Positions 1-64,000 of a stretch of 64,000 nt of DNA are shown here, one piece after another. Origin of the DNA: an uncultured delta proteobacterium (GTDB lineage Bacteria > Desulfobacterota > Binatia > JACPRU01); assembly GCA_963745025.1 (NCBI GenBank), contig CAVUWD010000018.1:1-64000 (forward strand), read 5' to 3'. The notes below the pieces were generated by a model, which did not search any database, had not been told where the DNA came from, and saw only the letters and a list, made by a program, of their open reading frames with translations. Each line of letters begins with the position of its first letter. Positions within the stretch are counted from its first letter, which is position 1. The position numbers and the translations under genes were made by a program.

Positions 1-63
1 CCGGGCGACGACCCGCCGACACGTCTGCTGCCCGGCGACCGAGTGAGGTTCGTGCCGCGATGA
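1..63 (+). CDS. pxpB: 3' end of 5-oxoprolinase subunit B (partial)
   Basis: Frame 1 reads PGDDPPTRLLPGDRVRFVPR*, the typical PxpB/KipI C-terminus; ATGA overlap with pxpC. Confidence 0.75.
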   Translation, partial: PGDDPPTRLLPGDRVRFVPR

Positions 64-998
64 GCCTCGAGATCGTGCGCGCGGGTCCTCTGACGACCGT
101 GCAGGACCTCGGTCGTGCGGGTTACGGCGCGCTCGGCATCCCCGCGGGCGGAGCCATGGACGCGCTCGCGCTCCGTCTCGCCAATCGCCTGGTCGGCAAT
201 CCCGAGCACTCGGCCGCCCTCGAGTTCACGCTCGCGGGACCCGAGATTCGCTTCGAGGCCGATCACTGGGCGGCGATCACGGGCTCGCGATTCGAAGCGG
301 CTCTCGACGAGCGGGCGATGCCGCATGCCGAGTCCTTCCCGGTCGGCCGAGGTCAGACGCTGAAGATCGGGCGGAGCCTCGAGGGAGCGCGCGGCTATCT
401 CGCGTTGAGCGGCGGTATCGACGTGCCGCCGCTCCTCGGCAGCCGCTCGACCTTCGCCGCCGGTGGCTTCGGCGGGCTCGAGGGTCGACCGCTTCGCGGC
501 GGCGATCGACTGCCGATCGGCATGCACGCGGGCGAGGCGAGACGGAGACGGCTCGTTCGCAGCGTGCTGCCGGCGTACCGCGCGGAGACCGAGCTGCGCG
601 CGATTCCGGGGCCGCAGACGGAGGCGTTCACCGCCGGCGGGGCCGAGGCGTTCTTCGCTGCCGGATACCGGGTTTCGTCACGCTCGGATCGCATGGGTCT
701 TCGCCTCGAGGGCCCCGCAATCGAGCACGCGCGCGGCGCCGACCTCCTGCCGGAGGGACTCGCTCCGGGGGCGATCCAAGTGCCGGCAGACGGCCAGCCG
801 ATCCTGCTCGCCGTCGATCGTCCGACCACGGGCGGCTATGCGAAGATCGCGACGATCATCACCGCCGATCTCTGGCGCGTCGGTCAGGCCAAGCCGGGCG
901 ACCGGCTGCGCTTCGTTGCGGTGAGCGTCGAGGAGGCGCGGGCGCTCTACCGAAGGCTCGAAGAGTCGCTACCCTCGGCAGTCGAGGACGCCGGATGA
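60..998 (+). CDS. pxpC: 5-oxoprolinase subunit C (allophanate hydrolase subunit 2 family)
   Basis: TTVQDLGR, GGAMD, SDRMGLRL and TTGGYAKIA motifs. Confidence 0.92.
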   Translation: MSLEIVRAGPLTTVQDLGRAGYGALGIPAGGAMDALALRLANRLVGNPEHSAALEFTLAGPEIRFEADHWAAITGSRFEAALDERAMPHAESFPVGRGQTLKIGRSLEGARGYLALSGGIDVPPLLGSRSTFAAGGFGGLEGRPLRGGDRLPIGMHAGEARRRRLVRSVLPAYRAETELRAIPGPQTEAFTAGGAEAFFAAGYRVSSRSDRMGLRLEGPAIEHARGADLLPEGLAPGAIQVPADGQPILLAVDRPTTGGYAKIATIITADLWRVGQAKPGDRLRFVAVSVEEARALYRRLEESLPSAVEDAG

Positions 999-1729
999 AG
1001 ATCGACCTCAACGCCGATGTCGGCGAAGGCTACGATGATCGCGCGCTGATGCCCTATCTCACCTCGGTGAACGTCGCCTGCGGCGGCCACGCGGGCGACG
1101 CTCGAACGATGGCGGATACGGTCGCGGCCGCCCTCGAGCTCGGCAACGCCGTCGGCGCGCACCCGAGTTACCCGGATCGCGAGCACTTCGGCCGGCGCGA
1201 GCTCGCGCTTCCGCTCGCCGCGATCGAGGCGTCGGTCCGCGAGCAGGTGGGTGCGCTCGCAGCGACGGCCGCCGCAGCGGGCGCGCGACTCGTTCACGTC
1301 AAGCCGCACGGGGCCCTCTACAACGTCGCTGCCCGCGAGGTTGCCGTCGCCCGTGCCGTCGCTCGCGCGGTCCGCGACGTGGATCCCGAGCTACGTCTGA
1401 TCGGACTCGCCGGGGCGATTCTCCTCGAGATGGCGGGTGAGATGGGCCTCGCGAGCGCCGGCGAGGGCTTTGCGGACCGCCTTTACATGGCGGACGGCTC
1501 GCTCGCTCCGCGCACGCTTGCGGGCGCGGTCATCGTCGATCCCGCGGCGGCGGCGGAGCAAGCGTTACGGATTGCCCGCGACCGCGAAGTCGTTGCCGCC
1601 GACGGCACGCGCGTTCGAATTCGTGCCGAGACCTTGTGCATCCACGGCGACACGCGAGGCGCACCCGCGATTGCGCGCGCCGTGCGCGAGCGCCTGCTCA
1701 ACGCCGGGATCGAGATCCAGGCGCTCTGA
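995..1729 (+). CDS. pxpA: 5-oxoprolinase subunit A (LamB/YcsF family)
   Basis: IDLNADVGEG, NVACGGHAGD, HVKPHGALYN and CIHGD motifs. Confidence 0.95.
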   Translation: MKIDLNADVGEGYDDRALMPYLTSVNVACGGHAGDARTMADTVAAALELGNAVGAHPSYPDREHFGRRELALPLAAIEASVREQVGALAATAAAAGARLVHVKPHGALYNVAAREVAVARAVARAVRDVDPELRLIGLAGAILLEMAGEMGLASAGEGFADRLYMADGSLAPRTLAGAVIVDPAAAAEQALRIARDREVVAADGTRVRIRAETLCIHGDTRGAPAIARAVRERLLNAGIEIQAL

Positions 1730-2186
1730 GCAGGTCTCCTTCGACGTACGCCCAGGCGGGGACGAGCCGTGCATCCTGCTCGCGACGGACGGTCAGGAGC
1801 ACGCGGGCGTAGAGGCTCGCTCCGCCCGGACGAAAGCCCTCGAGCCCGTCGATTCGTGGCAGACGCTCTTCCGGATCGTCGAAGACGAGGATCTCGCCAC
1901 GGACGTCGTCGCAAGCTCCGCCTTCGTCGCCCGAGGCGGTAGGCCCGGGCGCGAAGGCGTCCGCCTGCTTGGCGACATCGGCCAGGGGATCGGCGCTACC
2001 GCGAGCGAGAATGCTCCCCGCAGGCACGGTGAGCACCGGATCGCCTGCCGGCAGCACGTACACGCGCCCGCGCACGATCGCGTTCTCGATCGACCGCGCA
2101 CCTCGACAGAACCGCTGGTGGTACCGACCGCCGCGCTTCAGCGTTCCGTAAACGAAGAGGCGCAGCGTTGCGGCCGCGGCATTCAC
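1698..2186 (-). CDS. gamma-glutamylcyclotransferase (GGCT/AIG2-like) family protein
   Basis: LFVYGTLKRG N-terminal motif, VRGE, IDGLEG, AWAYV. Confidence 0.85.
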   Translation of the reverse strand: MNAAAATLRLFVYGTLKRGGRYHQRFCRGARSIENAIVRGRVYVLPAGDPVLTVPAGSILARGSADPLADVAKQADAFAPGPTASGDEGGACDDVRGEILVFDDPEERLPRIDGLEGFRPGGASLYARVLLTVRREQDARLVPAWAYVEGDLLRAPGSRSRR

Positions 2187-2240
2187 GGAAGTAAGCCCTC
2201 AGGTTTTGCAAGACCTCAGCAAAGCCGTCGCAGAATGATC

Positions 2241-2410
2241 AACGCGGGTGTTTGTGTTCGAGCCGTACTCGGATCGAACACAAACACCCGCAACCGCGCG
2301 CGAAGTGCGGAACAGTTCGTGCCGCGCCTTGGGTATTGCCTTCCGCGCTTCGCGCGGCGGCGTGGGGTTGGGGTCGACCCGAATTCGGATCGACCGCAAA
2401 CCCACGCGCT
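2241..2410. repeat. Triple-hairpin dyad element, copy 1
   Basis: Perfect 18-bp IR 2244-2261/2274-2291, central IR, 18-bp IR 2360-2377/2390-2407; same layout as the copies at 7675 and 46725. Confidence 0.9.
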
Positions 2411-2517
2411 CTTGCTTGCTCCGCACATGGCGGTAGCGTCCTCCAGCAGAAACTGAGGCGTTACTTCGACAGCACGGTGCATTTCGATACGAGATTCGAT
2501 CGCAACGTAGCACGGAT

Positions 2518-3126
2518 TCAGCGTGACGCACGCGGGTCGAGGCGCGCGAGGGCCTCACGGTACGCTTCCAGCGTATCGATGTCGAAGAGGCTCAACCCGG
2601 AGGGATCGACGGCGAGCACATCTTCTTCCGAGACCTCGACGAGCCGCGCGAGCTCGACGAGCCTGCCCGCTCGCCGCTCTCCCGACGCGAGCATCGTCGT
2701 CGCGATCGCCGCTACCCGCTTGCGATAGACGGCGAGCAGCGGTTGCGGCACGCCCGCGGAAACGACGACCGCGCCATCGCGGTCGCGAGCGCGCTCGGCG
2801 AGAATCCGGCCGATCGCCGGCTCGAGAAACGGATGGTCACAGCCACAGACGAAGCCGAGATCGGTGCGCGCGGCCGCCAGACCGTAGAGAATGCCGGCGA
2901 CCGGCCCCTGCAGGGGAATCTCGTCCTCGACGACCCGGACCGGATCCGGCAGCGGAGGGAGTCGCACGTGTGGCCCACGGACGACGACGATCTCGCTCGA
3001 GCCGGCGGCCAATCGTCGGACGACGCGCTCGATCAGGGTCTCCGCGCCGAAGGGGAGAAGCGCCTTCGGCCGGCCCATCCGCGAGCTTGCGCCGCCGGCG
3101 AGCACGATGGTCGTGAACGGCTCCAT
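2518..3126 (-). CDS. mobA: molybdenum cofactor guanylyltransferase
   Basis: VLAGGASSRMGRPKALL, GPVAGI, CGCDHP, QPLLAVY motifs. Confidence 0.88.
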   Translation of the reverse strand: MEPFTTIVLAGGASSRMGRPKALLPFGAETLIERVVRRLAAGSSEIVVVRGPHVRLPPLPDPVRVVEDEIPLQGPVAGILYGLAAARTDLGFVCGCDHPFLEPAIGRILAERARDRDGAVVVSAGVPQPLLAVYRKRVAAIATTMLASGERRAGRLVELARLVEVSEEDVLAVDPSGLSLFDIDTLEAYREALARLDPRASR

Positions 3127-3264
3127 CGCCTCAGACTACTCCGATCGGTCGGGTCTTTGCATACCCATTCCCCCGTGTCACATTGCGCTTCGTGAGCGCG
3201 CGCACGTTGGATGGCGGGTGATTTCGGGATCTGCGCAGATGGTGAGGCGGCAGCGATCGCCAAG

Positions 3265-4281
3265 ATGACCCGCTACCGGACGTGGGCTGCGGTTGCCCTG
3301 GGGGGAGTGCTCGCACTGGCGATTGCAGCATGCACGGAGCAGCTCCCCGTCGGTCCAGTCGGGCAGTTCTCTTGGGAGCCGCGGTCGCAAATGATGTGGC
3401 CGACCGAGGGAGCGATCGTCAGCGCATACGGCGACGCGGCGCGCACGAATCACCAAGGCATCGACCTCGCGGCCCGCCTGGGCGCCCCGGTGGCGGCGGC
3501 TCTCGGCGGCGCCGTTGCATACGCGGGCGAGATCCGGGGGTACGGCAAGGTGGTCGCGCTCTCGCACGGGGAGCGCCTCACCACGATCTACGCCCACCTC
3601 GGCGAGGTAAGAGTACGCGAGGGCGAGGCGGTCGTGGTCGGTCAGACCATCGGCACCATCGGCCCGGAGGGGTATCTCCACTACGAGATCCGTGAATCGA
3701 AGCGCGCGGTCGATCCCGCGAAGTTCTATGCGGTTGCGCCACGACCCGTCGCGGGTGGTGCAGCGGACGTCAGCGGAAAGCTCAAAGCGGAACCGACGAG
3801 TGTCGGTGCGATCCCGCCGAGCGTCGGGGCTGCGGAAGCGCCGCCAGTCCCACCGCCTCCGACGCCGGAGACTCGCGTGGCGAAGCGCGAGCCGACGCCC
3901 CGTCCGCAGCCGACAGCCACGCCGCGTCCGCAAGCGACGCCAACGCCGACCTCGCAAACGACGCCAACGCCGACCTCGCAAACGACGCCGTGGGAATCGA
4001 CGTCGAAACAGTCCGAGACCGAAGAGCAGACCGCGGGCTCCGGAGTCTGGAGCGGAATCGGTCTCGGCGCTGCGCTCGTCGGGTGCAACCTCTTCTACGT
4101 GCCGGCGAAGCTCGGCTACGCGGCCGTCGGAGCGCTGATCGGCGGCGTGACCCTGGTGCTGGCCCACGATACCGCCGTGGCCAACGACGTCTGGAGGCCC
4201 GCGCTCGGCGGAGATTACTTCGTCACCGCGGCGCACCTCCGCGGCGAGGACTCGATCCACTTCATGGGAGCTGGCGCATGA
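3265..4281 (+). CDS. M23-family peptidase-like lipoprotein with Pro/Thr linker and hydrophobic C-terminal domain
   Basis: Lipobox-like IAAC; HQGID, YGKVV, YAHL, YLHYE; PT repeats including a 24-bp tandem repeat at 3937-3984; start inferred. Confidence 0.8.
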   Translation: MTRYRTWAAVALGGVLALAIAACTEQLPVGPVGQFSWEPRSQMMWPTEGAIVSAYGDAARTNHQGIDLAARLGAPVAAALGGAVAYAGEIRGYGKVVALSHGERLTTIYAHLGEVRVREGEAVVVGQTIGTIGPEGYLHYEIRESKRAVDPAKFYAVAPRPVAGGAADVSGKLKAEPTSVGAIPPSVGAAEAPPVPPPPTPETRVAKREPTPRPQPTATPRPQATPTPTSQTTPTPTSQTTPWESTSKQSETEEQTAGSGVWSGIGLGAALVGCNLFYVPAKLGYAAVGALIGGVTLVLAHDTAVANDVWRPALGGDYFVTAAHLRGEDSIHFMGAGA

Positions 4282-5119
4282 ACTCCCGCGCCGTCTCTTC
4301 CGCCGAAGCCTTCTCGCCGTCGACGCGGTAGTTGAGCCGGCGCATCTCTGCGGCCGTGATTCGGTTGCCGAGCGAATCCAGGGCGGCACGAACCTCGGGA
4401 TGGCGCTCGAACATGAGGCGGCGCGCGACCGGTACGGCATCGTAGGGAGGAAAGTAGTGATGGTCGTCGTCGAGCACGCGCAGGCCGAGGCTCGCGATCA
4501 GCCCGTCGGTCGAATTGCCCGCGACGAGGTCGGCCTGCCCATCGACGAGCGCGCGATAGAGAAGCCCGAGCTCCATCACCCGCGGCGGGTTGCGGAATGC
4601 CAGATGGTAGCTCTCCGCAAGACCGCGAAAGCCGTCGGCGCGCTCCATGAACTCGTAGCCGAACGCCGCGCGCCAGTCGGGATGGGCCGCCACGTCCGAG
4701 ATCGTACGAACGCCAAGGCGGTCCGCGTCGTCGCCACGAATCACCATGGCAAAGGTGTTCTCGAAGCCGAGCGGCGCCGTCCATTCGAGCCCGGCCCCGG
4801 CGTATTGCTTGCGCACTTCGGCAAGGACCTGCTGGCGATCGGCGATCGGAGGGCGCTTGAGGATCGCGGTGTACGCCGTGCCGGTATACTCGACGTACAC
4901 GTCGATCTCGCCGGCGCGCAGCGCTCGATCGCAGACGAAGGAACCGCCGAGGTTCAGCCGACGGCCGACCGCGAGGCCGGTCCGCCGTTCGATCGTCTGC
5001 GCGACGATCTCGCCGAGGAGAACCTGCTCGCTGAAGTTCTTCGAGCCGACGACGATCCGATCCGCCGACCGGCAGCCGACCATCGTGACGACGGCGAGCA
5101 GCGTCAGGAGCAGGTTCAC
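4262..5119 (-). CDS. glycine betaine/osmoprotectant-type ABC substrate-binding lipoprotein (OsmX/OpuCC-like)
   Basis: VVGSKNFSEQ, YVEYTGT, GFENTF, FPPYDA; lipobox MVGC; GTG start inferred. Confidence 0.9.
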   Translation of the reverse strand: MNLLLTLLAVVTMVGCRSADRIVVGSKNFSEQVLLGEIVAQTIERRTGLAVGRRLNLGGSFVCDRALRAGEIDVYVEYTGTAYTAILKRPPIADRQQVLAEVRKQYAGAGLEWTAPLGFENTFAMVIRGDDADRLGVRTISDVAAHPDWRAAFGYEFMERADGFRGLAESYHLAFRNPPRVMELGLLYRALVDGQADLVAGNSTDGLIASLGLRVLDDDHHYFPPYDAVPVARRLMFERHPEVRAALDSLGNRITAAEMRRLNYRVDGEKASAEETAREFMRQLP

Positions 5120-5772
5120 GACGCGCGCCGCCGCCGTCGATCGGGGGAGAAGCGCGTTGCCAGAGCACCGATTCCCAGATCCGCGCCGATCGCCATGGCC
5201 GCGGCGGGCACGGCGCCGGCGAGGATCAGCCGGTTGTCGACCATCGCCACCCCGCGGAAGATGTAGACGCCGAGGCCGCCCGCGCCGATCGCCGCGCCGA
5301 TCGTCGCCACGCCGACCGCGATCACGGTTGCCACACGGATTCCGGAAAGAATCACGCCGAACGCGAGTGGCAGCTCGACCTGCCACAGCCGCTGGCGCGC
5401 GTTCATGCCCATCGCCAGGGCGGCCTCGCGGACCGAAGGATCGATCGCGCCGAGCCCGGCATGAGTTGCGCGGATGATCGGCAGCAGCGCGTAGAGGATG
5501 AGCGCCACGATCGCCGTTCGCGCGCCGATCCCTCCGACGTAGGGAATCGGGATCAACAATCCGAACAGCGCGAGGCTCGGGATCGTCTGCAGGAGGTTGG
5601 CGCCACCGAGGATCCACCGTTCCGCGGCCGGCCGGCGCGAGGCGAGGATGCCGAACGGAATCCCGATCGCGACCGCCACCGCCGTCGAGACCAGAACGAG
5701 CCCCGCGTGCTCGAGCGTCAAGCGAACCGCTTCGGTGCGATTGGCCGACAGAAACGCGAGGAAGCCCATCAT
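5116..5772 (-). CDS. osmoprotectant-type ABC permease
   Basis: QTIPSLAL, EAALAMGM (EAA loop), VELPLA, IGAGGLG. Confidence 0.9.
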   Translation of the reverse strand: MMGFLAFLSANRTEAVRLTLEHAGLVLVSTAVAVAIGIPFGILASRRPAAERWILGGANLLQTIPSLALFGLLIPIPYVGGIGARTAIVALILYALLPIIRATHAGLGAIDPSVREAALAMGMNARQRLWQVELPLAFGVILSGIRVATVIAVGVATIGAAIGAGGLGVYIFRGVAMVDNRLILAGAVPAAAMAIGADLGIGALATRFSPDRRRRRAS

Positions 5773-6515
5773 TTCTCGGAACCACCGAGCGTTCGCACGA
5801 ATGCCCGCGCTTCCGGCGCACCGGACTCCATGAGCTCGCGTGCCCCACCGAGAAACGCGAGACGGCTGCGCTCGAGCAGCGCGATGCGATCCCCGAGGGA
5901 TAGGGCCTCGCGCAGATCGTGGGTTACGAAGACGATCGTCTTGCCGAGGTCGCGGACGAGCGCGCGAAACTCGGAGCGAATCTCTTCGCGGGTCGGCGGG
6001 TCGAGGGCCCCGAACGGCTCGTCCATCAAGACGAGCGGCGGATCTGCGGCGAGCGCCCGAGCGACGCCAACACGCTGGCGCTCGCCGCCGGAGAGCTCGG
6101 CGGGATAGCGCGCCGCGAAGCGGTCCGGATCGAGCCCGACCAGCCGCAGCATCTCGCGAACGCGATCGGCGATGCGCTCGGTGGCCCAGCCGAGAAGCGT
6201 CGGCATGAGGGCGACGTTTCGCGCCACGTCGAAGTGAGGAAAGAGGCCCCCCTCCTGGATGACGTAGCCAGTGCCACGGCGAAGCTCGACCGGATTCCAC
6301 GCCGTCGTCGCTTTGCCGGCGACGCGCACCTCGCCGCGGCTCGGGAGGAGGAGGGCGTTGACGAGCCGCAGGGTGGTGGTCTTGCCCGATCCGCTGCGCC
6401 CGAGCAGGACCACGATCTCGCCGGCTTCGATCGAGAGATCGAGATCTTCGACGCGGGGCGGCAGCCCCCGCTCGACGAACGAGACGCCCTGGAATTCCAC
6501 CTGCACGCCGCTCAT
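5769..6515 (-). CDS. osmoprotectant-type ABC ATP-binding protein
   Basis: GRSGSGKT, LSGGERQR, MDEPFGALD, FVTHD. Confidence 0.92.
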   Translation of the reverse strand: MSGVQVEFQGVSFVERGLPPRVEDLDLSIEAGEIVVLLGRSGSGKTTTLRLVNALLLPSRGEVRVAGKATTAWNPVELRRGTGYVIQEGGLFPHFDVARNVALMPTLLGWATERIADRVREMLRLVGLDPDRFAARYPAELSGGERQRVGVARALAADPPLVLMDEPFGALDPPTREEIRSEFRALVRDLGKTIVFVTHDLREALSLGDRIALLERSRLAFLGGARELMESGAPEARAFVRTLGGSEK

Positions 6516-6611
6516 TGCGGCGCGATCCTCACCCACGTGTTTCTTCGACGCAAGCAACTTTCTCCACTTTGCCACTTGCCTCGGGTCGTCGGGATTCGTA
6601 GCCTCGCCGCC

Positions 6612-7631
6612 ATGGGCAGCCGCGGGGCCGCACGCTGGCGGGAGAGCGATCGTCCCGCCCCGGACGACCGTTTCTCGATCGAGCGAGTGTTCGATTCGCA
6701 ACGGGACTCGACTCTCGCCGAGGACGTGCGGCGGGGCCTCGGTGGGCGGCGCAAGTCGGTTCCTCCGAAGCACTTCTACGACGAGGAGGGATCGCGTCTG
6801 TTCGACCGCATTTGCGAGCTCCCGGAATACTACCTGACACGCTCGGAGGAGCAGCTGCTGGAGCGCTCGGCGCGGGAGATTCTCGACGTCGCGCGTCCGA
6901 CCGACCTGATCGAGCTCGGCAGCGGAGCGGCGCGCAAGACGCGGCTCCTCTTCGACGCAGCCGAGTCGCTCGGCATCGCAGTTCGATACCACCCCGTCGA
7001 CGTTTGCGAGCCGATGCTGCGGGCGAGCGGCGAGGAGCTGCTGCAGCGCTACCCCTGGCTCGAGGTGCACGCCCTGGTCGCGGATTACGAGCGTCATCTC
7101 GACGTGCTTCCCGATGGGGACCGCCGACTGGTCGCGTTTCTCGGCAGCACGATCGGCAACTTCGCGCCGCCGCGAGCGCTGGCGTTCCTGCGCGGGATCG
7201 CCGCGCGCTTGCGCGCGGGCGATCACCTGCTGCTGGGCGCCGATCTGGTGAAGCCCGTCGCAGTGCTCGAACGCGCATACGACGATGCCGCGGGTGTCAC
7301 GGCGGAATTCAATCGCAACGTGCTACGGGTCATCAATCGCGAGCTCGACGCTGATTTCGATCCGACCGCGTTCGACCACGTCGCGTTCTTCGATCCTCGC
7401 CGCCGCCAGATCGAGATGCATCTGCGCTCGCGCCGCGCCCAACGGGTGTCGCTACGCACGCTCGGCATCACCGTCGGCTTTCGCGCCGGGGAGACGCTGC
7501 ACACCGAGATCAGTCGCAAGTTCACTCGCCGCGGCTTGGAAGGCCTGTGTCGGCGGGCAGGCTTCGGCGTGCGGCGCTGGTTCAGCGCGGCAGCCCCGTC
7601 GTTCGCGTTGCTGTTGTGCGAACGCGTGTAG
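6612..7631 (+). CDS. egtD: L-histidine N-alpha-methyltransferase
   Basis: PPKHFYD..GS.LFDRIC.LPEYYLTR, ELGSG, FLGSTIGNF, AYDDAAGVT, HTEISRKF. Confidence 0.92.
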   Translation: MGSRGAARWRESDRPAPDDRFSIERVFDSQRDSTLAEDVRRGLGGRRKSVPPKHFYDEEGSRLFDRICELPEYYLTRSEEQLLERSAREILDVARPTDLIELGSGAARKTRLLFDAAESLGIAVRYHPVDVCEPMLRASGEELLQRYPWLEVHALVADYERHLDVLPDGDRRLVAFLGSTIGNFAPPRALAFLRGIAARLRAGDHLLLGADLVKPVAVLERAYDDAAGVTAEFNRNVLRVINRELDADFDPTAFDHVAFFDPRRRQIEMHLRSRRAQRVSLRTLGITVGFRAGETLHTEISRKFTRRGLEGLCRRAGFGVRRWFSAAAPSFALLLCERV

Positions 7632-7674
7632 ACGGGGATGGGTCTGACGTATCCATGGGCCGACTGAACGGAAC

Positions 7675-7843
7675 GACGCGCGCGGTTGCGGTCGAGCCAT
7701 ACCCGGCTCGACCGCAACCGCCCGCAACCGCGCGGAGCGCGGAAGGTTTGATTCTTCCGCGCAGGGTTATTGGCCCCGCGCTTCGCGCGGTGGGTCCCCG
7801 TTCCGGTCGACCCGAGTATGGCTCGACCGGAACAGGGACCGCT
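7675..7843. repeat. Triple-hairpin dyad element, copy 2
   Basis: 18-bp IRs 7678-7695/7708-7725 and 7793-7810/7823-7840, one mismatch each; conserved loops and central arms. Confidence 0.9.
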
Positions 7844-7902
7844 ACCAGGATCGCCAAACGTGACGGGGCATTGAACGGAATGCGCTGCCCGCTCCCCGGA
7901 CG

Positions 7903-8730
7903 TCAGGCGAGCTGCTCGGGGCGCTCGAGAAGCTCCTTCATTCGCGACACCGCGCGCGCGCAATAGAAGCCGTCCTCCACGCGCTCGTCGTAGGTGTACT
8001 TGAGCGTGGAGACCCGTCGGACCGCCAGCCGGCCATCGTCCTCGCCGATCGCGACGTTGCGGTACGCGCCGACGACGACGAAGATCGGAATCGTGCCGTA
8101 CTCGTAGAGGTGATGGTACGCTCCGGCGATGCCGACGCTGCCGAGGTTGGCGACGAAGGCGCTCGCGTAGAGCGGATCTTCGAGCAGCATCCGAGCGGGC
8201 AGCAGGTTGAAGTAGTCGAGCAGACGCCCGAACACGACGACGCCGTCGATCGCCAGCCGCGGCATGCGGGACAGGATCGCCATGTCTCGGTCGGATTGCG
8301 TCTTCTGTCCGGCTCGGCCGCTCCGTACGCTCTCGCCTACGCTTCGCGCCATCGCTTCCAGGGTCTCGTGCGGGTCGAAGATACGCTTGCGCACGTAGAG
8401 CGGGGCATCGGTCTCGAATGCCTCCTTGCCGCTGAAGGAGATTGCGACGTCGGCACGCTGGTATAGGCGTCGGCCGACGATGTAGCGATTCAGCCGGGGA
8501 AACTCGTGGAGCGCTCGCGTGATCGACCGCAGCACCAAGTGAAAGAACGTGAGGGGAACGTCGTGCTCGCGCGAGAAGGCATCCGTGAAGGCGAGCGCAG
8601 GGTCGACCGCGACGTCCTGCTCGAACCAGACCAGCGACTCGTTGCGCCGGCGCATGAGGAAAGGCATTAAGCGTCGCACCAGAGGCACGCGCTCGGCGAG
8701 CACCGCGTCGGGCCGGCCGAAGAGAGGCAT
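7903..8730 (-). CDS. stand-alone 2-oxoacid dehydrogenase E2 catalytic-domain-like acyltransferase
   Basis: FPRLNR, ANLGSVG, TYDERVEDG (variant of DHRxxDG); GAGGAG RBS before ATG at 8730. Confidence 0.7.
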   Translation of the reverse strand: MPLFGRPDAVLAERVPLVRRLMPFLMRRRNESLVWFEQDVAVDPALAFTDAFSREHDVPLTFFHLVLRSITRALHEFPRLNRYIVGRRLYQRADVAISFSGKEAFETDAPLYVRKRIFDPHETLEAMARSVGESVRSGRAGQKTQSDRDMAILSRMPRLAIDGVVVFGRLLDYFNLLPARMLLEDPLYASAFVANLGSVGIAGAYHHLYEYGTIPIFVVVGAYRNVAIGEDDGRLAVRRVSTLKYTYDERVEDGFYCARAVSRMKELLERPEQLA

Positions 8731-8740
8731 GGACTCCTCT

Positions 8741-8830
8741 AGCCCAAGGGACGCGCGAAGCGCCAACCTTAGTTCCTGGGACGCGCGAAGCGCCAACCAT
8801 GGTCTATCCGCCGAGCGGAGCGCCAACCGA
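8741..8830. repeat. Three tandem 30-bp units sharing AGCGCCAACC
   Basis: agcccaagggacgcgcgaagcgccaacctt / agttcctgggacgcgcgaagcgccaaccat / ggtctatccgccgagcggagcgccaaccga. Confidence 0.85.
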
Positions 8831-10062
8831 TGAGCGGCGCTCCCCCGCGCATCGCCGTGGTGCTTTCCGGTGGAGGAGCGCGCGGCGCCTACGAGGCCGG
8901 CGTGCTCTACTACATCGTCGAGAAGCTGCCCGCATTGCTCGGCCGGCCGGTTCGCTTCGACATCATCTGCGGGAGCAGCGTCGGGGCGATCCATGCCTGC
9001 TTCCTCGGCGGCCATGCGGGCGAGCCGGGCGCGCTCGCGGAGCTGGTCGACATCTGGCGGGGGTTCGAGATCGAGAAGGTGCTCCGTCTCACGCCTTTCA
9101 AGCTCCTGTCGCTGCCGGCCCGGCTGCTCGGCATCGGCCGCAAGGCGCGACCCGAGCCGGCCGCAGAGCCCGGCGCCCCGGTGCGGATCCCCGGCATCCT
9201 CGATTTCTCGCCGCTCGAGCGCGTGATCCTCGATCGCGTCCCGTGGCGGCGAATCGGCGAAAAGATCGCGGGCGGAGACATCGACGCGGTAGCGGTCGCG
9301 ACGACGGAGGTCAGGACCGGGAATACGGTCATCTTCGTGGAAAACCGCGAAGGCAGGGTCGATCATTGGGCGCGCGACCCCTTCGTCGTCGCACGCGCCG
9401 CGCGGCTCGCGCCGGAGCACGCGCTCGCCTCGGCGGCGATCCCGCTCCTCTTTCCTGCCATTCGCATCGGCCCGTATTTCTACTGTGACGGCAGCCTGCG
9501 ATTGAACACGCCACTGTCCCCGGCGCTCCGTCTCGGCGCGGACCGCGTGCTCGTGGTCGGCATGCACCATCGGCGCGCCGCCGGCGAGGCTCCTCCGGCG
9601 GTCGCGGAAGATAGCGTCAGCAGCCCGGCCTTTCTCGCGGGCAAGATCCTGAACGCGCTTCTTCTCGATCGCGTCGATTACGACGCCGACCGATTGCGGC
9701 TGTTCAACGCGATCCTCGAGCAAGGCCGCAGAATCTACGGTGACGACTTCCTCGCGTACATCAACCAGCCGATCATCGAGAGCCGCGGCACTGCCTACCG
9801 CATCGTCCGCGACCTCTTTCTACAACCCTCGCGCGACCTCGGGGTGCTGGCAGCCGAGTGCCTCGCGCATCGCCGCCCGCGACCGCAGCCAGGCTCTTGG
9901 CTTTCGCGCATCTTCCTGCGCTACGCCTCCAAGAACACGGGAGGGGAAGCCGATTTTCTCTCCTATCTCTATTTCGACGGCTGTTATGCCGGCCACCTGC
10001 TCGAGCTCGGAATCGCCGACGCCGAGCGGCAGCGCGACAGGCTCGCGGAATTCTTCGCCTGA
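8830..10062 (+). CDS. patatin-like phospholipase
   Basis: LSGGGARGAY, GSSVG nucleophile elbow, ASAAIP, DGS. Confidence 0.9.
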   Translation: MSGAPPRIAVVLSGGGARGAYEAGVLYYIVEKLPALLGRPVRFDIICGSSVGAIHACFLGGHAGEPGALAELVDIWRGFEIEKVLRLTPFKLLSLPARLLGIGRKARPEPAAEPGAPVRIPGILDFSPLERVILDRVPWRRIGEKIAGGDIDAVAVATTEVRTGNTVIFVENREGRVDHWARDPFVVARAARLAPEHALASAAIPLLFPAIRIGPYFYCDGSLRLNTPLSPALRLGADRVLVVGMHHRRAAGEAPPAVAEDSVSSPAFLAGKILNALLLDRVDYDADRLRLFNAILEQGRRIYGDDFLAYINQPIIESRGTAYRIVRDLFLQPSRDLGVLAAECLAHRRPRPQPGSWLSRIFLRYASKNTGGEADFLSYLYFDGCYAGHLLELGIADAERQRDRLAEFFA

Positions 10063-10130
10063 GCGGAAGCCCACTTGCGAGCGGCCGTACCCTATTGCCG
10101 CTCCGCCGGGGCCGCCGTATCGTAGCGGAC

Positions 10131-11192
10131 GTGACCGCTCGACGCTTCACGGCGTTGTTGCTGCTTTTGTCGAGTTGTGCCGCTGTGCCTGCAGGACGGC
10201 GTGCTCCGATGTCGACACGCAGCGCCTCGTCGATCGACCACGAGATGGCGCAGGAGTCTCAGCGCCTTCAGCAGCGAGCCGAGCTGCACTTCGCGGAGCA
10301 GAAGCGGCGCGTCGAGCGCGTCGGACGGCGCCTGCTCGAGACCATCCCGGGGCATCCCAACGTCCAGTTCGTCATCGTCAACGGGGATCCTTCGATCAAC
10401 GCCGGCGCCACCTTCGGGCAGGTGGCCGTCACGTCGGGCATGCTGAACTTTCTCCAGTCCGACGACGAGATGGCCGTGGTGCTCGGACACGAGCTCGCGC
10501 ACATCGAGCAAGGTCACGTCCTGAAGGGCACGGTCAGTAGCCTGGCGCTCGGCATCTTGGCGACGGTCCTCGAGGCCCGCGTGCCGGGCGCGGGGCGGGC
10601 GGCGGGAGGCATCGGGCAGCTGTTCCTGAATCACTACACGCAGACCCAGGAGCGCGAGGCGGACGAGGTCGGTCTGCGCTACGCCTACGAGGCGGGGTAC
10701 GATCCTCGGGTCGCCGCCGGCATTCAGGAGCGCATGGCCGTCGAGGTGCCGCAGTCGATGAGCGCCGGATACTTCGACACTCATCCGTCCTCGGTCGAGC
10801 GGGCCGTGTCGGCACGCCGCGAGGCCGAGGAGCTTCTTGCGCGCGGCGATCCCCCCGGCCGCGCGGGGGCGCTGGCGCTCGAGCGCGCGGACGAAGGGGC
10901 CTCTCGGGCTCGGCACGAGAGCGCGAACGCCTACGGTGGCTCGTCCCGCGAGCGGCCGGCGAACGGAGCTCCGCGCAGCTCGCAATCCTCGACTAGCGAC
11001 GTGGATCCGGAACGCTGCCGGCGCGCAGCGGTGTACGTAGACATGGCACGGGACTCGCACGATGCCGCCGAGCGCGAGGATCTCTACCGTCGCGCCCTTC
11101 GCTACTGCCCGACGCTCGCGGAGGCTCGCAGCGGCCTCGAGCAGAAGGGTCCTGCGCGCGACGATCGCGAGGCGCCCGTGGAAACCTATTGA
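10131..11192 (+). CDS. M48 family zinc metalloprotease (lipoprotein)
   Basis: NAGA, LGHELAH, EREADEVG, THP; lipobox LSSC; GTG start inferred. Confidence 0.88.
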   Translation: MTARRFTALLLLLSSCAAVPAGRRAPMSTRSASSIDHEMAQESQRLQQRAELHFAEQKRRVERVGRRLLETIPGHPNVQFVIVNGDPSINAGATFGQVAVTSGMLNFLQSDDEMAVVLGHELAHIEQGHVLKGTVSSLALGILATVLEARVPGAGRAAGGIGQLFLNHYTQTQEREADEVGLRYAYEAGYDPRVAAGIQERMAVEVPQSMSAGYFDTHPSSVERAVSARREAEELLARGDPPGRAGALALERADEGASRARHESANAYGGSSRERPANGAPRSSQSSTSDVDPERCRRAAVYVDMARDSHDAAEREDLYRRALRYCPTLAEARSGLEQKGPARDDREAPVETY

Positions 11193-11219
11193 AGTGCGCG
11201 ATTCTCCCCGCCTCGAGGC

Positions 11220-11290
11220 TAGGAGGCCTCGCCACAGATCGCTCCCGTTGGTCGCGAACCGTCTTCGGCCCAGCATCCTCCCGAGCTAGC
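11220..11290. repeat. 71-bp TAG-bounded dispersed repeat, copy A (MITE/REP-like)
   Basis: 61/71 identical, ungapped, to 49208-49278. Confidence 0.8.
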
Positions 11291-11456
11291 GTGCGCGAGA
11301 TCGCGCACGACCTTCAGCGTCGAGCGGCCGGGCGGCGATCACCGTGGACATGGGGCAGCACGCGTTCAAGGAGACGACGCTCGTTCCGCCAATCGCCGGT
11401 GGCCGAGAACGCGCTGCGGCACGGGTTCGCGGCTGAGGCGTGAACGACGAGCGTTT

Positions 11457-11861
11457 CTAGCAACCGCCGCCGGAGTCCGGAACCATCGTTCCGACGTTGG
11501 AATCGTAGCGCCACGCCGGGCTCGATGCGCCCGCGGCACACGCCAGGAGGGTGTATTGATCGAGGGTCGCCGAAACAATGAGGAGATGGACGTTCGGTGC
11601 CGTTCCACGGTAGTCGCAGTCGGCGCGTAGCACGGCCTCGTCGGCACCCTGGTACGACGGGGGGTTGCCCTTTACGTAGTGGCACTCCATCGCTTCACGG
11701 GCCGAATTCAGGGCCGACTGCATTTGCGCGTCCACGGCCTTCGCCTTGTAAAGGGCGTATTGAGTAATTGCGATGGAGGCGAGGATTCCGACGATCGCGA
11801 TCACCACGAGCAGTTCCACGAGGGTGAACCCCGCGGCCGCCGAACGGAAGCGCCTATCCAT
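11457..11861 (-). CDS. type IV pilin (prepilin N-terminal cleavage/methylation motif)
   Basis: G/FTLVELLVVIAIVGILASIAI; several Cys in the C-terminal part. Confidence 0.9.
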   Translation of the reverse strand: MDRRFRSAAAGFTLVELLVVIAIVGILASIAITQYALYKAKAVDAQMQSALNSAREAMECHYVKGNPPSYQGADEAVLRADCDYRGTAPNVHLLIVSATLDQYTLLACAAGASSPAWRYDSNVGTMVPDSGGGC

Positions 11862-11873
11862 GATAAACGATAA

Positions 11874-11890
11874 AGCAAAGGATATGCCTA
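11874..11890 (-). promoter_or_regulatory. probable sigma54 (-24/-12) promoter of the pilin gene
   Basis: TAGGCATATCCTTTGCT has GG-N10-GC spacing; AT-rich upstream region with repeated TTTTGACGG. Confidence 0.7.
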
Positions 11891-12011
11891 GCAAAAACCT
11901 GAGGATTTCCCGATTGAATTCAAAGGTCACCGTCAAAATCGCGTTCACGTTCGCCGTCAAAAAACGGCAACGTCACGCAATTATCATGTAGGTTCTTAGC
12001 TCACGTCATGG

Positions 12012-12407
12012 TCACTCCAGGAAGCGGGCACGAATCTCAGGGGAGGGAATCGAGCACTCAGATCGCTTGCCGAACCACCGATATCGGTGGCGAGCAAACC
12101 AGTCGTAACCGGCGTCACGAATCGGCCGAGGAACGAGAAGAAGCACATAGAGAAGCACCCAAGTACCCCGAAGACGTCTCAGGATGCGCAGCACCGCCGT
12201 CGAGCGTAAATAGCAGGCGCCGTCTTCGAACAAGACGATGTTGTCGAGAGAACCAGACGACAGCCCGCAGCCAGCGAGAAGGCGTCGGGCCGGCTCAGAT
12301 TGAATCGCGGCGAACTTGAAATATTCCGCGGGATCGCGATCGATGATGAAATTCACCGTCGAGTTGCAGAAATTGCAGACGCCGTCGAAAAGAACCACCG
12401 CCGGCAT
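12012..12407 (-). CDS. DCC1/YuxK-family thiol-disulfide oxidoreductase
   Basis: VLFDGVCNFCN, FAAIQS, RYRWFGK. Confidence 0.9.
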   Translation of the reverse strand: MPAVVLFDGVCNFCNSTVNFIIDRDPAEYFKFAAIQSEPARRLLAGCGLSSGSLDNIVLFEDGACYLRSTAVLRILRRLRGTWVLLYVLLLVPRPIRDAGYDWFARHRYRWFGKRSECSIPSPEIRARFLE

Positions 12408-12450
12408 GTTCGATTTGTAACAGAAAGCCTTGGTGAGTTAGTAGAGAGCG

Positions 12451-13065
12451 ATGCCGGGACGCGTCGAATTCTTCTACGACTACTCGAGCCCATGGACGTA
12501 TCTCGCATTCACGCGGATCGAAGACCTCTGCCGGCGCTGTGAAGCCGATCTCGTGTGGCGGCCCATCCTGGTCGGTGGCATCTTCAATACGGTGAATCCA
12601 TCCGTCTACGAGTCGCGCGAGCGGCCCGTGCCGGCCAAGGCGCGCTACTACGCGAAGGATCTACAGGACTGGGCCGATTTCCATGGCCTGAAGCTGCGGT
12701 TTCCGCCTGCGGTGTTTCCGGTCAATTCCGTGAAGTCGCTGCGCGGAGCGCTCGTCGCCGTGGAGCACGACAGGATCTCGCCGTACAGCCAGGCCGTCTT
12801 TGCCGCCTACTGGGAAGCGGATCGGGACATCAGCCGCGACGACGTGCTCGCCTCGATCGTCCGCGAGGTCGGGCTCGATCCCGCCGAGTACTTCGAGAAG
12901 ATCCAGCAGCCCGCCTACAAGGAGCAAATTCGCGCCAACACCGACGAGTGCATTCGCCGAGGCGGCTTCGGCTCGCCGACGATGTTCGTCGGCGACGCCA
13001 TGTTCTTCGGTAACGACCGGCTGGTCCTCGTGGAGCACGAGCTTCGCAAGCGTGGGGGCGGATGA
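12451..13065 (+). CDS. 2-hydroxychromene-2-carboxylate isomerase/DsbA-like protein
   Basis: FFYDYSSPWTYL, FPVNS, GFGSPTM, FFGNDRL. Confidence 0.88.
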   Translation: MPGRVEFFYDYSSPWTYLAFTRIEDLCRRCEADLVWRPILVGGIFNTVNPSVYESRERPVPAKARYYAKDLQDWADFHGLKLRFPPAVFPVNSVKSLRGALVAVEHDRISPYSQAVFAAYWEADRDISRDDVLASIVREVGLDPAEYFEKIQQPAYKEQIRANTDECIRRGGFGSPTMFVGDAMFFGNDRLVLVEHELRKRGGG

Positions 13066-13322
13066 TGATCGCGTGGTTCTTCCTGGCGGTGAGCCTGACC
13101 GGCGCCTGGCTGACGTACAACGTTTATCGCCCACACGACGTGGGCGGGCGCAGGTCCCCGGTCGCTTACGCGGAGCTCGCGGGGGCGCAGCACGCGTTCG
13201 AGATCTTTCCGTCCCTCCGCGGCAAGCTGGTGCTCGGCGGTGTCGAGCGGTTCCTCGCTCTTCTCTGCAGTCGATGTCTCGCAACACGGGAGGAGCGAAC
13301 CTCCCTGAGTGCGGCGGGCTGA
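13062..13322 (+). pseudogene. internally deleted alpha/beta-hydrolase (N-terminal TM joined to C-terminal YAELxGAQHAF segment)
   Basis: PVAYAELAGAQHAFEIF resembles the His-motif C-terminus of HSL-like esterases; no GxSxG core. Confidence 0.6.
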
Positions 13323-13325
13323 GAA

Positions 13326-13967
13326 ATGGTTCGGTCGCTCCTCGCTTGTCTGGCGATCGCTCTGCTCGGCGCCCCCGCAGCGGCGCTTTCGTCCGAGCAG
13401 GTTCGCGTCTCCATCGAGTTCCGGCAGTCCGGCAGCGAAGCACGCGACGACGTGCAGGGATCGACCCGCATCATCATCACCGATCCGGGCGGAACCAGCA
13501 GCCGCACGCGACTCGGCGCGGAAAGCCAGACGACCCGCGTGACGCATTCGTCGGGAATCTTCACGATCGTCCAGGACGGCGGCGATTCGGAGCTGCGCGT
13601 CGCAACGCGGGTCCCGTACCCGGACGTTCAATTCTACAGCGACTACGCGACGGGGGCGGGATACGTGACACGCGGACTCGCGTTCGAAAACGTCGGGACC
13701 TCGCTCAAGGTCCATGCCGAAGTCCTACCCGACCGGCGGATCCGGCTTCGCCTGGTACCGACCGTGAGCTACTTTTCGCCCGGCGGCTCGGGCGCGATCG
13801 AGTTCACCGACGCGGCAACCGAGCTCGTGGTCGAGAACGGCAAGCCCGTCGAAATCGGCGGCGGCACGACTCGAACCGAGGAGATCACCCGCCGTATCCT
13901 GGGTCGGGGGTCGAGGACCGCCGAGAGCGAGACGTCGATCGTGTTGCGAGCCATCCTGCAGCCATGA
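13326..13967 (+). CDS. short secreted secretin-C-domain-like protein
   Basis: Signal peptide; FENVGTSLKV, ATELVVENGKPVEIGG resemble type II/III secretin beta strands. Confidence 0.6.
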   Translation: MVRSLLACLAIALLGAPAAALSSEQVRVSIEFRQSGSEARDDVQGSTRIIITDPGGTSSRTRLGAESQTTRVTHSSGIFTIVQDGGDSELRVATRVPYPDVQFYSDYATGAGYVTRGLAFENVGTSLKVHAEVLPDRRIRLRLVPTVSYFSPGGSGAIEFTDAATELVVENGKPVEIGGGTTRTEEITRRILGRGSRTAESETSIVLRAILQP

Positions 13968-14073
13968 TCGCTGCGGTGGCCGCGGCGCCAGGTTCCCCCC
14001 TCGCTTCCAGGGATGTTCCCGGCTATAGCTTGCCATCGTTCGCACCGACCCACCAACTGGACGAAGGAGAGTC

Positions 14074-14766
14074 ATGAAATCCACGATCGGCATCGTAGTG
14101 GCCACTGCGCTGTGGCTCGTTTCCACGGCGTCCGCGGCCGACGTCAAGCTCGAGAGCGACACCGACAAGGAGATCTATGCGCTCGGCCTCTCGGTCGCCC
14201 GCAGCCTGTCGGTTTTCAACCTGAGCGAGGCGGAGATGCAGGTGCTCGAGGAGGGCCTCGCGGACGGCGTTCTCGGCAAGACGCCGAAGGTCGACCTCGC
14301 CGCCTATGGCCCGAAGCTCCAAGAGCTCGCCAAGGCGCGCGCGGCGCAGGTTGCGGAAGTCGAAAAGAAGGCGTCCGGGGAGTTCTTGAAGCAGGCCGCG
14401 GCCGAAAAAGGCGCCACGAAGAGCGAGTCCGGCCTGATCTTCAGCGACGTATCGCCTGGCAAGGGTGCGAGCCCGACCCCCGACAGCAGCGTCAAAGTGA
14501 ACTACAAGGGCACGCTCCGTGATGGCACGGTCTTCGACAGCTCCTACGAGCGAAAGAGCCCCGTCACGTTCGGTCTGAAGCAGGTGATTCCCTGCTGGAC
14601 CGAAGGCCTACAGAAGATGAAGGTCGGCGGCAAGGCCAAGCTCGTCTGCCCCGCGGAGATCGCATACGGCGACCGAGGTGCGCCACCGCTCATCAAGCCG
14701 GGAGCGCCGCTCACGTTCGAGGTCGAGCTCCTCGAGATCGTCGAGCCGACCGCCGGCAAGAAGTAG
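14074..14766 (+). CDS. FKBP-type peptidyl-prolyl isomerase (FkpA/Mip-like)
   Basis: VNYKGTL.DGTVFDSS, VIPCWTEGL, IAYG, FEVELL. Confidence 0.95.
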   Translation: MKSTIGIVVATALWLVSTASAADVKLESDTDKEIYALGLSVARSLSVFNLSEAEMQVLEEGLADGVLGKTPKVDLAAYGPKLQELAKARAAQVAEVEKKASGEFLKQAAAEKGATKSESGLIFSDVSPGKGASPTPDSSVKVNYKGTLRDGTVFDSSYERKSPVTFGLKQVIPCWTEGLQKMKVGGKAKLVCPAEIAYGDRGAPPLIKPGAPLTFEVELLEIVEPTAGKK

Positions 14767-14769
14767 CGG

Positions 14770-15756
<987 letters not shown>

Positions 15757-15793
15757 TCCGCGATCTCCTTTCCCGAAGGGCGAAGCCTCCGCG

Positions 15794-16996
15794 ATGAGCG
15801 AAGCCAAGTCAACCGGCTCTTCTCGATCGCTCGCGACGAGCGATATAGAGACGGCGATGGACGCCAGGCGCGTGGCCGCCCGCCTCGATTGGCTCGACGG
15901 CATGAAGGGCATCTCGATTCTGTGGATTGCCTACTTTCACGCCTTCAATTTCATCTGCGGGCCCGACGCGCGGTTCCCATCGGCGCTCTCCGAAGGATAC
16001 GTCGCGAAATTCTGGACGGCTTGTGCGCCGGCTTCGGCGGTCGACGAGCTTCGTTGCGGCCTGGAGGCCTTCGGCGCGGCGTTCGGCCAGCTCGGCTTCC
16101 ACGCGGTCGCCGTCTTCCTCGTGCTCTCCGGGTTCGGCCTCACGTACTCGCTCGCCAAGACCGGCGGGCCGGCGAGCGGATGGATCGGATGGTACCGCAG
16201 CCGATTGCTCCGCCTGTTCCCCATGTACTGGGTGGCGCACCTCGTCTACCTCGTCTTCCCATTTCAGGCTCGGTACGAGGCGATCGACTACCGCTTCGCG
16301 CTGAGCTTCCTCGGCGACCGGGTCTGGCCGGTCGACATGATCTTCTATTACTTCAATCCGGCGCTCTGGTACTTCGGCCTGCTGCTCGAGCTCTACCTCG
16401 TGTTCCCGGTCCTGTTTCGCTTGCTTCAAAGGGCGGGCGTCGGCGGGTTTCTGGCGTTGTCGGCGCTGGCGACGTTCGGCTGCCGCTACGTGCTTCTCTG
16501 CGTCTGGCCGGTCAACGGGTACTACGTGCAGGGCGCGTTCTTCCTCGCTCGCCTCTGGGAGTTCGCGCTCGGAATGGCGCTCGGTCTCGTCTACCGAAGA
16601 GACGGCGAGCGCCTCGACCGATGGCTCTTCTCCTCCGCGACGCTCGGTGCCGGCGTGGTGCTCTACACGCTCGGCCTCTACAGCTACGGGGAGCTCTGGT
16701 CGTACAGCTTCACCGACGCGCTGATCGGGACGGGCCTCTCCATCATTCTCGCGCGCGTCGCGCGGACCTGTGAATCCGTGCCCGGGCTCGGCGCCCTACT
16801 CGGCACCGTCGGGGTCTACTCGTACGGCCTCTACCTCCTGCACCAGCCCTTCGTGCTCTACTTCGCGGAGCGCGTTCGACCCATGTCGACGCCGCGGTTC
16901 GTGGCGTCGACCTGTACGCTCATCGCCGTTCTCGCGATCGCGTCCATGGCGATCGAGCGGGCGGTCAACCGGCTGACGCAGCGGGTGCTCGGCTGA
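15794..16996 (+). CDS. acyltransferase 3 family membrane protein (OafA-like)
   Basis: [34 protein letters not shown]. Confidence 0.88.
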
Positions 16997-17055
16997 AGAG
17001 GAGGCTACGGGAGAAGACTCCAAGATTCCTTGCTTGTAGCCCGTAGCCGATTGTT

Positions 17056-17328
17056 TCATAAGATCAGCTCGATCAGCCCGCCGATGAGCTTGAAGGGCAG
17101 CGCCAGGATCATGCCGATCACGTGAACCGTGCCGCTGACGATGCCGACTCCGGGGCCGCTGGTCTCGTGTGTCGCGGTCGTCGTCGTCTCGGTTTGCGTG
17201 GTGGCATCGCCGTTCGTCGTCGGCCGCTCAACGGTATGGGTCGTAGTCGTCGACGAGCAGCCCGTGGTTGCCGCGCCGCCACCGATGATCAGCAAGGCCG
17301 CGAGCAGCAGCGTGGGAGCTCCGCGCAT
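17056..17328 (-). CDS. small Thr-rich putative lipoprotein
   Basis: GGAGGAGG RBS, signal with TTGC, hydrophobic tail ILALPFKLIGGLIELIL. Confidence 0.7.
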   Translation of the reverse strand: MRGAPTLLLAALLIIGGGAATTGCSSTTTTHTVERPTTNGDATTQTETTTTATHETSGPGVGIVSGTVHVIGMILALPFKLIGGLIELIL

Positions 17329-17390
17329 CGTGTCCTCCTCCTCGAAGGCCAAGCGTGTCGCAGATCGATGCGGGGCGCAATGTGGTTTCG

Positions 17391-20300
17391 TCAACGCGCC
17401 GGCGTGTCGGAAGGCGGCGGCGCGGTCTTGCGGGACAGCCTCCAAGCGCGCGCCGAAGCACGCCAGAGCCCGCCCGTCGCGAACGCGCCGAAGCCCCAGC
17501 GGAGCCACGAGAGCAGTGCCCACGCGATCCACAGCGCCCAGGCGAGCATCGCCAGTCGGTAGGCCGCGAGCGGAACCGAGATCACCCAGGTCGGCGGCAG
17601 GTGTGCGCCGGCGCGATCGTGATACCAGTGAAGCGCTTGAGCGGTCGAGCCGTTGCCGCTGATCTGCATCTCGGGAAGACCGAGCAGGCCGCGCTCGATC
17701 GAGACGAAGAGCCCGACGAGTGCCGCCGCGGTCCAGAGCGCCAGGCCGACCTGTACGAGATTGAATCGATTGTCGCCGAGCGCCGCTCCGCTCCGGAGCC
17801 TCCAGCCGAGTGCGAGCAGCCAGCCGGCGACGATGACCGCGACCCAGATCGGCGCCTGCGTGATGCCGACGCCGAGCAGGGACCACTGAATGGTTCCGAG
17901 CGGCGTCGATCCGATTCGACCGAGCACGATCGAGGCGAGGAGGACGACGAGCAGGAGGCTCCAGAAGAGCACGGCGGGACCGAGCCGACCGCCGCCCGCG
18001 GCGAGCGTCCAGCGATCGGCCGGCACGTGAATCGTCGTGTCCACGTTGACGCTCGCCGCGCCGAGGTCGAGATCCGGAGACTGAACCCGCGCGCCGATGC
18101 CGTGCGGCGATCGCCACACGAGGCCGATCGTTTGGGCCCCCGGAACGATCGGCAGCGTCACGGCTCGCTTGTCCTGACGGATCGGCTGCGGCGCGCCGTT
18201 GACCGCTACCGATTGAAGCTCGGCATCCTGGGGCAACGTCACGATGTGCTGTCCGCCGCGCGAGCTGCGCAGCTCGAAGGAGAACGTGACGTCGGTCGAG
18301 CGCCGCCCCGGGCTCATCTCGAGGGCGCTCCGCTCGATCGTCAGGGTCTGGCCCGGAAACGCCTCGGGACGGGCGAGTGCGAGCGACACCGTCTCGCCGG
18401 GCCAGGGCCGCCATTCGCGGATGCGGCGCGCGTTCGGTGGCAGATGGATCGGAGGGATGCCGCTCGCCGCGACGTGCCAGAGAGGGCTCGCGTCGAGCCG
18501 CCAGACCTCGGTCCACGGCTCGTTCTCGGACGCCTTGAGGCCGATCGTCGGCGCTTCCTTGAGGATCGACCGCCAGCGTGCCTGGTTCGCCGAGGGGCCG
18601 AGCACGACGAGCGCCTTGCCGTTCTCGACGCGCACGTTCCCGGTCACGGACTCGCCGGCGAGCAGAGGCACTTCGAGATGGAACGCCGTGCCGAGCGGTG
18701 TGAGCCTCGTGACCACGTTCTCGACTTCCCACGACAGCCCGAGACGAAGCTCGCGCTCGAGGCGAGCGAACGGCGGCAGGAAGCCCGGCTCGAGCCTCGG
18801 TTCGGTGCTCTCGCCCCTGCGCTCGCGCACCAGGCGGAGGCTGTCTTCGGGCAAGCCGTCCTCGCGGATGCCCGAGAGAGTCCACCCCGAGACTTCGGCA
18901 TCGATCCGGTGCGGCTTCAGCGGCAAGGGGATCTCCACCGTATCGAGGAGCGGGATCGGCCCGTCGAGGACGACCTGATGCTTGCCGGCGCCGACGGCGA
19001 GCCACAGGACGCCGTTGCCGTCTTGCGAAAGAGCCTCCGCCGGCTCGCCGTCCAGAACTACTTTCGAGGGAGTCCAGCCCTTGGCGCCGCCCGGAAGAGG
19101 CACCGCGGTCTCCGCCGCGGCGTCGATCTCTACGCGCAGCAAGAGCGCGGTCGTGGTTGCTTCGAGGCGCAGGCGAGGGCTCGCCGCACAGATCGGGGAA
19201 CAATCGGGCCGCTCGAGGAGGCGCTGCTCCAGGGTCTTCAACAGCTCCGCCGGCGGAAAGTCGGCGGCATCCGCGACGGGCGCGAAAACCGAGAGCGACG
19301 AGAGCGCCGCGACGGCGACGGTGGCGAGCGCGGCCCCGCGCGGAACGACCGGCGCGGCGACGCCCAGCAGGCCCTTGAGAAAGAGCGCTGCGAGCAACGC
19401 CACGCGCAGGAAAGCAAGCACGAGATTCGTACGCGGCGACAAGAGCACGAAGCGGATCTCTTGCCCTCGTTCCACGGGCCCTCGCCAGCGGAGCGAGATC
19501 GTTCTCCATTGCCAGCGCGGCAGGCCGGGGCCGGTCGAGACGATCGCCTTGTCGTCGACGTAGCGATACTCATCGCCGGGAATCGAAGGCCTGCCGCCTG
19601 CCAGCCCGGGCGCTTCCTCGTACGCTCGGAGCGCCCTCGCCTGGGGCGCACGCTCGAGGCCCATCATTGCCTGGGGCGCCGCTACCGCGGCGCTCTTGGC
19701 GGCCATCACCCCACCCACCGCGGCGGCGGTCGGGAACGGAGCGACCGCATTCGGCGTCTCGAGCGCCGGGTACATGCCCGAACGGATCTCCTTCACCATG
19801 AACGGGATCGCCACGATCACGAATGCCACCAGCACTGCGCCGCGGCAGAGCCGCACGGCGCTCCGCAACCGCCCGCTCGGCAGCACCGAAAGCAGCGCTT
19901 CGGCCGCGAGCAAGGCCAGCCAGAGCCATCGCGGCGCATCCGGCTCGAGATAGGTGAGCGCCAGCGTGGCGAGCGCGACGACCCCCCAACCGAGGCCCCA
20001 AACCCTCGCGGCCGCCATGGCGATGATCAGCACGAGGAAGAGGTCGAGGAGCGTCCAGTCCGTGACCCACGTCGAGGAAACGTCGTCGACACCCGCAGCA
20101 TGGAAGAGACGCCACCCCGGGGGCAGGTTGAGAACGCCGCTGACCTGCTGGAAGTCCTCGTTCCAACCGACCGCGGGAATCCGCGCGCCTGATCCCGTGA
20201 GCCGGCTTTCGGCCTCCATCTGTAGCTGACTCTGGCGGATTTCGACGCCGGCGGTGGCGGGATCCTTGCTGCGAGTGATCAGCTGATCACGTCCGGCGAG

Positions 20301-21485
20301 CGACACGCGTCCGAGCACGGTGGGCGGCGGCATCTCGAGACGCCAACTCTGGCTCAACGTTCCCGAGAGCTCGTCCTTGATCGTGTAGCCGTTGCCGTCG
20401 AAGTCGAGCCACCAGGTGCGCCGCAGGCTCAACTGGTCCGGTGCGGGGACCGCGTCGCCGCGGCGCTTCTCGGTGAGGCGCATGATGCTGCCCGGCCGCA
20501 TCGGATAGGCGGGCAGCTGCATCCAGTCGGGGGGAAGCTCGGTCTGCTGCGGATCGATCGAGGGCACGCCCTCGATGGACACGACGCGAAGCGGGCTGCG
20601 TGCGTCGAACACCCAGATCTCCTCGGGTGCCCAGGGACCATCCTTCGGCGGCAGGGCGAGCGTCGCGACCGGCCCGAGATGGCGTGCGCGGATCTCGATC
20701 GTCCATGTTCCCGGTCGAACCTGAACGCGCAGATGGCCGTCGGATTCGAGCCGCGCCGGTAACGGGCTGTCGAGCGTCATCGCCACGAACTCATCCGCAA
20801 GCGCGCGGCCGAGCACCACCTCGCGGTTGTTGCCGGAGACGCGAAGCTCGACGCGGGTCGTGAGCTCGAGCGGGATGTCGTCGGTGACGCGCCGGTAGAC
20901 GCGAATGTCGAGGCGGGCTTCCTCGGCGACGGTGCTCGGACGGCTCTTCAGCCAGAGCTGACCTTGAGGGTCGCGCCGTGCGAACGGCACCGCCTTGCCG
21001 TCCAGCGAGAGCGCGACGAGGCCGGTTTCTGCGGGAATCGACAGCAGCTCGGGTAGCTCGGACCACGCGAAGCTGCCGCTGATCTCGTGTTTTCCTCTGC
21101 TCAAGTGCAGCGCGGGCGCGCCGTCGTGGACTACCGCGGGAGTGGGTTTGCCGTCGATGCGTACGTCCAACGGCCAGCGCCGCGCGTCGCCGGGAAGCGG
21201 AATCCAGGCGTCGGAATAGGCGCGCCACTGTTGGCTGAATCGACCGCTCTTCTCGTCGAGCTCGAGGACGAGCCGGGCAGGCCAGGCGCACTGGCGTCGG
21301 TCCGCGGTGCCCTCGAAATACGGGCAGAGGTCCTGCTCGTGGCCACGCAGGACCCAGTCGATCCACGGCTTGAGGGGCTCCGGAACTTGCTCGCGGGGAA
21401 GTGGCTCGGCCTGCACGACAACGCAGAGGCCCATGGTCGCGAGCACGCACGCGCAAAGCAGGTCGAAACCCCGTCGCCACGTCAT
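17391..21485 (-). CDS. large (1364 aa) multi-domain membrane protein of unknown function
   Basis: Signal peptide, beta-rich regions and two TM clusters; GGAG RBS. Confidence 0.85.
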   Translation of the reverse strand: MTWRRGFDLLCACVLATMGLCVVVQAEPLPREQVPEPLKPWIDWVLRGHEQDLCPYFEGTADRRQCAWPARLVLELDEKSGRFSQQWRAYSDAWIPLPGDARRWPLDVRIDGKPTPAVVHDGAPALHLSRGKHEISGSFAWSELPELLSIPAETGLVALSLDGKAVPFARRDPQGQLWLKSRPSTVAEEARLDIRVYRRVTDDIPLELTTRVELRVSGNNREVVLGRALADEFVAMTLDSPLPARLESDGHLRVQVRPGTWTIEIRARHLGPVATLALPPKDGPWAPEEIWVFDARSPLRVVSIEGVPSIDPQQTELPPDWMQLPAYPMRPGSIMRLTEKRRGDAVPAPDQLSLRRTWWLDFDGNGYTIKDELSGTLSQSWRLEMPPPTVLGRVSLAGRDQLITRSKDPATAGVEIRQSQLQMEAESRLTGSGARIPAVGWNEDFQQVSGVLNLPPGWRLFHAAGVDDVSSTWVTDWTLLDLFLVLIIAMAAARVWGLGWGVVALATLALTYLEPDAPRWLWLALLAAEALLSVLPSGRLRSAVRLCRGAVLVAFVIVAIPFMVKEIRSGMYPALETPNAVAPFPTAAAVGGVMAAKSAAVAAPQAMMGLERAPQARALRAYEEAPGLAGGRPSIPGDEYRYVDDKAIVSTGPGLPRWQWRTISLRWRGPVERGQEIRFVLLSPRTNLVLAFLRVALLAALFLKGLLGVAAPVVPRGAALATVAVAALSSLSVFAPVADAADFPPAELLKTLEQRLLERPDCSPICAASPRLRLEATTTALLLRVEIDAAAETAVPLPGGAKGWTPSKVVLDGEPAEALSQDGNGVLWLAVGAGKHQVVLDGPIPLLDTVEIPLPLKPHRIDAEVSGWTLSGIREDGLPEDSLRLVRERRGESTEPRLEPGFLPPFARLERELRLGLSWEVENVVTRLTPLGTAFHLEVPLLAGESVTGNVRVENGKALVVLGPSANQARWRSILKEAPTIGLKASENEPWTEVWRLDASPLWHVAASGIPPIHLPPNARRIREWRPWPGETVSLALARPEAFPGQTLTIERSALEMSPGRRSTDVTFSFELRSSRGGQHIVTLPQDAELQSVAVNGAPQPIRQDKRAVTLPIVPGAQTIGLVWRSPHGIGARVQSPDLDLGAASVNVDTTIHVPADRWTLAAGGGRLGPAVLFWSLLLVVLLASIVLGRIGSTPLGTIQWSLLGVGITQAPIWVAVIVAGWLLALGWRLRSGAALGDNRFNLVQVGLALWTAAALVGLFVSIERGLLGLPEMQISGNGSTAQALHWYHDRAGAHLPPTWVISVPLAAYRLAMLAWALWIAWALLSWLRWGFGAFATGGLWRASARAWRLSRKTAPPPSDTPAR

Positions 21486-21575
21486 CGCTCCACCTCCGTG
21501 TACAGCGGCCCAGGTGTCAGATACTCAGATCCTCAGATACATGGCGGGGGAGGGCGCTCACAAACGGAGGTCGCC

Positions 21576-22385
21576 ATGCTGCTCGAAGGAAAACTCGCTC
21601 TGGTGACCGGCGCCGCGCGCGGCATCGGCCGCGCCACGGCGCTGGTGTTGGCCGAGGAAGGCGCGGCCGTCGCGGTCGCCGATCGCCTGCCCGAAGTCGC
21701 AGAGACCGCCGCGGAGATCGAGAAGCTCGGGCGGCGCGCGACAGCGGCGGTCTTCGACGTTTCCGATCCGACCTCGGTCGAGAGCGGCGTGGCGGCGATT
21801 CGCGGCCAGCTCGGCGACGTCGACGTGCTGGTGAACAACGCCGGGATCGTCAACAACATCGCGCCGCTCCAGCGCATGACCGAGCAAGCGTGGCAGCGGG
21901 AGATCGGCGTCAACTTGAGCGGCGCGTTCCATCTGATTCAGGCGGTGGTGGGCCCGATGGTCGCCAAGAAATGGGGGAGGATCGTCAACGTATCGTCGAT
22001 CGCCGCGACCGGTGGTTTGCACAATCAGGTTGCGTACGCGGCGAGCAAGGCGGGTCTCCTCGGCCTCACGCAGACGGTGACGCTCGAGTTCGCGCGACAC
22101 GGCATCACCTGCAATGCGATCCTGCCGGGGCTGATCGCCACGGAGAACGTGCAGAGGATGCCGGGGGAGATTCGCGACGCGGCGATCGCTGCGATACCGA
22201 CGCGCCGGCTCGGTGAGCCCCGCGAGATCGGTTACCTGATCGCGTTTCTCGCTTCGGATCGCGCGGCATTCATCAACGGCGCCGCGATTCCCGTCTCGGG
22301 CGGCGCGAACCTCAACACGCTCACGCTCGGCAGTCGGAAAGAGGTCGCCGAAATGACCCGCCGCGGTCCGTCATCGACGTCATGA
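21576..22385 (+). CDS. SDR oxidoreductase (FabG-like)
   Basis: TGAARGIG, NNAG, YAASK. Confidence 0.93.
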   Translation: MLLEGKLALVTGAARGIGRATALVLAEEGAAVAVADRLPEVAETAAEIEKLGRRATAAVFDVSDPTSVESGVAAIRGQLGDVDVLVNNAGIVNNIAPLQRMTEQAWQREIGVNLSGAFHLIQAVVGPMVAKKWGRIVNVSSIAATGGLHNQVAYAASKAGLLGLTQTVTLEFARHGITCNAILPGLIATENVQRMPGEIRDAAIAAIPTRRLGEPREIGYLIAFLASDRAAFINGAAIPVSGGANLNTLTLGSRKEVAEMTRRGPSSTS

Positions 22386-22579
22386 GCGCGTCCGGCGCAG
22401 AGGCATCCTGAAGCCCGTCTGCCCATGCTCGGCGAGCTCGCGGCGGGGAGCTGCCGCGCGGCGACCGGCTCTTCAAGCCCGCAGAGATCACCGAGATCCG
22501 GCTGCAATCGACCGACAGCCCTTGACCCGGGGCGCGTTCCCGGATTGACGTGGAGCTTCGAATCGCCGACCCGGAGGAA

Positions 22580-23386
22580 ATGATGCGCTACGAGTTCTTC
22601 GAGATCGAGAAGCACGATCAGACGGCGACGCTCTGGCTGAATCGCCCCGAGAAGCGAAACGCCATGGGCCCGGCCTTCTGGAACGAGTTGCCGCAGGCCA
22701 TGGGCGAGCTCGAGGACGACGCCGCCGTCCGCGCGGTGGTGATCGCCGGACGCGGCAAGGACTTCACCATCGGACTCGATCTGAAGGCGATGGGCGGCAC
22801 GCTCTTCGGCTCGGAGCCGAGCGGTCGCTTCGCGGTCCTCGACGAGATCGACCGGCTGCAGCGCTCGATCACGGCGGTCGCCGACTGCACGAAGCCGGTG
22901 ATCGCCGCGGTTCATGGCTACTGTCTCGGCGGCGGCATCGACCTCGTCACCGCCTGCGACATCCGCTACGCCGCCCGTGATGCGATCTTCTCGATCCGCG
23001 AGACCAAGATCGCGATCGTCGCCGACGTCGGCACGCTGCAGCGGCTGCCGGCGATCATCGGCAAGGGACACGTCGCCGAGCTGGCGTTCACGGGAGACGA
23101 CATCGACGCCGAGCGCGCCGAGGCGATCCATCTGGTGAACCGGGTCTTCGCCGACGGCGAGACCACGGTCGCGGCTGCGCGCAATCTCGCCGAGCGGATC
23201 GCGGCCAACTCTCCGCTCGCGGTGCAGGGCACCAAGCGGGTGCTGGAGTTCTGCGAAGGGAAGAGCGTCGAGGACGGCCTCCAGTACGTCGCCACGTGGA
23301 ACGCCGCCTTCCTCGGCAGCGACGACTTGCGCGAGGCGATGGCCGCCTTCGTCGAGAAGCGCAAGCCGAAGTTCACGGGACGCTGA
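22580..23386 (+). CDS. enoyl-CoA hydratase/isomerase (dienoyl-CoA isomerase-like)
   Basis: LNRPEKRNA, KPVIAAVHG, ACDIRY, ADVGTLQRL. Confidence 0.92.
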   Translation: MMRYEFFEIEKHDQTATLWLNRPEKRNAMGPAFWNELPQAMGELEDDAAVRAVVIAGRGKDFTIGLDLKAMGGTLFGSEPSGRFAVLDEIDRLQRSITAVADCTKPVIAAVHGYCLGGGIDLVTACDIRYAARDAIFSIRETKIAIVADVGTLQRLPAIIGKGHVAELAFTGDDIDAERAEAIHLVNRVFADGETTVAAARNLAERIAANSPLAVQGTKRVLEFCEGKSVEDGLQYVATWNAAFLGSDDLREAMAAFVEKRKPKFTGR

Positions 23387-23466
23387 CGGGTAGGCGATGT
23401 GATCGGAGCCGTCTCGCCACCAGCGGGAGCGAGTAAGATCACACGCCCTTCTGAGGAGGCTGACCC

Positions 23467-24468
23467 ATGCTCAAGACACCGCTCTGCAGAGAGCTCGGCG
23501 TCGAGCTGCCGATCTTCAATGCCGGTATGGGCGGAGGCGTGGCGAGCGCGGCGCTCGCCGCCGCGGTGTCCAACGCCGGCGGCCTCGGCGTGCTCGGCAT
23601 GGGCGGCCTTCCCTCCCCGGTGATTCGCGAGCAGATCGGGCGCTTGCGCTCGCTCACTCGGAAGCCCTTCGGCGTGAACATCATTCTCGCGCTCGCCGAG
23701 GAAGGGCAGGTCGAGTCTTGCCTCGAGGAGAAGGTGCCCGTGCTGATCCTCTTCTGGGGCGACCCCAGGCCATTCGTCGACCAGGCGCATCGGGTCGGCA
23801 CCAAGGTGATCCTCCAGTGCGGGTCGGTCGAAGAAGCGAAAGCGGCCTCGGCTGCCGGCGTGGACGCGGTGATGATCCAGGGCGTCGAAGCCGGAGGTCA
23901 CGTGAAGGGCACGACCGCGCTGTCGATCTGCCTTCCCGCGGTCGTCGAAGCGGTGAAGCCGTTGCCGGTCATCGCCGCAGGCGGCGTCGCCGACGGGCGA
24001 GGGCTCGCCGCGGCGCTCAGCCTCGGCGCGCAAGCCGTGTCGATCGGCACTCGGTTCCTCTGCAGCGAGGAGTCGGCGGCGGCGCGACCCTACAAGGAGC
24101 GCATCGTCGCCGCCAAGGCGGAAGACACGGTGCACACGCTGCTCTTCGATGTCGGCTGGCCGAACGCGGCGCACCGCGTGCTCCGCAACAAAGCCTATTC
24201 CGAGTGGGAAGCTGCGGGCTCTCCGCCGCCGGGGCGGCGCCCCGGCGAGGGGGTTCCCTTCGGGACCACGACGATCGCCGGCGCGCGCGTCGAGCTTCCG
24301 CGCTACCACATCTTCATGCCGGTCGAAGGATTCGAGGGCGACATGGAGTATGCCGCGCTCTACGCCGGGCAATCGTGTGCCCTCGTGCACGCGATCGAGC
24401 CTGCCGCCAGGATCGTCGCCGAGATCGCGAAAGGCGCGGAAGCGGTACTTCAGAGTAGGGCGAGCTGA
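23467..24468 (+). CDS. nitronate monooxygenase family flavoprotein
   Basis: AGMGG, SNAGGLG, QGVEAGGH, AAGGVADG, IGTRF. Confidence 0.9.
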   Translation: MLKTPLCRELGVELPIFNAGMGGGVASAALAAAVSNAGGLGVLGMGGLPSPVIREQIGRLRSLTRKPFGVNIILALAEEGQVESCLEEKVPVLILFWGDPRPFVDQAHRVGTKVILQCGSVEEAKAASAAGVDAVMIQGVEAGGHVKGTTALSICLPAVVEAVKPLPVIAAGGVADGRGLAAALSLGAQAVSIGTRFLCSEESAAARPYKERIVAAKAEDTVHTLLFDVGWPNAAHRVLRNKAYSEWEAAGSPPPGRRPGEGVPFGTTTIAGARVELPRYHIFMPVEGFEGDMEYAALYAGQSCALVHAIEPAARIVAEIAKGAEAVLQSRAS

Positions 24469-25520
24469 CATTCTTCCGGTCTGCGAAACGCCGCGGTCGA
24501 GAGCTCCACCCGGCCATCGACGATTCCTGCGCGGCGGCAGGCGATCGCGAAGAGCGCGGCGATCTCCTCGGCGAAAATTCCCTGGCCGCGCAGCCGCGAG
24601 CCGAAGTTCGGATCGTTCAGCTTGCCGCCGCGGAGATCGCGAATGCGCCGGAGGATCTTCTCCTTGCGATCGGGGAAGTGATCCGTGAGCCAGCGATCGA
24701 AGAGATCCTTCACCGCGTACGGAAGCCGCAGCGGAACGTAGCCCGCAAAGCGCGCACCGGCCTCCGCCGCGGCGCGGAGGATCGCCGGCATCTCGTGATC
24801 GGTGAGACCCGGAATGACGGGCGCAACCAATACGCCGACGGGCACGCCGGCGTCGGCGAGCGCCCGGATCGCGTCCAGGCGCCGCTCGGCCGCCGAGGCT
24901 CGCGGCTCCATCGTTCGCTGCAGCTCGCCGTCGAGGGTCGTGACCGAGAGAAAGACGCCGGCCGCACGGTCGCGGGCGAGGTCCCCGAGCAGATCACGAT
25001 CGCGAGCGACGAGATGGTTCTTGGTGATGACCAACACCGGGTTACGGAATTCGGCGAGCACCTCGATGCATCGCCGCGTGAGGCGAAGCCGGCGTTCGAT
25101 CGGCTGGTACGCGTCGGTCACGCCGGAGATGGCGATCACTTGCGGTGCCCACTTCGGCCGGGCGAGCTCCGCGCGCAACAGCTCAGGGGCGTCCTCCTTG
25201 ACGAGAATCTTGGTCTCGAAGTCGAGCCCGGAGGAAAATCCGAGCGTCTCGTGGGTCGGGCGGGCGAAACAATAGGTACAACCGTGCTCGCAGCCCCGGT
25301 AGGGATTGATGCTCACGTCGAAGCCGACGTCGGGGCTCTCGTTTCGCGCGAGGATCGAGCGTGAGGCGTCGCGGAGAAACTCGGTGCTCGGATGCGGCGC
25401 GTCGGGGTCGGTTGCTTCCGGGTCTGGGACGTAGGTGAGCTTCTCGAACCGATTCGGCGGATTATCGCCGGCGCCCCGGCCATGGATCGGCCCGCGGAAT
25501 CCTCGGAGCGAAGTCACCAA
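24450..25520 (-). CDS. PA0069/SplB-like radical SAM protein
   Basis: NPYRGCEHGCTYCFARP, TDAYQPIE, APVIPG. Confidence 0.92.
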   Translation of the reverse strand: MVTSLRGFRGPIHGRGAGDNPPNRFEKLTYVPDPEATDPDAPHPSTEFLRDASRSILARNESPDVGFDVSINPYRGCEHGCTYCFARPTHETLGFSSGLDFETKILVKEDAPELLRAELARPKWAPQVIAISGVTDAYQPIERRLRLTRRCIEVLAEFRNPVLVITKNHLVARDRDLLGDLARDRAAGVFLSVTTLDGELQRTMEPRASAAERRLDAIRALADAGVPVGVLVAPVIPGLTDHEMPAILRAAAEAGARFAGYVPLRLPYAVKDLFDRWLTDHFPDRKEKILRRIRDLRGGKLNDPNFGSRLRGQGIFAEEIAALFAIACRRAGIVDGRVELSTAAFRRPEECQLALL

Positions 25521-25833
25521 ACCAGTTCAGGCGAAGGAAAGACGAAAGTCAAGCCGGCTCACACACGAGAATCATTTCCGAATTCGCGGTGAGCCCAGAA
25601 GTCGTGCTCGCCGCTGTCGGCGCCGCCCGTGATGTACCTGATGCCACGGCCGGTACGCGGTTGCACGCCTCCCCCTCCGAGCTCCCGCCGGCGCCGCCCG
25701 CACGACCGGCAGGAGAGCGAGCGCCGAGATCACGATCCTCGGATGCCGCATCGATCTCCTCCTTTTCCTGGACGCGGTTCTCTTCTAATACCACAGAGGC
25801 CGAAGGGTTGAGTCCGCTCACGAGGAGGACGTC

Positions 25834-26595
25834 TTGAAGAACCTGTTTTCCGTCGAAGGCAAGGTGGCAGTCGTCACCGGAGGGTCGCGCGGCATCGGCG
25901 AGATGATCGCGCGCGGTCTCGTCGAGGCCGGCGCCAAAGTCTACATCTCGTCGCGCAAGGCCGAGGTCTGCGAAGCGGTTGCGAAGGAGCTCTCGGCGAG
26001 CGGCACGGCGATCGCGATCGCCGCCGACCTCGCTACCGAGGCGGGCGCGAAGCACCTCGCCGCCGAGGTCGCGAAGCGTGAAGCGGCGCTGCACGTGCTC
26101 GTCAACAACGCGGGTGCGAACTGGGGTGCACCCTATGCCGAGTTCCCGGACGCCGCCTGGGACAGGGTGTTGGCGCTCAACGTGAAAGGCGTCTTCCACC
26201 TCACCCGAGAGCTCACGCCGCTGCTCGAGAAGGGGGCAACGCCAGGCGATCCGGCGCGAGTCATCAACATCGGCTCGATCGACGGCATCCGCGTGCCGGC
26301 CCTGGAGACCTATGCGTACTCGGCGAGCAAAGCAGCGGTCCATCACATGACCCGCGTGCTCGCCAAACGGCTCGCCCCGAACATCACCGTGAACGCCGTC
26401 GCGCCGGGCCCGTTCGAGAGCAAGATGACGGCCGAGCTGCTGCGGCGCTCCAAAGACGCGATCGTCGCGAGCTGCCCGCTCGGGCGGATCGGCGAGCCCG
26501 AGGACATGGCGGGGGTGACGATCTACCTCGCCTCGCGCGCCGGCGCCTATCTCACCGGCACGGTGATCTGCGTCGACGGCGGAATCGCGATCTGA
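25834..26595 (+). CDS. SDR oxidoreductase (RhlG-like)
   Basis: TGGSRGIG, NNAGANWG, YSASK. Confidence 0.92.
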   Translation: MKNLFSVEGKVAVVTGGSRGIGEMIARGLVEAGAKVYISSRKAEVCEAVAKELSASGTAIAIAADLATEAGAKHLAAEVAKREAALHVLVNNAGANWGAPYAEFPDAAWDRVLALNVKGVFHLTRELTPLLEKGATPGDPARVINIGSIDGIRVPALETYAYSASKAAVHHMTRVLAKRLAPNITVNAVAPGPFESKMTAELLRRSKDAIVASCPLGRIGEPEDMAGVTIYLASRAGAYLTGTVICVDGGIAI

Positions 26596-26661
26596 ACGCC
26601 TCACACGTCGGTCGCGCCGGGAACGCAGCGAGCGTCGCCTCGGACGCTCCCCGATGACCCT

Positions 26662-27327
26662 TCAGAAGAGCGGTCGATCCCAGCGATCGAGGAACGCGAC
26701 CCTCTCGACGGGCTTCCGCGTCAACGGGCCGTGGCCGCGGCCTTCGGGATAGCCGATCGGCACGTAGGCGGCGGTGGCCCAGTTCTCCGGGATCGCCAAT
26801 CGCTCGCGGACCTTGGGCTCTTCGAGGCAGAGGAGCGTCGTCAGCGTCGCGCCGAGATCGAACGCGCGACAGGCGAGCAGCAGATTCTGCACGGCCGGAT
26901 AGATCGATCCGCCCCCGACGACCGAGGGGCGCCCGAGCTTCGCGTCCGTGATCGCCAGGTCCGGGATGTGCACGCAGACGACGACGATCACCGGCGCTTC
27001 GTCGATGTGCTCGGCGAGGTGGCGAGCGGTCGCGTATGTGCGCTCCATGCGCTTGCGCTCCGCATCGGGGAGCTTGGCGATCGCCGGGCGGTGTGCGTTC
27101 TCGTAGGTCGTCCAGTGCGGCAGGTACAGATCACGAAGGATCGTCTTCGTCTCGGGGTCGCGCACCACGATGAATCGCCACGGCTGGCGATTGCCGCCGT
27201 TCGGCGCCCAGGTGGCGGCGGTCAACACCTTTCGCAGCAGGTCGTCGGGAACCGGGTCCTTGCGCAGTCGCCGCACAGACCGCAGCGTGCTCATTGCCTC
27301 GAAGAGATCGATGCCGGCGTTTTCCAT
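26662..27327 (-). CDS. nitroreductase family protein
   Basis: RSVRR, APNGGNRQPWRF, SIYPAVQNLLLA, PIGYP. Confidence 0.9.
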   Translation of the reverse strand: MENAGIDLFEAMSTLRSVRRLRKDPVPDDLLRKVLTAATWAPNGGNRQPWRFIVVRDPETKTILRDLYLPHWTTYENAHRPAIAKLPDAERKRMERTYATARHLAEHIDEAPVIVVVCVHIPDLAITDAKLGRPSVVGGGSIYPAVQNLLLACRAFDLGATLTTLLCLEEPKVRERLAIPENWATAAYVPIGYPEGRGHGPLTRKPVERVAFLDRWDRPLF

Positions 27328-27401
27328 GCATTGCTCTTACGGCGGCGGCGATCGTCGGACAAGCCTTCGTCCGCGTCAGACACCCTCGTTCAGGGGACGC
27401 G

Positions 27402-27746
27402 TTATGCCTCTCTGGGGAGCGTGCACCGCGTGCCCCGCTTATCGATGAGACCCGACAGGCGCTCGGCCGCGACCGGGTCGTCGCTCTGGATGCGCGTGCC
27501 GTCGGGAAGGGTGATCTCTGCGGGCGGAGTCGCACCACCGTTCGGTTCTCTCAGGTAACGAGCGCTGCACTGGAGCAACGAAGGAAACTTTTTCGCTCCC
27601 CGGATCTCGCGCGCTTCCTCGTCGCGCAGCGCCCAGCCGCGATCGCCGGGGATGCCCCGCTCGCTCACCCGACACTCGCGGAGCTCGCCGCCCGCCATCG
27701 ATTTCACCGGATAGCGCCAGATCTCGATCACCCTGCCGACGATCAT
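27402..27746 (-). pseudogene. truncated MOSC-domain protein (N-terminal beta-barrel only)
   Basis: IWRYPVKSMAGG, GDRGWA; ends before the MOSC core. Confidence 0.7.
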
Positions 27747-27818
27747 CCGACGTTCTCCTTCCTGTTGCTGTCGGTGTGATGAGCCAGAGTCACCGAGCGA
27801 AGATTCGGAAACAAGACG

Positions 27819-28679
27819 CTACGGATACCCCGCGCCCGGGACGTCGGCACGAACGGTTTCGATCCGGCCCTTCGATTTGCCCTGCGAGAGATCTTCTAGG
27901 GTGGTCTCGGCCGTGAGCAGGAAAAGTGTCCGCCGATCCTCGCCGCCGAGCATGCATGCGACCGCACGCCGCCCCGGAACCGCCACGCGCGCCGCGATGT
28001 CGCCGCCCTCCCAAACGCGGATGAACTCGTCCTGTCCGAAGCACGACACCCACACCGCGCCTTCGGCGTCGAGGCAGATGCCGTCGGGCGTGCGGTCGCC
28101 GAGGTGGGCGAAGAAGCGCCGGCCGGAGAGCGAGCCGTCGGGCTTCAAGTTGAAGGCGGTCAGCACGTTGGCGAACGACTCGGCGACGATCAAGGTTTTG
28201 CCGTCCGGCGTGATCACGGCGCCGTTCGGGAACGCCAGGTCTTCGGCGATCACGCGCGCGCGGCCGTCGGGATCGACGACGACGAGGCAGGTCGGTCGCG
28301 GCTCGGCGCCGTTGAACAGATCGAATCCGAAGTTGCCGATGAATGCCCGTCCGTTGGCATCGACGACCATGTCGTTGGCATCGCCCGGCATGAGCGAGCT
28401 CATGTCGGCCACGGTCTCGAGGCTGCCGTTCTCGAACCGTAACAAGCGCCGGTCGCGCATCGATACGACGAGGAGGCGGCCGCGGGGATCGAAGCCGAGC
28501 CCCGAAGGCCGCATCGGCACGTCCACCACGGTCTCGAGCCGGCCCTGATGATCCACGGCCATCACCCGCGCGCCGTGGATGTCCGAGAACCAGAGCTTGC
28601 CGGCGTGCCAACGCGGCCCCTCGGGGAAGATGATTCCTTCGGCGGTGAGGACGGTTGGTGTGTACGCGATCATGGTCAT
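27819..28679 (-). CDS. SMP-30/gluconolactonase family protein
   Basis: FPEGPRW, NDMVVD, FPNG, PDGICLD. Confidence 0.92.
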   Translation of the reverse strand: MTMIAYTPTVLTAEGIIFPEGPRWHAGKLWFSDIHGARVMAVDHQGRLETVVDVPMRPSGLGFDPRGRLLVVSMRDRRLLRFENGSLETVADMSSLMPGDANDMVVDANGRAFIGNFGFDLFNGAEPRPTCLVVVDPDGRARVIAEDLAFPNGAVITPDGKTLIVAESFANVLTAFNLKPDGSLSGRRFFAHLGDRTPDGICLDAEGAVWVSCFGQDEFIRVWEGGDIAARVAVPGRRAVACMLGGEDRRTLFLLTAETTLEDLSQGKSKGRIETVRADVPGAGYP

Positions 28680-28864
28680 TCCTCCGTGGCGCTCCTACCA
28701 CGCGGTTTCGGCGCGAGGTAGGGGACGTTGCTGCGTCGATTGGCAGGCCTCAGTCTTGGCCACGGAGATCGGGCGAAAAGGATCGCGCGATAGTGCGGAA
28801 TGTTGCGGCGCTTCGCGCTGCGGATTTATGATAGTCAAGTTAGCGGGCGGCACAGGAGGCCTCT

Positions 28865-29698
28865 ATGAGCGCTGCGAAGACGTCGGCTGCTCCCTCACGG
28901 TTGAATGAGGTCTTCGATGATCTCATGTCCACCTTGCGCGCGTTTATCCGCAAGCATCACATCACACACGACGAATATCGTCGTGTGGTCGCCCTTTTTA
29001 CCGAGGCCGGCAAGAGCGAGGGCGAGGTTTCGCTGCTGATGGACGTGTTCCTCGAGGCGACGGTCGATCAGGTCGACTGGGCCGGACGCGACGGCACCGA
29101 GAGCACGGTCGAGGGCCCGTTCTATGTGCCCGAGGCGCCGGCGATGAAAACTCCTTGCGTGCTGCCGCATCGCGCCAACGAGCCCGGCGACGTGCTGATT
29201 TTCTCCGGTGCGGTGCGCAGTCCCGACGGTTCCGCGCTCGGGGGCGCAATTGTCGACATCTGGCATGCGGACGCTGAGGGTGCCTACTCGCACTTCAATA
29301 TCCCCAGGGCCCAAGCCCCGTACAATCTGCGCGCGCGCGTGACCACCGATGATAGCGGCCGCTTCGAGATTCAGACCTGGGTCACCGCGCCGTACCAGAT
29401 TCCCAAGGCGGGACCGACGGGGGCACTGCTGGCCGCGCTCGGCCGTCATGCGTGGCGTCCCGCCCACATTCACGTCAGGCTGTCGCATGAGGGTTTCGAG
29501 ACGCTGACCACGCAGATTTTCCTCAAGAACAGTCCGTGGCTCGACTCGGACGTGGTCGGTGCGGTCAAGCCGTCGCTGATCGCCGGTCTCGAGAAGCATG
29601 AGGATCCGGCTGATTTGCGCAAGAGGGGGCTGGAACGTACGTATTTCACCCTAGCGTACGATTTTGTTCTACCGACTCTGGTGAAGGCCGCGTCATAG
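28865..29698 (+). CDS. intradiol ring-cleavage dioxygenase (catechol 1,2-dioxygenase-like)
   Basis: EGPFY, DIWHAD.GAY, RPAHIH iron ligands. Confidence 0.9.
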   Translation: MSAAKTSAAPSRLNEVFDDLMSTLRAFIRKHHITHDEYRRVVALFTEAGKSEGEVSLLMDVFLEATVDQVDWAGRDGTESTVEGPFYVPEAPAMKTPCVLPHRANEPGDVLIFSGAVRSPDGSALGGAIVDIWHADAEGAYSHFNIPRAQAPYNLRARVTTDDSGRFEIQTWVTAPYQIPKAGPTGALLAALGRHAWRPAHIHVRLSHEGFETLTTQIFLKNSPWLDSDVVGAVKPSLIAGLEKHEDPADLRKRGLERTYFTLAYDFVLPTLVKAAS

Positions 29699-29906
29699 CA
29701 CGCTTTCACCTCGAGGTCGCACTATCTCCAAGCATCCACAGTGTGCCCGAGAACAGCGTCGACACGAGAATCGCGATACTCGGGGCCAGCCCGCCCGCGT
29801 GCCTGCAGACAGAGGCAACGGCGGGGCGAAGCTACCGAAGAGAAAGGAACGCAATGGGCGCGCTGCGTTCACTGCCTCGAAACCTTCGCGCAGCTTTCCG
29901 CTCGAG

Positions 29907-30470
29907 CTATTGCTTGCGATCGCACCGAAAGACGTTCTCGCTGTCTCGATAGAACTCGCATTCGTCCCGTAGTGCCTTCTTCAGACGGAATCGAGCGCGG
30001 TGAATTCTGATCTTGGCGGTCGCCAGAGAACAGCCGCATATGGCGGCTGTTTCCTCGGCGGTGAGACCTTGAAGCTCATGAAGAACGAGTGCCGCGCGGT
30101 AGTCCTCGGGCAGACTATCGACGACTTGCCGTACGCAAGCACTCATCTCGTCCACGACGAGCCGCTCATCGATCGAGGGCTCGGCATCCGAGTATTGTGT
30201 TCCTTCGTCTACGTCGACGATCTGAACCCTGCGGTCTGGTTTTCGAAGGTAGTCCGCTGCGACGTGGGTGGCGATGGAGAACGCCCATGTCTTCGCGCTG
30301 GAGCGGCCAGCGAAATCCACAAGACCGCGGTCCATCCGAGTTAGGGTCTCTTGAAGGAGATCCTCGGCCGTCACCTGGTCACCAACGTACCTTTGTAGGT
30401 AGTGCAAGAGGTCCTTGGACAGCTGCTGGGCGAGTTCCGGGAATGTAACGCGCTGAACAGAATGGTTCAT
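29907..30470 (-). CDS. ECF RNA polymerase sigma factor
   Basis: AEDLLQET, WAFSIA, LPEDYR, TAKIRIHRAR. Confidence 0.9.
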   Translation of the reverse strand: MNHSVQRVTFPELAQQLSKDLLHYLQRYVGDQVTAEDLLQETLTRMDRGLVDFAGRSSAKTWAFSIATHVAADYLRKPDRRVQIVDVDEGTQYSDAEPSIDERLVVDEMSACVRQVVDSLPEDYRAALVLHELQGLTAEETAAICGCSLATAKIRIHRARFRLKKALRDECEFYRDSENVFRCDRKQ

Positions 30471-30545
30471 CTTAGTATCCCGAGTGGAGGCCGCACCCGG
30501 CGAGGCTGAAGCAACCTCGCCGGGTCCACCAGTCTCTAGAGCGGT

Positions 30546-30842
30546 TCAGGTGCAGCAAGGTCCACTTGAAGTGGCCACCGAAGCCGCCTGCCCGCAGAGA
30601 GAACCCTTGCCCTCGGCGGAGACGGTCTTGTCACCCAGCATCTGCAAAGCGGCGTTGAGAACCTTGGCCGCCGGCACTTTTCGGATCTGATCGGCAAGCT
30701 GGATCGCGGCGGAAATCTGCGGGTCGGTCAGCCCGGCCTTTCTCGCTTCTGAGATATGGTGCTCGACGCAGGGAACACAGTTGCTACCCAGCGCGGCACC
30801 AAGTGCTACGAGCTCGCGTTCGGTGAAGTTGAGGTCGTTCAT
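30546..30842 (-). CDS. carboxymuconolactone decarboxylase/AhpD-like protein
   Basis: ERELVALGAA..NCVPCVEHH; C-terminal CC. Confidence 0.85.
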   Translation of the reverse strand: MNDLNFTERELVALGAALGSNCVPCVEHHISEARKAGLTDPQISAAIQLADQIRKVPAAKVLNAALQMLGDKTVSAEGKGSLCGQAASVATSSGPCCT

Positions 30843-30984
30843 CGTTGGTCCTTTCTTCGCATCCGAAGTCCGTTTTCCTAAGGGATCGGACCTATCCGAT
30901 CACCACCCTCTTAGACGTGTCGCGCCCGCGAATCGATACACCGGGCGTCTCGCGCAGGGCTTCCCGTCCCCGCTGTGTTCTTGG

Positions 30985-32091
30985 TCATGCGGTTCGGGTT
31001 TTCGTCTCGCACGGGGGCGGCGCGACCTCGAGCGTTGCATCCGGGAAGAAACGCGCCCGCGCCCTAAGAGCAACGTTGACGAGACCGATGAGCGCCGGCA
31101 CCTCCACGAGAGGACCGATGACCGCCGCGAACGCGGCGCCGCTGTGGATGCCGAAGGTGGAAACGGCCACGGCGATGGCGAGCTCGAAGTTGTTGGACGC
31201 CGCGGTAAACGAGAGTGTGGCCGACTGCTTGTAGTCCGCGCCGACCCACTTGCTCATGAAGAACGACACCGCGAACATCACCACGAAATAGATGACCAGC
31301 GGCACCGCGATACGCAGCACGTCGAACGGAAGCTGCACGATCGCCCCGCCCTTCAGCGAAAACATCACGACGATGGTGAAGAGCAGCGCCACTAGCGTGA
31401 TGGGGCTGATGCACGGAACAAAGCGGGTCTGATACCAATTCACGCCCTTCGACTTCACGAGCACTCGCCTCGTCAAGAAGCCCGCTGCGAAGGGCACTCC
31501 GAGGTAGATGGCGACGCTCTCGGCGATCTCGACGATGCGGATCTTCACCACCGTCCCCTCGAGCCCGAGCCAGGTGGGCAGCAGCGTCGCGAAGAAGTAC
31601 GCATAGACCGAGAAGAAGAGCACCTGGAAGATGGAGTTGAAGGCGACGAGACCGGCGCAGTACTCGGTGTCGCCTTTCGCGAGGTCGTTCCAGACGATCA
31701 CCATCGCGATGCATCGAGCGAGCCCGATGAGGATGAGACCGAGCATGTACTCGGGCTTGTCGCGGAGGAACATCACCGCGAGCCCGAACATCAAGAGCGG
31801 CCCGAGGACCCAGTTCTGGACGAGCGAGAGCGCGAGTACCCGCTTGTTGCGAAAGACCTTGCCGAGCTCTTCGTAGCGGACCTTCGCAAGCGGCGGGTAC
31901 ATCATCAAGATGAGCCCGATCGCGATCGGGATCGACGTCGTCCCGACGCTCATTCGGTCGAGCGCGGTATTGACGCCGGGCACGAAGAAGCCGAGCGCCA
32001 CGCCGACGCCCATGGCCAGGAAGATCCAGAGTGTCAGGTAGCGATCGAGGAACGAGAGGTTGCGGGCGATGCTGCTCGCGTTGGTCGTCAT
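30985..32091 (-). CDS. acr3: arsenite efflux transporter Acr3
   Basis: [46 protein letters not shown]. Confidence 0.95.
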
Positions 32092-32206
32092 GTCGTCGTC
32101 GGCCCTCCGAGCGGGAAAACGGGTGCCGAATCCATCCGTGCCGGTGACGTCACATGCGGCGCCGTGTGAAACCATCGTCGCCGCCCCTTTGGTCAAGCAC
32201 GGGTGT

Positions 32207-33034
32207 TCAGCATCGGCTCGGCTTGCGTGCGCGGACGAACGCGCTCATGGACTTGCCGTCCACCAGGGGTGCCACAGTCTCCAGGTCCAAATCGGCCTTA
32301 GCCAAGAACTCCCTGGCATCCGCCGCGCGGTAGATGCGCGTTGGCTCTAAGTCGACGGCTTCGAAGCCGGCGGCTTCAAGCTTCGCGCGGTACTCCGACT
32401 CCTCTAGCGCGCCCGCGATACAGCCGCTCCAGAGTTCCACGCTGCGGCGGACCTTTGCCGGCATCGCTCCTCGGATCACGATGTCTGAGACCGCGAATCG
32501 GCCTCCTGGCTTCAAAACCCGGAACGCTTCTCTCAGCACGCGGTCCTTGTCGCCGGAGAGATTGATCACGCAGTTCGAAATAATCACGTCGACCGACTCG
32601 TCTGGGAGCGGGATGATCTCGATCTCGCCTTTGAGGAATTCGACGTTCGTCACTCCCGCTTTGCGCTGGTTTTCTCTGGCAAGCGCGAGCATCTCGTCGG
32701 TCATGTCCAATCCATAAGCCTTGCCCAACGGACCCACGCGACGGGCCGACAACAGCACGTCGATTCCGCCGCCAGATCCCAAATCGAGTACGGTCTCGCC
32801 CGGCTTCAGCTCAGCGAGCATGGTCGGGTTCCCGCATCCGAGCGACGCCGCGATTGCCTCGGCGGGTAGGCCACCTGTCTCGCCGTCCCCGTAGAGATTC
32901 GACGTGATCGGATTGTCGCCAAGCGGCGCCGAGCCGCTTCCGCAGCAAGACGCCTGCGCAGCTTCGAGTACGCGCTTAGCCTCTCCCGCATACCTCTCCC
33001 TGACTTGCTCTCTGAGCGAAGAATCGTCCTTCAT
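32207..33034 (-). CDS. arsM: arsenite methyltransferase
   Basis: [35 protein letters not shown]. Confidence 0.95.
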
Positions 33035-33065
33035 TCCAATCCTCCTTTCGCAGGTTCGGTCAGGG

Positions 33066-33536
33066 TCAAGCCGAGGGGCGGCAGCCGGTTCCGGCAGCCG
33101 CCGTGCCGCAGGAAGGCGAGCCCTTCTGGCTCAGAAAGTCCCGAAGCTTCGGATCATCGGCTGTGTCCGCTTCGACGTCGGCGAGGAGCGTATACATCTC
33201 CCACGCGATCTTGTCGGCGTCGACGACCCAGAACTTGTCCGCCTTCGCGTAGCAGCAGGTGACGCCCTCTTGCTGGATCATGTCCAGGCCTTGAGACTTT
33301 ACCCGGACGAGCTCCGAGGCCACTTCGCCGGTTCCTGGGTAACGGATACCGAGATGGCTGACGGTTCCCGGCTCGCCGCCGACGTTGAGCGAAAGGATCA
33401 CCGGCGGGTCCGCGAGCTCGAACTTCGCATATCCCGGCCGGACCTTCGCCGGAGCGATGCCGAGGATCTTTTGATACTCGGCAACTGCCGCATCAAGGTC
33501 CTTGACGTAGAGAGCGACGTGGAACGTGTTCGACAT
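33066..33536 (-). CDS. ArsI/CadI family VOC metalloenzyme
   Basis: FHVALYV, GYAKF, HLGI, TCCYA, KFWV.D, WEMY. Confidence 0.88.
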   Translation of the reverse strand: MSNTFHVALYVKDLDAAVAEYQKILGIAPAKVRPGYAKFELADPPVILSLNVGGEPGTVSHLGIRYPGTGEVASELVRVKSQGLDMIQQEGVTCCYAKADKFWVVDADKIAWEMYTLLADVEADTADDPKLRDFLSQKGSPSCGTAAAGTGCRPSA

Positions 33537-33549
33537 GGCGTTCTCCTCC

Positions 33550-33888
33550 TCAGCAGCACTTCGCGTTCGCGCAGCACTGCGACATGAAGTTGCGAAATTG
33601 ATCGGCCAGACCCCGGCAGCACTTGGTGTCGAGACGATAAACGCGCTCACGGCCGTGGCGCTCCTGCACCAGAAGCCCAGCGCTCGAGAGAATTCGCAGA
33701 TGATGGGAGATCGCGGGCTGTGAAAGTGAGAAGCGTTCGGTGAGCTGCGTCACGTTGAGGCGTTCCCTCGAGAGCACGGCGACGATTTGTTGGCGGGTCG
33801 GATCGGAAAGGGCCGCCAACATTCGACGCAGGGCGTCGAAGTCGACGCCTTCAATGGCGGCCTTCCGATTTCGTGTTGATACATTCAT
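33550..33888 (-). CDS. arsR: ArsR/SmtB transcriptional regulator
   Basis: ALSDPTR, SQPAISHHLRIL; three C-terminal Cys pairs. Confidence 0.88.
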   Translation of the reverse strand: MNVSTRNRKAAIEGVDFDALRRMLAALSDPTRQQIVAVLSRERLNVTQLTERFSLSQPAISHHLRILSSAGLLVQERHGRERVYRLDTKCCRGLADQFRNFMSQCCANAKCC

Positions 33889-33963
33889 ATGTTTAGATTT
33901 ATTAACCTAAGGCCTTGTGAGAGTCAATGGGGAAGAAGGGACGGGGTCGTCGTGGTGGAAGAG

Positions 33964-34080
33964 ATGAAGACGCTTTCAGCCGCCGAAGCGCGTCGGACTT
34001 ACGATCGCATCGGCAAGACGCAGGATAGCCAAGCGTTCTACGAGGATCGCGCCACCGCCGAGCTGATCGCGCATCTGGTG
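33964..34080 (+). pseudogene. 5' fragment of a probable class I methyltransferase
   Basis: MKTLSAAEARRTYDRIGKTQDSQAFYED, then abrupt loss of similarity at the IS110-like fragment. Confidence 0.45.
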
Positions 34081-34170
34081 AGCCGTACCTCGTGCGCGTC
34101 GACCACGATCGGATCGAGCCCGAGTCGACCGAGCTGACGGGCGACGAAGAACGCAACGGTCCCGGTCTCT
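34081..34170 (-). mobile_element. IS110-family transposase remnant
   Basis: ETGTVAFFVARQLGRLGLDPIVVDAHEVRL resembles the segment after the second acidic residue of the IS110 DEDD domain. Confidence 0.55.
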
Positions 34171-34214
34171 CCGGCTGCGTCGATGAAGCCGGGGCGGCCC
34201 CGGGCGCCCAGGAT

Positions 34215-34233
34215 TGTTCCCAAAATGGGAACA
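34215..34233. promoter_or_regulatory. palindromic operator upstream of higBA
   Basis: TGTTCCCA-AAA-TGGGAACA, perfect 8-3-8 palindrome just before the toxin ATG. Confidence 0.75.
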
Positions 34234-34247
34234 TGTTATTGCTCCTC

Positions 34248-34583
34248 ATGCGCATCATCTCCCGCCGAACGCTCCGGGAGTTTGTGGAGTCTAGAAAGGG
34301 GCGCAAGGATCACTCAGCTTTAAAGGCGGCGTTGGATGCTTGGTTCGACGAAGTAAAGAAAGCGCAGTGGACAAGCACCGCGAGCGTGAAGAGGCTCTAC
34401 GCGACGGCCAGCGTCGTGAGCGCCGAGAGAATCGTATTCAACATCAAAGGCAACGACTACCGACTCGTCATAGCCGTGGATTTCGAGAAGAGCATCGTTT
34501 GGATCAAGTGGATCGGCACCCATGCCGACTACGATCGAATCGATGTACGGGAGGTACAGCATGAACGCCGTAAAGCCGATTAG
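34248..34583 (+). CDS. higB: HigB family toxin
   Basis: MRIISRRTLREF, VFNIKGNDYRL, IGTHADYD. Confidence 0.9.
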   Translation: MRIISRRTLREFVESRKGRKDHSALKAALDAWFDEVKKAQWTSTASVKRLYATASVVSAERIVFNIKGNDYRLVIAVDFEKSIVWIKWIGTHADYDRIDVREVQHERRKAD

Positions 34584-34941
34584 GACGCGCCGTGACTATG
34601 AATCGGCGATGAAGGCGATCGAGAGCCTCTGGGGCGCGCGCGCAGGAACACCAGAGGGAGATCGACTCGACGTGCTTGCAACGCTGGTCGACGCTTATGA
34701 AGCAAAGCACTATCCCATGGATCCCCCGGATCCGATCGAGGCGATCAAATTTCGGATGGAGCAGCAGGGACTCACCCGGAACGATCTCGCGAAGATCCTC
34801 GGAACTCGCACGCGAGTCAGCGAGATCTTGAATCGGCGGCGGAATCTATCGATCGGGATGATTCGCCAGCTTCATGAGAAGCTCGGAATCTCGGCGGAGG
34901 TTCTGATTCGACCCACACGGACGGGAAGGGCCGCTGCGTAA
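34561..34941 (+). CDS. higA: HigA family HTH antitoxin
   Basis: KPIRT, LVDAYE, PDPIEAIKFRMEQQGL, RVSEILN. Confidence 0.92.
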   Translation: MNAVKPIRTRRDYESAMKAIESLWGARAGTPEGDRLDVLATLVDAYEAKHYPMDPPDPIEAIKFRMEQQGLTRNDLAKILGTRTRVSEILNRRRNLSIGMIRQLHEKLGISAEVLIRPTRTGRAAA

Positions 34942-35128
34942 TGTTTCGCGCGAGAGATTCACCCGCGTAGAGAGATCCCCAGGTCGCAAGTCCTCCTGTA
35001 TCGAACGGGAACCGATCTGTATCTCTTTTCGCTCGACACCCGCAAGCGCCTGGCCTCTTCATGAATCTCCGTTCGCGGGGATGCGGCGGGCACGATAGTT
35101 GCTCGACTAGCTCGCAAAGGGAAACTCC

Positions 35129-35686
35129 ATGAAGCACTTCCGCCTCGTCATGCCCCTGTTGGTCGCGCCGGTTTTCCTATGGCAGCTGCTTCGCCCGCAT
35201 GAATACCGCGACAAGGTCGTCGACCCGCGGGTCGACACGGATCCAAACGACCTTCTGAACGTCACCGTCGATCAAGCCGCGGAACTGATCCGGAGCGACC
35301 ACGGGAAGAAGCGCGTCCTCTTCCTCTACGCTGGATCGTGCGCTGCGTCGAACGACGTGTTTCCGGAGTTCGTGCGCGCTGCCCGCGAATGGCGATATAG
35401 CGGTATCGCCGTCCATGCGTTTTCCGTCGACGAGAGCGACGCAGCCTGGCGGCATTACCTCGGCTCTTCCTCGGTGCCGTTTGCGAAGCGCCGTCTTGCG
35501 CGGTGGCCCAGCGGTCGCCTGATCGCCGCCCTCGGGACCCTGGGGATCACGATCGCAGACACTTGGCATGTCCCGCTCCTCGCCGTCCTCGACGAGAACG
35601 GGCAGCTCCTCGGGCAAGCCGAAGGGGCCGACGACGTGGAGGAGGCCAAGCGGTGGCTGGCCTCCGCGCGTGCCGCGGCGCGGTGA
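35129..35686 (+). CDS. membrane-anchored thioredoxin-like (TlpA-like) protein with CxxS
   Basis: VLFLYAGSCAAS, FSVDE, VP.LAVLDENG. Confidence 0.65.
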   Translation: MKHFRLVMPLLVAPVFLWQLLRPHEYRDKVVDPRVDTDPNDLLNVTVDQAAELIRSDHGKKRVLFLYAGSCAASNDVFPEFVRAAREWRYSGIAVHAFSVDESDAAWRHYLGSSSVPFAKRRLARWPSGRLIAALGTLGITIADTWHVPLLAVLDENGQLLGQAEGADDVEEAKRWLASARAAAR

Positions 35687-35764
35687 CCGCCGCGACTCCG
35701 GAAGCGCCGACGGGAACCCATGGCGTCGCCGTCCGTGGCGCGGCCTCTTCGCGGCAGACGGAAA

Positions 35765-36440
35765 CTACTGCTGCAACACTTGCTGCAACACTCGCAGAAC
35801 GTCCGCTATCAACTCCTGCGCGTTCGGCTGCGAGCGTGGAACTCCGAACGAAAAATCACCCACCTGCCACCCGGCTTGGCCATCGACGAACTGGATCCGC
35901 AGACGTGCGTCCGGGACCTTCTCGAAACTAGCCGTGTAATCGACGTTCACGACGTACCGGAGTCCCTCCGGAGGCAGACCTCCGCCCACACCGACCGCGA
36001 GGACCTTGCCGGGATCTCGCACGGGGCGATACTCGCGGAGCTTGCCGATCCGTTGCGACAACAGCCGCAGGGAGGAGCTCGGGTCGCGGCGGGATTTTGC
36101 GAGCACGCTTCCCGTTTCGGACGCCGGATAGGCGAAGAGAAGGGCTGCTTCGTCGAATCGACCGGAGGCGAAAAGCTCCTAACAGATGGTCGGCGCTCGC
36201 CTGCAGTGCTCCGAGCGGGGGTCCCACGTCGGCGACGTGCGGCGTCGCACGATCGCCCGCCGGTTCCTCGCTAGCCGCTGATTCCGGTTCGTTCTCGATC
36301 CGCGTGCTGCCCGGAGGGGGGTGGTCCCCGAGGTAAGGCTGCCCACTCGGCGTCCGGTATTTCGGGATCGTGTCAGCGCACGGCTCGCCCAAAGGCCAGA
36401 GCAGAACTGCCGCGGCGCAGAGTGCGACCAACAGTCGGAT
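35765..36440 (-). pseudogene. frameshifted secreted protein (DUF4124-like N-terminus)
   Basis: ADTIPKYRTPSG..GDHPPPGS; removing one T at ~36171 joins it in frame to the 35765-36106 ORF (…GAFASGRFDEAALL…); start uncertain. Confidence 0.55.
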
Positions 36441-36495
36441 TCCGCTGGTCGAACATCCACCCCGCGGGCGACTGCAAGGACTCACCGCCTGCGAC

Positions 36496-36837
36496 CCCGG
36501 AGATGGCTGTTTTCTGGTCTTCGAGACGCCCAGCGCTGCGGTCTTGTTCGCGTTGCGGCTGCAGCAGGCGCACGGCGAGGAGCCCGACCTCCCCGGCGTG
36601 CGCACCGGCATCCACATGGGCGAGGTGAGTGAGCAGCCAGGGCCCGACGGCGATGTTGCACATCCCCGCGTCGAGGGTCTCGCCGTGGAACTTGCCGCCC
36701 GCATCTGCGGTCTCGCCAGACCGGCACAGGTCCTGATGTCGTCATCGGTGGCCGACAGCGCTCGCCAGCGCCTCGACAGCCACGCCTTCGGCCAGCCGAT
36801 CCGCTGGCCGACACACGGCAGCTATTCACTGAACTAA
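36496..36837 (+). pseudogene. class III adenylate/guanylate cyclase fragment
   Basis: GDGCFLVF, VRTGIHMGEV, LAARI, QVLMS; N-terminus with first Asp is missing. Confidence 0.7.
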
Positions 36838-36949
36838 AGAGAGGTGCCCGCAGATCCGTGAGGGCATTCCCTGCGTTCGCGAGGCTCGGTGTCCACTTTC
36901 CCGGAAAGGTCAGAAGCCTCTTGAAGCATGCAGAGGGTATGTGCTCCAG

Positions 36950-37130
36950 ACTCCGGGCGCGAACATGAAGTGGTAGACGATCAGCTGGCGACGCCCCTCG
37001 AACAGATCGAGCAGGCTCGCCTCGCCGTTGGGACCCTCGAACACGTACTTCTTGTCGATGCGGACCATCGGCTGGCGCCGCCGCTCGGCGGCCAGGGCGT
37101 CGCGGTCGCGGGTGGCGGCCTTTTCCTTCG
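36950..37130 (-). pseudogene. DUF899 (thioredoxin-like) family fragment, absent from the ORF track
   Basis: Minus strand reads [59 protein letters not shown]. Confidence 0.75.
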
Positions 37131-37231
37131 CTTGAATGCAGGGGCCGCGGCCAGCCCCTGGCGCTTTCGCACACCACGCGGCATATGCTTCCTGCGCTCA
37201 CCAGACACGAGATCCCCATAAGGCGGACCAG

Positions 37232-38320
37232 ATGAGAAGCCACACGATATCCAACCTCGGGCTATGCACCGCGCTCGCTCTCATTGCCTGCTCCCAGAAC
37301 CCCGACCGCGATCGGCAGGACGCGGCTCGCAGGCCGGCAGCGGGGGCGGCGCCCGCGAAGCCGGCGCCCTTCGATAAGGGCCCGGTGAAGATCGCCCTGG
37401 TCCAGTACAGCGGCGCGGGCGATTACTTCCAGCTCTGGACCAAGGGCGCCCGTCAGCAAGCCGACTCCATCGGATTCGAGATGCAGCTCTACGACGCGCA
37501 GGCGGATGATGCCAGACAGGCCGCCGACATGAAAGCCGCGATAGCGTCCCGCGTCGCCGGCATCATTGTGGACCATGGCCGAGCCAACACCATGTGCCCG
37601 CTGATCAACCAGGCGACCGATGCCGGCATCGCGGTCGTGGTGTACGACGTCAAGGTGGCCGACTGTGCCCCCAAGGCCGTCGAGACGGCGCAGAACGACG
37701 TCGATCTCGCCAGCCTGGTTCTTACTCAGATGGCCAAGGATATCGGCGATGGCGTTGCTGTCGGCTATGTGAACCCGTTCGTCATCGCCCCGCTCGAGCG
37801 GCGCGACGTCGTTTGGAAGAAGTTCGTCGCCGACCATAAATGGAAGCAGAAGTTTGCCGTCGGGAAGTTCAGCCATGCCGTAGCGACCGACAACGCGAAG
37901 CTCGCCGACCGCGCGCTCAAGGCCAACCCCGGCGTGAAGGCGATCTTCGCCCCCTACGACGAGTTGACCAAGGGCACCGTCTCGGCCATCGAACAAAACC
38001 ACCTGGGCGCCAAGGTGGCCGCGTACGGGATCGATATCTCGAATGCCGACATCGAGCTGATGACCAAGAAGGACAGCCCCTGGAAGGCGACCGCCACCAC
38101 GGACCCGAGCGCGGTCGGAGCCGCTGTCACCCGCACCCTGGCCATTCAGCTGGCCGGCCAGCTCGGCAGCAAGGAAGTCGTGTTCCCAGGCGTTCTGGTC
38201 ACCCAGTCCTTCCTGGTGGAGCACCAGATCAAGAACATGGACGACCTGCGGGCCAAGCTGCCCGATCTGAATCTTGGCAAGATCGCTTCGGCTCCCTGGA
38301 TTCGGTCGATCACGTTCTGA
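37232..38320 (+). CDS. sugar ABC transporter substrate-binding lipoprotein (orphan)
   Basis: Lipobox LIAC, GIIVDHG, IFAPYDE, YGIDIS; no permease or ATPase nearby. Confidence 0.85.
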   Translation: MRSHTISNLGLCTALALIACSQNPDRDRQDAARRPAAGAAPAKPAPFDKGPVKIALVQYSGAGDYFQLWTKGARQQADSIGFEMQLYDAQADDARQAADMKAAIASRVAGIIVDHGRANTMCPLINQATDAGIAVVVYDVKVADCAPKAVETAQNDVDLASLVLTQMAKDIGDGVAVGYVNPFVIAPLERRDVVWKKFVADHKWKQKFAVGKFSHAVATDNAKLADRALKANPGVKAIFAPYDELTKGTVSAIEQNHLGAKVAAYGIDISNADIELMTKKDSPWKATATTDPSAVGAAVTRTLAIQLAGQLGSKEVVFPGVLVTQSFLVEHQIKNMDDLRAKLPDLNLGKIASAPWIRSITF

Positions 38321-38586
38321 CCAGGGCGGCGCCCCTGCGCGGGCGGCACAATCGTGATCCAAGCCACGGCCCGCCGCCCCGTCGTTCGGCACGATACAGG
38401 TGTTCAGGGCTGCAAGTCGCCCTCGCATCAGCAATTGCATAGGAGGACCCATGCGGGACAAAGAGACCATCGAGCGCGCCCAGGAAGACGCTGACGCCGG
38501 ACATCGGAGGAACTGAAATGAATGATCGTGCGGTCCTTGCGGGCATCGGCATGGGGGCTCTTCAAAAACCGGCCACAGCGACCCGT

Positions 38587-38671
38587 GAGGATAGCCGGCA
38601 TAAGTGGCCGATGTCGGCATAAGGCCCGTTCTCGAACGCCCGGCTTCCCGCTTTGACGGGGCGCACAAAGC
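38587..38671 (+). repeat. 85-bp direct repeat, copy 1 (possible mobile element end)
   Basis: 84/85 identical to 39993-40077; contains CGGCATAAG twice. Confidence 0.9.
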
Positions 38672-38761
38672 ACTCGATCGTGTGTGCGCGCGGTGGGCTT
38701 GTAAGCGATGACACGAACGCCTACGATTGGCTTCGGACTTCTACGGACGGGGGACAAGGCC

Positions 38762-39298
38762 ATGCGCTTCACGAAGCTCGTGCTCGCAGGAGCCGTTCTC
38801 TCACTGACGACGCTGGCTGCGAGCTCAGTCGCGGCGGCCGACTCGGCCCAGCGAAAGGTGTGCACGACGGGGGACGCTCTCTCGAACTTTGAAGCGCCGC
38901 TTCAGCACATCATCGGTGACTTTTCCTGCCAGTACCGCCTCTTCCTTGACGGAAGGACCTTCACCTACTGCGAGGACGACGTGATCCTGGGCGGAATCAA
39001 TCCGCTCGCCGAGTACAAGGCACTGGGCTGGTCCCGCGAAGAGGGAATTGCTGATCTCGAGCGCACTGCCGACCGGGTATGGGTCGATGGCGTCGAGCAG
39101 CCACTCATGCGCACGGCCTACAAGGACGGCCAGCACCCCGTCTTCGGCCACAGTGTGTACCAACACCGCGCCTTCATAACCCAGCTTGCGGTCGGCGACC
39201 ACGTCAGCTACTGGGAGGAGACCCTCGACGGGTCAGTGGACGCTACCGCGACCGTCTATCTCCGCATCCTCCCGCGCACGGACGCGTTCTGTAGCTGA
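38762..39298 (+). CDS. secreted hypothetical protein
   Basis: Signal peptide MRFTKLVLAGAVLSLTTLAASSVAAA; protein-like composition. Confidence 0.7.
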   Translation: MRFTKLVLAGAVLSLTTLAASSVAAADSAQRKVCTTGDALSNFEAPLQHIIGDFSCQYRLFLDGRTFTYCEDDVILGGINPLAEYKALGWSREEGIADLERTADRVWVDGVEQPLMRTAYKDGQHPVFGHSVYQHRAFITQLAVGDHVSYWEETLDGSVDATATVYLRILPRTDAFCS

Positions 39299-39299
39299 G

Positions 39300-39380
39300 G
39301 TTGGCAGTCTGTTGGTAAGCGCGCTCGTGACGACGCTGGCCGGCATGGTCGCGTTCTTCCGCTGGAAGCGCTGGTTCTGA
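39300..39380 (+). pseudogene. possible CorA C-terminal remnant
   Basis: LAGMVAFFRWKRWF* resembles the CorA terminal helix. Confidence 0.35.
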
Positions 39381-39570
39381 CGGAAAATTCCTTGACGGGG
39401 GGCGGGTCAGGGAACGCGGCTCGCGTGGTGAGGCGTGTATGTATCTCGCTCATGGAGTCCGGTGGCTATTCACTGCAGTGGATCGTTCCATCTCGAGCTT
39501 CCGCAAGCCCGGGGGGGTCGCCTGAACTGCTACCACTTTGCTACCGGAAGCAGCCGAGGTGAGCAGGACC

Positions 39571-39608
39571 AGGAAGAGCCGGGTAGGTGAAAATCCCCGG
39601 CTCTTCCT
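39571..39608. terminator. strong hairpin, terminator-like
   Basis: AGGAAGAGCCGGG-N12-CCCGGCTCTTCCT, perfect 13-bp stem; no clear U-tract. Confidence 0.5.
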
Positions 39609-39654
39609 CACTCACGTGACATGACGTGAGCCGACATGATGTCCCCCGTCATTA

Positions 39655-39696
39655 TTCCTAATCGTGGGGTCGCGCATTCGAGTCGCGCCGGGGGCA
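39655..39696 (+). other. tRNA-Arg(CCT)-like 3' half, probable att core
   Basis: TTCCTAA anticodon loop, GGGTC variable loop, GCGCA-TTCGAGT-CGCGC T-arm, CGGGGGCA acceptor; no D-arm; lies next to the integrase stop. Confidence 0.65.
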
Positions 39697-39704
39697 TAAC
39701 GAGA

Positions 39705-39992
39705 TCAGGCACTTGCGTCCTTCTTTGCCGAGTCGATTGCTACCACCTGCCCCATTCTTACCGTATTCGGGCTGAAGGTCACGCGCTCAGCGGCTCGGCG
39801 CAGATCGTCCTCGGACACGATGTTGTAGCGCTCGAAGACGCTTCGGGTCTTCCACCCCCCGATCTTCATGATCACGTCCTCGGCCTCACCGCTTCTGCGG
39901 TAGTTCCTGGCCATCGTCCTTCGGAAGTCGTGCGGCCTTCTGCCGGGGATCTTGGCTCGCTTGCAGGCTGATCGCCATGCCTTGTACGGGAA
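39705..39992 (-). mobile_element. tyrosine recombinase (phage integrase) C-terminal remnant
   Basis: HDFRRT, GGWKT, FERYNIV (H-x-x-R, W and Y catalytic motifs); truncated at the 85-bp repeat. Confidence 0.85.
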
Positions 39993-40077
39993 GAGGATAG
40001 CCGGCATAAGTGGCCGATGTCGGCATAAGGCCCGTTCTCGGACGCCCGGCTTCCCGCTTTGACGGGGCGCACAAAGC
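39993..40077 (+). repeat. 85-bp direct repeat, copy 2
   Basis: 84/85 identical to 38587-38671. Confidence 0.9.
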
Positions 40078-40084
40078 GCAGACT

Positions 40085-40400
40085 GAGCCAGGCGGTACCG
40101 GGGGCACCGCAGACGGGCCGGGACGGTCTTGAAGTCGATGCCGAACGCGGGATGCGGCAGGTATTGCCGTTGACAAGCGTGCCGATCCGCGCCCGCTTCG
40201 TCGCCTGAGCGAGGGCGGCGAGCGTGGTCCAGCCCTCGAGGCACGGCCCTTCGGGAGACACGAGGATCGGGTAGAAGTGATCGAAGTTCCAAAGGAGTCG
40301 TAGTCCCAGCGGTCGCCCTTCTGCCGAAGTCGAGCATCTGCGGCGATTCGACGAGCTGCTGGCGTGTCTGGATGCCGAACCGCATCGGGCGCGTTGCCAT
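40085..40400 (-). pseudogene. degraded LLM-class (F420-dependent) oxidoreductase
   Basis: MRFGIQT, WNFDHFYPI, LEGWTTLAALA, RIGTLVNGN spread across frames. Confidence 0.8.
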
Positions 40401-40410
40401 GCGTGCCTTT

Positions 40411-41613
40411 CTAAATTTCTCCGAAAAAGCGCTGGCGCGTCGTCTCGTCCGACGGTGCTTCCGGCCCGCTCATCGGGCAATCGGCAACCCGCCGCGCGTC
40501 CTGCGCGATCAGCGGCAGGGCGCGGGCCCGGCGCGCGTCGGCCTCCGGGCCGAGTTCCATGAAGAGGTCGGCGAACCAGCCGTCGACCCTGCGGCAGGTC
40601 GCGTAGTGGCGATCGTGCTCGGCGGCATAGGCGTGCCCCGCCGCGTCCCAGTCCGATTCCGCGAGCAGGCAATCGCGGAGCACGCGAACGTCGCGCGTGG
40701 TGAGCGACATCCCCTGTCCCCACGTGGGGTCGCTCGTCGCGGCGGCATCTCCGATCAGCGCGACGCCGTCCCGATAGGGATGATCGACCCACGAGTCGGC
40801 GCCGTCGAAGGTCGCCAGTGGTCCGGCGGGCTTCGCCTGCGCAAGCATGTCGGCGGGAGCCCCGATCGCCACGAGAGACTCGCGGAATCGCGGAATCGCG
40901 CTGGCACCCTGAAGCCGCTCGATCTGCCGGTCCTTGTGAAAGCCGTAGTAGGCGCGCACGCGCCCGTTGCCTTGCGGGAAAAAATAGCCGACGAGACCGA
41001 GCGGAGGGGCGGCGAAGTGATGGAACGTATCGGCTGCGACGGCGAGATCGTCGAGGAGGACTCCGCAAAAGAGCAGACGCGGTGGGTCTTGCCTCGCGGT
41101 GAACCCCGCCCATCGACGCACCGCCGAGCCGCGTCCGTCGCCCGCTACGACGAGCCGCGCGGACGCTTCCTCGGTCTTGCCCGCCTGCGCGATCGTGACC
41201 CGAGGCGGCTTTCCCGGCTCCACGTGCCGAACGTGCGCCCCGCGCCTCACCTCCGCCCCAGCACTCACCGCGGCTTCGAGAGCGAGTTCCTGCATCCTGG
41301 GGTGATAGAAGGTGAGAAAGCCGCTACTCTGAGGCGTGGTCGCCGGGAGGTCGCGCCGGAGCATCTCCACCCCGCCGACGCGGACGCTCCACCAGCGGAG
41401 GATGTTGCCGCAGCTCTGTCTCAGCGTTTCGTAGAGCCCGAGCTGCTTCAGGTTCTCGACGCCCCACGGTGCCAACGCCTCGCCGCGCACGCGGTCCTTG
41501 AAATGGACCTCGCGCTCGACTACCAGCACGCGGGCACCGCGCTCGGCCATGACCTTGGCGAGCGCCGATCCACCGAGCCCGCCACCCACGGTGATGATGT
41601 CGTAATTCCGCAT
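40411..41613 (-). CDS. FAD-dependent monooxygenase/oxidoreductase
   Basis: VGGGLGG, AGDGRGS, LIGDAA..DP.WGQG. Confidence 0.9.
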   Translation of the reverse strand: MRNYDIITVGGGLGGSALAKVMAERGARVLVVEREVHFKDRVRGEALAPWGVENLKQLGLYETLRQSCGNILRWWSVRVGGVEMLRRDLPATTPQSSGFLTFYHPRMQELALEAAVSAGAEVRRGAHVRHVEPGKPPRVTIAQAGKTEEASARLVVAGDGRGSAVRRWAGFTARQDPPRLLFCGVLLDDLAVAADTFHHFAAPPLGLVGYFFPQGNGRVRAYYGFHKDRQIERLQGASAIPRFRESLVAIGAPADMLAQAKPAGPLATFDGADSWVDHPYRDGVALIGDAAATSDPTWGQGMSLTTRDVRVLRDCLLAESDWDAAGHAYAAEHDRHYATCRRVDGWFADLFMELGPEADARRARALPLIAQDARRVADCPMSGPEAPSDETTRQRFFGEI

Positions 41614-41677
41614 CGAGACCTCCCGATGATTCGAGCGCGCGAGCCCCGGCTATAGATTGGAAGGCACGGGAAAGTCG

Positions 41678-42670
41678 ATGACGTTTTGGCGGCGGCACTG
41701 GTTCCTGGTCGGTCTCGCGCTGGTCAGCGCCGGCGCATTTGCGTTTCCCGAAGGCGGAGCGGCGCTGCGCCGAACGGGCTGGGCGCTGCCGCTGCTCACC
41801 GCGACGAGCCTCTTCCTCTCCGGGATCACGCTCGAGACCGCCGGGCTTCGCGAGGGCGTCGACGTGCGCGGGCTCGCGCTCGGGCTGTCCTCCACCTACG
41901 TCGTGGCCCCCGTGCTCGCCATCGTCTTCGTGCGACTCTGGGGACCCGCGAATGGCGGCGCGGGATCCGAGGGGTATTTCTTCTTCGAGGCGATGATGAT
42001 CGTCGCGGCGCAGGCGAGCACCATCGCCTCCGCGCCCGCGCTGACGCTCGTTGCGGGCGGGAATCAGGCGCTCGCGCTGCTGATCACACTGTCGTCGAAC
42101 CTGATGACCTCGCTCGTCACGCCGCTCCTCCTGCGCTGGACGGTCGGCACCGTGGTCGCGTTTCCGGTCGGGCGGATGATGATGGAGGACGCGATGGTCG
42201 TGCTGCTGCCGGTCGTCGTTGGACAAGCCGCCCACCGCCTCTTCTGGTCGCGGCTGCGGATCTTCATGCCGGCGATCGTGCGGCTCGCACAGGCGATCAT
42301 CCTTCTCTTCGTCTACACGGGGGTCGCCGCGGCGGCCGGCCGCCTTTCCGAGCGGCCGGCGCTGATCCTCGCCTTCGTGGCAACCGCCGCATCGCTTCAC
42401 ATCGCGCTGCTCGTCTGGAACTACCGAACCGCGACCTGGCTCGGCCTCTCACCGGCAAACCGAGTGGCGGTCGTTTTCTGCGGCTCGCAGAAGACCCTGC
42501 CGAACGGCATCTACCTCTGGGACACGTTCTTCCCGTGGAACCCGCACGGCGCGCTCGCCCTCGTCTGCTACCACGTGTTCCAGCTGGTTCTCGACAGCCT
42601 CCTCGTCCCCTCGCTGTCCCCGCGGCCGGCTGCCGTCGCGGAGGTGGAGGACGTCGCCGATGGGGCGTGA
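41678..42670 (+). CDS. bile acid:sodium symporter (SBF-like) family transporter
   Basis: STIASA, AGGN, FCGSQKTLPNG, YHVFQL. Confidence 0.85.
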   Translation: MTFWRRHWFLVGLALVSAGAFAFPEGGAALRRTGWALPLLTATSLFLSGITLETAGLREGVDVRGLALGLSSTYVVAPVLAIVFVRLWGPANGGAGSEGYFFFEAMMIVAAQASTIASAPALTLVAGGNQALALLITLSSNLMTSLVTPLLLRWTVGTVVAFPVGRMMMEDAMVVLLPVVVGQAAHRLFWSRLRIFMPAIVRLAQAIILLFVYTGVAAAAGRLSERPALILAFVATAASLHIALLVWNYRTATWLGLSPANRVAVVFCGSQKTLPNGIYLWDTFFPWNPHGALALVCYHVFQLVLDSLLVPSLSPRPAAVAEVEDVADGA

Positions 42671-42857
42671 CCTGGAACAAGAGCGGCGGAGCGTCGGACT
42701 CTGCTCCGACTGTCGATTCGCCAAGCGGATCGACAGCGGGAAAGGATCCCGCTTCTTTTTCTGCCGACGCTCGGAGAGCGATCCCGGCTATCCGCGTTAC
42801 CCCCGATTGCCGGTCTTGAGCTGTGCCGGCCACGAGGCGGGCGAGGACGCCTCGTGA
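42660..42857 (+). CDS. small Cys-rich hypothetical protein
   Basis: GLCSDC..F.FC..DP.YPRYPRLPVLSC; GGAGG RBS. Confidence 0.65.
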   Translation: MGRDLEQERRSVGLCSDCRFAKRIDSGKGSRFFFCRRSESDPGYPRYPRLPVLSCAGHEAGEDAS

Positions 42858-42982
42858 CGCCTGGAGAGCCGGCGCCTGGTCGAGCGTTCATGGCTCGACG
42901 TCGCTGGCGGTGCCGGGCCTGCCGTTGCAGAATCCGTCCCACTGCTGATTCGACCCTCGTTCTGTGCCAAACTGAGTAGACT

Positions 42983-46667
<3,685 letters not shown>

Positions 46668-46724
46668 GAAAGGGGGATCGGCGTAGGGCCGCTGCGTCCG
46701 CCTCGAATGCTTCGGACGGCGAGC

Positions 46725-46891
46725 AACGCGGTCGGTTGTGGTCGGCCCGTACTCGGGGCGATCACAACCGACCGCAACGGCGCGGAGCGCGGAGGCAGTA
46801 ACCCGCGACCTGGTCTATTGCTTCCGCGCTTCGCGCGGTGGCTGGATCTGCCGGTCGACCCGAGTACGGGCCGGCCGGCAGATCCAGCGCT
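46725..46891. repeat. Triple-hairpin dyad element, copy 3
   Basis: IRs 46728-46745/46758-46775 and 46841-46858/46871-46888; loops CCCGTACTCGGG and CCCGAGTACGGG are exact reverse complements. Confidence 0.9.
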
Positions 46892-46981
46892 TCACGGATC
46901 TCCGACGCGTGTGGCGATGACTTCGGGATACGTCCCTTGTCCGCTTTTCTCGCGGCGTGGGTTGAAGTAGGGATCGTTCCC

Positions 46982-47449
46982 ATGTCCCACGTCGATCCGC
47001 CGCCGAGCCTCGGGGCGCTCGGGTTTCTGGTGGGTCGCTTTCGCGGGGAAGGCACGCTGCAACGCGGCGCGACGTTCGAGAAGGACGTCGTCGGTCGCTG
47101 GGAAGTCGCGGGCCATTTCTTGTCGCTTTCAATGAGCGCGTCGTACCGGGTGAACGATCGGGTGATGGACGTTCATCACGCGATGGCGCTCGTCGGCGTC
47201 GAGCGCGGTAGCGGAGCGTTCCAGGCGCACGTCTTCACCGACGGCGGAGAGATCCTCGAGCACCGTCTCATCGTCGAGGCCGGCCGTATCAGCTTCGGCG
47301 ACCGGGTACCTCACGAGAGCCGCGCACGTGTCGCTCGCAAGATCCTGCTGCGCACATCGTACGGATACGACGAGACTCTCGAGATCGACCGCGACGGCGG
47401 AGGCTTCGAGACCTACTCGTTCGTGCGGCTCGAGCGTATGGCCGAGTAG
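46982..47449 (+). CDS. hypothetical beta-barrel protein (nitrobindin/DUF1579-like)
   Basis: LGFLVGRFRGEG N-terminal motif; strand-rich. Confidence 0.6.
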   Translation: MSHVDPPPSLGALGFLVGRFRGEGTLQRGATFEKDVVGRWEVAGHFLSLSMSASYRVNDRVMDVHHAMALVGVERGSGAFQAHVFTDGGEILEHRLIVEAGRISFGDRVPHESRARVARKILLRTSYGYDETLEIDRDGGGFETYSFVRLERMAE

Positions 47450-47459
47450 CGAGATTCGA

Positions 47460-47843
47460 TCAGTTGAGGACGCCGGGGATCGCCAGCGTGAACGGCGCGA
47501 TGCGAGCGTCGAAGGTCTCGCCGCCGTCGGTGACCATGCGGTAGCTCCCGTGCATGGAGCCGATCTGCGTGGCGAGCGGGCAGGCACTGGTGTATTCGAA
47601 GGCTTCGCCGGGACGCAGGCGCGGCTGTTTGCCGACTACGCCCGGCCCCTTGACCTCTTGCTCCTTGCCCATGCCGTCGGTGATGATCCAGTGGCGGGAC
47701 AGAAGCTTCACGCACTGCTCTCCGTGGTTCTCGATCGTCACGTGATACGCGAAGAAGAACTCGCCGTTGTGCGGGTCGGAACGCTCCGGCACGAACTCCG
47801 ACTCGACCTTCACTCGGATCCCGCGCGTGATCGCTTCTGACAT
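47460..47843 (-). CDS. apaG: ApaG protein
   Basis: FAYHVTI, RHWIITD, GPGVVG.QP, YTSAC, GSMHG. Confidence 0.95.
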   Translation of the reverse strand: MSEAITRGIRVKVESEFVPERSDPHNGEFFFAYHVTIENHGEQCVKLLSRHWIITDGMGKEQEVKGPGVVGKQPRLRPGEAFEYTSACPLATQIGSMHGSYRMVTDGGETFDARIAPFTLAIPGVLN

Positions 47844-47983
47844 CCCTGGCCTCCGGGGCCATTCCCTACCTTCCTCGAGCGGATTGCGCCAGCCCGATGC
47901 GGCGGCTCCATCCGCTGGACGGGAGGCGCGGCTTCGATCGCCGCAGTCAGAGCGAAGAGAATGACGCGCAAGAACTTTTGCGC

Positions 47984-49210
47984 ATGACGACACCCGCCCT
48001 CTCGCTCTACTGGTTTCTCTACCTCGGGGCGCTCGGCGTCCTGCTGCCGTTCTTCAGCCTTTATCTGAGCGACAATGCCGGGCTGAACGCGACCGAAGTG
48101 GGCGCGGTGGTGACGATGTCTCCGCTCGTCGCGCTGATCGCTCCGACCGCGTGGGGGCGGATCGCCGATCGCTCGGGCTCGCCGATACGCGTGCTGGCGG
48201 CCGCCACGCTCGGCGCCGCCGTCTTCACGGCGATGTTCCCCTGGCTCGAGGGCTTCTGGCTGCTCGCCGCGGGCGCAGCCGCGCTTGCGCTCTTCGCGAC
48301 GGGCGTGATCCCGCTCGTCATCTCGGTGACGCTCGCGGCGCTCGGCGAGAGCGCGCTCTCGGCGTTCGGGCGGGTCCGCGTGTGGGGCACGGTCGGCTTC
48401 CTGGTCCTCGTCGTTCTGTTCCCGGTGGCGCTGCACGCGTTCGCGGCGGGCCGCGTTCCTCCGTCGCGACCGGCTGGACCGTCGGAGCCGTACCTGTGGG
48501 TGATGTTCCCGGCGGCCTCGTCGTTGATCCTCCTCTCCGCGCTGCTCGCCTGGCGCATTCCCGAGACGAGGCAGCTGCAACGCCACGCGCGTCGGAGCGG
48601 CTGGCTCGAGCTTCGCCGCCACGTGCCGTTCGTTCGTTTGCTCGTGCTGTCGGTCGGCACGTACCTGTTTTTCCAGGGCCCGATGAGTCTCTTTCCGCTC
48701 TATCTTCGCGGTCACGGGCGCGGGCTCGAGACGCTCAGTCAGATGTGGATTCTCATGCTGCTGCTGGAGATCCCGCTCATCGCCTTCTCCGGCACGGCAT
48801 TGCGCCACCTCGGCCCGCGCGGACTGCTCGGCGCCGGCCTGGCCGCGGGCGGCCTCCGCTGGCTGGTCTGCGGCCTGGTTCACGATCTTCGCGCGGTCTA
48901 CGCGGTGCAGCTGCTGCACGGCGTGACCGTGGCGGGAGTCGGAGTGGGCTCCGCGCTGTACGTCGAAGCGTCCGTTCCCGCGCGGCTGCGTTCGACCGGT
49001 CAGGGGCTGAACGCCACGGCCGGCGTCGGGATCGGTTCGATCCTCTCGAACGTCGCGGCCGGCTGGCTGATGGACCACGTCGGCGTGAACGCTCCCTTCG
49101 TGGTCGGCGGTAGCGGCGCGCTGCTGCTCGCGATGATGATTCCGCTTTGGTTGCCGCCGCCGAGCCAGCTCGCGCGGAGCGAGCCGGCGCTCGAGTCAGC
49201 GCCGCAGTAG
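47984..49210 (+). CDS. MFS transporter (MFS_1-like, HcaT/NupG-related)
   Basis: WGRIADR, FGRVRVWGTVG, LLHG, STGQG; about 12 TMs. Confidence 0.88.
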   Translation: MTTPALSLYWFLYLGALGVLLPFFSLYLSDNAGLNATEVGAVVTMSPLVALIAPTAWGRIADRSGSPIRVLAAATLGAAVFTAMFPWLEGFWLLAAGAAALALFATGVIPLVISVTLAALGESALSAFGRVRVWGTVGFLVLVVLFPVALHAFAAGRVPPSRPAGPSEPYLWVMFPAASSLILLSALLAWRIPETRQLQRHARRSGWLELRRHVPFVRLLVLSVGTYLFFQGPMSLFPLYLRGHGRGLETLSQMWILMLLLEIPLIAFSGTALRHLGPRGLLGAGLAAGGLRWLVCGLVHDLRAVYAVQLLHGVTVAGVGVGSALYVEASVPARLRSTGQGLNATAGVGIGSILSNVAAGWLMDHVGVNAPFVVGGSGALLLAMMIPLWLPPPSQLARSEPALESAPQ

Positions 49211-49278
49211 GAGGCCGCGCCACAGATCGCCCCCGTTGGTCGCGAACCGGCTCCGGCCAGGCAGCTTACCGAGTTAGC
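49208..49278. repeat. 71-bp TAG-bounded dispersed repeat, copy B
   Basis: 61/71 identical to 11220-11290; begins at the MFS stop codon. Confidence 0.8.
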
Positions 49279-49327
49279 CTCGAGCCAGCAGTTTCGCCGA
49301 CGTTGCTGGCGCCGAAAGTTTCGCTCT

Positions 49328-50059
49328 TCATGCCAGACTTCCGGAAGACGCCGGAGCCCGCTCCGGGACAACCATCGGCAGAAGCCGCCGCCGACGGGTC
49401 CGCTTCAGCTCTTCGAGCTGCGAGCGGGCGGCCGCATCGGCCTCCGCGGCGCGGATCTTGCCGAGCCGCCTTTCGAGATCGCTGTCTCCGAGATCGCGGG
49501 TCATCTTCGCCTCCTCGACGAGCCGGTTGACGTGGTCGCGGACCGCGTCGAGCGCACGGATGTCGGCGTCGGGTGACAGCCCGGAGAGCGTTTCCTGAAA
49601 TCTCAGCCGTGCATGCGCGTTGGCCAGCCGTGCCAGCATGCGTACCTTCTCGTCGCGCAGGCGCGCGATCTCTCCTTGGAACGTCGAAAGATTCTTCTTC
49701 GCGGTCTCCGCCTCTTCGTCGAGCTCGTGAAGCTCGCCGGCGAGGCGCTCGACTTCCTGCGACAGGCCGTCACGCCGGCCGATCAATACCAGCGCCGCGT
49801 CGTCGTCGTCACCATCGATGGCGAGCTCGAGCTGCCGGCGAACGCGGGCGAGCTCGGCGGATTTCTGCCCGAGCTCGCGGCCGAGCTTCGTCCGCATGTA
49901 GAGAATACCGGCGGCGGCCGTGCGGAGCTTGCCGTACTGATCGAGCCGCTCCTGGATCGCGGCCTCGTAGACCGCGCCGGGGTTTCGGTGCTCGCGACCG
50001 AGGATCCATTGATTGAGGATCCCGCGTACGAGATTGGTCAGTCGAGAAAAGAAGCGCAT
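49328..50059 (-). CDS. pspA: PspA/IM30 family protein
   Basis: Amphipathic MRFFSRLTNLVRG, NP..YEAAI, GDDDDAA, long coiled coil. Confidence 0.82.
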   Translation of the reverse strand: MRFFSRLTNLVRGILNQWILGREHRNPGAVYEAAIQERLDQYGKLRTAAAGILYMRTKLGRELGQKSAELARVRRQLELAIDGDDDDAALVLIGRRDGLSQEVERLAGELHELDEEAETAKKNLSTFQGEIARLRDEKVRMLARLANAHARLRFQETLSGLSPDADIRALDAVRDHVNRLVEEAKMTRDLGDSDLERRLGKIRAAEADAAARSQLEELKRTRRRRLLPMVVPERAPASSGSLA

Positions 50060-50166
50060 CTGTTCCTCCCTGGATGGAAAGCGAGCTTCAGCTCCGCACT
50101 CGCGGGCCGATCGCGTAGAAGCCGATGAAGTAGACGCGCAGCGCGCCCGCCATCCGAAACCCTCCG

Positions 50167-51558
50167 CTACGGCTCCGCGTCCTCGGCGGTGATGCCGAGC
50201 TCGCGCATCTTCTGCTGGAAGTTCTGGCGATACATGCCGATCTCTTCGGCCGCCTTGGTGATGTTGCCGCCGTTTCGTCGCAACGCCTGGACCAGGAACG
50301 CGCGCTCGAAATCCGCCACGGCGCGGTCCTTTGCCTCGCGAAACGATACCGGCATCTCCGGCGCGGCCGTAGGGGCCGCCGGAGTCGGCGCCGCGGTCTT
50401 GTCGCCGAGCAGATCCGCCTCGGTGATCTCCGCTGCCGGGGCGAGGAGCAGAGCCTGCTCGACAGCCGAGCGGAGCTCACGCACATTGCCTTTCCAGCGG
50501 TGCGCCACGCAGGCGCGCATCGCGTCGGCGGTCAACGGCTTGGCGGGGCGGTTGAAGCGTGCCGCGGCTTCCTTGAGGAAGTGATCGACGAGGAGTGGAA
50601 CGTCCTCACGCCGCTCGGCGAGCGGAGGAATCACCAGCTCGACGACGCGCAGCCGGTAGTAGAGGTCTTCGCGAAATCGGCCAGCCCGCACCTGCGCCTC
50701 GAGATCCTGGTTCGTGGCGGCGATCACGCGTACGTCGACCCGAATCGGCTGATTGCCTCCGACGCGCTCGAATTCTTTTTCCTGGAGCGCGCGCAGAAGC
50801 TTCGCCTGGGTCTCGAGCGGCATGTCGCCGACCTCGTCGAGAAAGAGGGTGCCGCCGTCCGCGGCCTCGAATTTTCCCTCGCGGCGGGCGATCGCGCCGG
50901 TGAACGCGCCCTTCTCGTGACCGAAGAGCTCGCTCTCGACGAGCTCCCGTGAGAGCGCGGCGCAGTTCATCTTCACGAGCGGCCTCCCGCGCCGCGGGCT
51001 GCGGTAGTGGAGCGCGCTCACGACGAGCTCCTTGCCGGTGCCGCTCTCGCCGCGAACTAGGACGGTGACGTCCGTGTCGGCGACCTTGTCGATGGTTTCG
51101 AACACGCGGCGCATCGCGGGGCTCCGCCCGACGATCTGCCCGGCAAACGCATCCTGGACCTGCTCGAGGAGGCGTCGGTGGTCGCGCCGGAGAAGCGCGG
51201 TCTCCATCACCCGGCGGACGAGCACGCGGAGCTCGTCGTTGTCGAAGGGCTTCGGCAGATAATCGGCGGCGCCGTTCTTCATCGCCGCCACGGCGATCTT
51301 CTCGGAGCCGTAGGCGGTGATCATGACGACCGCCGCATCCGGATCGACGCGCCGCGTGTGCTCGAGCACCGCCATACCATCGGTGTCCTTCAGCGAGAGA
51401 TCCGTGATCACCACGTGAAAGCTTCCCGGCTCGATGCGCGTGAGCGCCTCTTCGCCGCTCTCGACCGTGTCGACCTCGTATCCTTCCTTGGCGAGTAGGC
51501 TCCGCAGCGCGAGCCGCATGCCCTTCTCGTCGTCGACGATGAGAACGCGTCCGGGCAT
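50167..51558 (-). CDS. sigma54-dependent response regulator (NtrC family)
   Basis: REC domain, GESGTGKE, GAFTGA, LFLDEVG, GNVREL, Fis HTH. Confidence 0.95.
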   Translation of the reverse strand: MPGRVLIVDDEKGMRLALRSLLAKEGYEVDTVESGEEALTRIEPGSFHVVITDLSLKDTDGMAVLEHTRRVDPDAAVVMITAYGSEKIAVAAMKNGAADYLPKPFDNDELRVLVRRVMETALLRRDHRRLLEQVQDAFAGQIVGRSPAMRRVFETIDKVADTDVTVLVRGESGTGKELVVSALHYRSPRRGRPLVKMNCAALSRELVESELFGHEKGAFTGAIARREGKFEAADGGTLFLDEVGDMPLETQAKLLRALQEKEFERVGGNQPIRVDVRVIAATNQDLEAQVRAGRFREDLYYRLRVVELVIPPLAERREDVPLLVDHFLKEAAARFNRPAKPLTADAMRACVAHRWKGNVRELRSAVEQALLLAPAAEITEADLLGDKTAAPTPAAPTAAPEMPVSFREAKDRAVADFERAFLVQALRRNGGNITKAAEEIGMYRQNFQQKMRELGITAEDAEP

Positions 51559-51561
51559 CGG

Positions 51562-52725
51562 TCAGGCCTTCGCGGGGAGCGGCAGGCGGATCGTGAACTC
51601 GGTGCCACGGCCGACCTCGCTCGCCACCTCGATCGTCCCTTCGTGAGCCTCGACGATCTTCCGGGAGATCGCCATGCCGAGGCCCGTGCCCTTTTCCTTG
51701 GTCGTGAAGAACGGATTGAAGATGCGTCCGATCTTGTCCTCGGGGATGCCGCACCCGTTGTCGCGAATGCGCACGGTGGCCTGGTCGGGACGGCCGTTGT
51801 CGATGAACAGCTCGAGGCTTCGTCCCTCCGCGACCGGCGCGAGCGCATCGATCGAGTTGTCGAGGATGTTCGTGAACACCTGCTTCAGCTTCTCCGTATC
51901 GGCCAGCACGGTGGGACCCGTGATGTAGTTCCGCGCCACGCGCACGTGCGCGTCGTCGATCTTGGCGCGCATCTGCGTGAGCGCCGAGTCGACGATCGTG
52001 GCGAGATTCACGCGCGCCGGCGCGTAGTCTTCCTCCTTCGCATACTTGAGCAGGTGCGAGATCCGCCGCTCGACGCGCTCGAGCTCCTCGAGCGCGACCT
52101 TGCCGTACTCGACGTTCTCGGGAGAGGTCGGGTCCTCGCCCATCTGCTGGACCAAGCTCTTCGCGGCGGCGATCGGGTTACGGATCTCGTGGGCGATGGT
52201 CGACGAAAGCTCGTCGATCGACGCCTGCTTCTCCGACGTCATGGCAGCCTTTTCCCGCCGCACCTCGCGCTCGACGACTGGATCGAAATAGCGCTCCTTC
52301 AGCTGATGCGATCCGAAGACCCCCATGTAGTGCGCGAAGACGCCGACGCCCCAGCCACCCGCAGGCCATAGGAACCATGGAATCCAAGGGGAAGTGAGCA
52401 GGTTGATCAATGCCAGAAGAGAGATGACGCCGAGATAGCTGACGAGATGGACATAGAAGCCGAACTGCGCAGCAGCCCGGCGGCGAGTGCGGCGAACGGT
52501 GTTGTCGCCGCTCACATCGTCCTGCTCGGTCGCGGAGCGAGATCGGTCGCGAAGGTCCTCCTCCCAGTACCGGCGTCGATGACGATGCCAATGCGGGCGC
52601 CGAGCTCTCCTCCATTCGTCGCCGCATTGGGTCACCGCGGCGGCGGTGTTCCCGCGGTACCACCGAAGCTTGCGCCTGAAGTGGCAAAACGCCCAGAAGG
52701 CGATGAGAAACCCGAAGAAGGCCAT
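51562..52725 (-). CDS. sensor histidine kinase with 2TM-domain-like input
   Basis: AHEIRNP, NILDNS, DNGCG, GTGLG; GFYVHLVSY..INL..WFLWP..GWG resembles the 2TM domain. Confidence 0.9.
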   Translation of the reverse strand: MAFFGFLIAFWAFCHFRRKLRWYRGNTAAAVTQCGDEWRRARRPHWHRHRRRYWEEDLRDRSRSATEQDDVSGDNTVRRTRRRAAAQFGFYVHLVSYLGVISLLALINLLTSPWIPWFLWPAGGWGVGVFAHYMGVFGSHQLKERYFDPVVEREVRREKAAMTSEKQASIDELSSTIAHEIRNPIAAAKSLVQQMGEDPTSPENVEYGKVALEELERVERRISHLLKYAKEEDYAPARVNLATIVDSALTQMRAKIDDAHVRVARNYITGPTVLADTEKLKQVFTNILDNSIDALAPVAEGRSLELFIDNGRPDQATVRIRDNGCGIPEDKIGRIFNPFFTTKEKGTGLGMAISRKIVEAHEGTIEVASEVGRGTEFTIRLPLPAKA

Positions 52726-52741
52726 GTCCTCGCTCAGTGAC

Positions 52742-52757
52742 GCAACCTGCGTGCCAA
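52742..52757 (-). promoter_or_regulatory. sigma54 promoter
   Basis: TTGGCACGCAGGTTGC matches TGGCAC-N5-TTGC, 16 nt upstream of the kinase ATG. Confidence 0.85.
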
Positions 52758-53021
52758 ATTCTAGTCCCAATGGAAGACTTGAGAAAACAGGCGCGCGTGC
52801 GCCGGCCCGCATGCGCGAAGCTGCGGGATCGTGCGGCCGGCCGCAGTCCGGTCACTGCGTCGCTCGGCGGTTGTATCGGCGCCGATTCTTCTCGGATACT
52901 CAGCGGCCGGTGCCGGCGGCGCGGGACAGGACCTCGGCCCCGGTGGGGATTTCGTCGGCTCGCTTCATGTGTTGGATCCTGGCGCCCGGTACCTGCTCGA
53001 CGACGCAGAGCGGGGCCGCCG

Positions 53022-54564
53022 CTACGGCGTTTCGAGCGCCGGAGTCGGGCCCTCGGGCGGCAGATTCTGTGTCGGCCGCGCGGCGCCCCGCGGCGTCGGG
53101 CCGGCGATCTGGTACGGGATCCCGAGGACCCGTTTCATCGCCATCCTCGTGCGCCACGACAGGTAGCAGCTCAAGTAACTGAGGGCCGCCGTTGGGTCGA
53201 GGATCGGGTTCTTGATGCCCTCGAGCTGGGCGAGGGCGAGCACCTGTTCGCTGACGCTCACCGGGCAGCCCTCGAGCCGGATCACCTGCGCGCTCCGCGA
53301 GGCGCGGAGCTTCTTCGTGACCGTGACGAACTTGACGAAGATGTCGGCGTTCTTCGCCTCGCGCGGGTTTTTCTGCGAGCGATCGACGTAGAGGCTGTTC
53401 ACCTGGAGCGGGCTGCCGGCGACGCTTCCGTGAAACGTCGCGCAGTCGCCGATGAAGACGATCTTCTCGCCCGGCTTGGCGTCGATCTCTCCGTCGTAGG
53501 CGCCGAACACGATATGCAGGCGTGGGCGGCTGCGCAGCTTGTCGTCGCAGGCGCGGTCGAACTGGCGCAGAATCTCGATGGCCTCCTCCATCGCGCCCGG
53601 GCAGCCGCCCCAGCAATAGTCTGGCCCCGACCCGCCCGGCGGGGGCCCGGAGTAGGCCTTGACGTTCGTGCCCGCAAAGTACGTCTTCGACGCGGACGAG
53701 CCCCGTGCGAAACCCCCTTGCGCGCGCCTGCGCCTGCGCGAGCGTGACGTCGCCTTCGACGTCGATGTCGTCGAGATCGATCGGGCCGAAGCCAAGCTCC
53801 CAGGCCAGGCGGATGTGGTCGACGCGTCTCGGGTCGAGGCCGATGATGCGGCAGCACACGGCGTCGAAGGCCACCTGGTTGTCACCCATGACGATGAGCT
53901 TCAGGTCGAAGGGAAGCGGTGTGAGCATCCGCCCCTCGCCGGCGACGATCGCGTCGATGGCGATGAACTGTGGCTGGATGACGTGCTGCAGATCGGCGAC
54001 CTTCTCGTTCAGCTTGTGATCGTGGTCGATCAGGCGATGCCGGTCGTCCTGGATACCGATGTAGTTCTTCATGCTGAACGTGACGGTCGTCCAGGGATGC
54101 GCCTTGAACTTGGGACAGTTGACGAAGAAGTCGGCCTTCGCCACCGGCTCGGGGGTGAAGAGCGCGTCGCGCAGGCGCCCCGGGTGATAGAGCGGGATCT
54201 CGACCTGCGGCACCTCCTCGAAGTGATACGCCTTCGTGCCGGTTCGCTCGAGCACGGGATAGAAGCCGGCATGGCGGAAGGCGAAGCGGGTCGGCACGGT
54301 GATCCCGCAGCGCTCGCCGACGGCGAGCTCCTCGAGATCAGGACGCGCGCGGCTGCGAAGCGCGCGCAGCACGCCCTCGAGAAACTCCGGCCGGGTGTGC
54401 GCGTGCGGGAACTGCGGGCCCGAGGCCACGCAATTCGGCTTCACGAGCGTCCGACCGTGCGGTCGAAGATCCAGAGCCTCGAGGCCTTCGCGGACGATCG
54501 TCTGGATTCGATCGACGTCGTAGTCCGGGCAGGAGCGGATGATGATTCGGGGTCGTCTCATCAC
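53022..54564 (-). CDS. DUF362 domain Fe-S protein, +1 frameshift at ~53682
   Basis: LVKPN, PKFKAH, FSMKNYIG, DAIVAGEG; continues in another frame as YFAGTNV..CWGGCPG..IGDC..GCP. Confidence 0.8.
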
Positions 54565-54622
54565 ACTTCTCCTTCGGCGCCGCTCGGGCTGACGCCGCTG
54601 ATGGGTCGCGCAAACCGTGCCG

Positions 54623-55312
54623 CTAGAACGGCACCACCCAGCGCAGCATGAACACGAAGTGCGAGATGCTGCCGCCGAGCACGAAGAGGTGGAAGATCTC
54701 GTGGAAGCCGAAGACCCGCGGGAAGGGATTCGGCCGGCGCGTCGCGTAGATCACTGCTCCCGCCGTGTAGAGGAGACCGCCCGCGAGGAGCCAGAGAAGC
54801 GCCGGCACCGGGAGGGCGTGGACCAGCGGCACGGCAGCGACCACGGCGGTCCATCCCATCGCCAGGTAGATCGACGCCGAGATCCAGCGCGGCAGCGAGC
54901 GAAAGCAGAGCTTGAGGATCGTGCCCCCGAACGCCACTCCCCATACCACCGCGAACACGCTCCAGCCCCACCCGCCGCGCAGAGTCACCAGGCAAACGGG
55001 TGTGTAGGTGCCGGCGATCAACAGGAAGATCGCCGCGTGATCGATGCGGTTCAGCCACTTCCGCTGCGCGATCGGAAGCAGCAGCCAGTGGTAGACCGTG
55101 CTCGCGAGGTACAGCAGGATGAGGCTCGTACCGTAGATGGAGAAGGCGACGACGCGCCAGGGATCATCGCGCGAAAGCCCGAGCAGAACCACCAGACCGC
55201 AGATTGCCAGCAAGGCTCCGACGAGATGCGAGTAGCAGTTGAAGGGCTCGATGGCGCGCCAGCGCGTTCGAGCTGGGCGCGTCCGGCGCGTAGCGCTCAA
55301 GCGTTCACCCAC
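54623..55312 (-). CDS. hemolysin III/PAQR family membrane protein
   Basis: [36 protein letters not shown]. Confidence 0.92.
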
Positions 55313-55530
55313 TGCATCAGCGCCTGCGGAACGCGCTGGCCGGCGGCGATGCCCTCGGGGATGATTTCGTCGGCGGTGTCGAGAAAATCGATGCCGAGCT
55401 CGAGCGCGCGATGGATGGTCGCGATCGACTCGTCGTCATCCCGAGAGCCGTAGAACTCGGACATTCCCACACGGCCGAGTCCGACGGCCGAAACGACAGG
55501 ACCGCCTCTACCGAGCTTCCGCGTTTTCAC
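55297..55530 (-). pseudogene. internally deleted aldo/keto reductase (N- and C-termini joined in frame)
   Basis: Matches 14770-15756 up to FLDTAD, then jumps to [17 protein letters not shown], equivalent to its C-terminus. Confidence 0.85.
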
Positions 55531-55880
55531 GAACGCGGAGTCTACTCGACGTGCACCTCGTTCGCTACCCCAGGTGCGATCGGAGCGATCGGCGGCGCGT
55601 CGAGCGTGAACCGCGCGGTTCGGCCAGACGGCACGTGAAGCGGTCGGAAGCTCCAGCGGACGGCGCCGCTGCCGATCTTGAGACGCGCCTCGCGGAGCTC
55701 CGTCGTGTTGCCGTGGATGCAGGGCTCGAGGAACTTCCTGCCGCCGCTTTCGAGCGTCATCGTCGAGACGATGTCGAGGTCGGCTGCGGCCACGGCCGTG
55801 GTACGACGAACCGCCAGAGCCGCGAGGGTTCCCAAGGGAGGCGAAACCGGCGATTCACTGGTAGGCACTTGTAGCGGGCG

Positions 55881-57059
55881 ATGGGGGTGGAACGATTTTT
55901 CGATGTCGTGGTGATCGGCGGCGGGGCCGCGGGGCTCTTCTGCGCGATCGAGGCCGGGCGGCGCGGCCGACGCGTCGTCGTGCTCGAGCGCAATGCGCGG
56001 CTCGGAGAGAAAATTGCCATCTCGGGCGGGGGCCGCTGCAACTTCACGAACCTCTTCACGCGCCCGGAGAATTTCTTGTCGGAAAACCCCGACTTCTGCC
56101 GCTCGGCGCTCGCCCGCTTCACGCCGCAGGACTTCATCGCACGCGTCGAGCAACACGGCATCTCCCATCACGAGAAGAAGCTCGGGCAACTCTTCTGCGA
56201 CGGCAGCGCGCGGCAGGTGGTCGAGATGCTGCGGGCCGATTGTCAGCAGGCGGGCGTGGAGATCCGCGCCGGTTGCGAGATCTCCGAAATCGTCCAGTCG
56301 GCGGACTTTCGCGTGCGGAGCGCCACCGGCGCGTTCGTAGCACCGTCGGTCGTGCTCGCCAGTGGCGGCCTGTCGATCCCGAAGCTCGGAGCCTCGAACT
56401 TCGCCTACCGAGTCGCGCGCCAGTTTGGCCTGCGTGTGATCGAGCCCCGCCCCGGGCTCGTGCCGCTGACGCTCGACCCGGCGGTGCTCGCGCCGTGGCG
56501 GGAGCTCGCAGGGGTTTCGTTCGTGGCGGGGGTACGCTCGAACGGCGCCACCTTTCGGGACAGCGTCCTCTTCACGCATCGTGGCCTGTCGGGTCCCGCG
56601 ATCCTGCAGGTCTCCTCCTACTGGCGCCCGGGGAACGCGATTCATCTCGATTTGCTTCCCGACGCGCCGGGCGAAGAGGTCTTCGAAGGGAAGCGCCAGA
56701 GCGCCATGGAGCTCTCGACCGTGCTCGCGGAGCGTCTGCCAAGACGGTTGGCGCAGACGTGGTGCGCGCTTCACGCATCCTCGCGACCGATGAATCAATA
56801 CTCGGCACGCGACCTTGCCGAAGTGGCACGACGCCTCCACGATCGGCCGATCGTGCCCTCGGGGACCGAGGGCTTCGCGAAGGCGGAGGTCACCGCCGGG
56901 GGCATCGACACCGCCGAGCTGTCGTCGAAGACGATGGAAGCGAAGCGGGCGCCCGGCCTCTATTGCATCGGCGAGGCCGTCGACGTGACCGGCCATCTCG
57001 GCGGCTTCAACTTTCAGTGGGCGTGGGCTTCCGCGTATGCGGCCGGGCAGTACGCCTAA
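55881..57059 (+). CDS. HI0933/BaiN-family flavoprotein
   Basis: GGGAAG, KIAISGGGRCNFTN, LFTHRGLSGP, GGFNFQWA. Confidence 0.95.
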   Translation: MGVERFFDVVVIGGGAAGLFCAIEAGRRGRRVVVLERNARLGEKIAISGGGRCNFTNLFTRPENFLSENPDFCRSALARFTPQDFIARVEQHGISHHEKKLGQLFCDGSARQVVEMLRADCQQAGVEIRAGCEISEIVQSADFRVRSATGAFVAPSVVLASGGLSIPKLGASNFAYRVARQFGLRVIEPRPGLVPLTLDPAVLAPWRELAGVSFVAGVRSNGATFRDSVLFTHRGLSGPAILQVSSYWRPGNAIHLDLLPDAPGEEVFEGKRQSAMELSTVLAERLPRRLAQTWCALHASSRPMNQYSARDLAEVARRLHDRPIVPSGTEGFAKAEVTAGGIDTAELSSKTMEAKRAPGLYCIGEAVDVTGHLGGFNFQWAWASAYAAGQYA

Positions 57060-57120
57060 GGAGCCCGTCCGAGTAATCGCTCTCATCGGCTCGGTCCGGA
57101 TTACTCGGACGGACTCCTAG
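57057..57120. repeat. 20-bp inverted repeat element bounded by TAA/TAG (MITE-like or terminator)
   Basis: AGGAGCCCGTCCGAGTAATC ... GATTACTCGGACGGACTCCT, one mismatch. Confidence 0.75.
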
Positions 57121-57142
57121 GCGACGCAGTCGGTCTCAGGCG

Positions 57143-57170
57143 TTGACACCCTGCCGGTCGGCGTTACTTT
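57143..57170 (+). promoter_or_regulatory. sigma70-type promoter
   Basis: TTGACA-N16-TACTTT. Confidence 0.55.
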
Positions 57171-57267
57171 CTAGCCCCACGCGAGGCATGGTGCCCGCGG
57201 GTGGGAGTCCGCGGTGAGCGGGCTCCTCGTAGCCGTCGGGAGCGAGAGCCCCGACAGGAGAAAATCC

Positions 57268-57756
57268 ATGACGTACCCAGGCTTTCACTGGTGGAGAGCC
57301 CGCCATGGCGCCGATTTCGGCGCGTGGGCGGGGCCCTGCGGCTTCGGTCCATCCTTCGTGGAACGTGTCTGGGCCGAGCGGCGAGCGAGCGCGGAACGCT
57401 TCGGAGAGTTCGGCGGCGCCTTCGGGGTCCGCCGCCCGCTTCGATACCTGGCCTTCAAGCTCGATCTCGACGAGCGGCAGGTCGCCGAGCTGGCCAGCAT
57501 CCTCTCCGAGCTGAAGACCGAGCGCGCCCAGGCCGAGGTCGATTCGCGCCGCACGCTCTCCGCGTTCGCGGACGCGGTTGCGGGGGAGCAGTTCGACGAG
57601 AACCGGGCAAAGGAGGGCGGCACGCTGCGAGTCGGGAGCGCGGAGCGGCTGCGCGACGCGGTGATCCGGGCGCTCGGCAAGATCCATGCAACCCTCGACG
57701 CCGAGCAACGGGAGCGTCTGGCGTATCTCATCCGCACCGGGACACTGACCGTCTGA
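57268..57756 (+). CDS. Spy/CpxP-like helical protein
   Basis: AGGAG RBS; KLDLDERQ and TLDAEQR resemble LTxxQ motifs. Confidence 0.7.
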   Translation: MTYPGFHWWRARHGADFGAWAGPCGFGPSFVERVWAERRASAERFGEFGGAFGVRRPLRYLAFKLDLDERQVAELASILSELKTERAQAEVDSRRTLSAFADAVAGEQFDENRAKEGGTLRVGSAERLRDAVIRALGKIHATLDAEQRERLAYLIRTGTLTV

Positions 57757-58081
57757 CGCCGAACGCGGAGGGCCGCCCGGCCGCGCGGTCCTCCGCAAAG
57801 CCATTCCCGAGCCTGGAAGCGACGCCTGTTCACGTATCCGAACGCGCCGAGTCCGCGCCCGGCTGGGTCGCCACGAGCTTCCTTCACGGGGCCGTGAATT
57901 CCTGCCAAGCACGGCATCGCGAAGAATCTGACGCTCGCGACGCGGCTGCGCCAGGCGCGGACTCGACGGGCTCGGAGCCTTCGATTGGTTCCGCTTCGAG
58001 GCGAGTCACCCGTGGCGGCGGGTCGCGGTTCCCCTCTTCGTGGCCGGCTGTTATAGTGGCGGCTTTTCCGGGGAATCGATC

Positions 58082-59896
58082 TTGGGAGAGATCCGCAGCG
58101 ACATCCGCAACATCGCCATCATCGCGCACGTCGATCACGGCAAGACCACGCTCGTCGATGCCATGCTCCACCAGAGCGGGATCTTTCGGGTGAACGAGCA
58201 GGTGATGGACCGGGTAATGGACTCCTTCCCGCTCGAGCGCGAGCGCGGAATCACGATCCTCGCCAAGAATACGGCGATCGAGTACGGCGGAGTGAAGATC
58301 AACATCGTCGACACGCCCGGACATGCCGACTTCGGCGGCGAGGTCGAGCGGGCGCTCGCCATGGTCGATGGCGTCATGCTGCTGGTCGATGCTTCGGAAG
58401 GGCCGCTGCCGCAGACCCGCTTTGTGCTCAAGAAGGCGCTCGAGGCCGGGCTGCCGCCGATCGTCTGCATCAACAAGATCGACCGGCCCGACGCACGCAT
58501 CGCGGCCGTGCTCGACGAGATCTACGGCTTGTTCATCGATCTCGACGCCACCGAGGCGCAGCTCGAGTTTCCGGTCGTCTACACCAACGCCCGCGCTGGC
58601 GTCGCCAAGCGGAGCCTCGACGACTCCTCCGACGATCTGCACCCGCTCTTCGAGCTCATTCTCGCGCTCCCCGGTCCGTGGGTCGAGCCGGCTGCACCGC
58701 CGCAGTTTCAATGCAACAACCTCGATTACGACAACTACGTCGGCCGGCTGGCCATCGGCCGGGTGAAGAACGGCGTGCTCCACACCGCCGGGACGTATGC
58801 GTGGCTTCGCGCCGACGGGTCGTCCACCACGGTCAAGATCAATCAGATCTACGCATGGCGGGGGCTGAAGCGCGTCGAAGTGGAGCGCGGTACGGCGGGT
58901 GACGTCGTGGCGATCGCCGGCATCGAGGACGTCCACATCGGCGATACCATCGCCGACCTCGAGCGGCCGAAAGCGCTTCCACCGATCCGCATCGACGAGC
59001 CGACGATCGCGATGCTCTTTTGCGTGAACAATGCCCCGTGGGCCGGCCGCGAGGGCGACTACGTGACCTCCCGCAAGCTCCGCGAGCGCCTCGAGCTGGA
59101 GTGGCGCCGTAACGTGAGCATCCGCGTCGAGGACACCGATTCGCCGGACTTGATTCGGGTCACCGGGCGCGGGGAGCTCCAGCTCGGCATCCTGATCGAG
59201 ACCATGCGCCGTGAAGGCTACGAGCTCGCGGTGTCGAAGCCGACCGTGGTGACCCGGCAGGTCGACGGCCACGTGCACGAGCCGGTCGAGCTGCTCGTCA
59301 TCGACGTCCCCGAAGAGCACATCGGCGTGGTGTCGCAGCTTCTCGCCGTGCGACGCGGGAAGATGGTGAAGATGAATCACGCCGGCTCGGGGCGGGTGCG
59401 CCTGGAGTTCGCCGTCCCTTCGCGAGGGCTCATCGGCTTCCGCTCGCATTTTCTCACGCATACGCGAGGAACCGGCGTCATGAACGCGCTCTTCGACGGG
59501 TGGGCCCCTTGGCACGGTCCGATCCAGGCGCGCATCAACGGCGCCATGGTCGCCGATCGCGAAGGGACCGCGACCCCGTACGCGATCTTCAACTTGCAGG
59601 AGCGGGGGGTCCTCTTCGTGGCGCCGGGCACGAGGGTCTACGAGGGGATGGTTGTTGGCGAATACAGTCGCGACAACGATCTCAACGTGAACATCTGCCG
59701 CGAGAAGAAGCTCACCAACATTCGTGCCGCCGGCCGCGACGAGAACATCATCATCACGCCGCACCGTGAGATGGGCCTCGAGGCCGCGGTCGAGTGGATC
59801 GGTGACGACGAGCTCGTCGAGGTGACGCCGCAGTCCGTGCGGCTGCGGAAGAAGATCCTCAAGCAGATCGAGCGGCCGAAACGGCGGGTGGCATAG
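58082..59896 (+). CDS. typA: translational GTPase TypA/BipA
   Basis: [34 protein letters not shown]. Confidence 0.97.
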
Positions 59897-59971
59897 GGGC
59901 AGGGGGAAGTCGGGCGGGGACATTTCACGTTGCTCCGGAGCGTCGGTTTCAGGCTATGATGCGCGGCCAAG

Positions 59972-60325
59972 ATGACCGCGCGGCGTCGCACGGCGGAACT
60001 GGTTCTGCGCTTGAAGCTCGGCGACGGAATCCTCGGCCCGGGCAAGATCGATCTGCTCGAGCGCATCGAGCGCCTCGGCTCGATCTCGGCCGCGGCGCGC
60101 GACATGAGCATGTCGTACCGCCAGGCGTGGCTGCTCGTCGCGACGATGAATCAGAAGTTCCGCGAGCCGCTGGTGACGACGAGCCAGGGTGGCCGGCGCG
60201 GCGGTGGCACGCGGCTCACGGCGGCCGGGCGCAAGGTCGTCGACTGCTACCGCTCGCTCGTCTCGCGCGTCGAGGGGCTCGTCGCGCGAGAGCTCCGCAC
60301 GATCGCCGCGATGACGGAGAAATGA
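59972..60325 (+). CDS. ModE N-terminal-type winged-helix regulator (no molybdate-binding domain)
   Basis: LGPGK.DLL, GSISAAAR, MSYRQAW, GGRRGGG. Confidence 0.85.
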   Translation: MTARRRTAELVLRLKLGDGILGPGKIDLLERIERLGSISAAARDMSMSYRQAWLLVATMNQKFREPLVTTSQGGRRGGGTRLTAAGRKVVDCYRSLVSRVEGLVARELRTIAAMTEK

Positions 60326-60368
60326 CCTAGCTCTCGCGTATCCCTGCGAAGTCCGACGCCGGGGACGA

Positions 60369-61094
60369 TCAGCCGATCAGCTCGAGGATCTCGGGGATCC
60401 TGCGGATCACGTGATGAGGCTTCTCTCGGTCGACGGGAGGCTCGCGATCCCCGCGATGCCAGAGCAGCACCGAGCGGAGCCCGGCGCGGTTCGCTCCGGC
60501 GATGTCCTGTGAGAGCGAATCGCCGACGAACAGCGCTTCGTCGGCCCGGCATTCCGCGCGGCGAAGCGCTTCGGCGAAGATCTTCGAATCGGGCTTGCAG
60601 GAGCCCGCCCGCTCGCTCGACAGCAGCCAGTCGAAGTAACGCTCGAGTCCCGCGAGTTCGCCCAGATGCTCGAGCTGTTCTTGGTCGATGTTGCTGACGA
60701 TTCCGAGGCGGAGGCCGCAACGGCGGAGCTCCGTGAGCGTTTCGGGCACGCCCTCTCGCAGGCGGAAGTCGCGACGATGGAGCTCCCACTGCGAGCGACG
60801 GTAGCGCTCGAGATGATCGGGGTTCGCCTCGGAACCGAGCTCGCGTAGCATCTCGATCGCGGCGTCGCGAAACATGTCGCGGTGGAGGTAGAAGCTTCGC
60901 TCGAGGTACATGCGAAACACGCGCCGCAGAGCATTGCGGTACGCGAGCTGGACGGAGCCCGCGTCCGCCGCGCAGCCGGCCAGCTCGGCGAGCATCTGCA
61001 AGCTTTCGCGGTCGCCGGGCGCGAGCGTGTCGTAGTCGTAGAGCGTGCCGCCGAAGTCGAAGAGGACGGCGCGAAGGGGCCGCGTCGGCGTCAT
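60369..61094 (-). CDS. HAD-superfamily hydrolase
   Basis: FDFGGTL, VSN, KPD, VGDS..DIAGA. Confidence 0.9.
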   Translation of the reverse strand: MTPTRPLRAVLFDFGGTLYDYDTLAPGDRESLQMLAELAGCAADAGSVQLAYRNALRRVFRMYLERSFYLHRDMFRDAAIEMLRELGSEANPDHLERYRRSQWELHRRDFRLREGVPETLTELRRCGLRLGIVSNIDQEQLEHLGELAGLERYFDWLLSSERAGSCKPDSKIFAEALRRAECRADEALFVGDSLSQDIAGANRAGLRSVLLWHRGDREPPVDREKPHHVIRRIPEILELIG

Positions 61095-61678
61095 CCCCCC
61101 GCCCCGAAGTAGGCAGGGGCGTTGCCCGGCTTCCACTTGATGTTGCAGCCGATGCTCGGCCGCTGGTCCGCGGAGGCCGGTTTCCCGGCGAGCGCGGCGT
61201 CGCAGGCGGCGCGAAGATCCTTGCCGGTCACGGGGATGCCGTTCTCCGGCCGGCTGTCGTCGAACTGGCCGCGATAGACGAGACGTCGTGCGCGATCGAA
61301 CAGGAAAAAATCGGGCGTGCACGCGGCCGCGTAGGCTTTCGCGACCGACTGCGAGTCGTCAAAGAGGTACGGAAATGTATAGCCCGCTGCCACGACTTCT
61401 TCGGCCATTTTCGCGGGGCTATCGTCGGGATGACTCGCGACGTCGTTGGCGTTGATGGCGACGACCGCCAGCCCATTCTTCTGGTACTCGCGCGCAAAGG
61501 CCGCGAGCCCCCGACGAATGTGCTTCACGAAGGGACAATGATTGCAGATGAACATCACCAGCAGCGCGGGCGCCGCCGTGAAGTCGTCGCGCGCGACGAG
61601 CCGCCCCTTCGTGTCGGGCAGGCGAAAGTCCGCGGCTGGCGTGCCGAGCTCGAGCATGGTGGAAGGAGTCTTTGCCAC
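61091..61678 (-). CDS. thioredoxin/AhpC-TSA family protein
   Basis: FICNHCPFV, ACTPDFF, SIGCNIKW. Confidence 0.92.
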   Translation of the reverse strand: MAKTPSTMLELGTPAADFRLPDTKGRLVARDDFTAAPALLVMFICNHCPFVKHIRRGLAAFAREYQKNGLAVVAINANDVASHPDDSPAKMAEEVVAAGYTFPYLFDDSQSVAKAYAAACTPDFFLFDRARRLVYRGQFDDSRPENGIPVTGKDLRAACDAALAGKPASADQRPSIGCNIKWKPGNAPAYFGAGG

Positions 61679-61850
61679 GGCTTGATTCTTCCTGCTTTGC
61701 GAGGACTGCTCAATCCCCGGGTCGGGACCGTCGGTCGGAGAGTGGCGCCGGGCGGGCCGAGTCGGACTGTTCATCCAGGCGTTGAAGCGGGGCGGCCGGG
61801 CCCTGGCGGGGCTCCTTTCTCTCGGCGGTCGATTCCTCTAGTTACTGCCC

Positions 61851-62756
61851 ATGAGCGAGAGCGCTACCACCGAGGACCGGCGGATCGGTCCCCACGTCAC
61901 GGTTCTCGGCGGCATACGCAACGGCAAGTACCCCCACGGCAATTCGCTGCTCGTCGAAGGCCTCGAAGAATCGCTCGTCATCGATCCGTCGCTCTCGCTC
62001 TCCGCCCGCGGCTCCCTGCCGCGGATCGACCGCGTGATCAACAGCCATTCCCACGAGGACCACATCGCCGGCAACCACCTGTTCCCGTCGGCGCCCTGGC
62101 TCGTGCACGAGCTTGACCTCGTCGGCCTGCGCTCGCTCGACGGCATGATGGAGATCTACGGCTACCCGGGGCCCATCGAAGAGTATTTTCGCAAGGTTCT
62201 CGTCGAGGAGTTCCACTATCGTCCCCGCGCCGACGCCGGGGGATTCGCGGACGCGCGGGTATTCGATCTCGGCGGTGTGACCGTGCGGGTGATCCACGCG
62301 CCCGGTCATACCCGTGGGCACTGCTGTCTCGCGATCGAGCCCGACGGCGTTCTCTATCTCGGCGACATCGATCTCACGAGCTTCGGCCCCTATTACGGTG
62401 ATGCGTGGTCTTCCTTGCCGGCTTTCGAGCACACGCTCGCCGCGGTCCGGAATCTCCAAGCGCGCCACTACGCGACGTTCCATCACATCGGCGTGATCGG
62501 CGACCGCGAGGCCTTTCGCTCGCGCCTCGATCGCTTCAGCGCCGTGATTCAAGCGCGCGAGCAGCGCCTCGTCGAGTTCCTGGCCGAGCCGCGCACGCTC
62601 GACGAGATCGTCGCGCATCGCTTCGTCTATCGCCCGGGTGACGCCGTCCTCTACGCCGACGCCGTCGAGCTGCGCAGCATGAGCCAGCACCTCGAGCGGC
62701 TGATCGACGGTGGCCGGGTGCGCGAGGTCGAGGCCCGCCGCTATCTGGCGAGCTAG
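61851..62756 (+). CDS. MBL-fold metallo-hydrolase
   Basis: SHSHEDH, PGHT.GH, GD. Confidence 0.9.
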   Translation: MSESATTEDRRIGPHVTVLGGIRNGKYPHGNSLLVEGLEESLVIDPSLSLSARGSLPRIDRVINSHSHEDHIAGNHLFPSAPWLVHELDLVGLRSLDGMMEIYGYPGPIEEYFRKVLVEEFHYRPRADAGGFADARVFDLGGVTVRVIHAPGHTRGHCCLAIEPDGVLYLGDIDLTSFGPYYGDAWSSLPAFEHTLAAVRNLQARHYATFHHIGVIGDREAFRSRLDRFSAVIQAREQRLVEFLAEPRTLDEIVAHRFVYRPGDAVLYADAVELRSMSQHLERLIDGGRVREVEARRYLAS

Positions 62757-63238
62757 GCGTGAGCTCGGGGCAGACTCCTAAGCCTTGGCCTTGTCGTAGG
62801 AGTCGCCGACGCACGCCGCCCTCGGCCAACGCGGTCACTGACTTTGCTGCGCCCCAAGTGGCTCAGCGATCCGGAGCTTGAGGAAGCGGTCGTACAGGGC
62901 TCAGCCAGAGCCCCGAGCAGCACGAGAGCGGTCGTGGCGGTCATGCGGGAAGCACCTGAATTTATTGTGTTTTTACTGAACCTACAATAATCGCCCATGC
63001 GCGGGCCCGACCCCGGCCGGCGCGAGGCGGGACGGGACGTCTACGGTCGATTCCGGGGGTGCCCCATGGCCGGTTCGGGATTGTGCGCGGGCCGACGTGC
63101 GGGCGATCACCGGCCCCCGCGCACCCGTGGCGCGACGATCGGCCCCTACCGATCCGGCGCGCGTCTAGAAATGCTTGCGCCGATGCGTTGCGCGACCCTA
63201 GTCTGCCGCTCCAGGAACGCAGGCGGGAGGGCTCAACG

Positions 63239-63931
63239 ATGATTCACGTTCACTACTTCATCACCCGCAAACCCGAGATGGACGAGGTCGCGTTCCACCG
63301 CTACTGGCGCGAAGTCCACGCCCCGATCGTCGTGAAGATTCCGCAGTTGCGCCGCTACGTGCAGAGCCATCGCATCGACACGGCTCGCAGCAACTCGGCC
63401 TACGATGAAAATTTGTCGCCTTACGACGGAGTGGCCGAAGTGCTCCTCGAAGGGCTCGATGCATTCGCCGCTCTGCGCGAGAGCTCGGAGTACCTCGAGG
63501 GAGCTCTGGCAGACGAGCGCAACTTCATCGATCTGACCCGCGTCGAATGGATGGTCGCGGAGGACCACGTCATCCTGGACGGCCCAACCGGCGGCAGCTT
63601 GGTGAAGGGCGTTTGGCAGCTCAAGCGGAAGCCCGGGATGACGCTTGCGGACTTTCGCAACTACTGGATCGACGTCCACGGCGCGTTGGCGATCGAGCTG
63701 CCGGGGGTTCGGCGCTACGTCCAATCGCACCTGATCGATGAAGCCTACCTCTACGCCGAGCCGTGCCACGACGGTGTCGCGCAGCTCTGGTTCGACAGCG
63801 CCGCGGGGCTCGCCGCGGCCTTCGACTCACCCGCAGGTAAGGAGCTGCAAACCGACGGCCCGAAGATGTTCGACATGCACCTGCTGCGATTCTTCCTCGC
63901 TCAGGAGCACGTGGTGATCGCGTCACGCTGA
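63239..63931 (+). CDS. tandem EthD-domain protein
   Basis: Two repeats of RKP.M...F..YW..VH...RYVQSH...DGVA. Confidence 0.9.
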   Translation: MIHVHYFITRKPEMDEVAFHRYWREVHAPIVVKIPQLRRYVQSHRIDTARSNSAYDENLSPYDGVAEVLLEGLDAFAALRESSEYLEGALADERNFIDLTRVEWMVAEDHVILDGPTGGSLVKGVWQLKRKPGMTLADFRNYWIDVHGALAIELPGVRRYVQSHLIDEAYLYAEPCHDGVAQLWFDSAAGLAAAFDSPAGKELQTDGPKMFDMHLLRFFLAQEHVVIASR

Positions 63932-64000
63932 GGCAAGAGCGGGCTTCACCGCGCTTAGGGATTGGCCGGCGGCTGCGCGGCCCTTGTCTCACAAGGGTTT

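Follow-up and report, generated by a model that had tools for sequence, protein, structure and literature searches.

The window, i.e. the whole 64-kb stretch of DNA that was analysed (G000:C18:1-64000), is part of a 5.65-Mb assembly of 20 contigs with a G+C content of 66%, which is estimated to be 92.65% complete with 7.6% contamination. It carries three copies of a triple hairpin (2241..2410, 7675-7843 and 46725-46891), which were found where the original prediction had placed them and with the layout it had described, namely two outer palindromes that enclose a central inverted repeat. The variable outer stems pair as claimed, with 16-18 of 18 Watson-Crick pairs per outer stem in all three window copies, and the loops of copy 3 (CCCGTACTCGGG and CCCGAGTACGGG) are indeed exact reverse complements. 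With regard to the bounds of the element, the position of the core was confirmed, whereas its length was not: conserved flanks, terminal inverted repeats (TIRs) and target duplications were located approximately 35-55 bp outside the ends given there. The coordinates of the extended copies, of the neighbouring genes and of further features of this genome are summarised in Table 1.

Table 1. Position of the element copies, of their neighbouring genes and of related features in the genome. Positions without a contig name refer to the window.
Feature	Position	Strand	Remarks
Element copy 1, full extent	2191..2464	+	left end GTAAGCCCTCAG..., right end ...CTGAGGCGTTAC; extent derived from the flanks of 58 copies
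Copy 1, left outer palindrome	2244..2291	+	18-bp arms, 12-nt tip GCCGTACTCGGA; 18/18 Watson-Crick pairs
Copy 1, central inverted repeat	2295..2359	+	each half in turn a small palindrome (CGCGCG)
Copy 1, right outer palindrome	2360..2407	+	module type as left, opposite orientation; 16/18 Watson-Crick pairs
Element copy 2, approximate extent	7628..7876	+	core 7675-7843; ends degenerate
Copy 2, outer palindromes	7678-7725 and 7793-7840		17/18 and 17/18 Watson-Crick pairs
Element copy 3, full extent	46683..46931	+	no intact target duplication
Copy 3, outer palindromes	46728-46775 and 46841-46888		16/18 and 16/18 Watson-Crick pairs
Copy 1 neighbour, GGACT gene	1698-2186	minus	5' end toward element
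Copy 1 neighbour, MobA-like gene	2518-3126	minus	3' end toward element
Copy 2 neighbour, EgtD-type methyltransferase gene	5919-7631	plus	3' end toward element
Copy 2 neighbour, ORF with 2-oxoacid dehydrogenase acyltransferase domain	stop at 7903	minus	3' end toward element
Copy 3 upstream neighbour, metH	stop codon 46665-46667		element begins 16 nt past the stop
Copy 3 downstream neighbour, MFS transporter gene	47897-49210		copy 3 upstream of the gene
Young-copy locus L057	G000:C6:283177-286340		element at 1461-1704 of the locus (C6:284637-284880); CTCCCGCC at 1453-1460 and 1705-1712
IS copies, three identical units of about 1.88 kb	C6:484413-486296; C6:486303-488186; C19:80229-82112		the two C6 copies in tandem
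RAYT-like genes	C13:187849-188862; C11:419233-420321		Y1_Tnp domain (PF01797) 39.8 and 36.7 bits; NCBIfam REP_Tyr_transpos (NF047646) 74.6 and 55.7 bits, below the cut-off of 80

Two of the neighbouring genes deserve a comment on their own. The gene metH extends over two frames (window positions 42983-46801 and 45918-46667); the first ORF matches positions 2-71 of the Met_synt_B12 profile at residues 938-1007, and the second one matches positions 69-273. This split indicates a frameshift near window position 46000, which is either a true break or an assembly error. The EgtD-type ORF comprises 570 amino acids, and the Methyltransf_33 domain covers residues 267-568 only. No domain was assigned to the N-terminal approximately 265 residues, and it is possible that this ORF is over-extended.

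In silico folding yielded three hairpins in the single-strand DNA fold of copy 3 (z = -9.8) as well as in the RNA fold of copy 1 (z = -9.4), and in both cases none of 200 shuffles was as good. In the RNA fold of copy 1, the two ends of the element additionally pair with each other.

The three window copies are members of a large family. With these copies as seeds, an nhmmer search of two rounds gave 195 hits representing 98 loci in the 5.65-Mb genome, of which 58 are full length (at least 150 of 172 model columns); the proposal of a dispersed, mobile and non-coding family was thus supported. A scan of the whole genome by structure only, for the 18-12-18 layout and 15 or more Watson-Crick pairs, detected 184 hairpins, and with the family loop present in 126 of them these hairpins occur far beyond chance. 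When oriented by their loop, the outer hairpins are variants of one module, in which stem positions 1, 2, 9, 10 (TT/AA) and 15-17 (TCG/CGA) are conserved and positions 3-8 and 11-14 are variable. The tip of the module (NCCGTACTCGGN) is conserved as well, and CCG/CGG in this tip lengthens the stem to 22 pairs with a 4-nt loop. Within each element the left module is in forward and the right module in reversed orientation, and the sequence of the element is near-identical from either strand. The copies are scattered singly in intergenic DNA.

A search for the hairpin pattern in one genome per species (185,579 species), from which the records of the genome under study were possibly omitted, returned 12 stretches; 11 of these belong to one uncultured delta proteobacterium assembly, and the remaining one looks like a chance match. 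A DNA search of 30 relatives detected the element in a genome of the same genus (G001, 29 matches) and single hairpins in another one (G005). The pattern was also present in 103 metagenome stretches, and the 80 that were retrieved contain 87 places, 39 of them full length. That the element had not been recognised as a named family is consistent with the absence of any Rfam match at the gathering score in the 64-kb window. The best match below this threshold reached 35.1 bits in comparison to a cut-off of 90 bits and concerned a miRNA precursor model, and at E values up to 1 only chance-level matches to long-hairpin miRNA models occurred.

To define the ends, the 58 full copies were printed with 70 nt of flank and compared. 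Conservation continued for approximately 40 nt outside the originally reported ends, and for up to approximately 55 nt in one subfamily, and terminated in inverted-repeat ends (left GTAACGCCTCAGTCTTCGCC..., right ...GGCCAAGACTGAGGCATTAC). The full element thus comprises approximately 245-275 bp, and the 170-bp triple hairpin is its core. Terminal inverted repeats of approximately 20 bp (consensus GTAAYGCCTCAGTCTTCGCC) were found on both ends of most full copies, and in many copies an 8-bp direct repeat is located directly outside these ends. Ungapped scores for the TIRs, alone or together with the duplication, had their ends misplaced by indels and were replaced by a test for shared 8-mers in the stretches 22-58 nt outside the core on both sides, which is independent of end-calling. 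An exact shared flanking 8-mer was present in 20 of the 58 full copies in comparison to 51 of 3306 (1.5%) mismatched-flank pairings, in which the left flank of one copy was combined with the right flank of another. The remaining 38 full copies, all three window copies among them, have no exact flanking 8-mer. With no intact duplication in any of the three, including copy 1, and with the degenerate ends of copy 2, the window copies look old.

For a young copy at locus L057, an empty site was identified in a metagenome contig of 2995 nt (run X4; Logan contigs of four metagenome runs). This contig joins position 1452 of the locus to position 1705 and thereby skips 252 nt (ends CT..AC), and eight letters at the joint fit either side. 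It matches positions 801-1351 with 16 other letters and positions 1705-3164 with 89 other letters. The empty site is represented by one contig of a relative, approximately 94-97% identical and aligned at 90% likeness, which covers 51 nt on its shorter side owing to a second small indel nearby. Such a bridging contig is the expected form of an uninterrupted target with a single copy of the duplication. The element was therefore inserted with an 8-bp target duplication. TIRs, 8-bp duplications and a precise empty site together point to cut or copy insertion by a DDE transposase.

The original prediction had noted that no cognate enzyme is encoded in the window. This is true of the window itself, but a candidate IS66-family transposase is encoded elsewhere in the genome. 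A genome search with the terminal repeat located three identical units of an insertion sequence (IS; Table 1), the ends of which (GTAAGGCCTCAGTCTCCGT) are near-identical to those of the element. The copy on C19 is flanked on both sides by the 8-bp duplication AACGATCG. Each unit contains an ORF of 468 amino acids (in the C19 copy at C19:80635-82041) that matches the IS66-family transposase model NF033517 with 218.5 bits (cut-off 180), PF03050 with 131.3 bits and zf-IS66 with 29.4 bits; in the whole genome, PF03050 has four matches. An upstream ORF of 105 amino acids matches DUF6788 with 27.0 bits, just below the cut-off of 27.2 bits. The end of the element copy at C11:478272 (GTACGGCCTCAGTCTCCGTAG) is identical to the IS end at 20 of 21 positions (counted by hand). 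A relative of this IS is located at contig ends in a genome (G026) from another family of the same class; its end, GTAATGCCTCAGTCTTCGTC, agrees with the consensus of the element at 19 of 20 positions (counted by hand). The IS has nothing but these approximately 20-bp ends in common with the element, and a genome-wide profile search gave no family hairpin match inside the autonomous IS.

Since the three copies are identical, the IS looks like a recent arrival in this genome, whereas many copies of the element are old. At the DNA level the IS was not found in G001, although this genome has copies of the element; with a completeness of 82%, G001 provides no proof of absence. An IS66-family IS that could be delimited in G001 has other ends (GTAACCGTTCAC). 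With regard to the tandem pair of the IS (G000:C6:484413-488186), the two copies are separated by a spacer of 8 bp (CTTCTGGA), which is repeated after the second copy, as if the latter had been inserted exactly at the end of the first.

Because an IS of the same genome has ends almost identical to those of the element, is flanked by a duplication of 8 bp and codes for an IS66-family transposase, the element is most probably a MITE of the IS66 (ISBst12-group) lineage and not a REPIN or an attC-like element. Taken together, the best explanation, to which we assign a probability of about 80%, is that a non-autonomous transposon (MITE) of approximately 245-275 bp with an IS66-family mover has the triple hairpin at its core. 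We infer the mobilisation by this transposase from the ends and from the length of the duplication. In this model, a DDE transposase from the single-ORF ISBst12 group of the IS66 family would act in trans on the MITE. The layout of the latter starts with a TIR of approximately 20 bp (GTAAYGCCTCAGTCTTCGCC), a linker of approximately 20 nt, an outer palindrome and the central palindrome, followed by the second outer palindrome in opposite orientation, a linker and the other TIR. The three internal palindromes, which are absent from the autonomous IS, would then represent cargo.

This assignment agrees with what the available part of the literature describes for such elements. MITEs are defined as elements of less than approximately 300 bp with TIRs, which are mobilised in trans by the transposase of a parental IS (PMC3189936, in the part of the source that was available). 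The element is short, non-coding and multi-copy (approximately 245-275 bp at 98 loci), and TIRs, a target duplication, a precise empty site and IS-like ends were all found. As far as that part of the source goes, it also resembles bacterial MITEs in having the TIRs of an IS in the same genome, a duplication of the length typical for this IS, many dispersed copies and deletion derivatives. It differs from them, to the same extent, in that only the approximately 20-bp ends are common to the IS, and the interior is not derived from the IS; instead, it consists of three palindromes, the stems of which are subfamily-specific with complementary arms. For the IS itself, ISDge4 (IS66 family, ISBst12 group) is described in the available part of PMC12898284 as having a single ORF of 449 amino acids; its ends read GTGACTACTCAGCA and GTAACTGCTCAGCA, and its direct repeat measures 8 bp. 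The candidate parent IS likewise has one transposase ORF (468 versus 449 amino acids) and an 8-bp direct repeat, and its ends begin with GTAA/GTGA followed by CTCAG, as do those of the ISBst12 group in the same part of that source. Unlike the members described there, the window element has no transposase, and its tie to the group consists of the ends and the duplication length. In a partial literature search, which covered sources other than ISfinder, no IS66-derived MITE of this build was found.

Insertion of the element has been active recently. It is absent from G001 at the orthologues of two young G000 copies. According to a reading of the coordinates, approximately 4 of the 16 loci in G001 appear to be common to both genomes (C13:239741, C11:119162, C7:20183 and C19:59716), and at approximately 7 of the 16 the orthologous interval of G000 is much shorter. 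G001 provided no clean empty sites; the flanking genes align with 79-92%, and the intergenic DNA is too diverged for a single duplication copy. At locus L082 (G001:C17:363560-366604), the comparison with G000:C19:59716-59886 revealed a shared orthologous insertion. In G001, this copy has undergone an internal deletion that begins with the left palindrome and removed the whole core; its left end and a few final bases of its right end remain.

Besides the full copies, 40 partial loci were detected. By inspection, a terminal repeat or a linker is still recognisable on at least one side in most of them, and a few are without any recognisable end (e.g. C6:287333 and C20:154115). Several partial loci lack an outer palindrome, which was lost precisely between short direct repeats (GCGCGG), and some of the partial loci are one-hairpin versions. 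Derivatives with one or zero outer palindrome retain both ends. A 51-nt palindrome deletion was also observed as a contig joint at L057 (1502->1554). Most of the partial loci thus look like deletion derivatives. The genome contains other repeats, too: a third family of palindromes (CTACGGGCTACGGGAAAG-N12-CTTTCCCGTAGCCCGTAG) is represented by a dozen or more copies in G000 (among them C16:1010177, C16:1018152, C11:437481 and C10:158245), and repeats of the CTACCGG/GCCGGTAG type flank at least four loci of the element (e.g. C8:197678, C11:541100 and C8:227794).

The pairing of the arms was analysed with 140 gap-free outer palindromes (70 left and 70 right), which were drawn from the HMM-defined loci whatever their pairing. 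In these units, 2326 of 2520 cells (92.3%) are Watson-Crick pairs, plus 124 G.T or T.G pairs; in 1000 partner shuffles, the share of Watson-Crick pairs averaged 64.9% and did not exceed 69.0%. Up to four Watson-Crick pair types occur at the variable positions (e.g. A:T 53, C:G 52, T:A 26 and G:C 6 at position 6). In a set of 71 distinct units from G000, G001 and one locus of a third genome (G003), 96.2% of the cells of the 22 pairs are paired versus 75.9% in shuffles, and none of 500 shuffles reached the observed value. Two-sided change occurred at 15 of the 22 pairs (282 cells versus 93.5 in shuffles), and controls with partners slid by 1-3 columns gave 23-47% paired cells. The variable stems thus keep their pairing far beyond chance, which is in line with the proposal that the structure is either selected or regenerated. 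Among 71 further distinct units from metagenomes, a set ascertained with a search pattern in which six pairs of one hairpin per locus were prescribed, 1186 of 1278 cells are Watson-Crick pairs. RNAalifold, applied to 48 diverse cores, predicted both outer hairpins, with 33 of 52 consensus pairs compensated; it did not recover in these cores the long central inverted repeat that single-sequence folds show and gave two small CGCGCG hairpins instead, probably due to many alignment gaps in this region.

In a spanning tree of 107 stem haplotypes, 72 compensated doubles were counted in comparison to 3.9 expected if the substitutions on each edge of the minimum spanning tree are placed at random; 119 changes were one-sided. 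These events are edges of the spanning tree and not of a dated phylogeny. The 72 doubles comprise 17 transition pairs, 23 flips (G:C<->C:G or A:T<->T:A) and 32 other transversion pairs. Transition pairs can go via a wobble pair, and transversion pairs account for 55 of the 72. In two young clusters of 9 and 5 copies (less than 10% divergence), siblings differ by single compensated pairs and, in one case, by a T:A, T.G, C:G series through the wobble pair. A further difference between siblings in these clusters is that the 14-nt tip of a hairpin has been cleanly turned into its reverse complement. An inverted tip was found in 3 of the 140 units, two of them in copies with siblings of at least 90% identity, and more occur in the metagenome set. 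Some compensated variants recur in several copies; these could mark lineages or could have been imported when copies recombined with each other.

As to the way in which the element moves, mobility as folded ssDNA had been considered in the form of attC-like or REPIN/RAYT systems; TIRs, 8-bp duplications and a precise empty site were found instead. In a REPIN-like system, the inverted hairpins would be REPs that are recognised as folded ssDNA and moved by a RAYT (HUH/Y1) transposase. Two RAYT-like proteins are encoded in this genome (Table 1), and the outer palindromes do resemble REPINs in being one inverted module with a conserved tip, conserved stem positions (1, 2, 9, 10 and 15-17), compensated stem changes and an intergenic location. 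The pairing is conserved, too. IS200/IS605-type and RAYT transposition are described as duplication-free, however, and the TIRs, the 8-bp duplications and the precise empty site do not fit. The left and right modules are not mutually complementary, and the stems differ within an element, so that a single long REPIN hairpin is impossible; REPIN doublets, in which the REPs pair mutually and no duplication occurs, are disfavoured. Moreover, most of the 40 partial copies keep a recognisable TIR or linker on at least one side. A clustering of the triple hairpin around a RAYT gene, which had been suggested as a sign of such a mover, was not observed, as neither RAYT-like gene is flanked by it or by REP sequences of the same kind. 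The gene on C13 has no such flanks, and its product shows a weak DnaA-C-like match at the C-terminus (23.1 bits, below the cut-off of 31.5 bits). The gene on C11 is flanked by an inverted 31-nt repeat (AGGGGACGTTCTTAACCTTCGTGACCTTCGT; C11:419173-419203 and 420352-420382), which is unrelated to the element and recurs in approximately 13 inverted doublets about 100 bp apart (e.g. C11:417239-417340 and C16:144077-144182). These doublets make up a REPIN-like family distinct from the element, with the product of the C11 gene as candidate transposase. In view of the different or absent flanks and of the 8-bp duplications, mobilisation by a RAYT transposase is very improbable.

How the arms stay complementary is a separate matter. 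Our preferred reading, held at about even odds, is a concerted evolution of the arms at the DNA level rather than RNA selection at each locus. A change in one arm would be copied to the other by template switching within the palindrome or by arm-to-arm conversion, and in addition only well-formed copies would found new subfamilies. This reading is favoured over a host RNA function because the doubles are mostly transversions, some tips are cleanly inverted and a bias toward gene 3' ends is lacking; the clean loss of palindromes between short direct repeats is also counted in its favour as a DNA-level sign. Template switching is known, from the part of PMC8794818 that was available, to create and repair hairpin stems in RNA genes. 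Multi-base compensated changes, tip inversions and perfect stems are common to the cases in that part of the source and to the present palindromes, which differ in being mobile and probably non-functional DNA, with a mechanism suggested by patterns. Selection for foldability, be it for transposition or as RNA, would predict equal pair counts. A structured RNA under host selection (an mRNA 3' stabiliser, a terminator, a protein-binding scaffold or an sRNA) would account for the strong covariation, for the very stable folds (z = -9.8 and -9.4) and for the wobble series in one young cluster. Each window copy follows a gene 3' end, as had been noted, but this does not hold for the family, in which the neighbouring genes turn their 3' end toward the element in 55 cases and their 5' end in 50, and the RNA scaffold originally considered thus loses its positional support. 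Both flanks are clearly coding at 32 loci, where the genes are convergent in 8 cases, in tandem in 19 and divergent in 5 (background 373, 1158 and 477). This tally is rough and based on the coding potential of the flanks; the crude gene caller covers 75.5% of the genome and places 5' ends too far upstream. The five divergent loci fit an RNA function poorly. The same applies to the near-identity of both strands, to the lack of a U-tract after the hairpins of the three window copies, to the missing Rfam match at the gathering score, to the transversion pairs among the doubles, to the frequent deletion of hairpins and to insertions that vary among close relatives. A host RNA function is therefore considered clearly unlikely. 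It is also possible, if rather unlikely, that the palindromes are needed for the propagation of the MITE itself, for instance as a cruciform hinge for end synapsis or in a single-stranded intermediate, and that pairing is maintained via selection among copies. Subfamilies with quite different stems have all multiplied with their pairing kept, the conserved stem and tip positions suggest a recognised shape, and the further metagenome units are paired to a similarly high degree; nevertheless, the autonomous IS has no such palindromes, derivatives with one or zero outer palindrome retain both ends, although they may no longer move, and tip inversions and transversion doubles suit a copying mechanism at least equally well. 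That foldability of the DNA is required for, or strongly boosts, mobilisation by the IS66-family transposase, so that the palindromes are not passive cargo, is accordingly doubtful. If it were true, the spread of a DDE-type MITE would select for DNA secondary structure and leave the stem sequence free to drift.

The named candidate transposase and the MITE class remove most of the novelty that had been claimed for the element. MITEs are an ordinary class of mobile DNA, and the unusual part of the present one is its three palindromes with hypervariable and yet complementary arms. The approximately 140 palindromes in one genome and the 71 further distinct metagenome units, the arms of which covary mostly by transversion pairs, represent a resource and a natural system for the question to what extent the 'compensatory evolution' of hairpins is a mutational by-product of palindromic DNA rather than the result of selection. 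The answer matters directly wherever covariation is taken to prove an RNA function. In addition, the little-studied ISBst12 group of the IS66 family would gain a MITE, found in an uncultured lineage.
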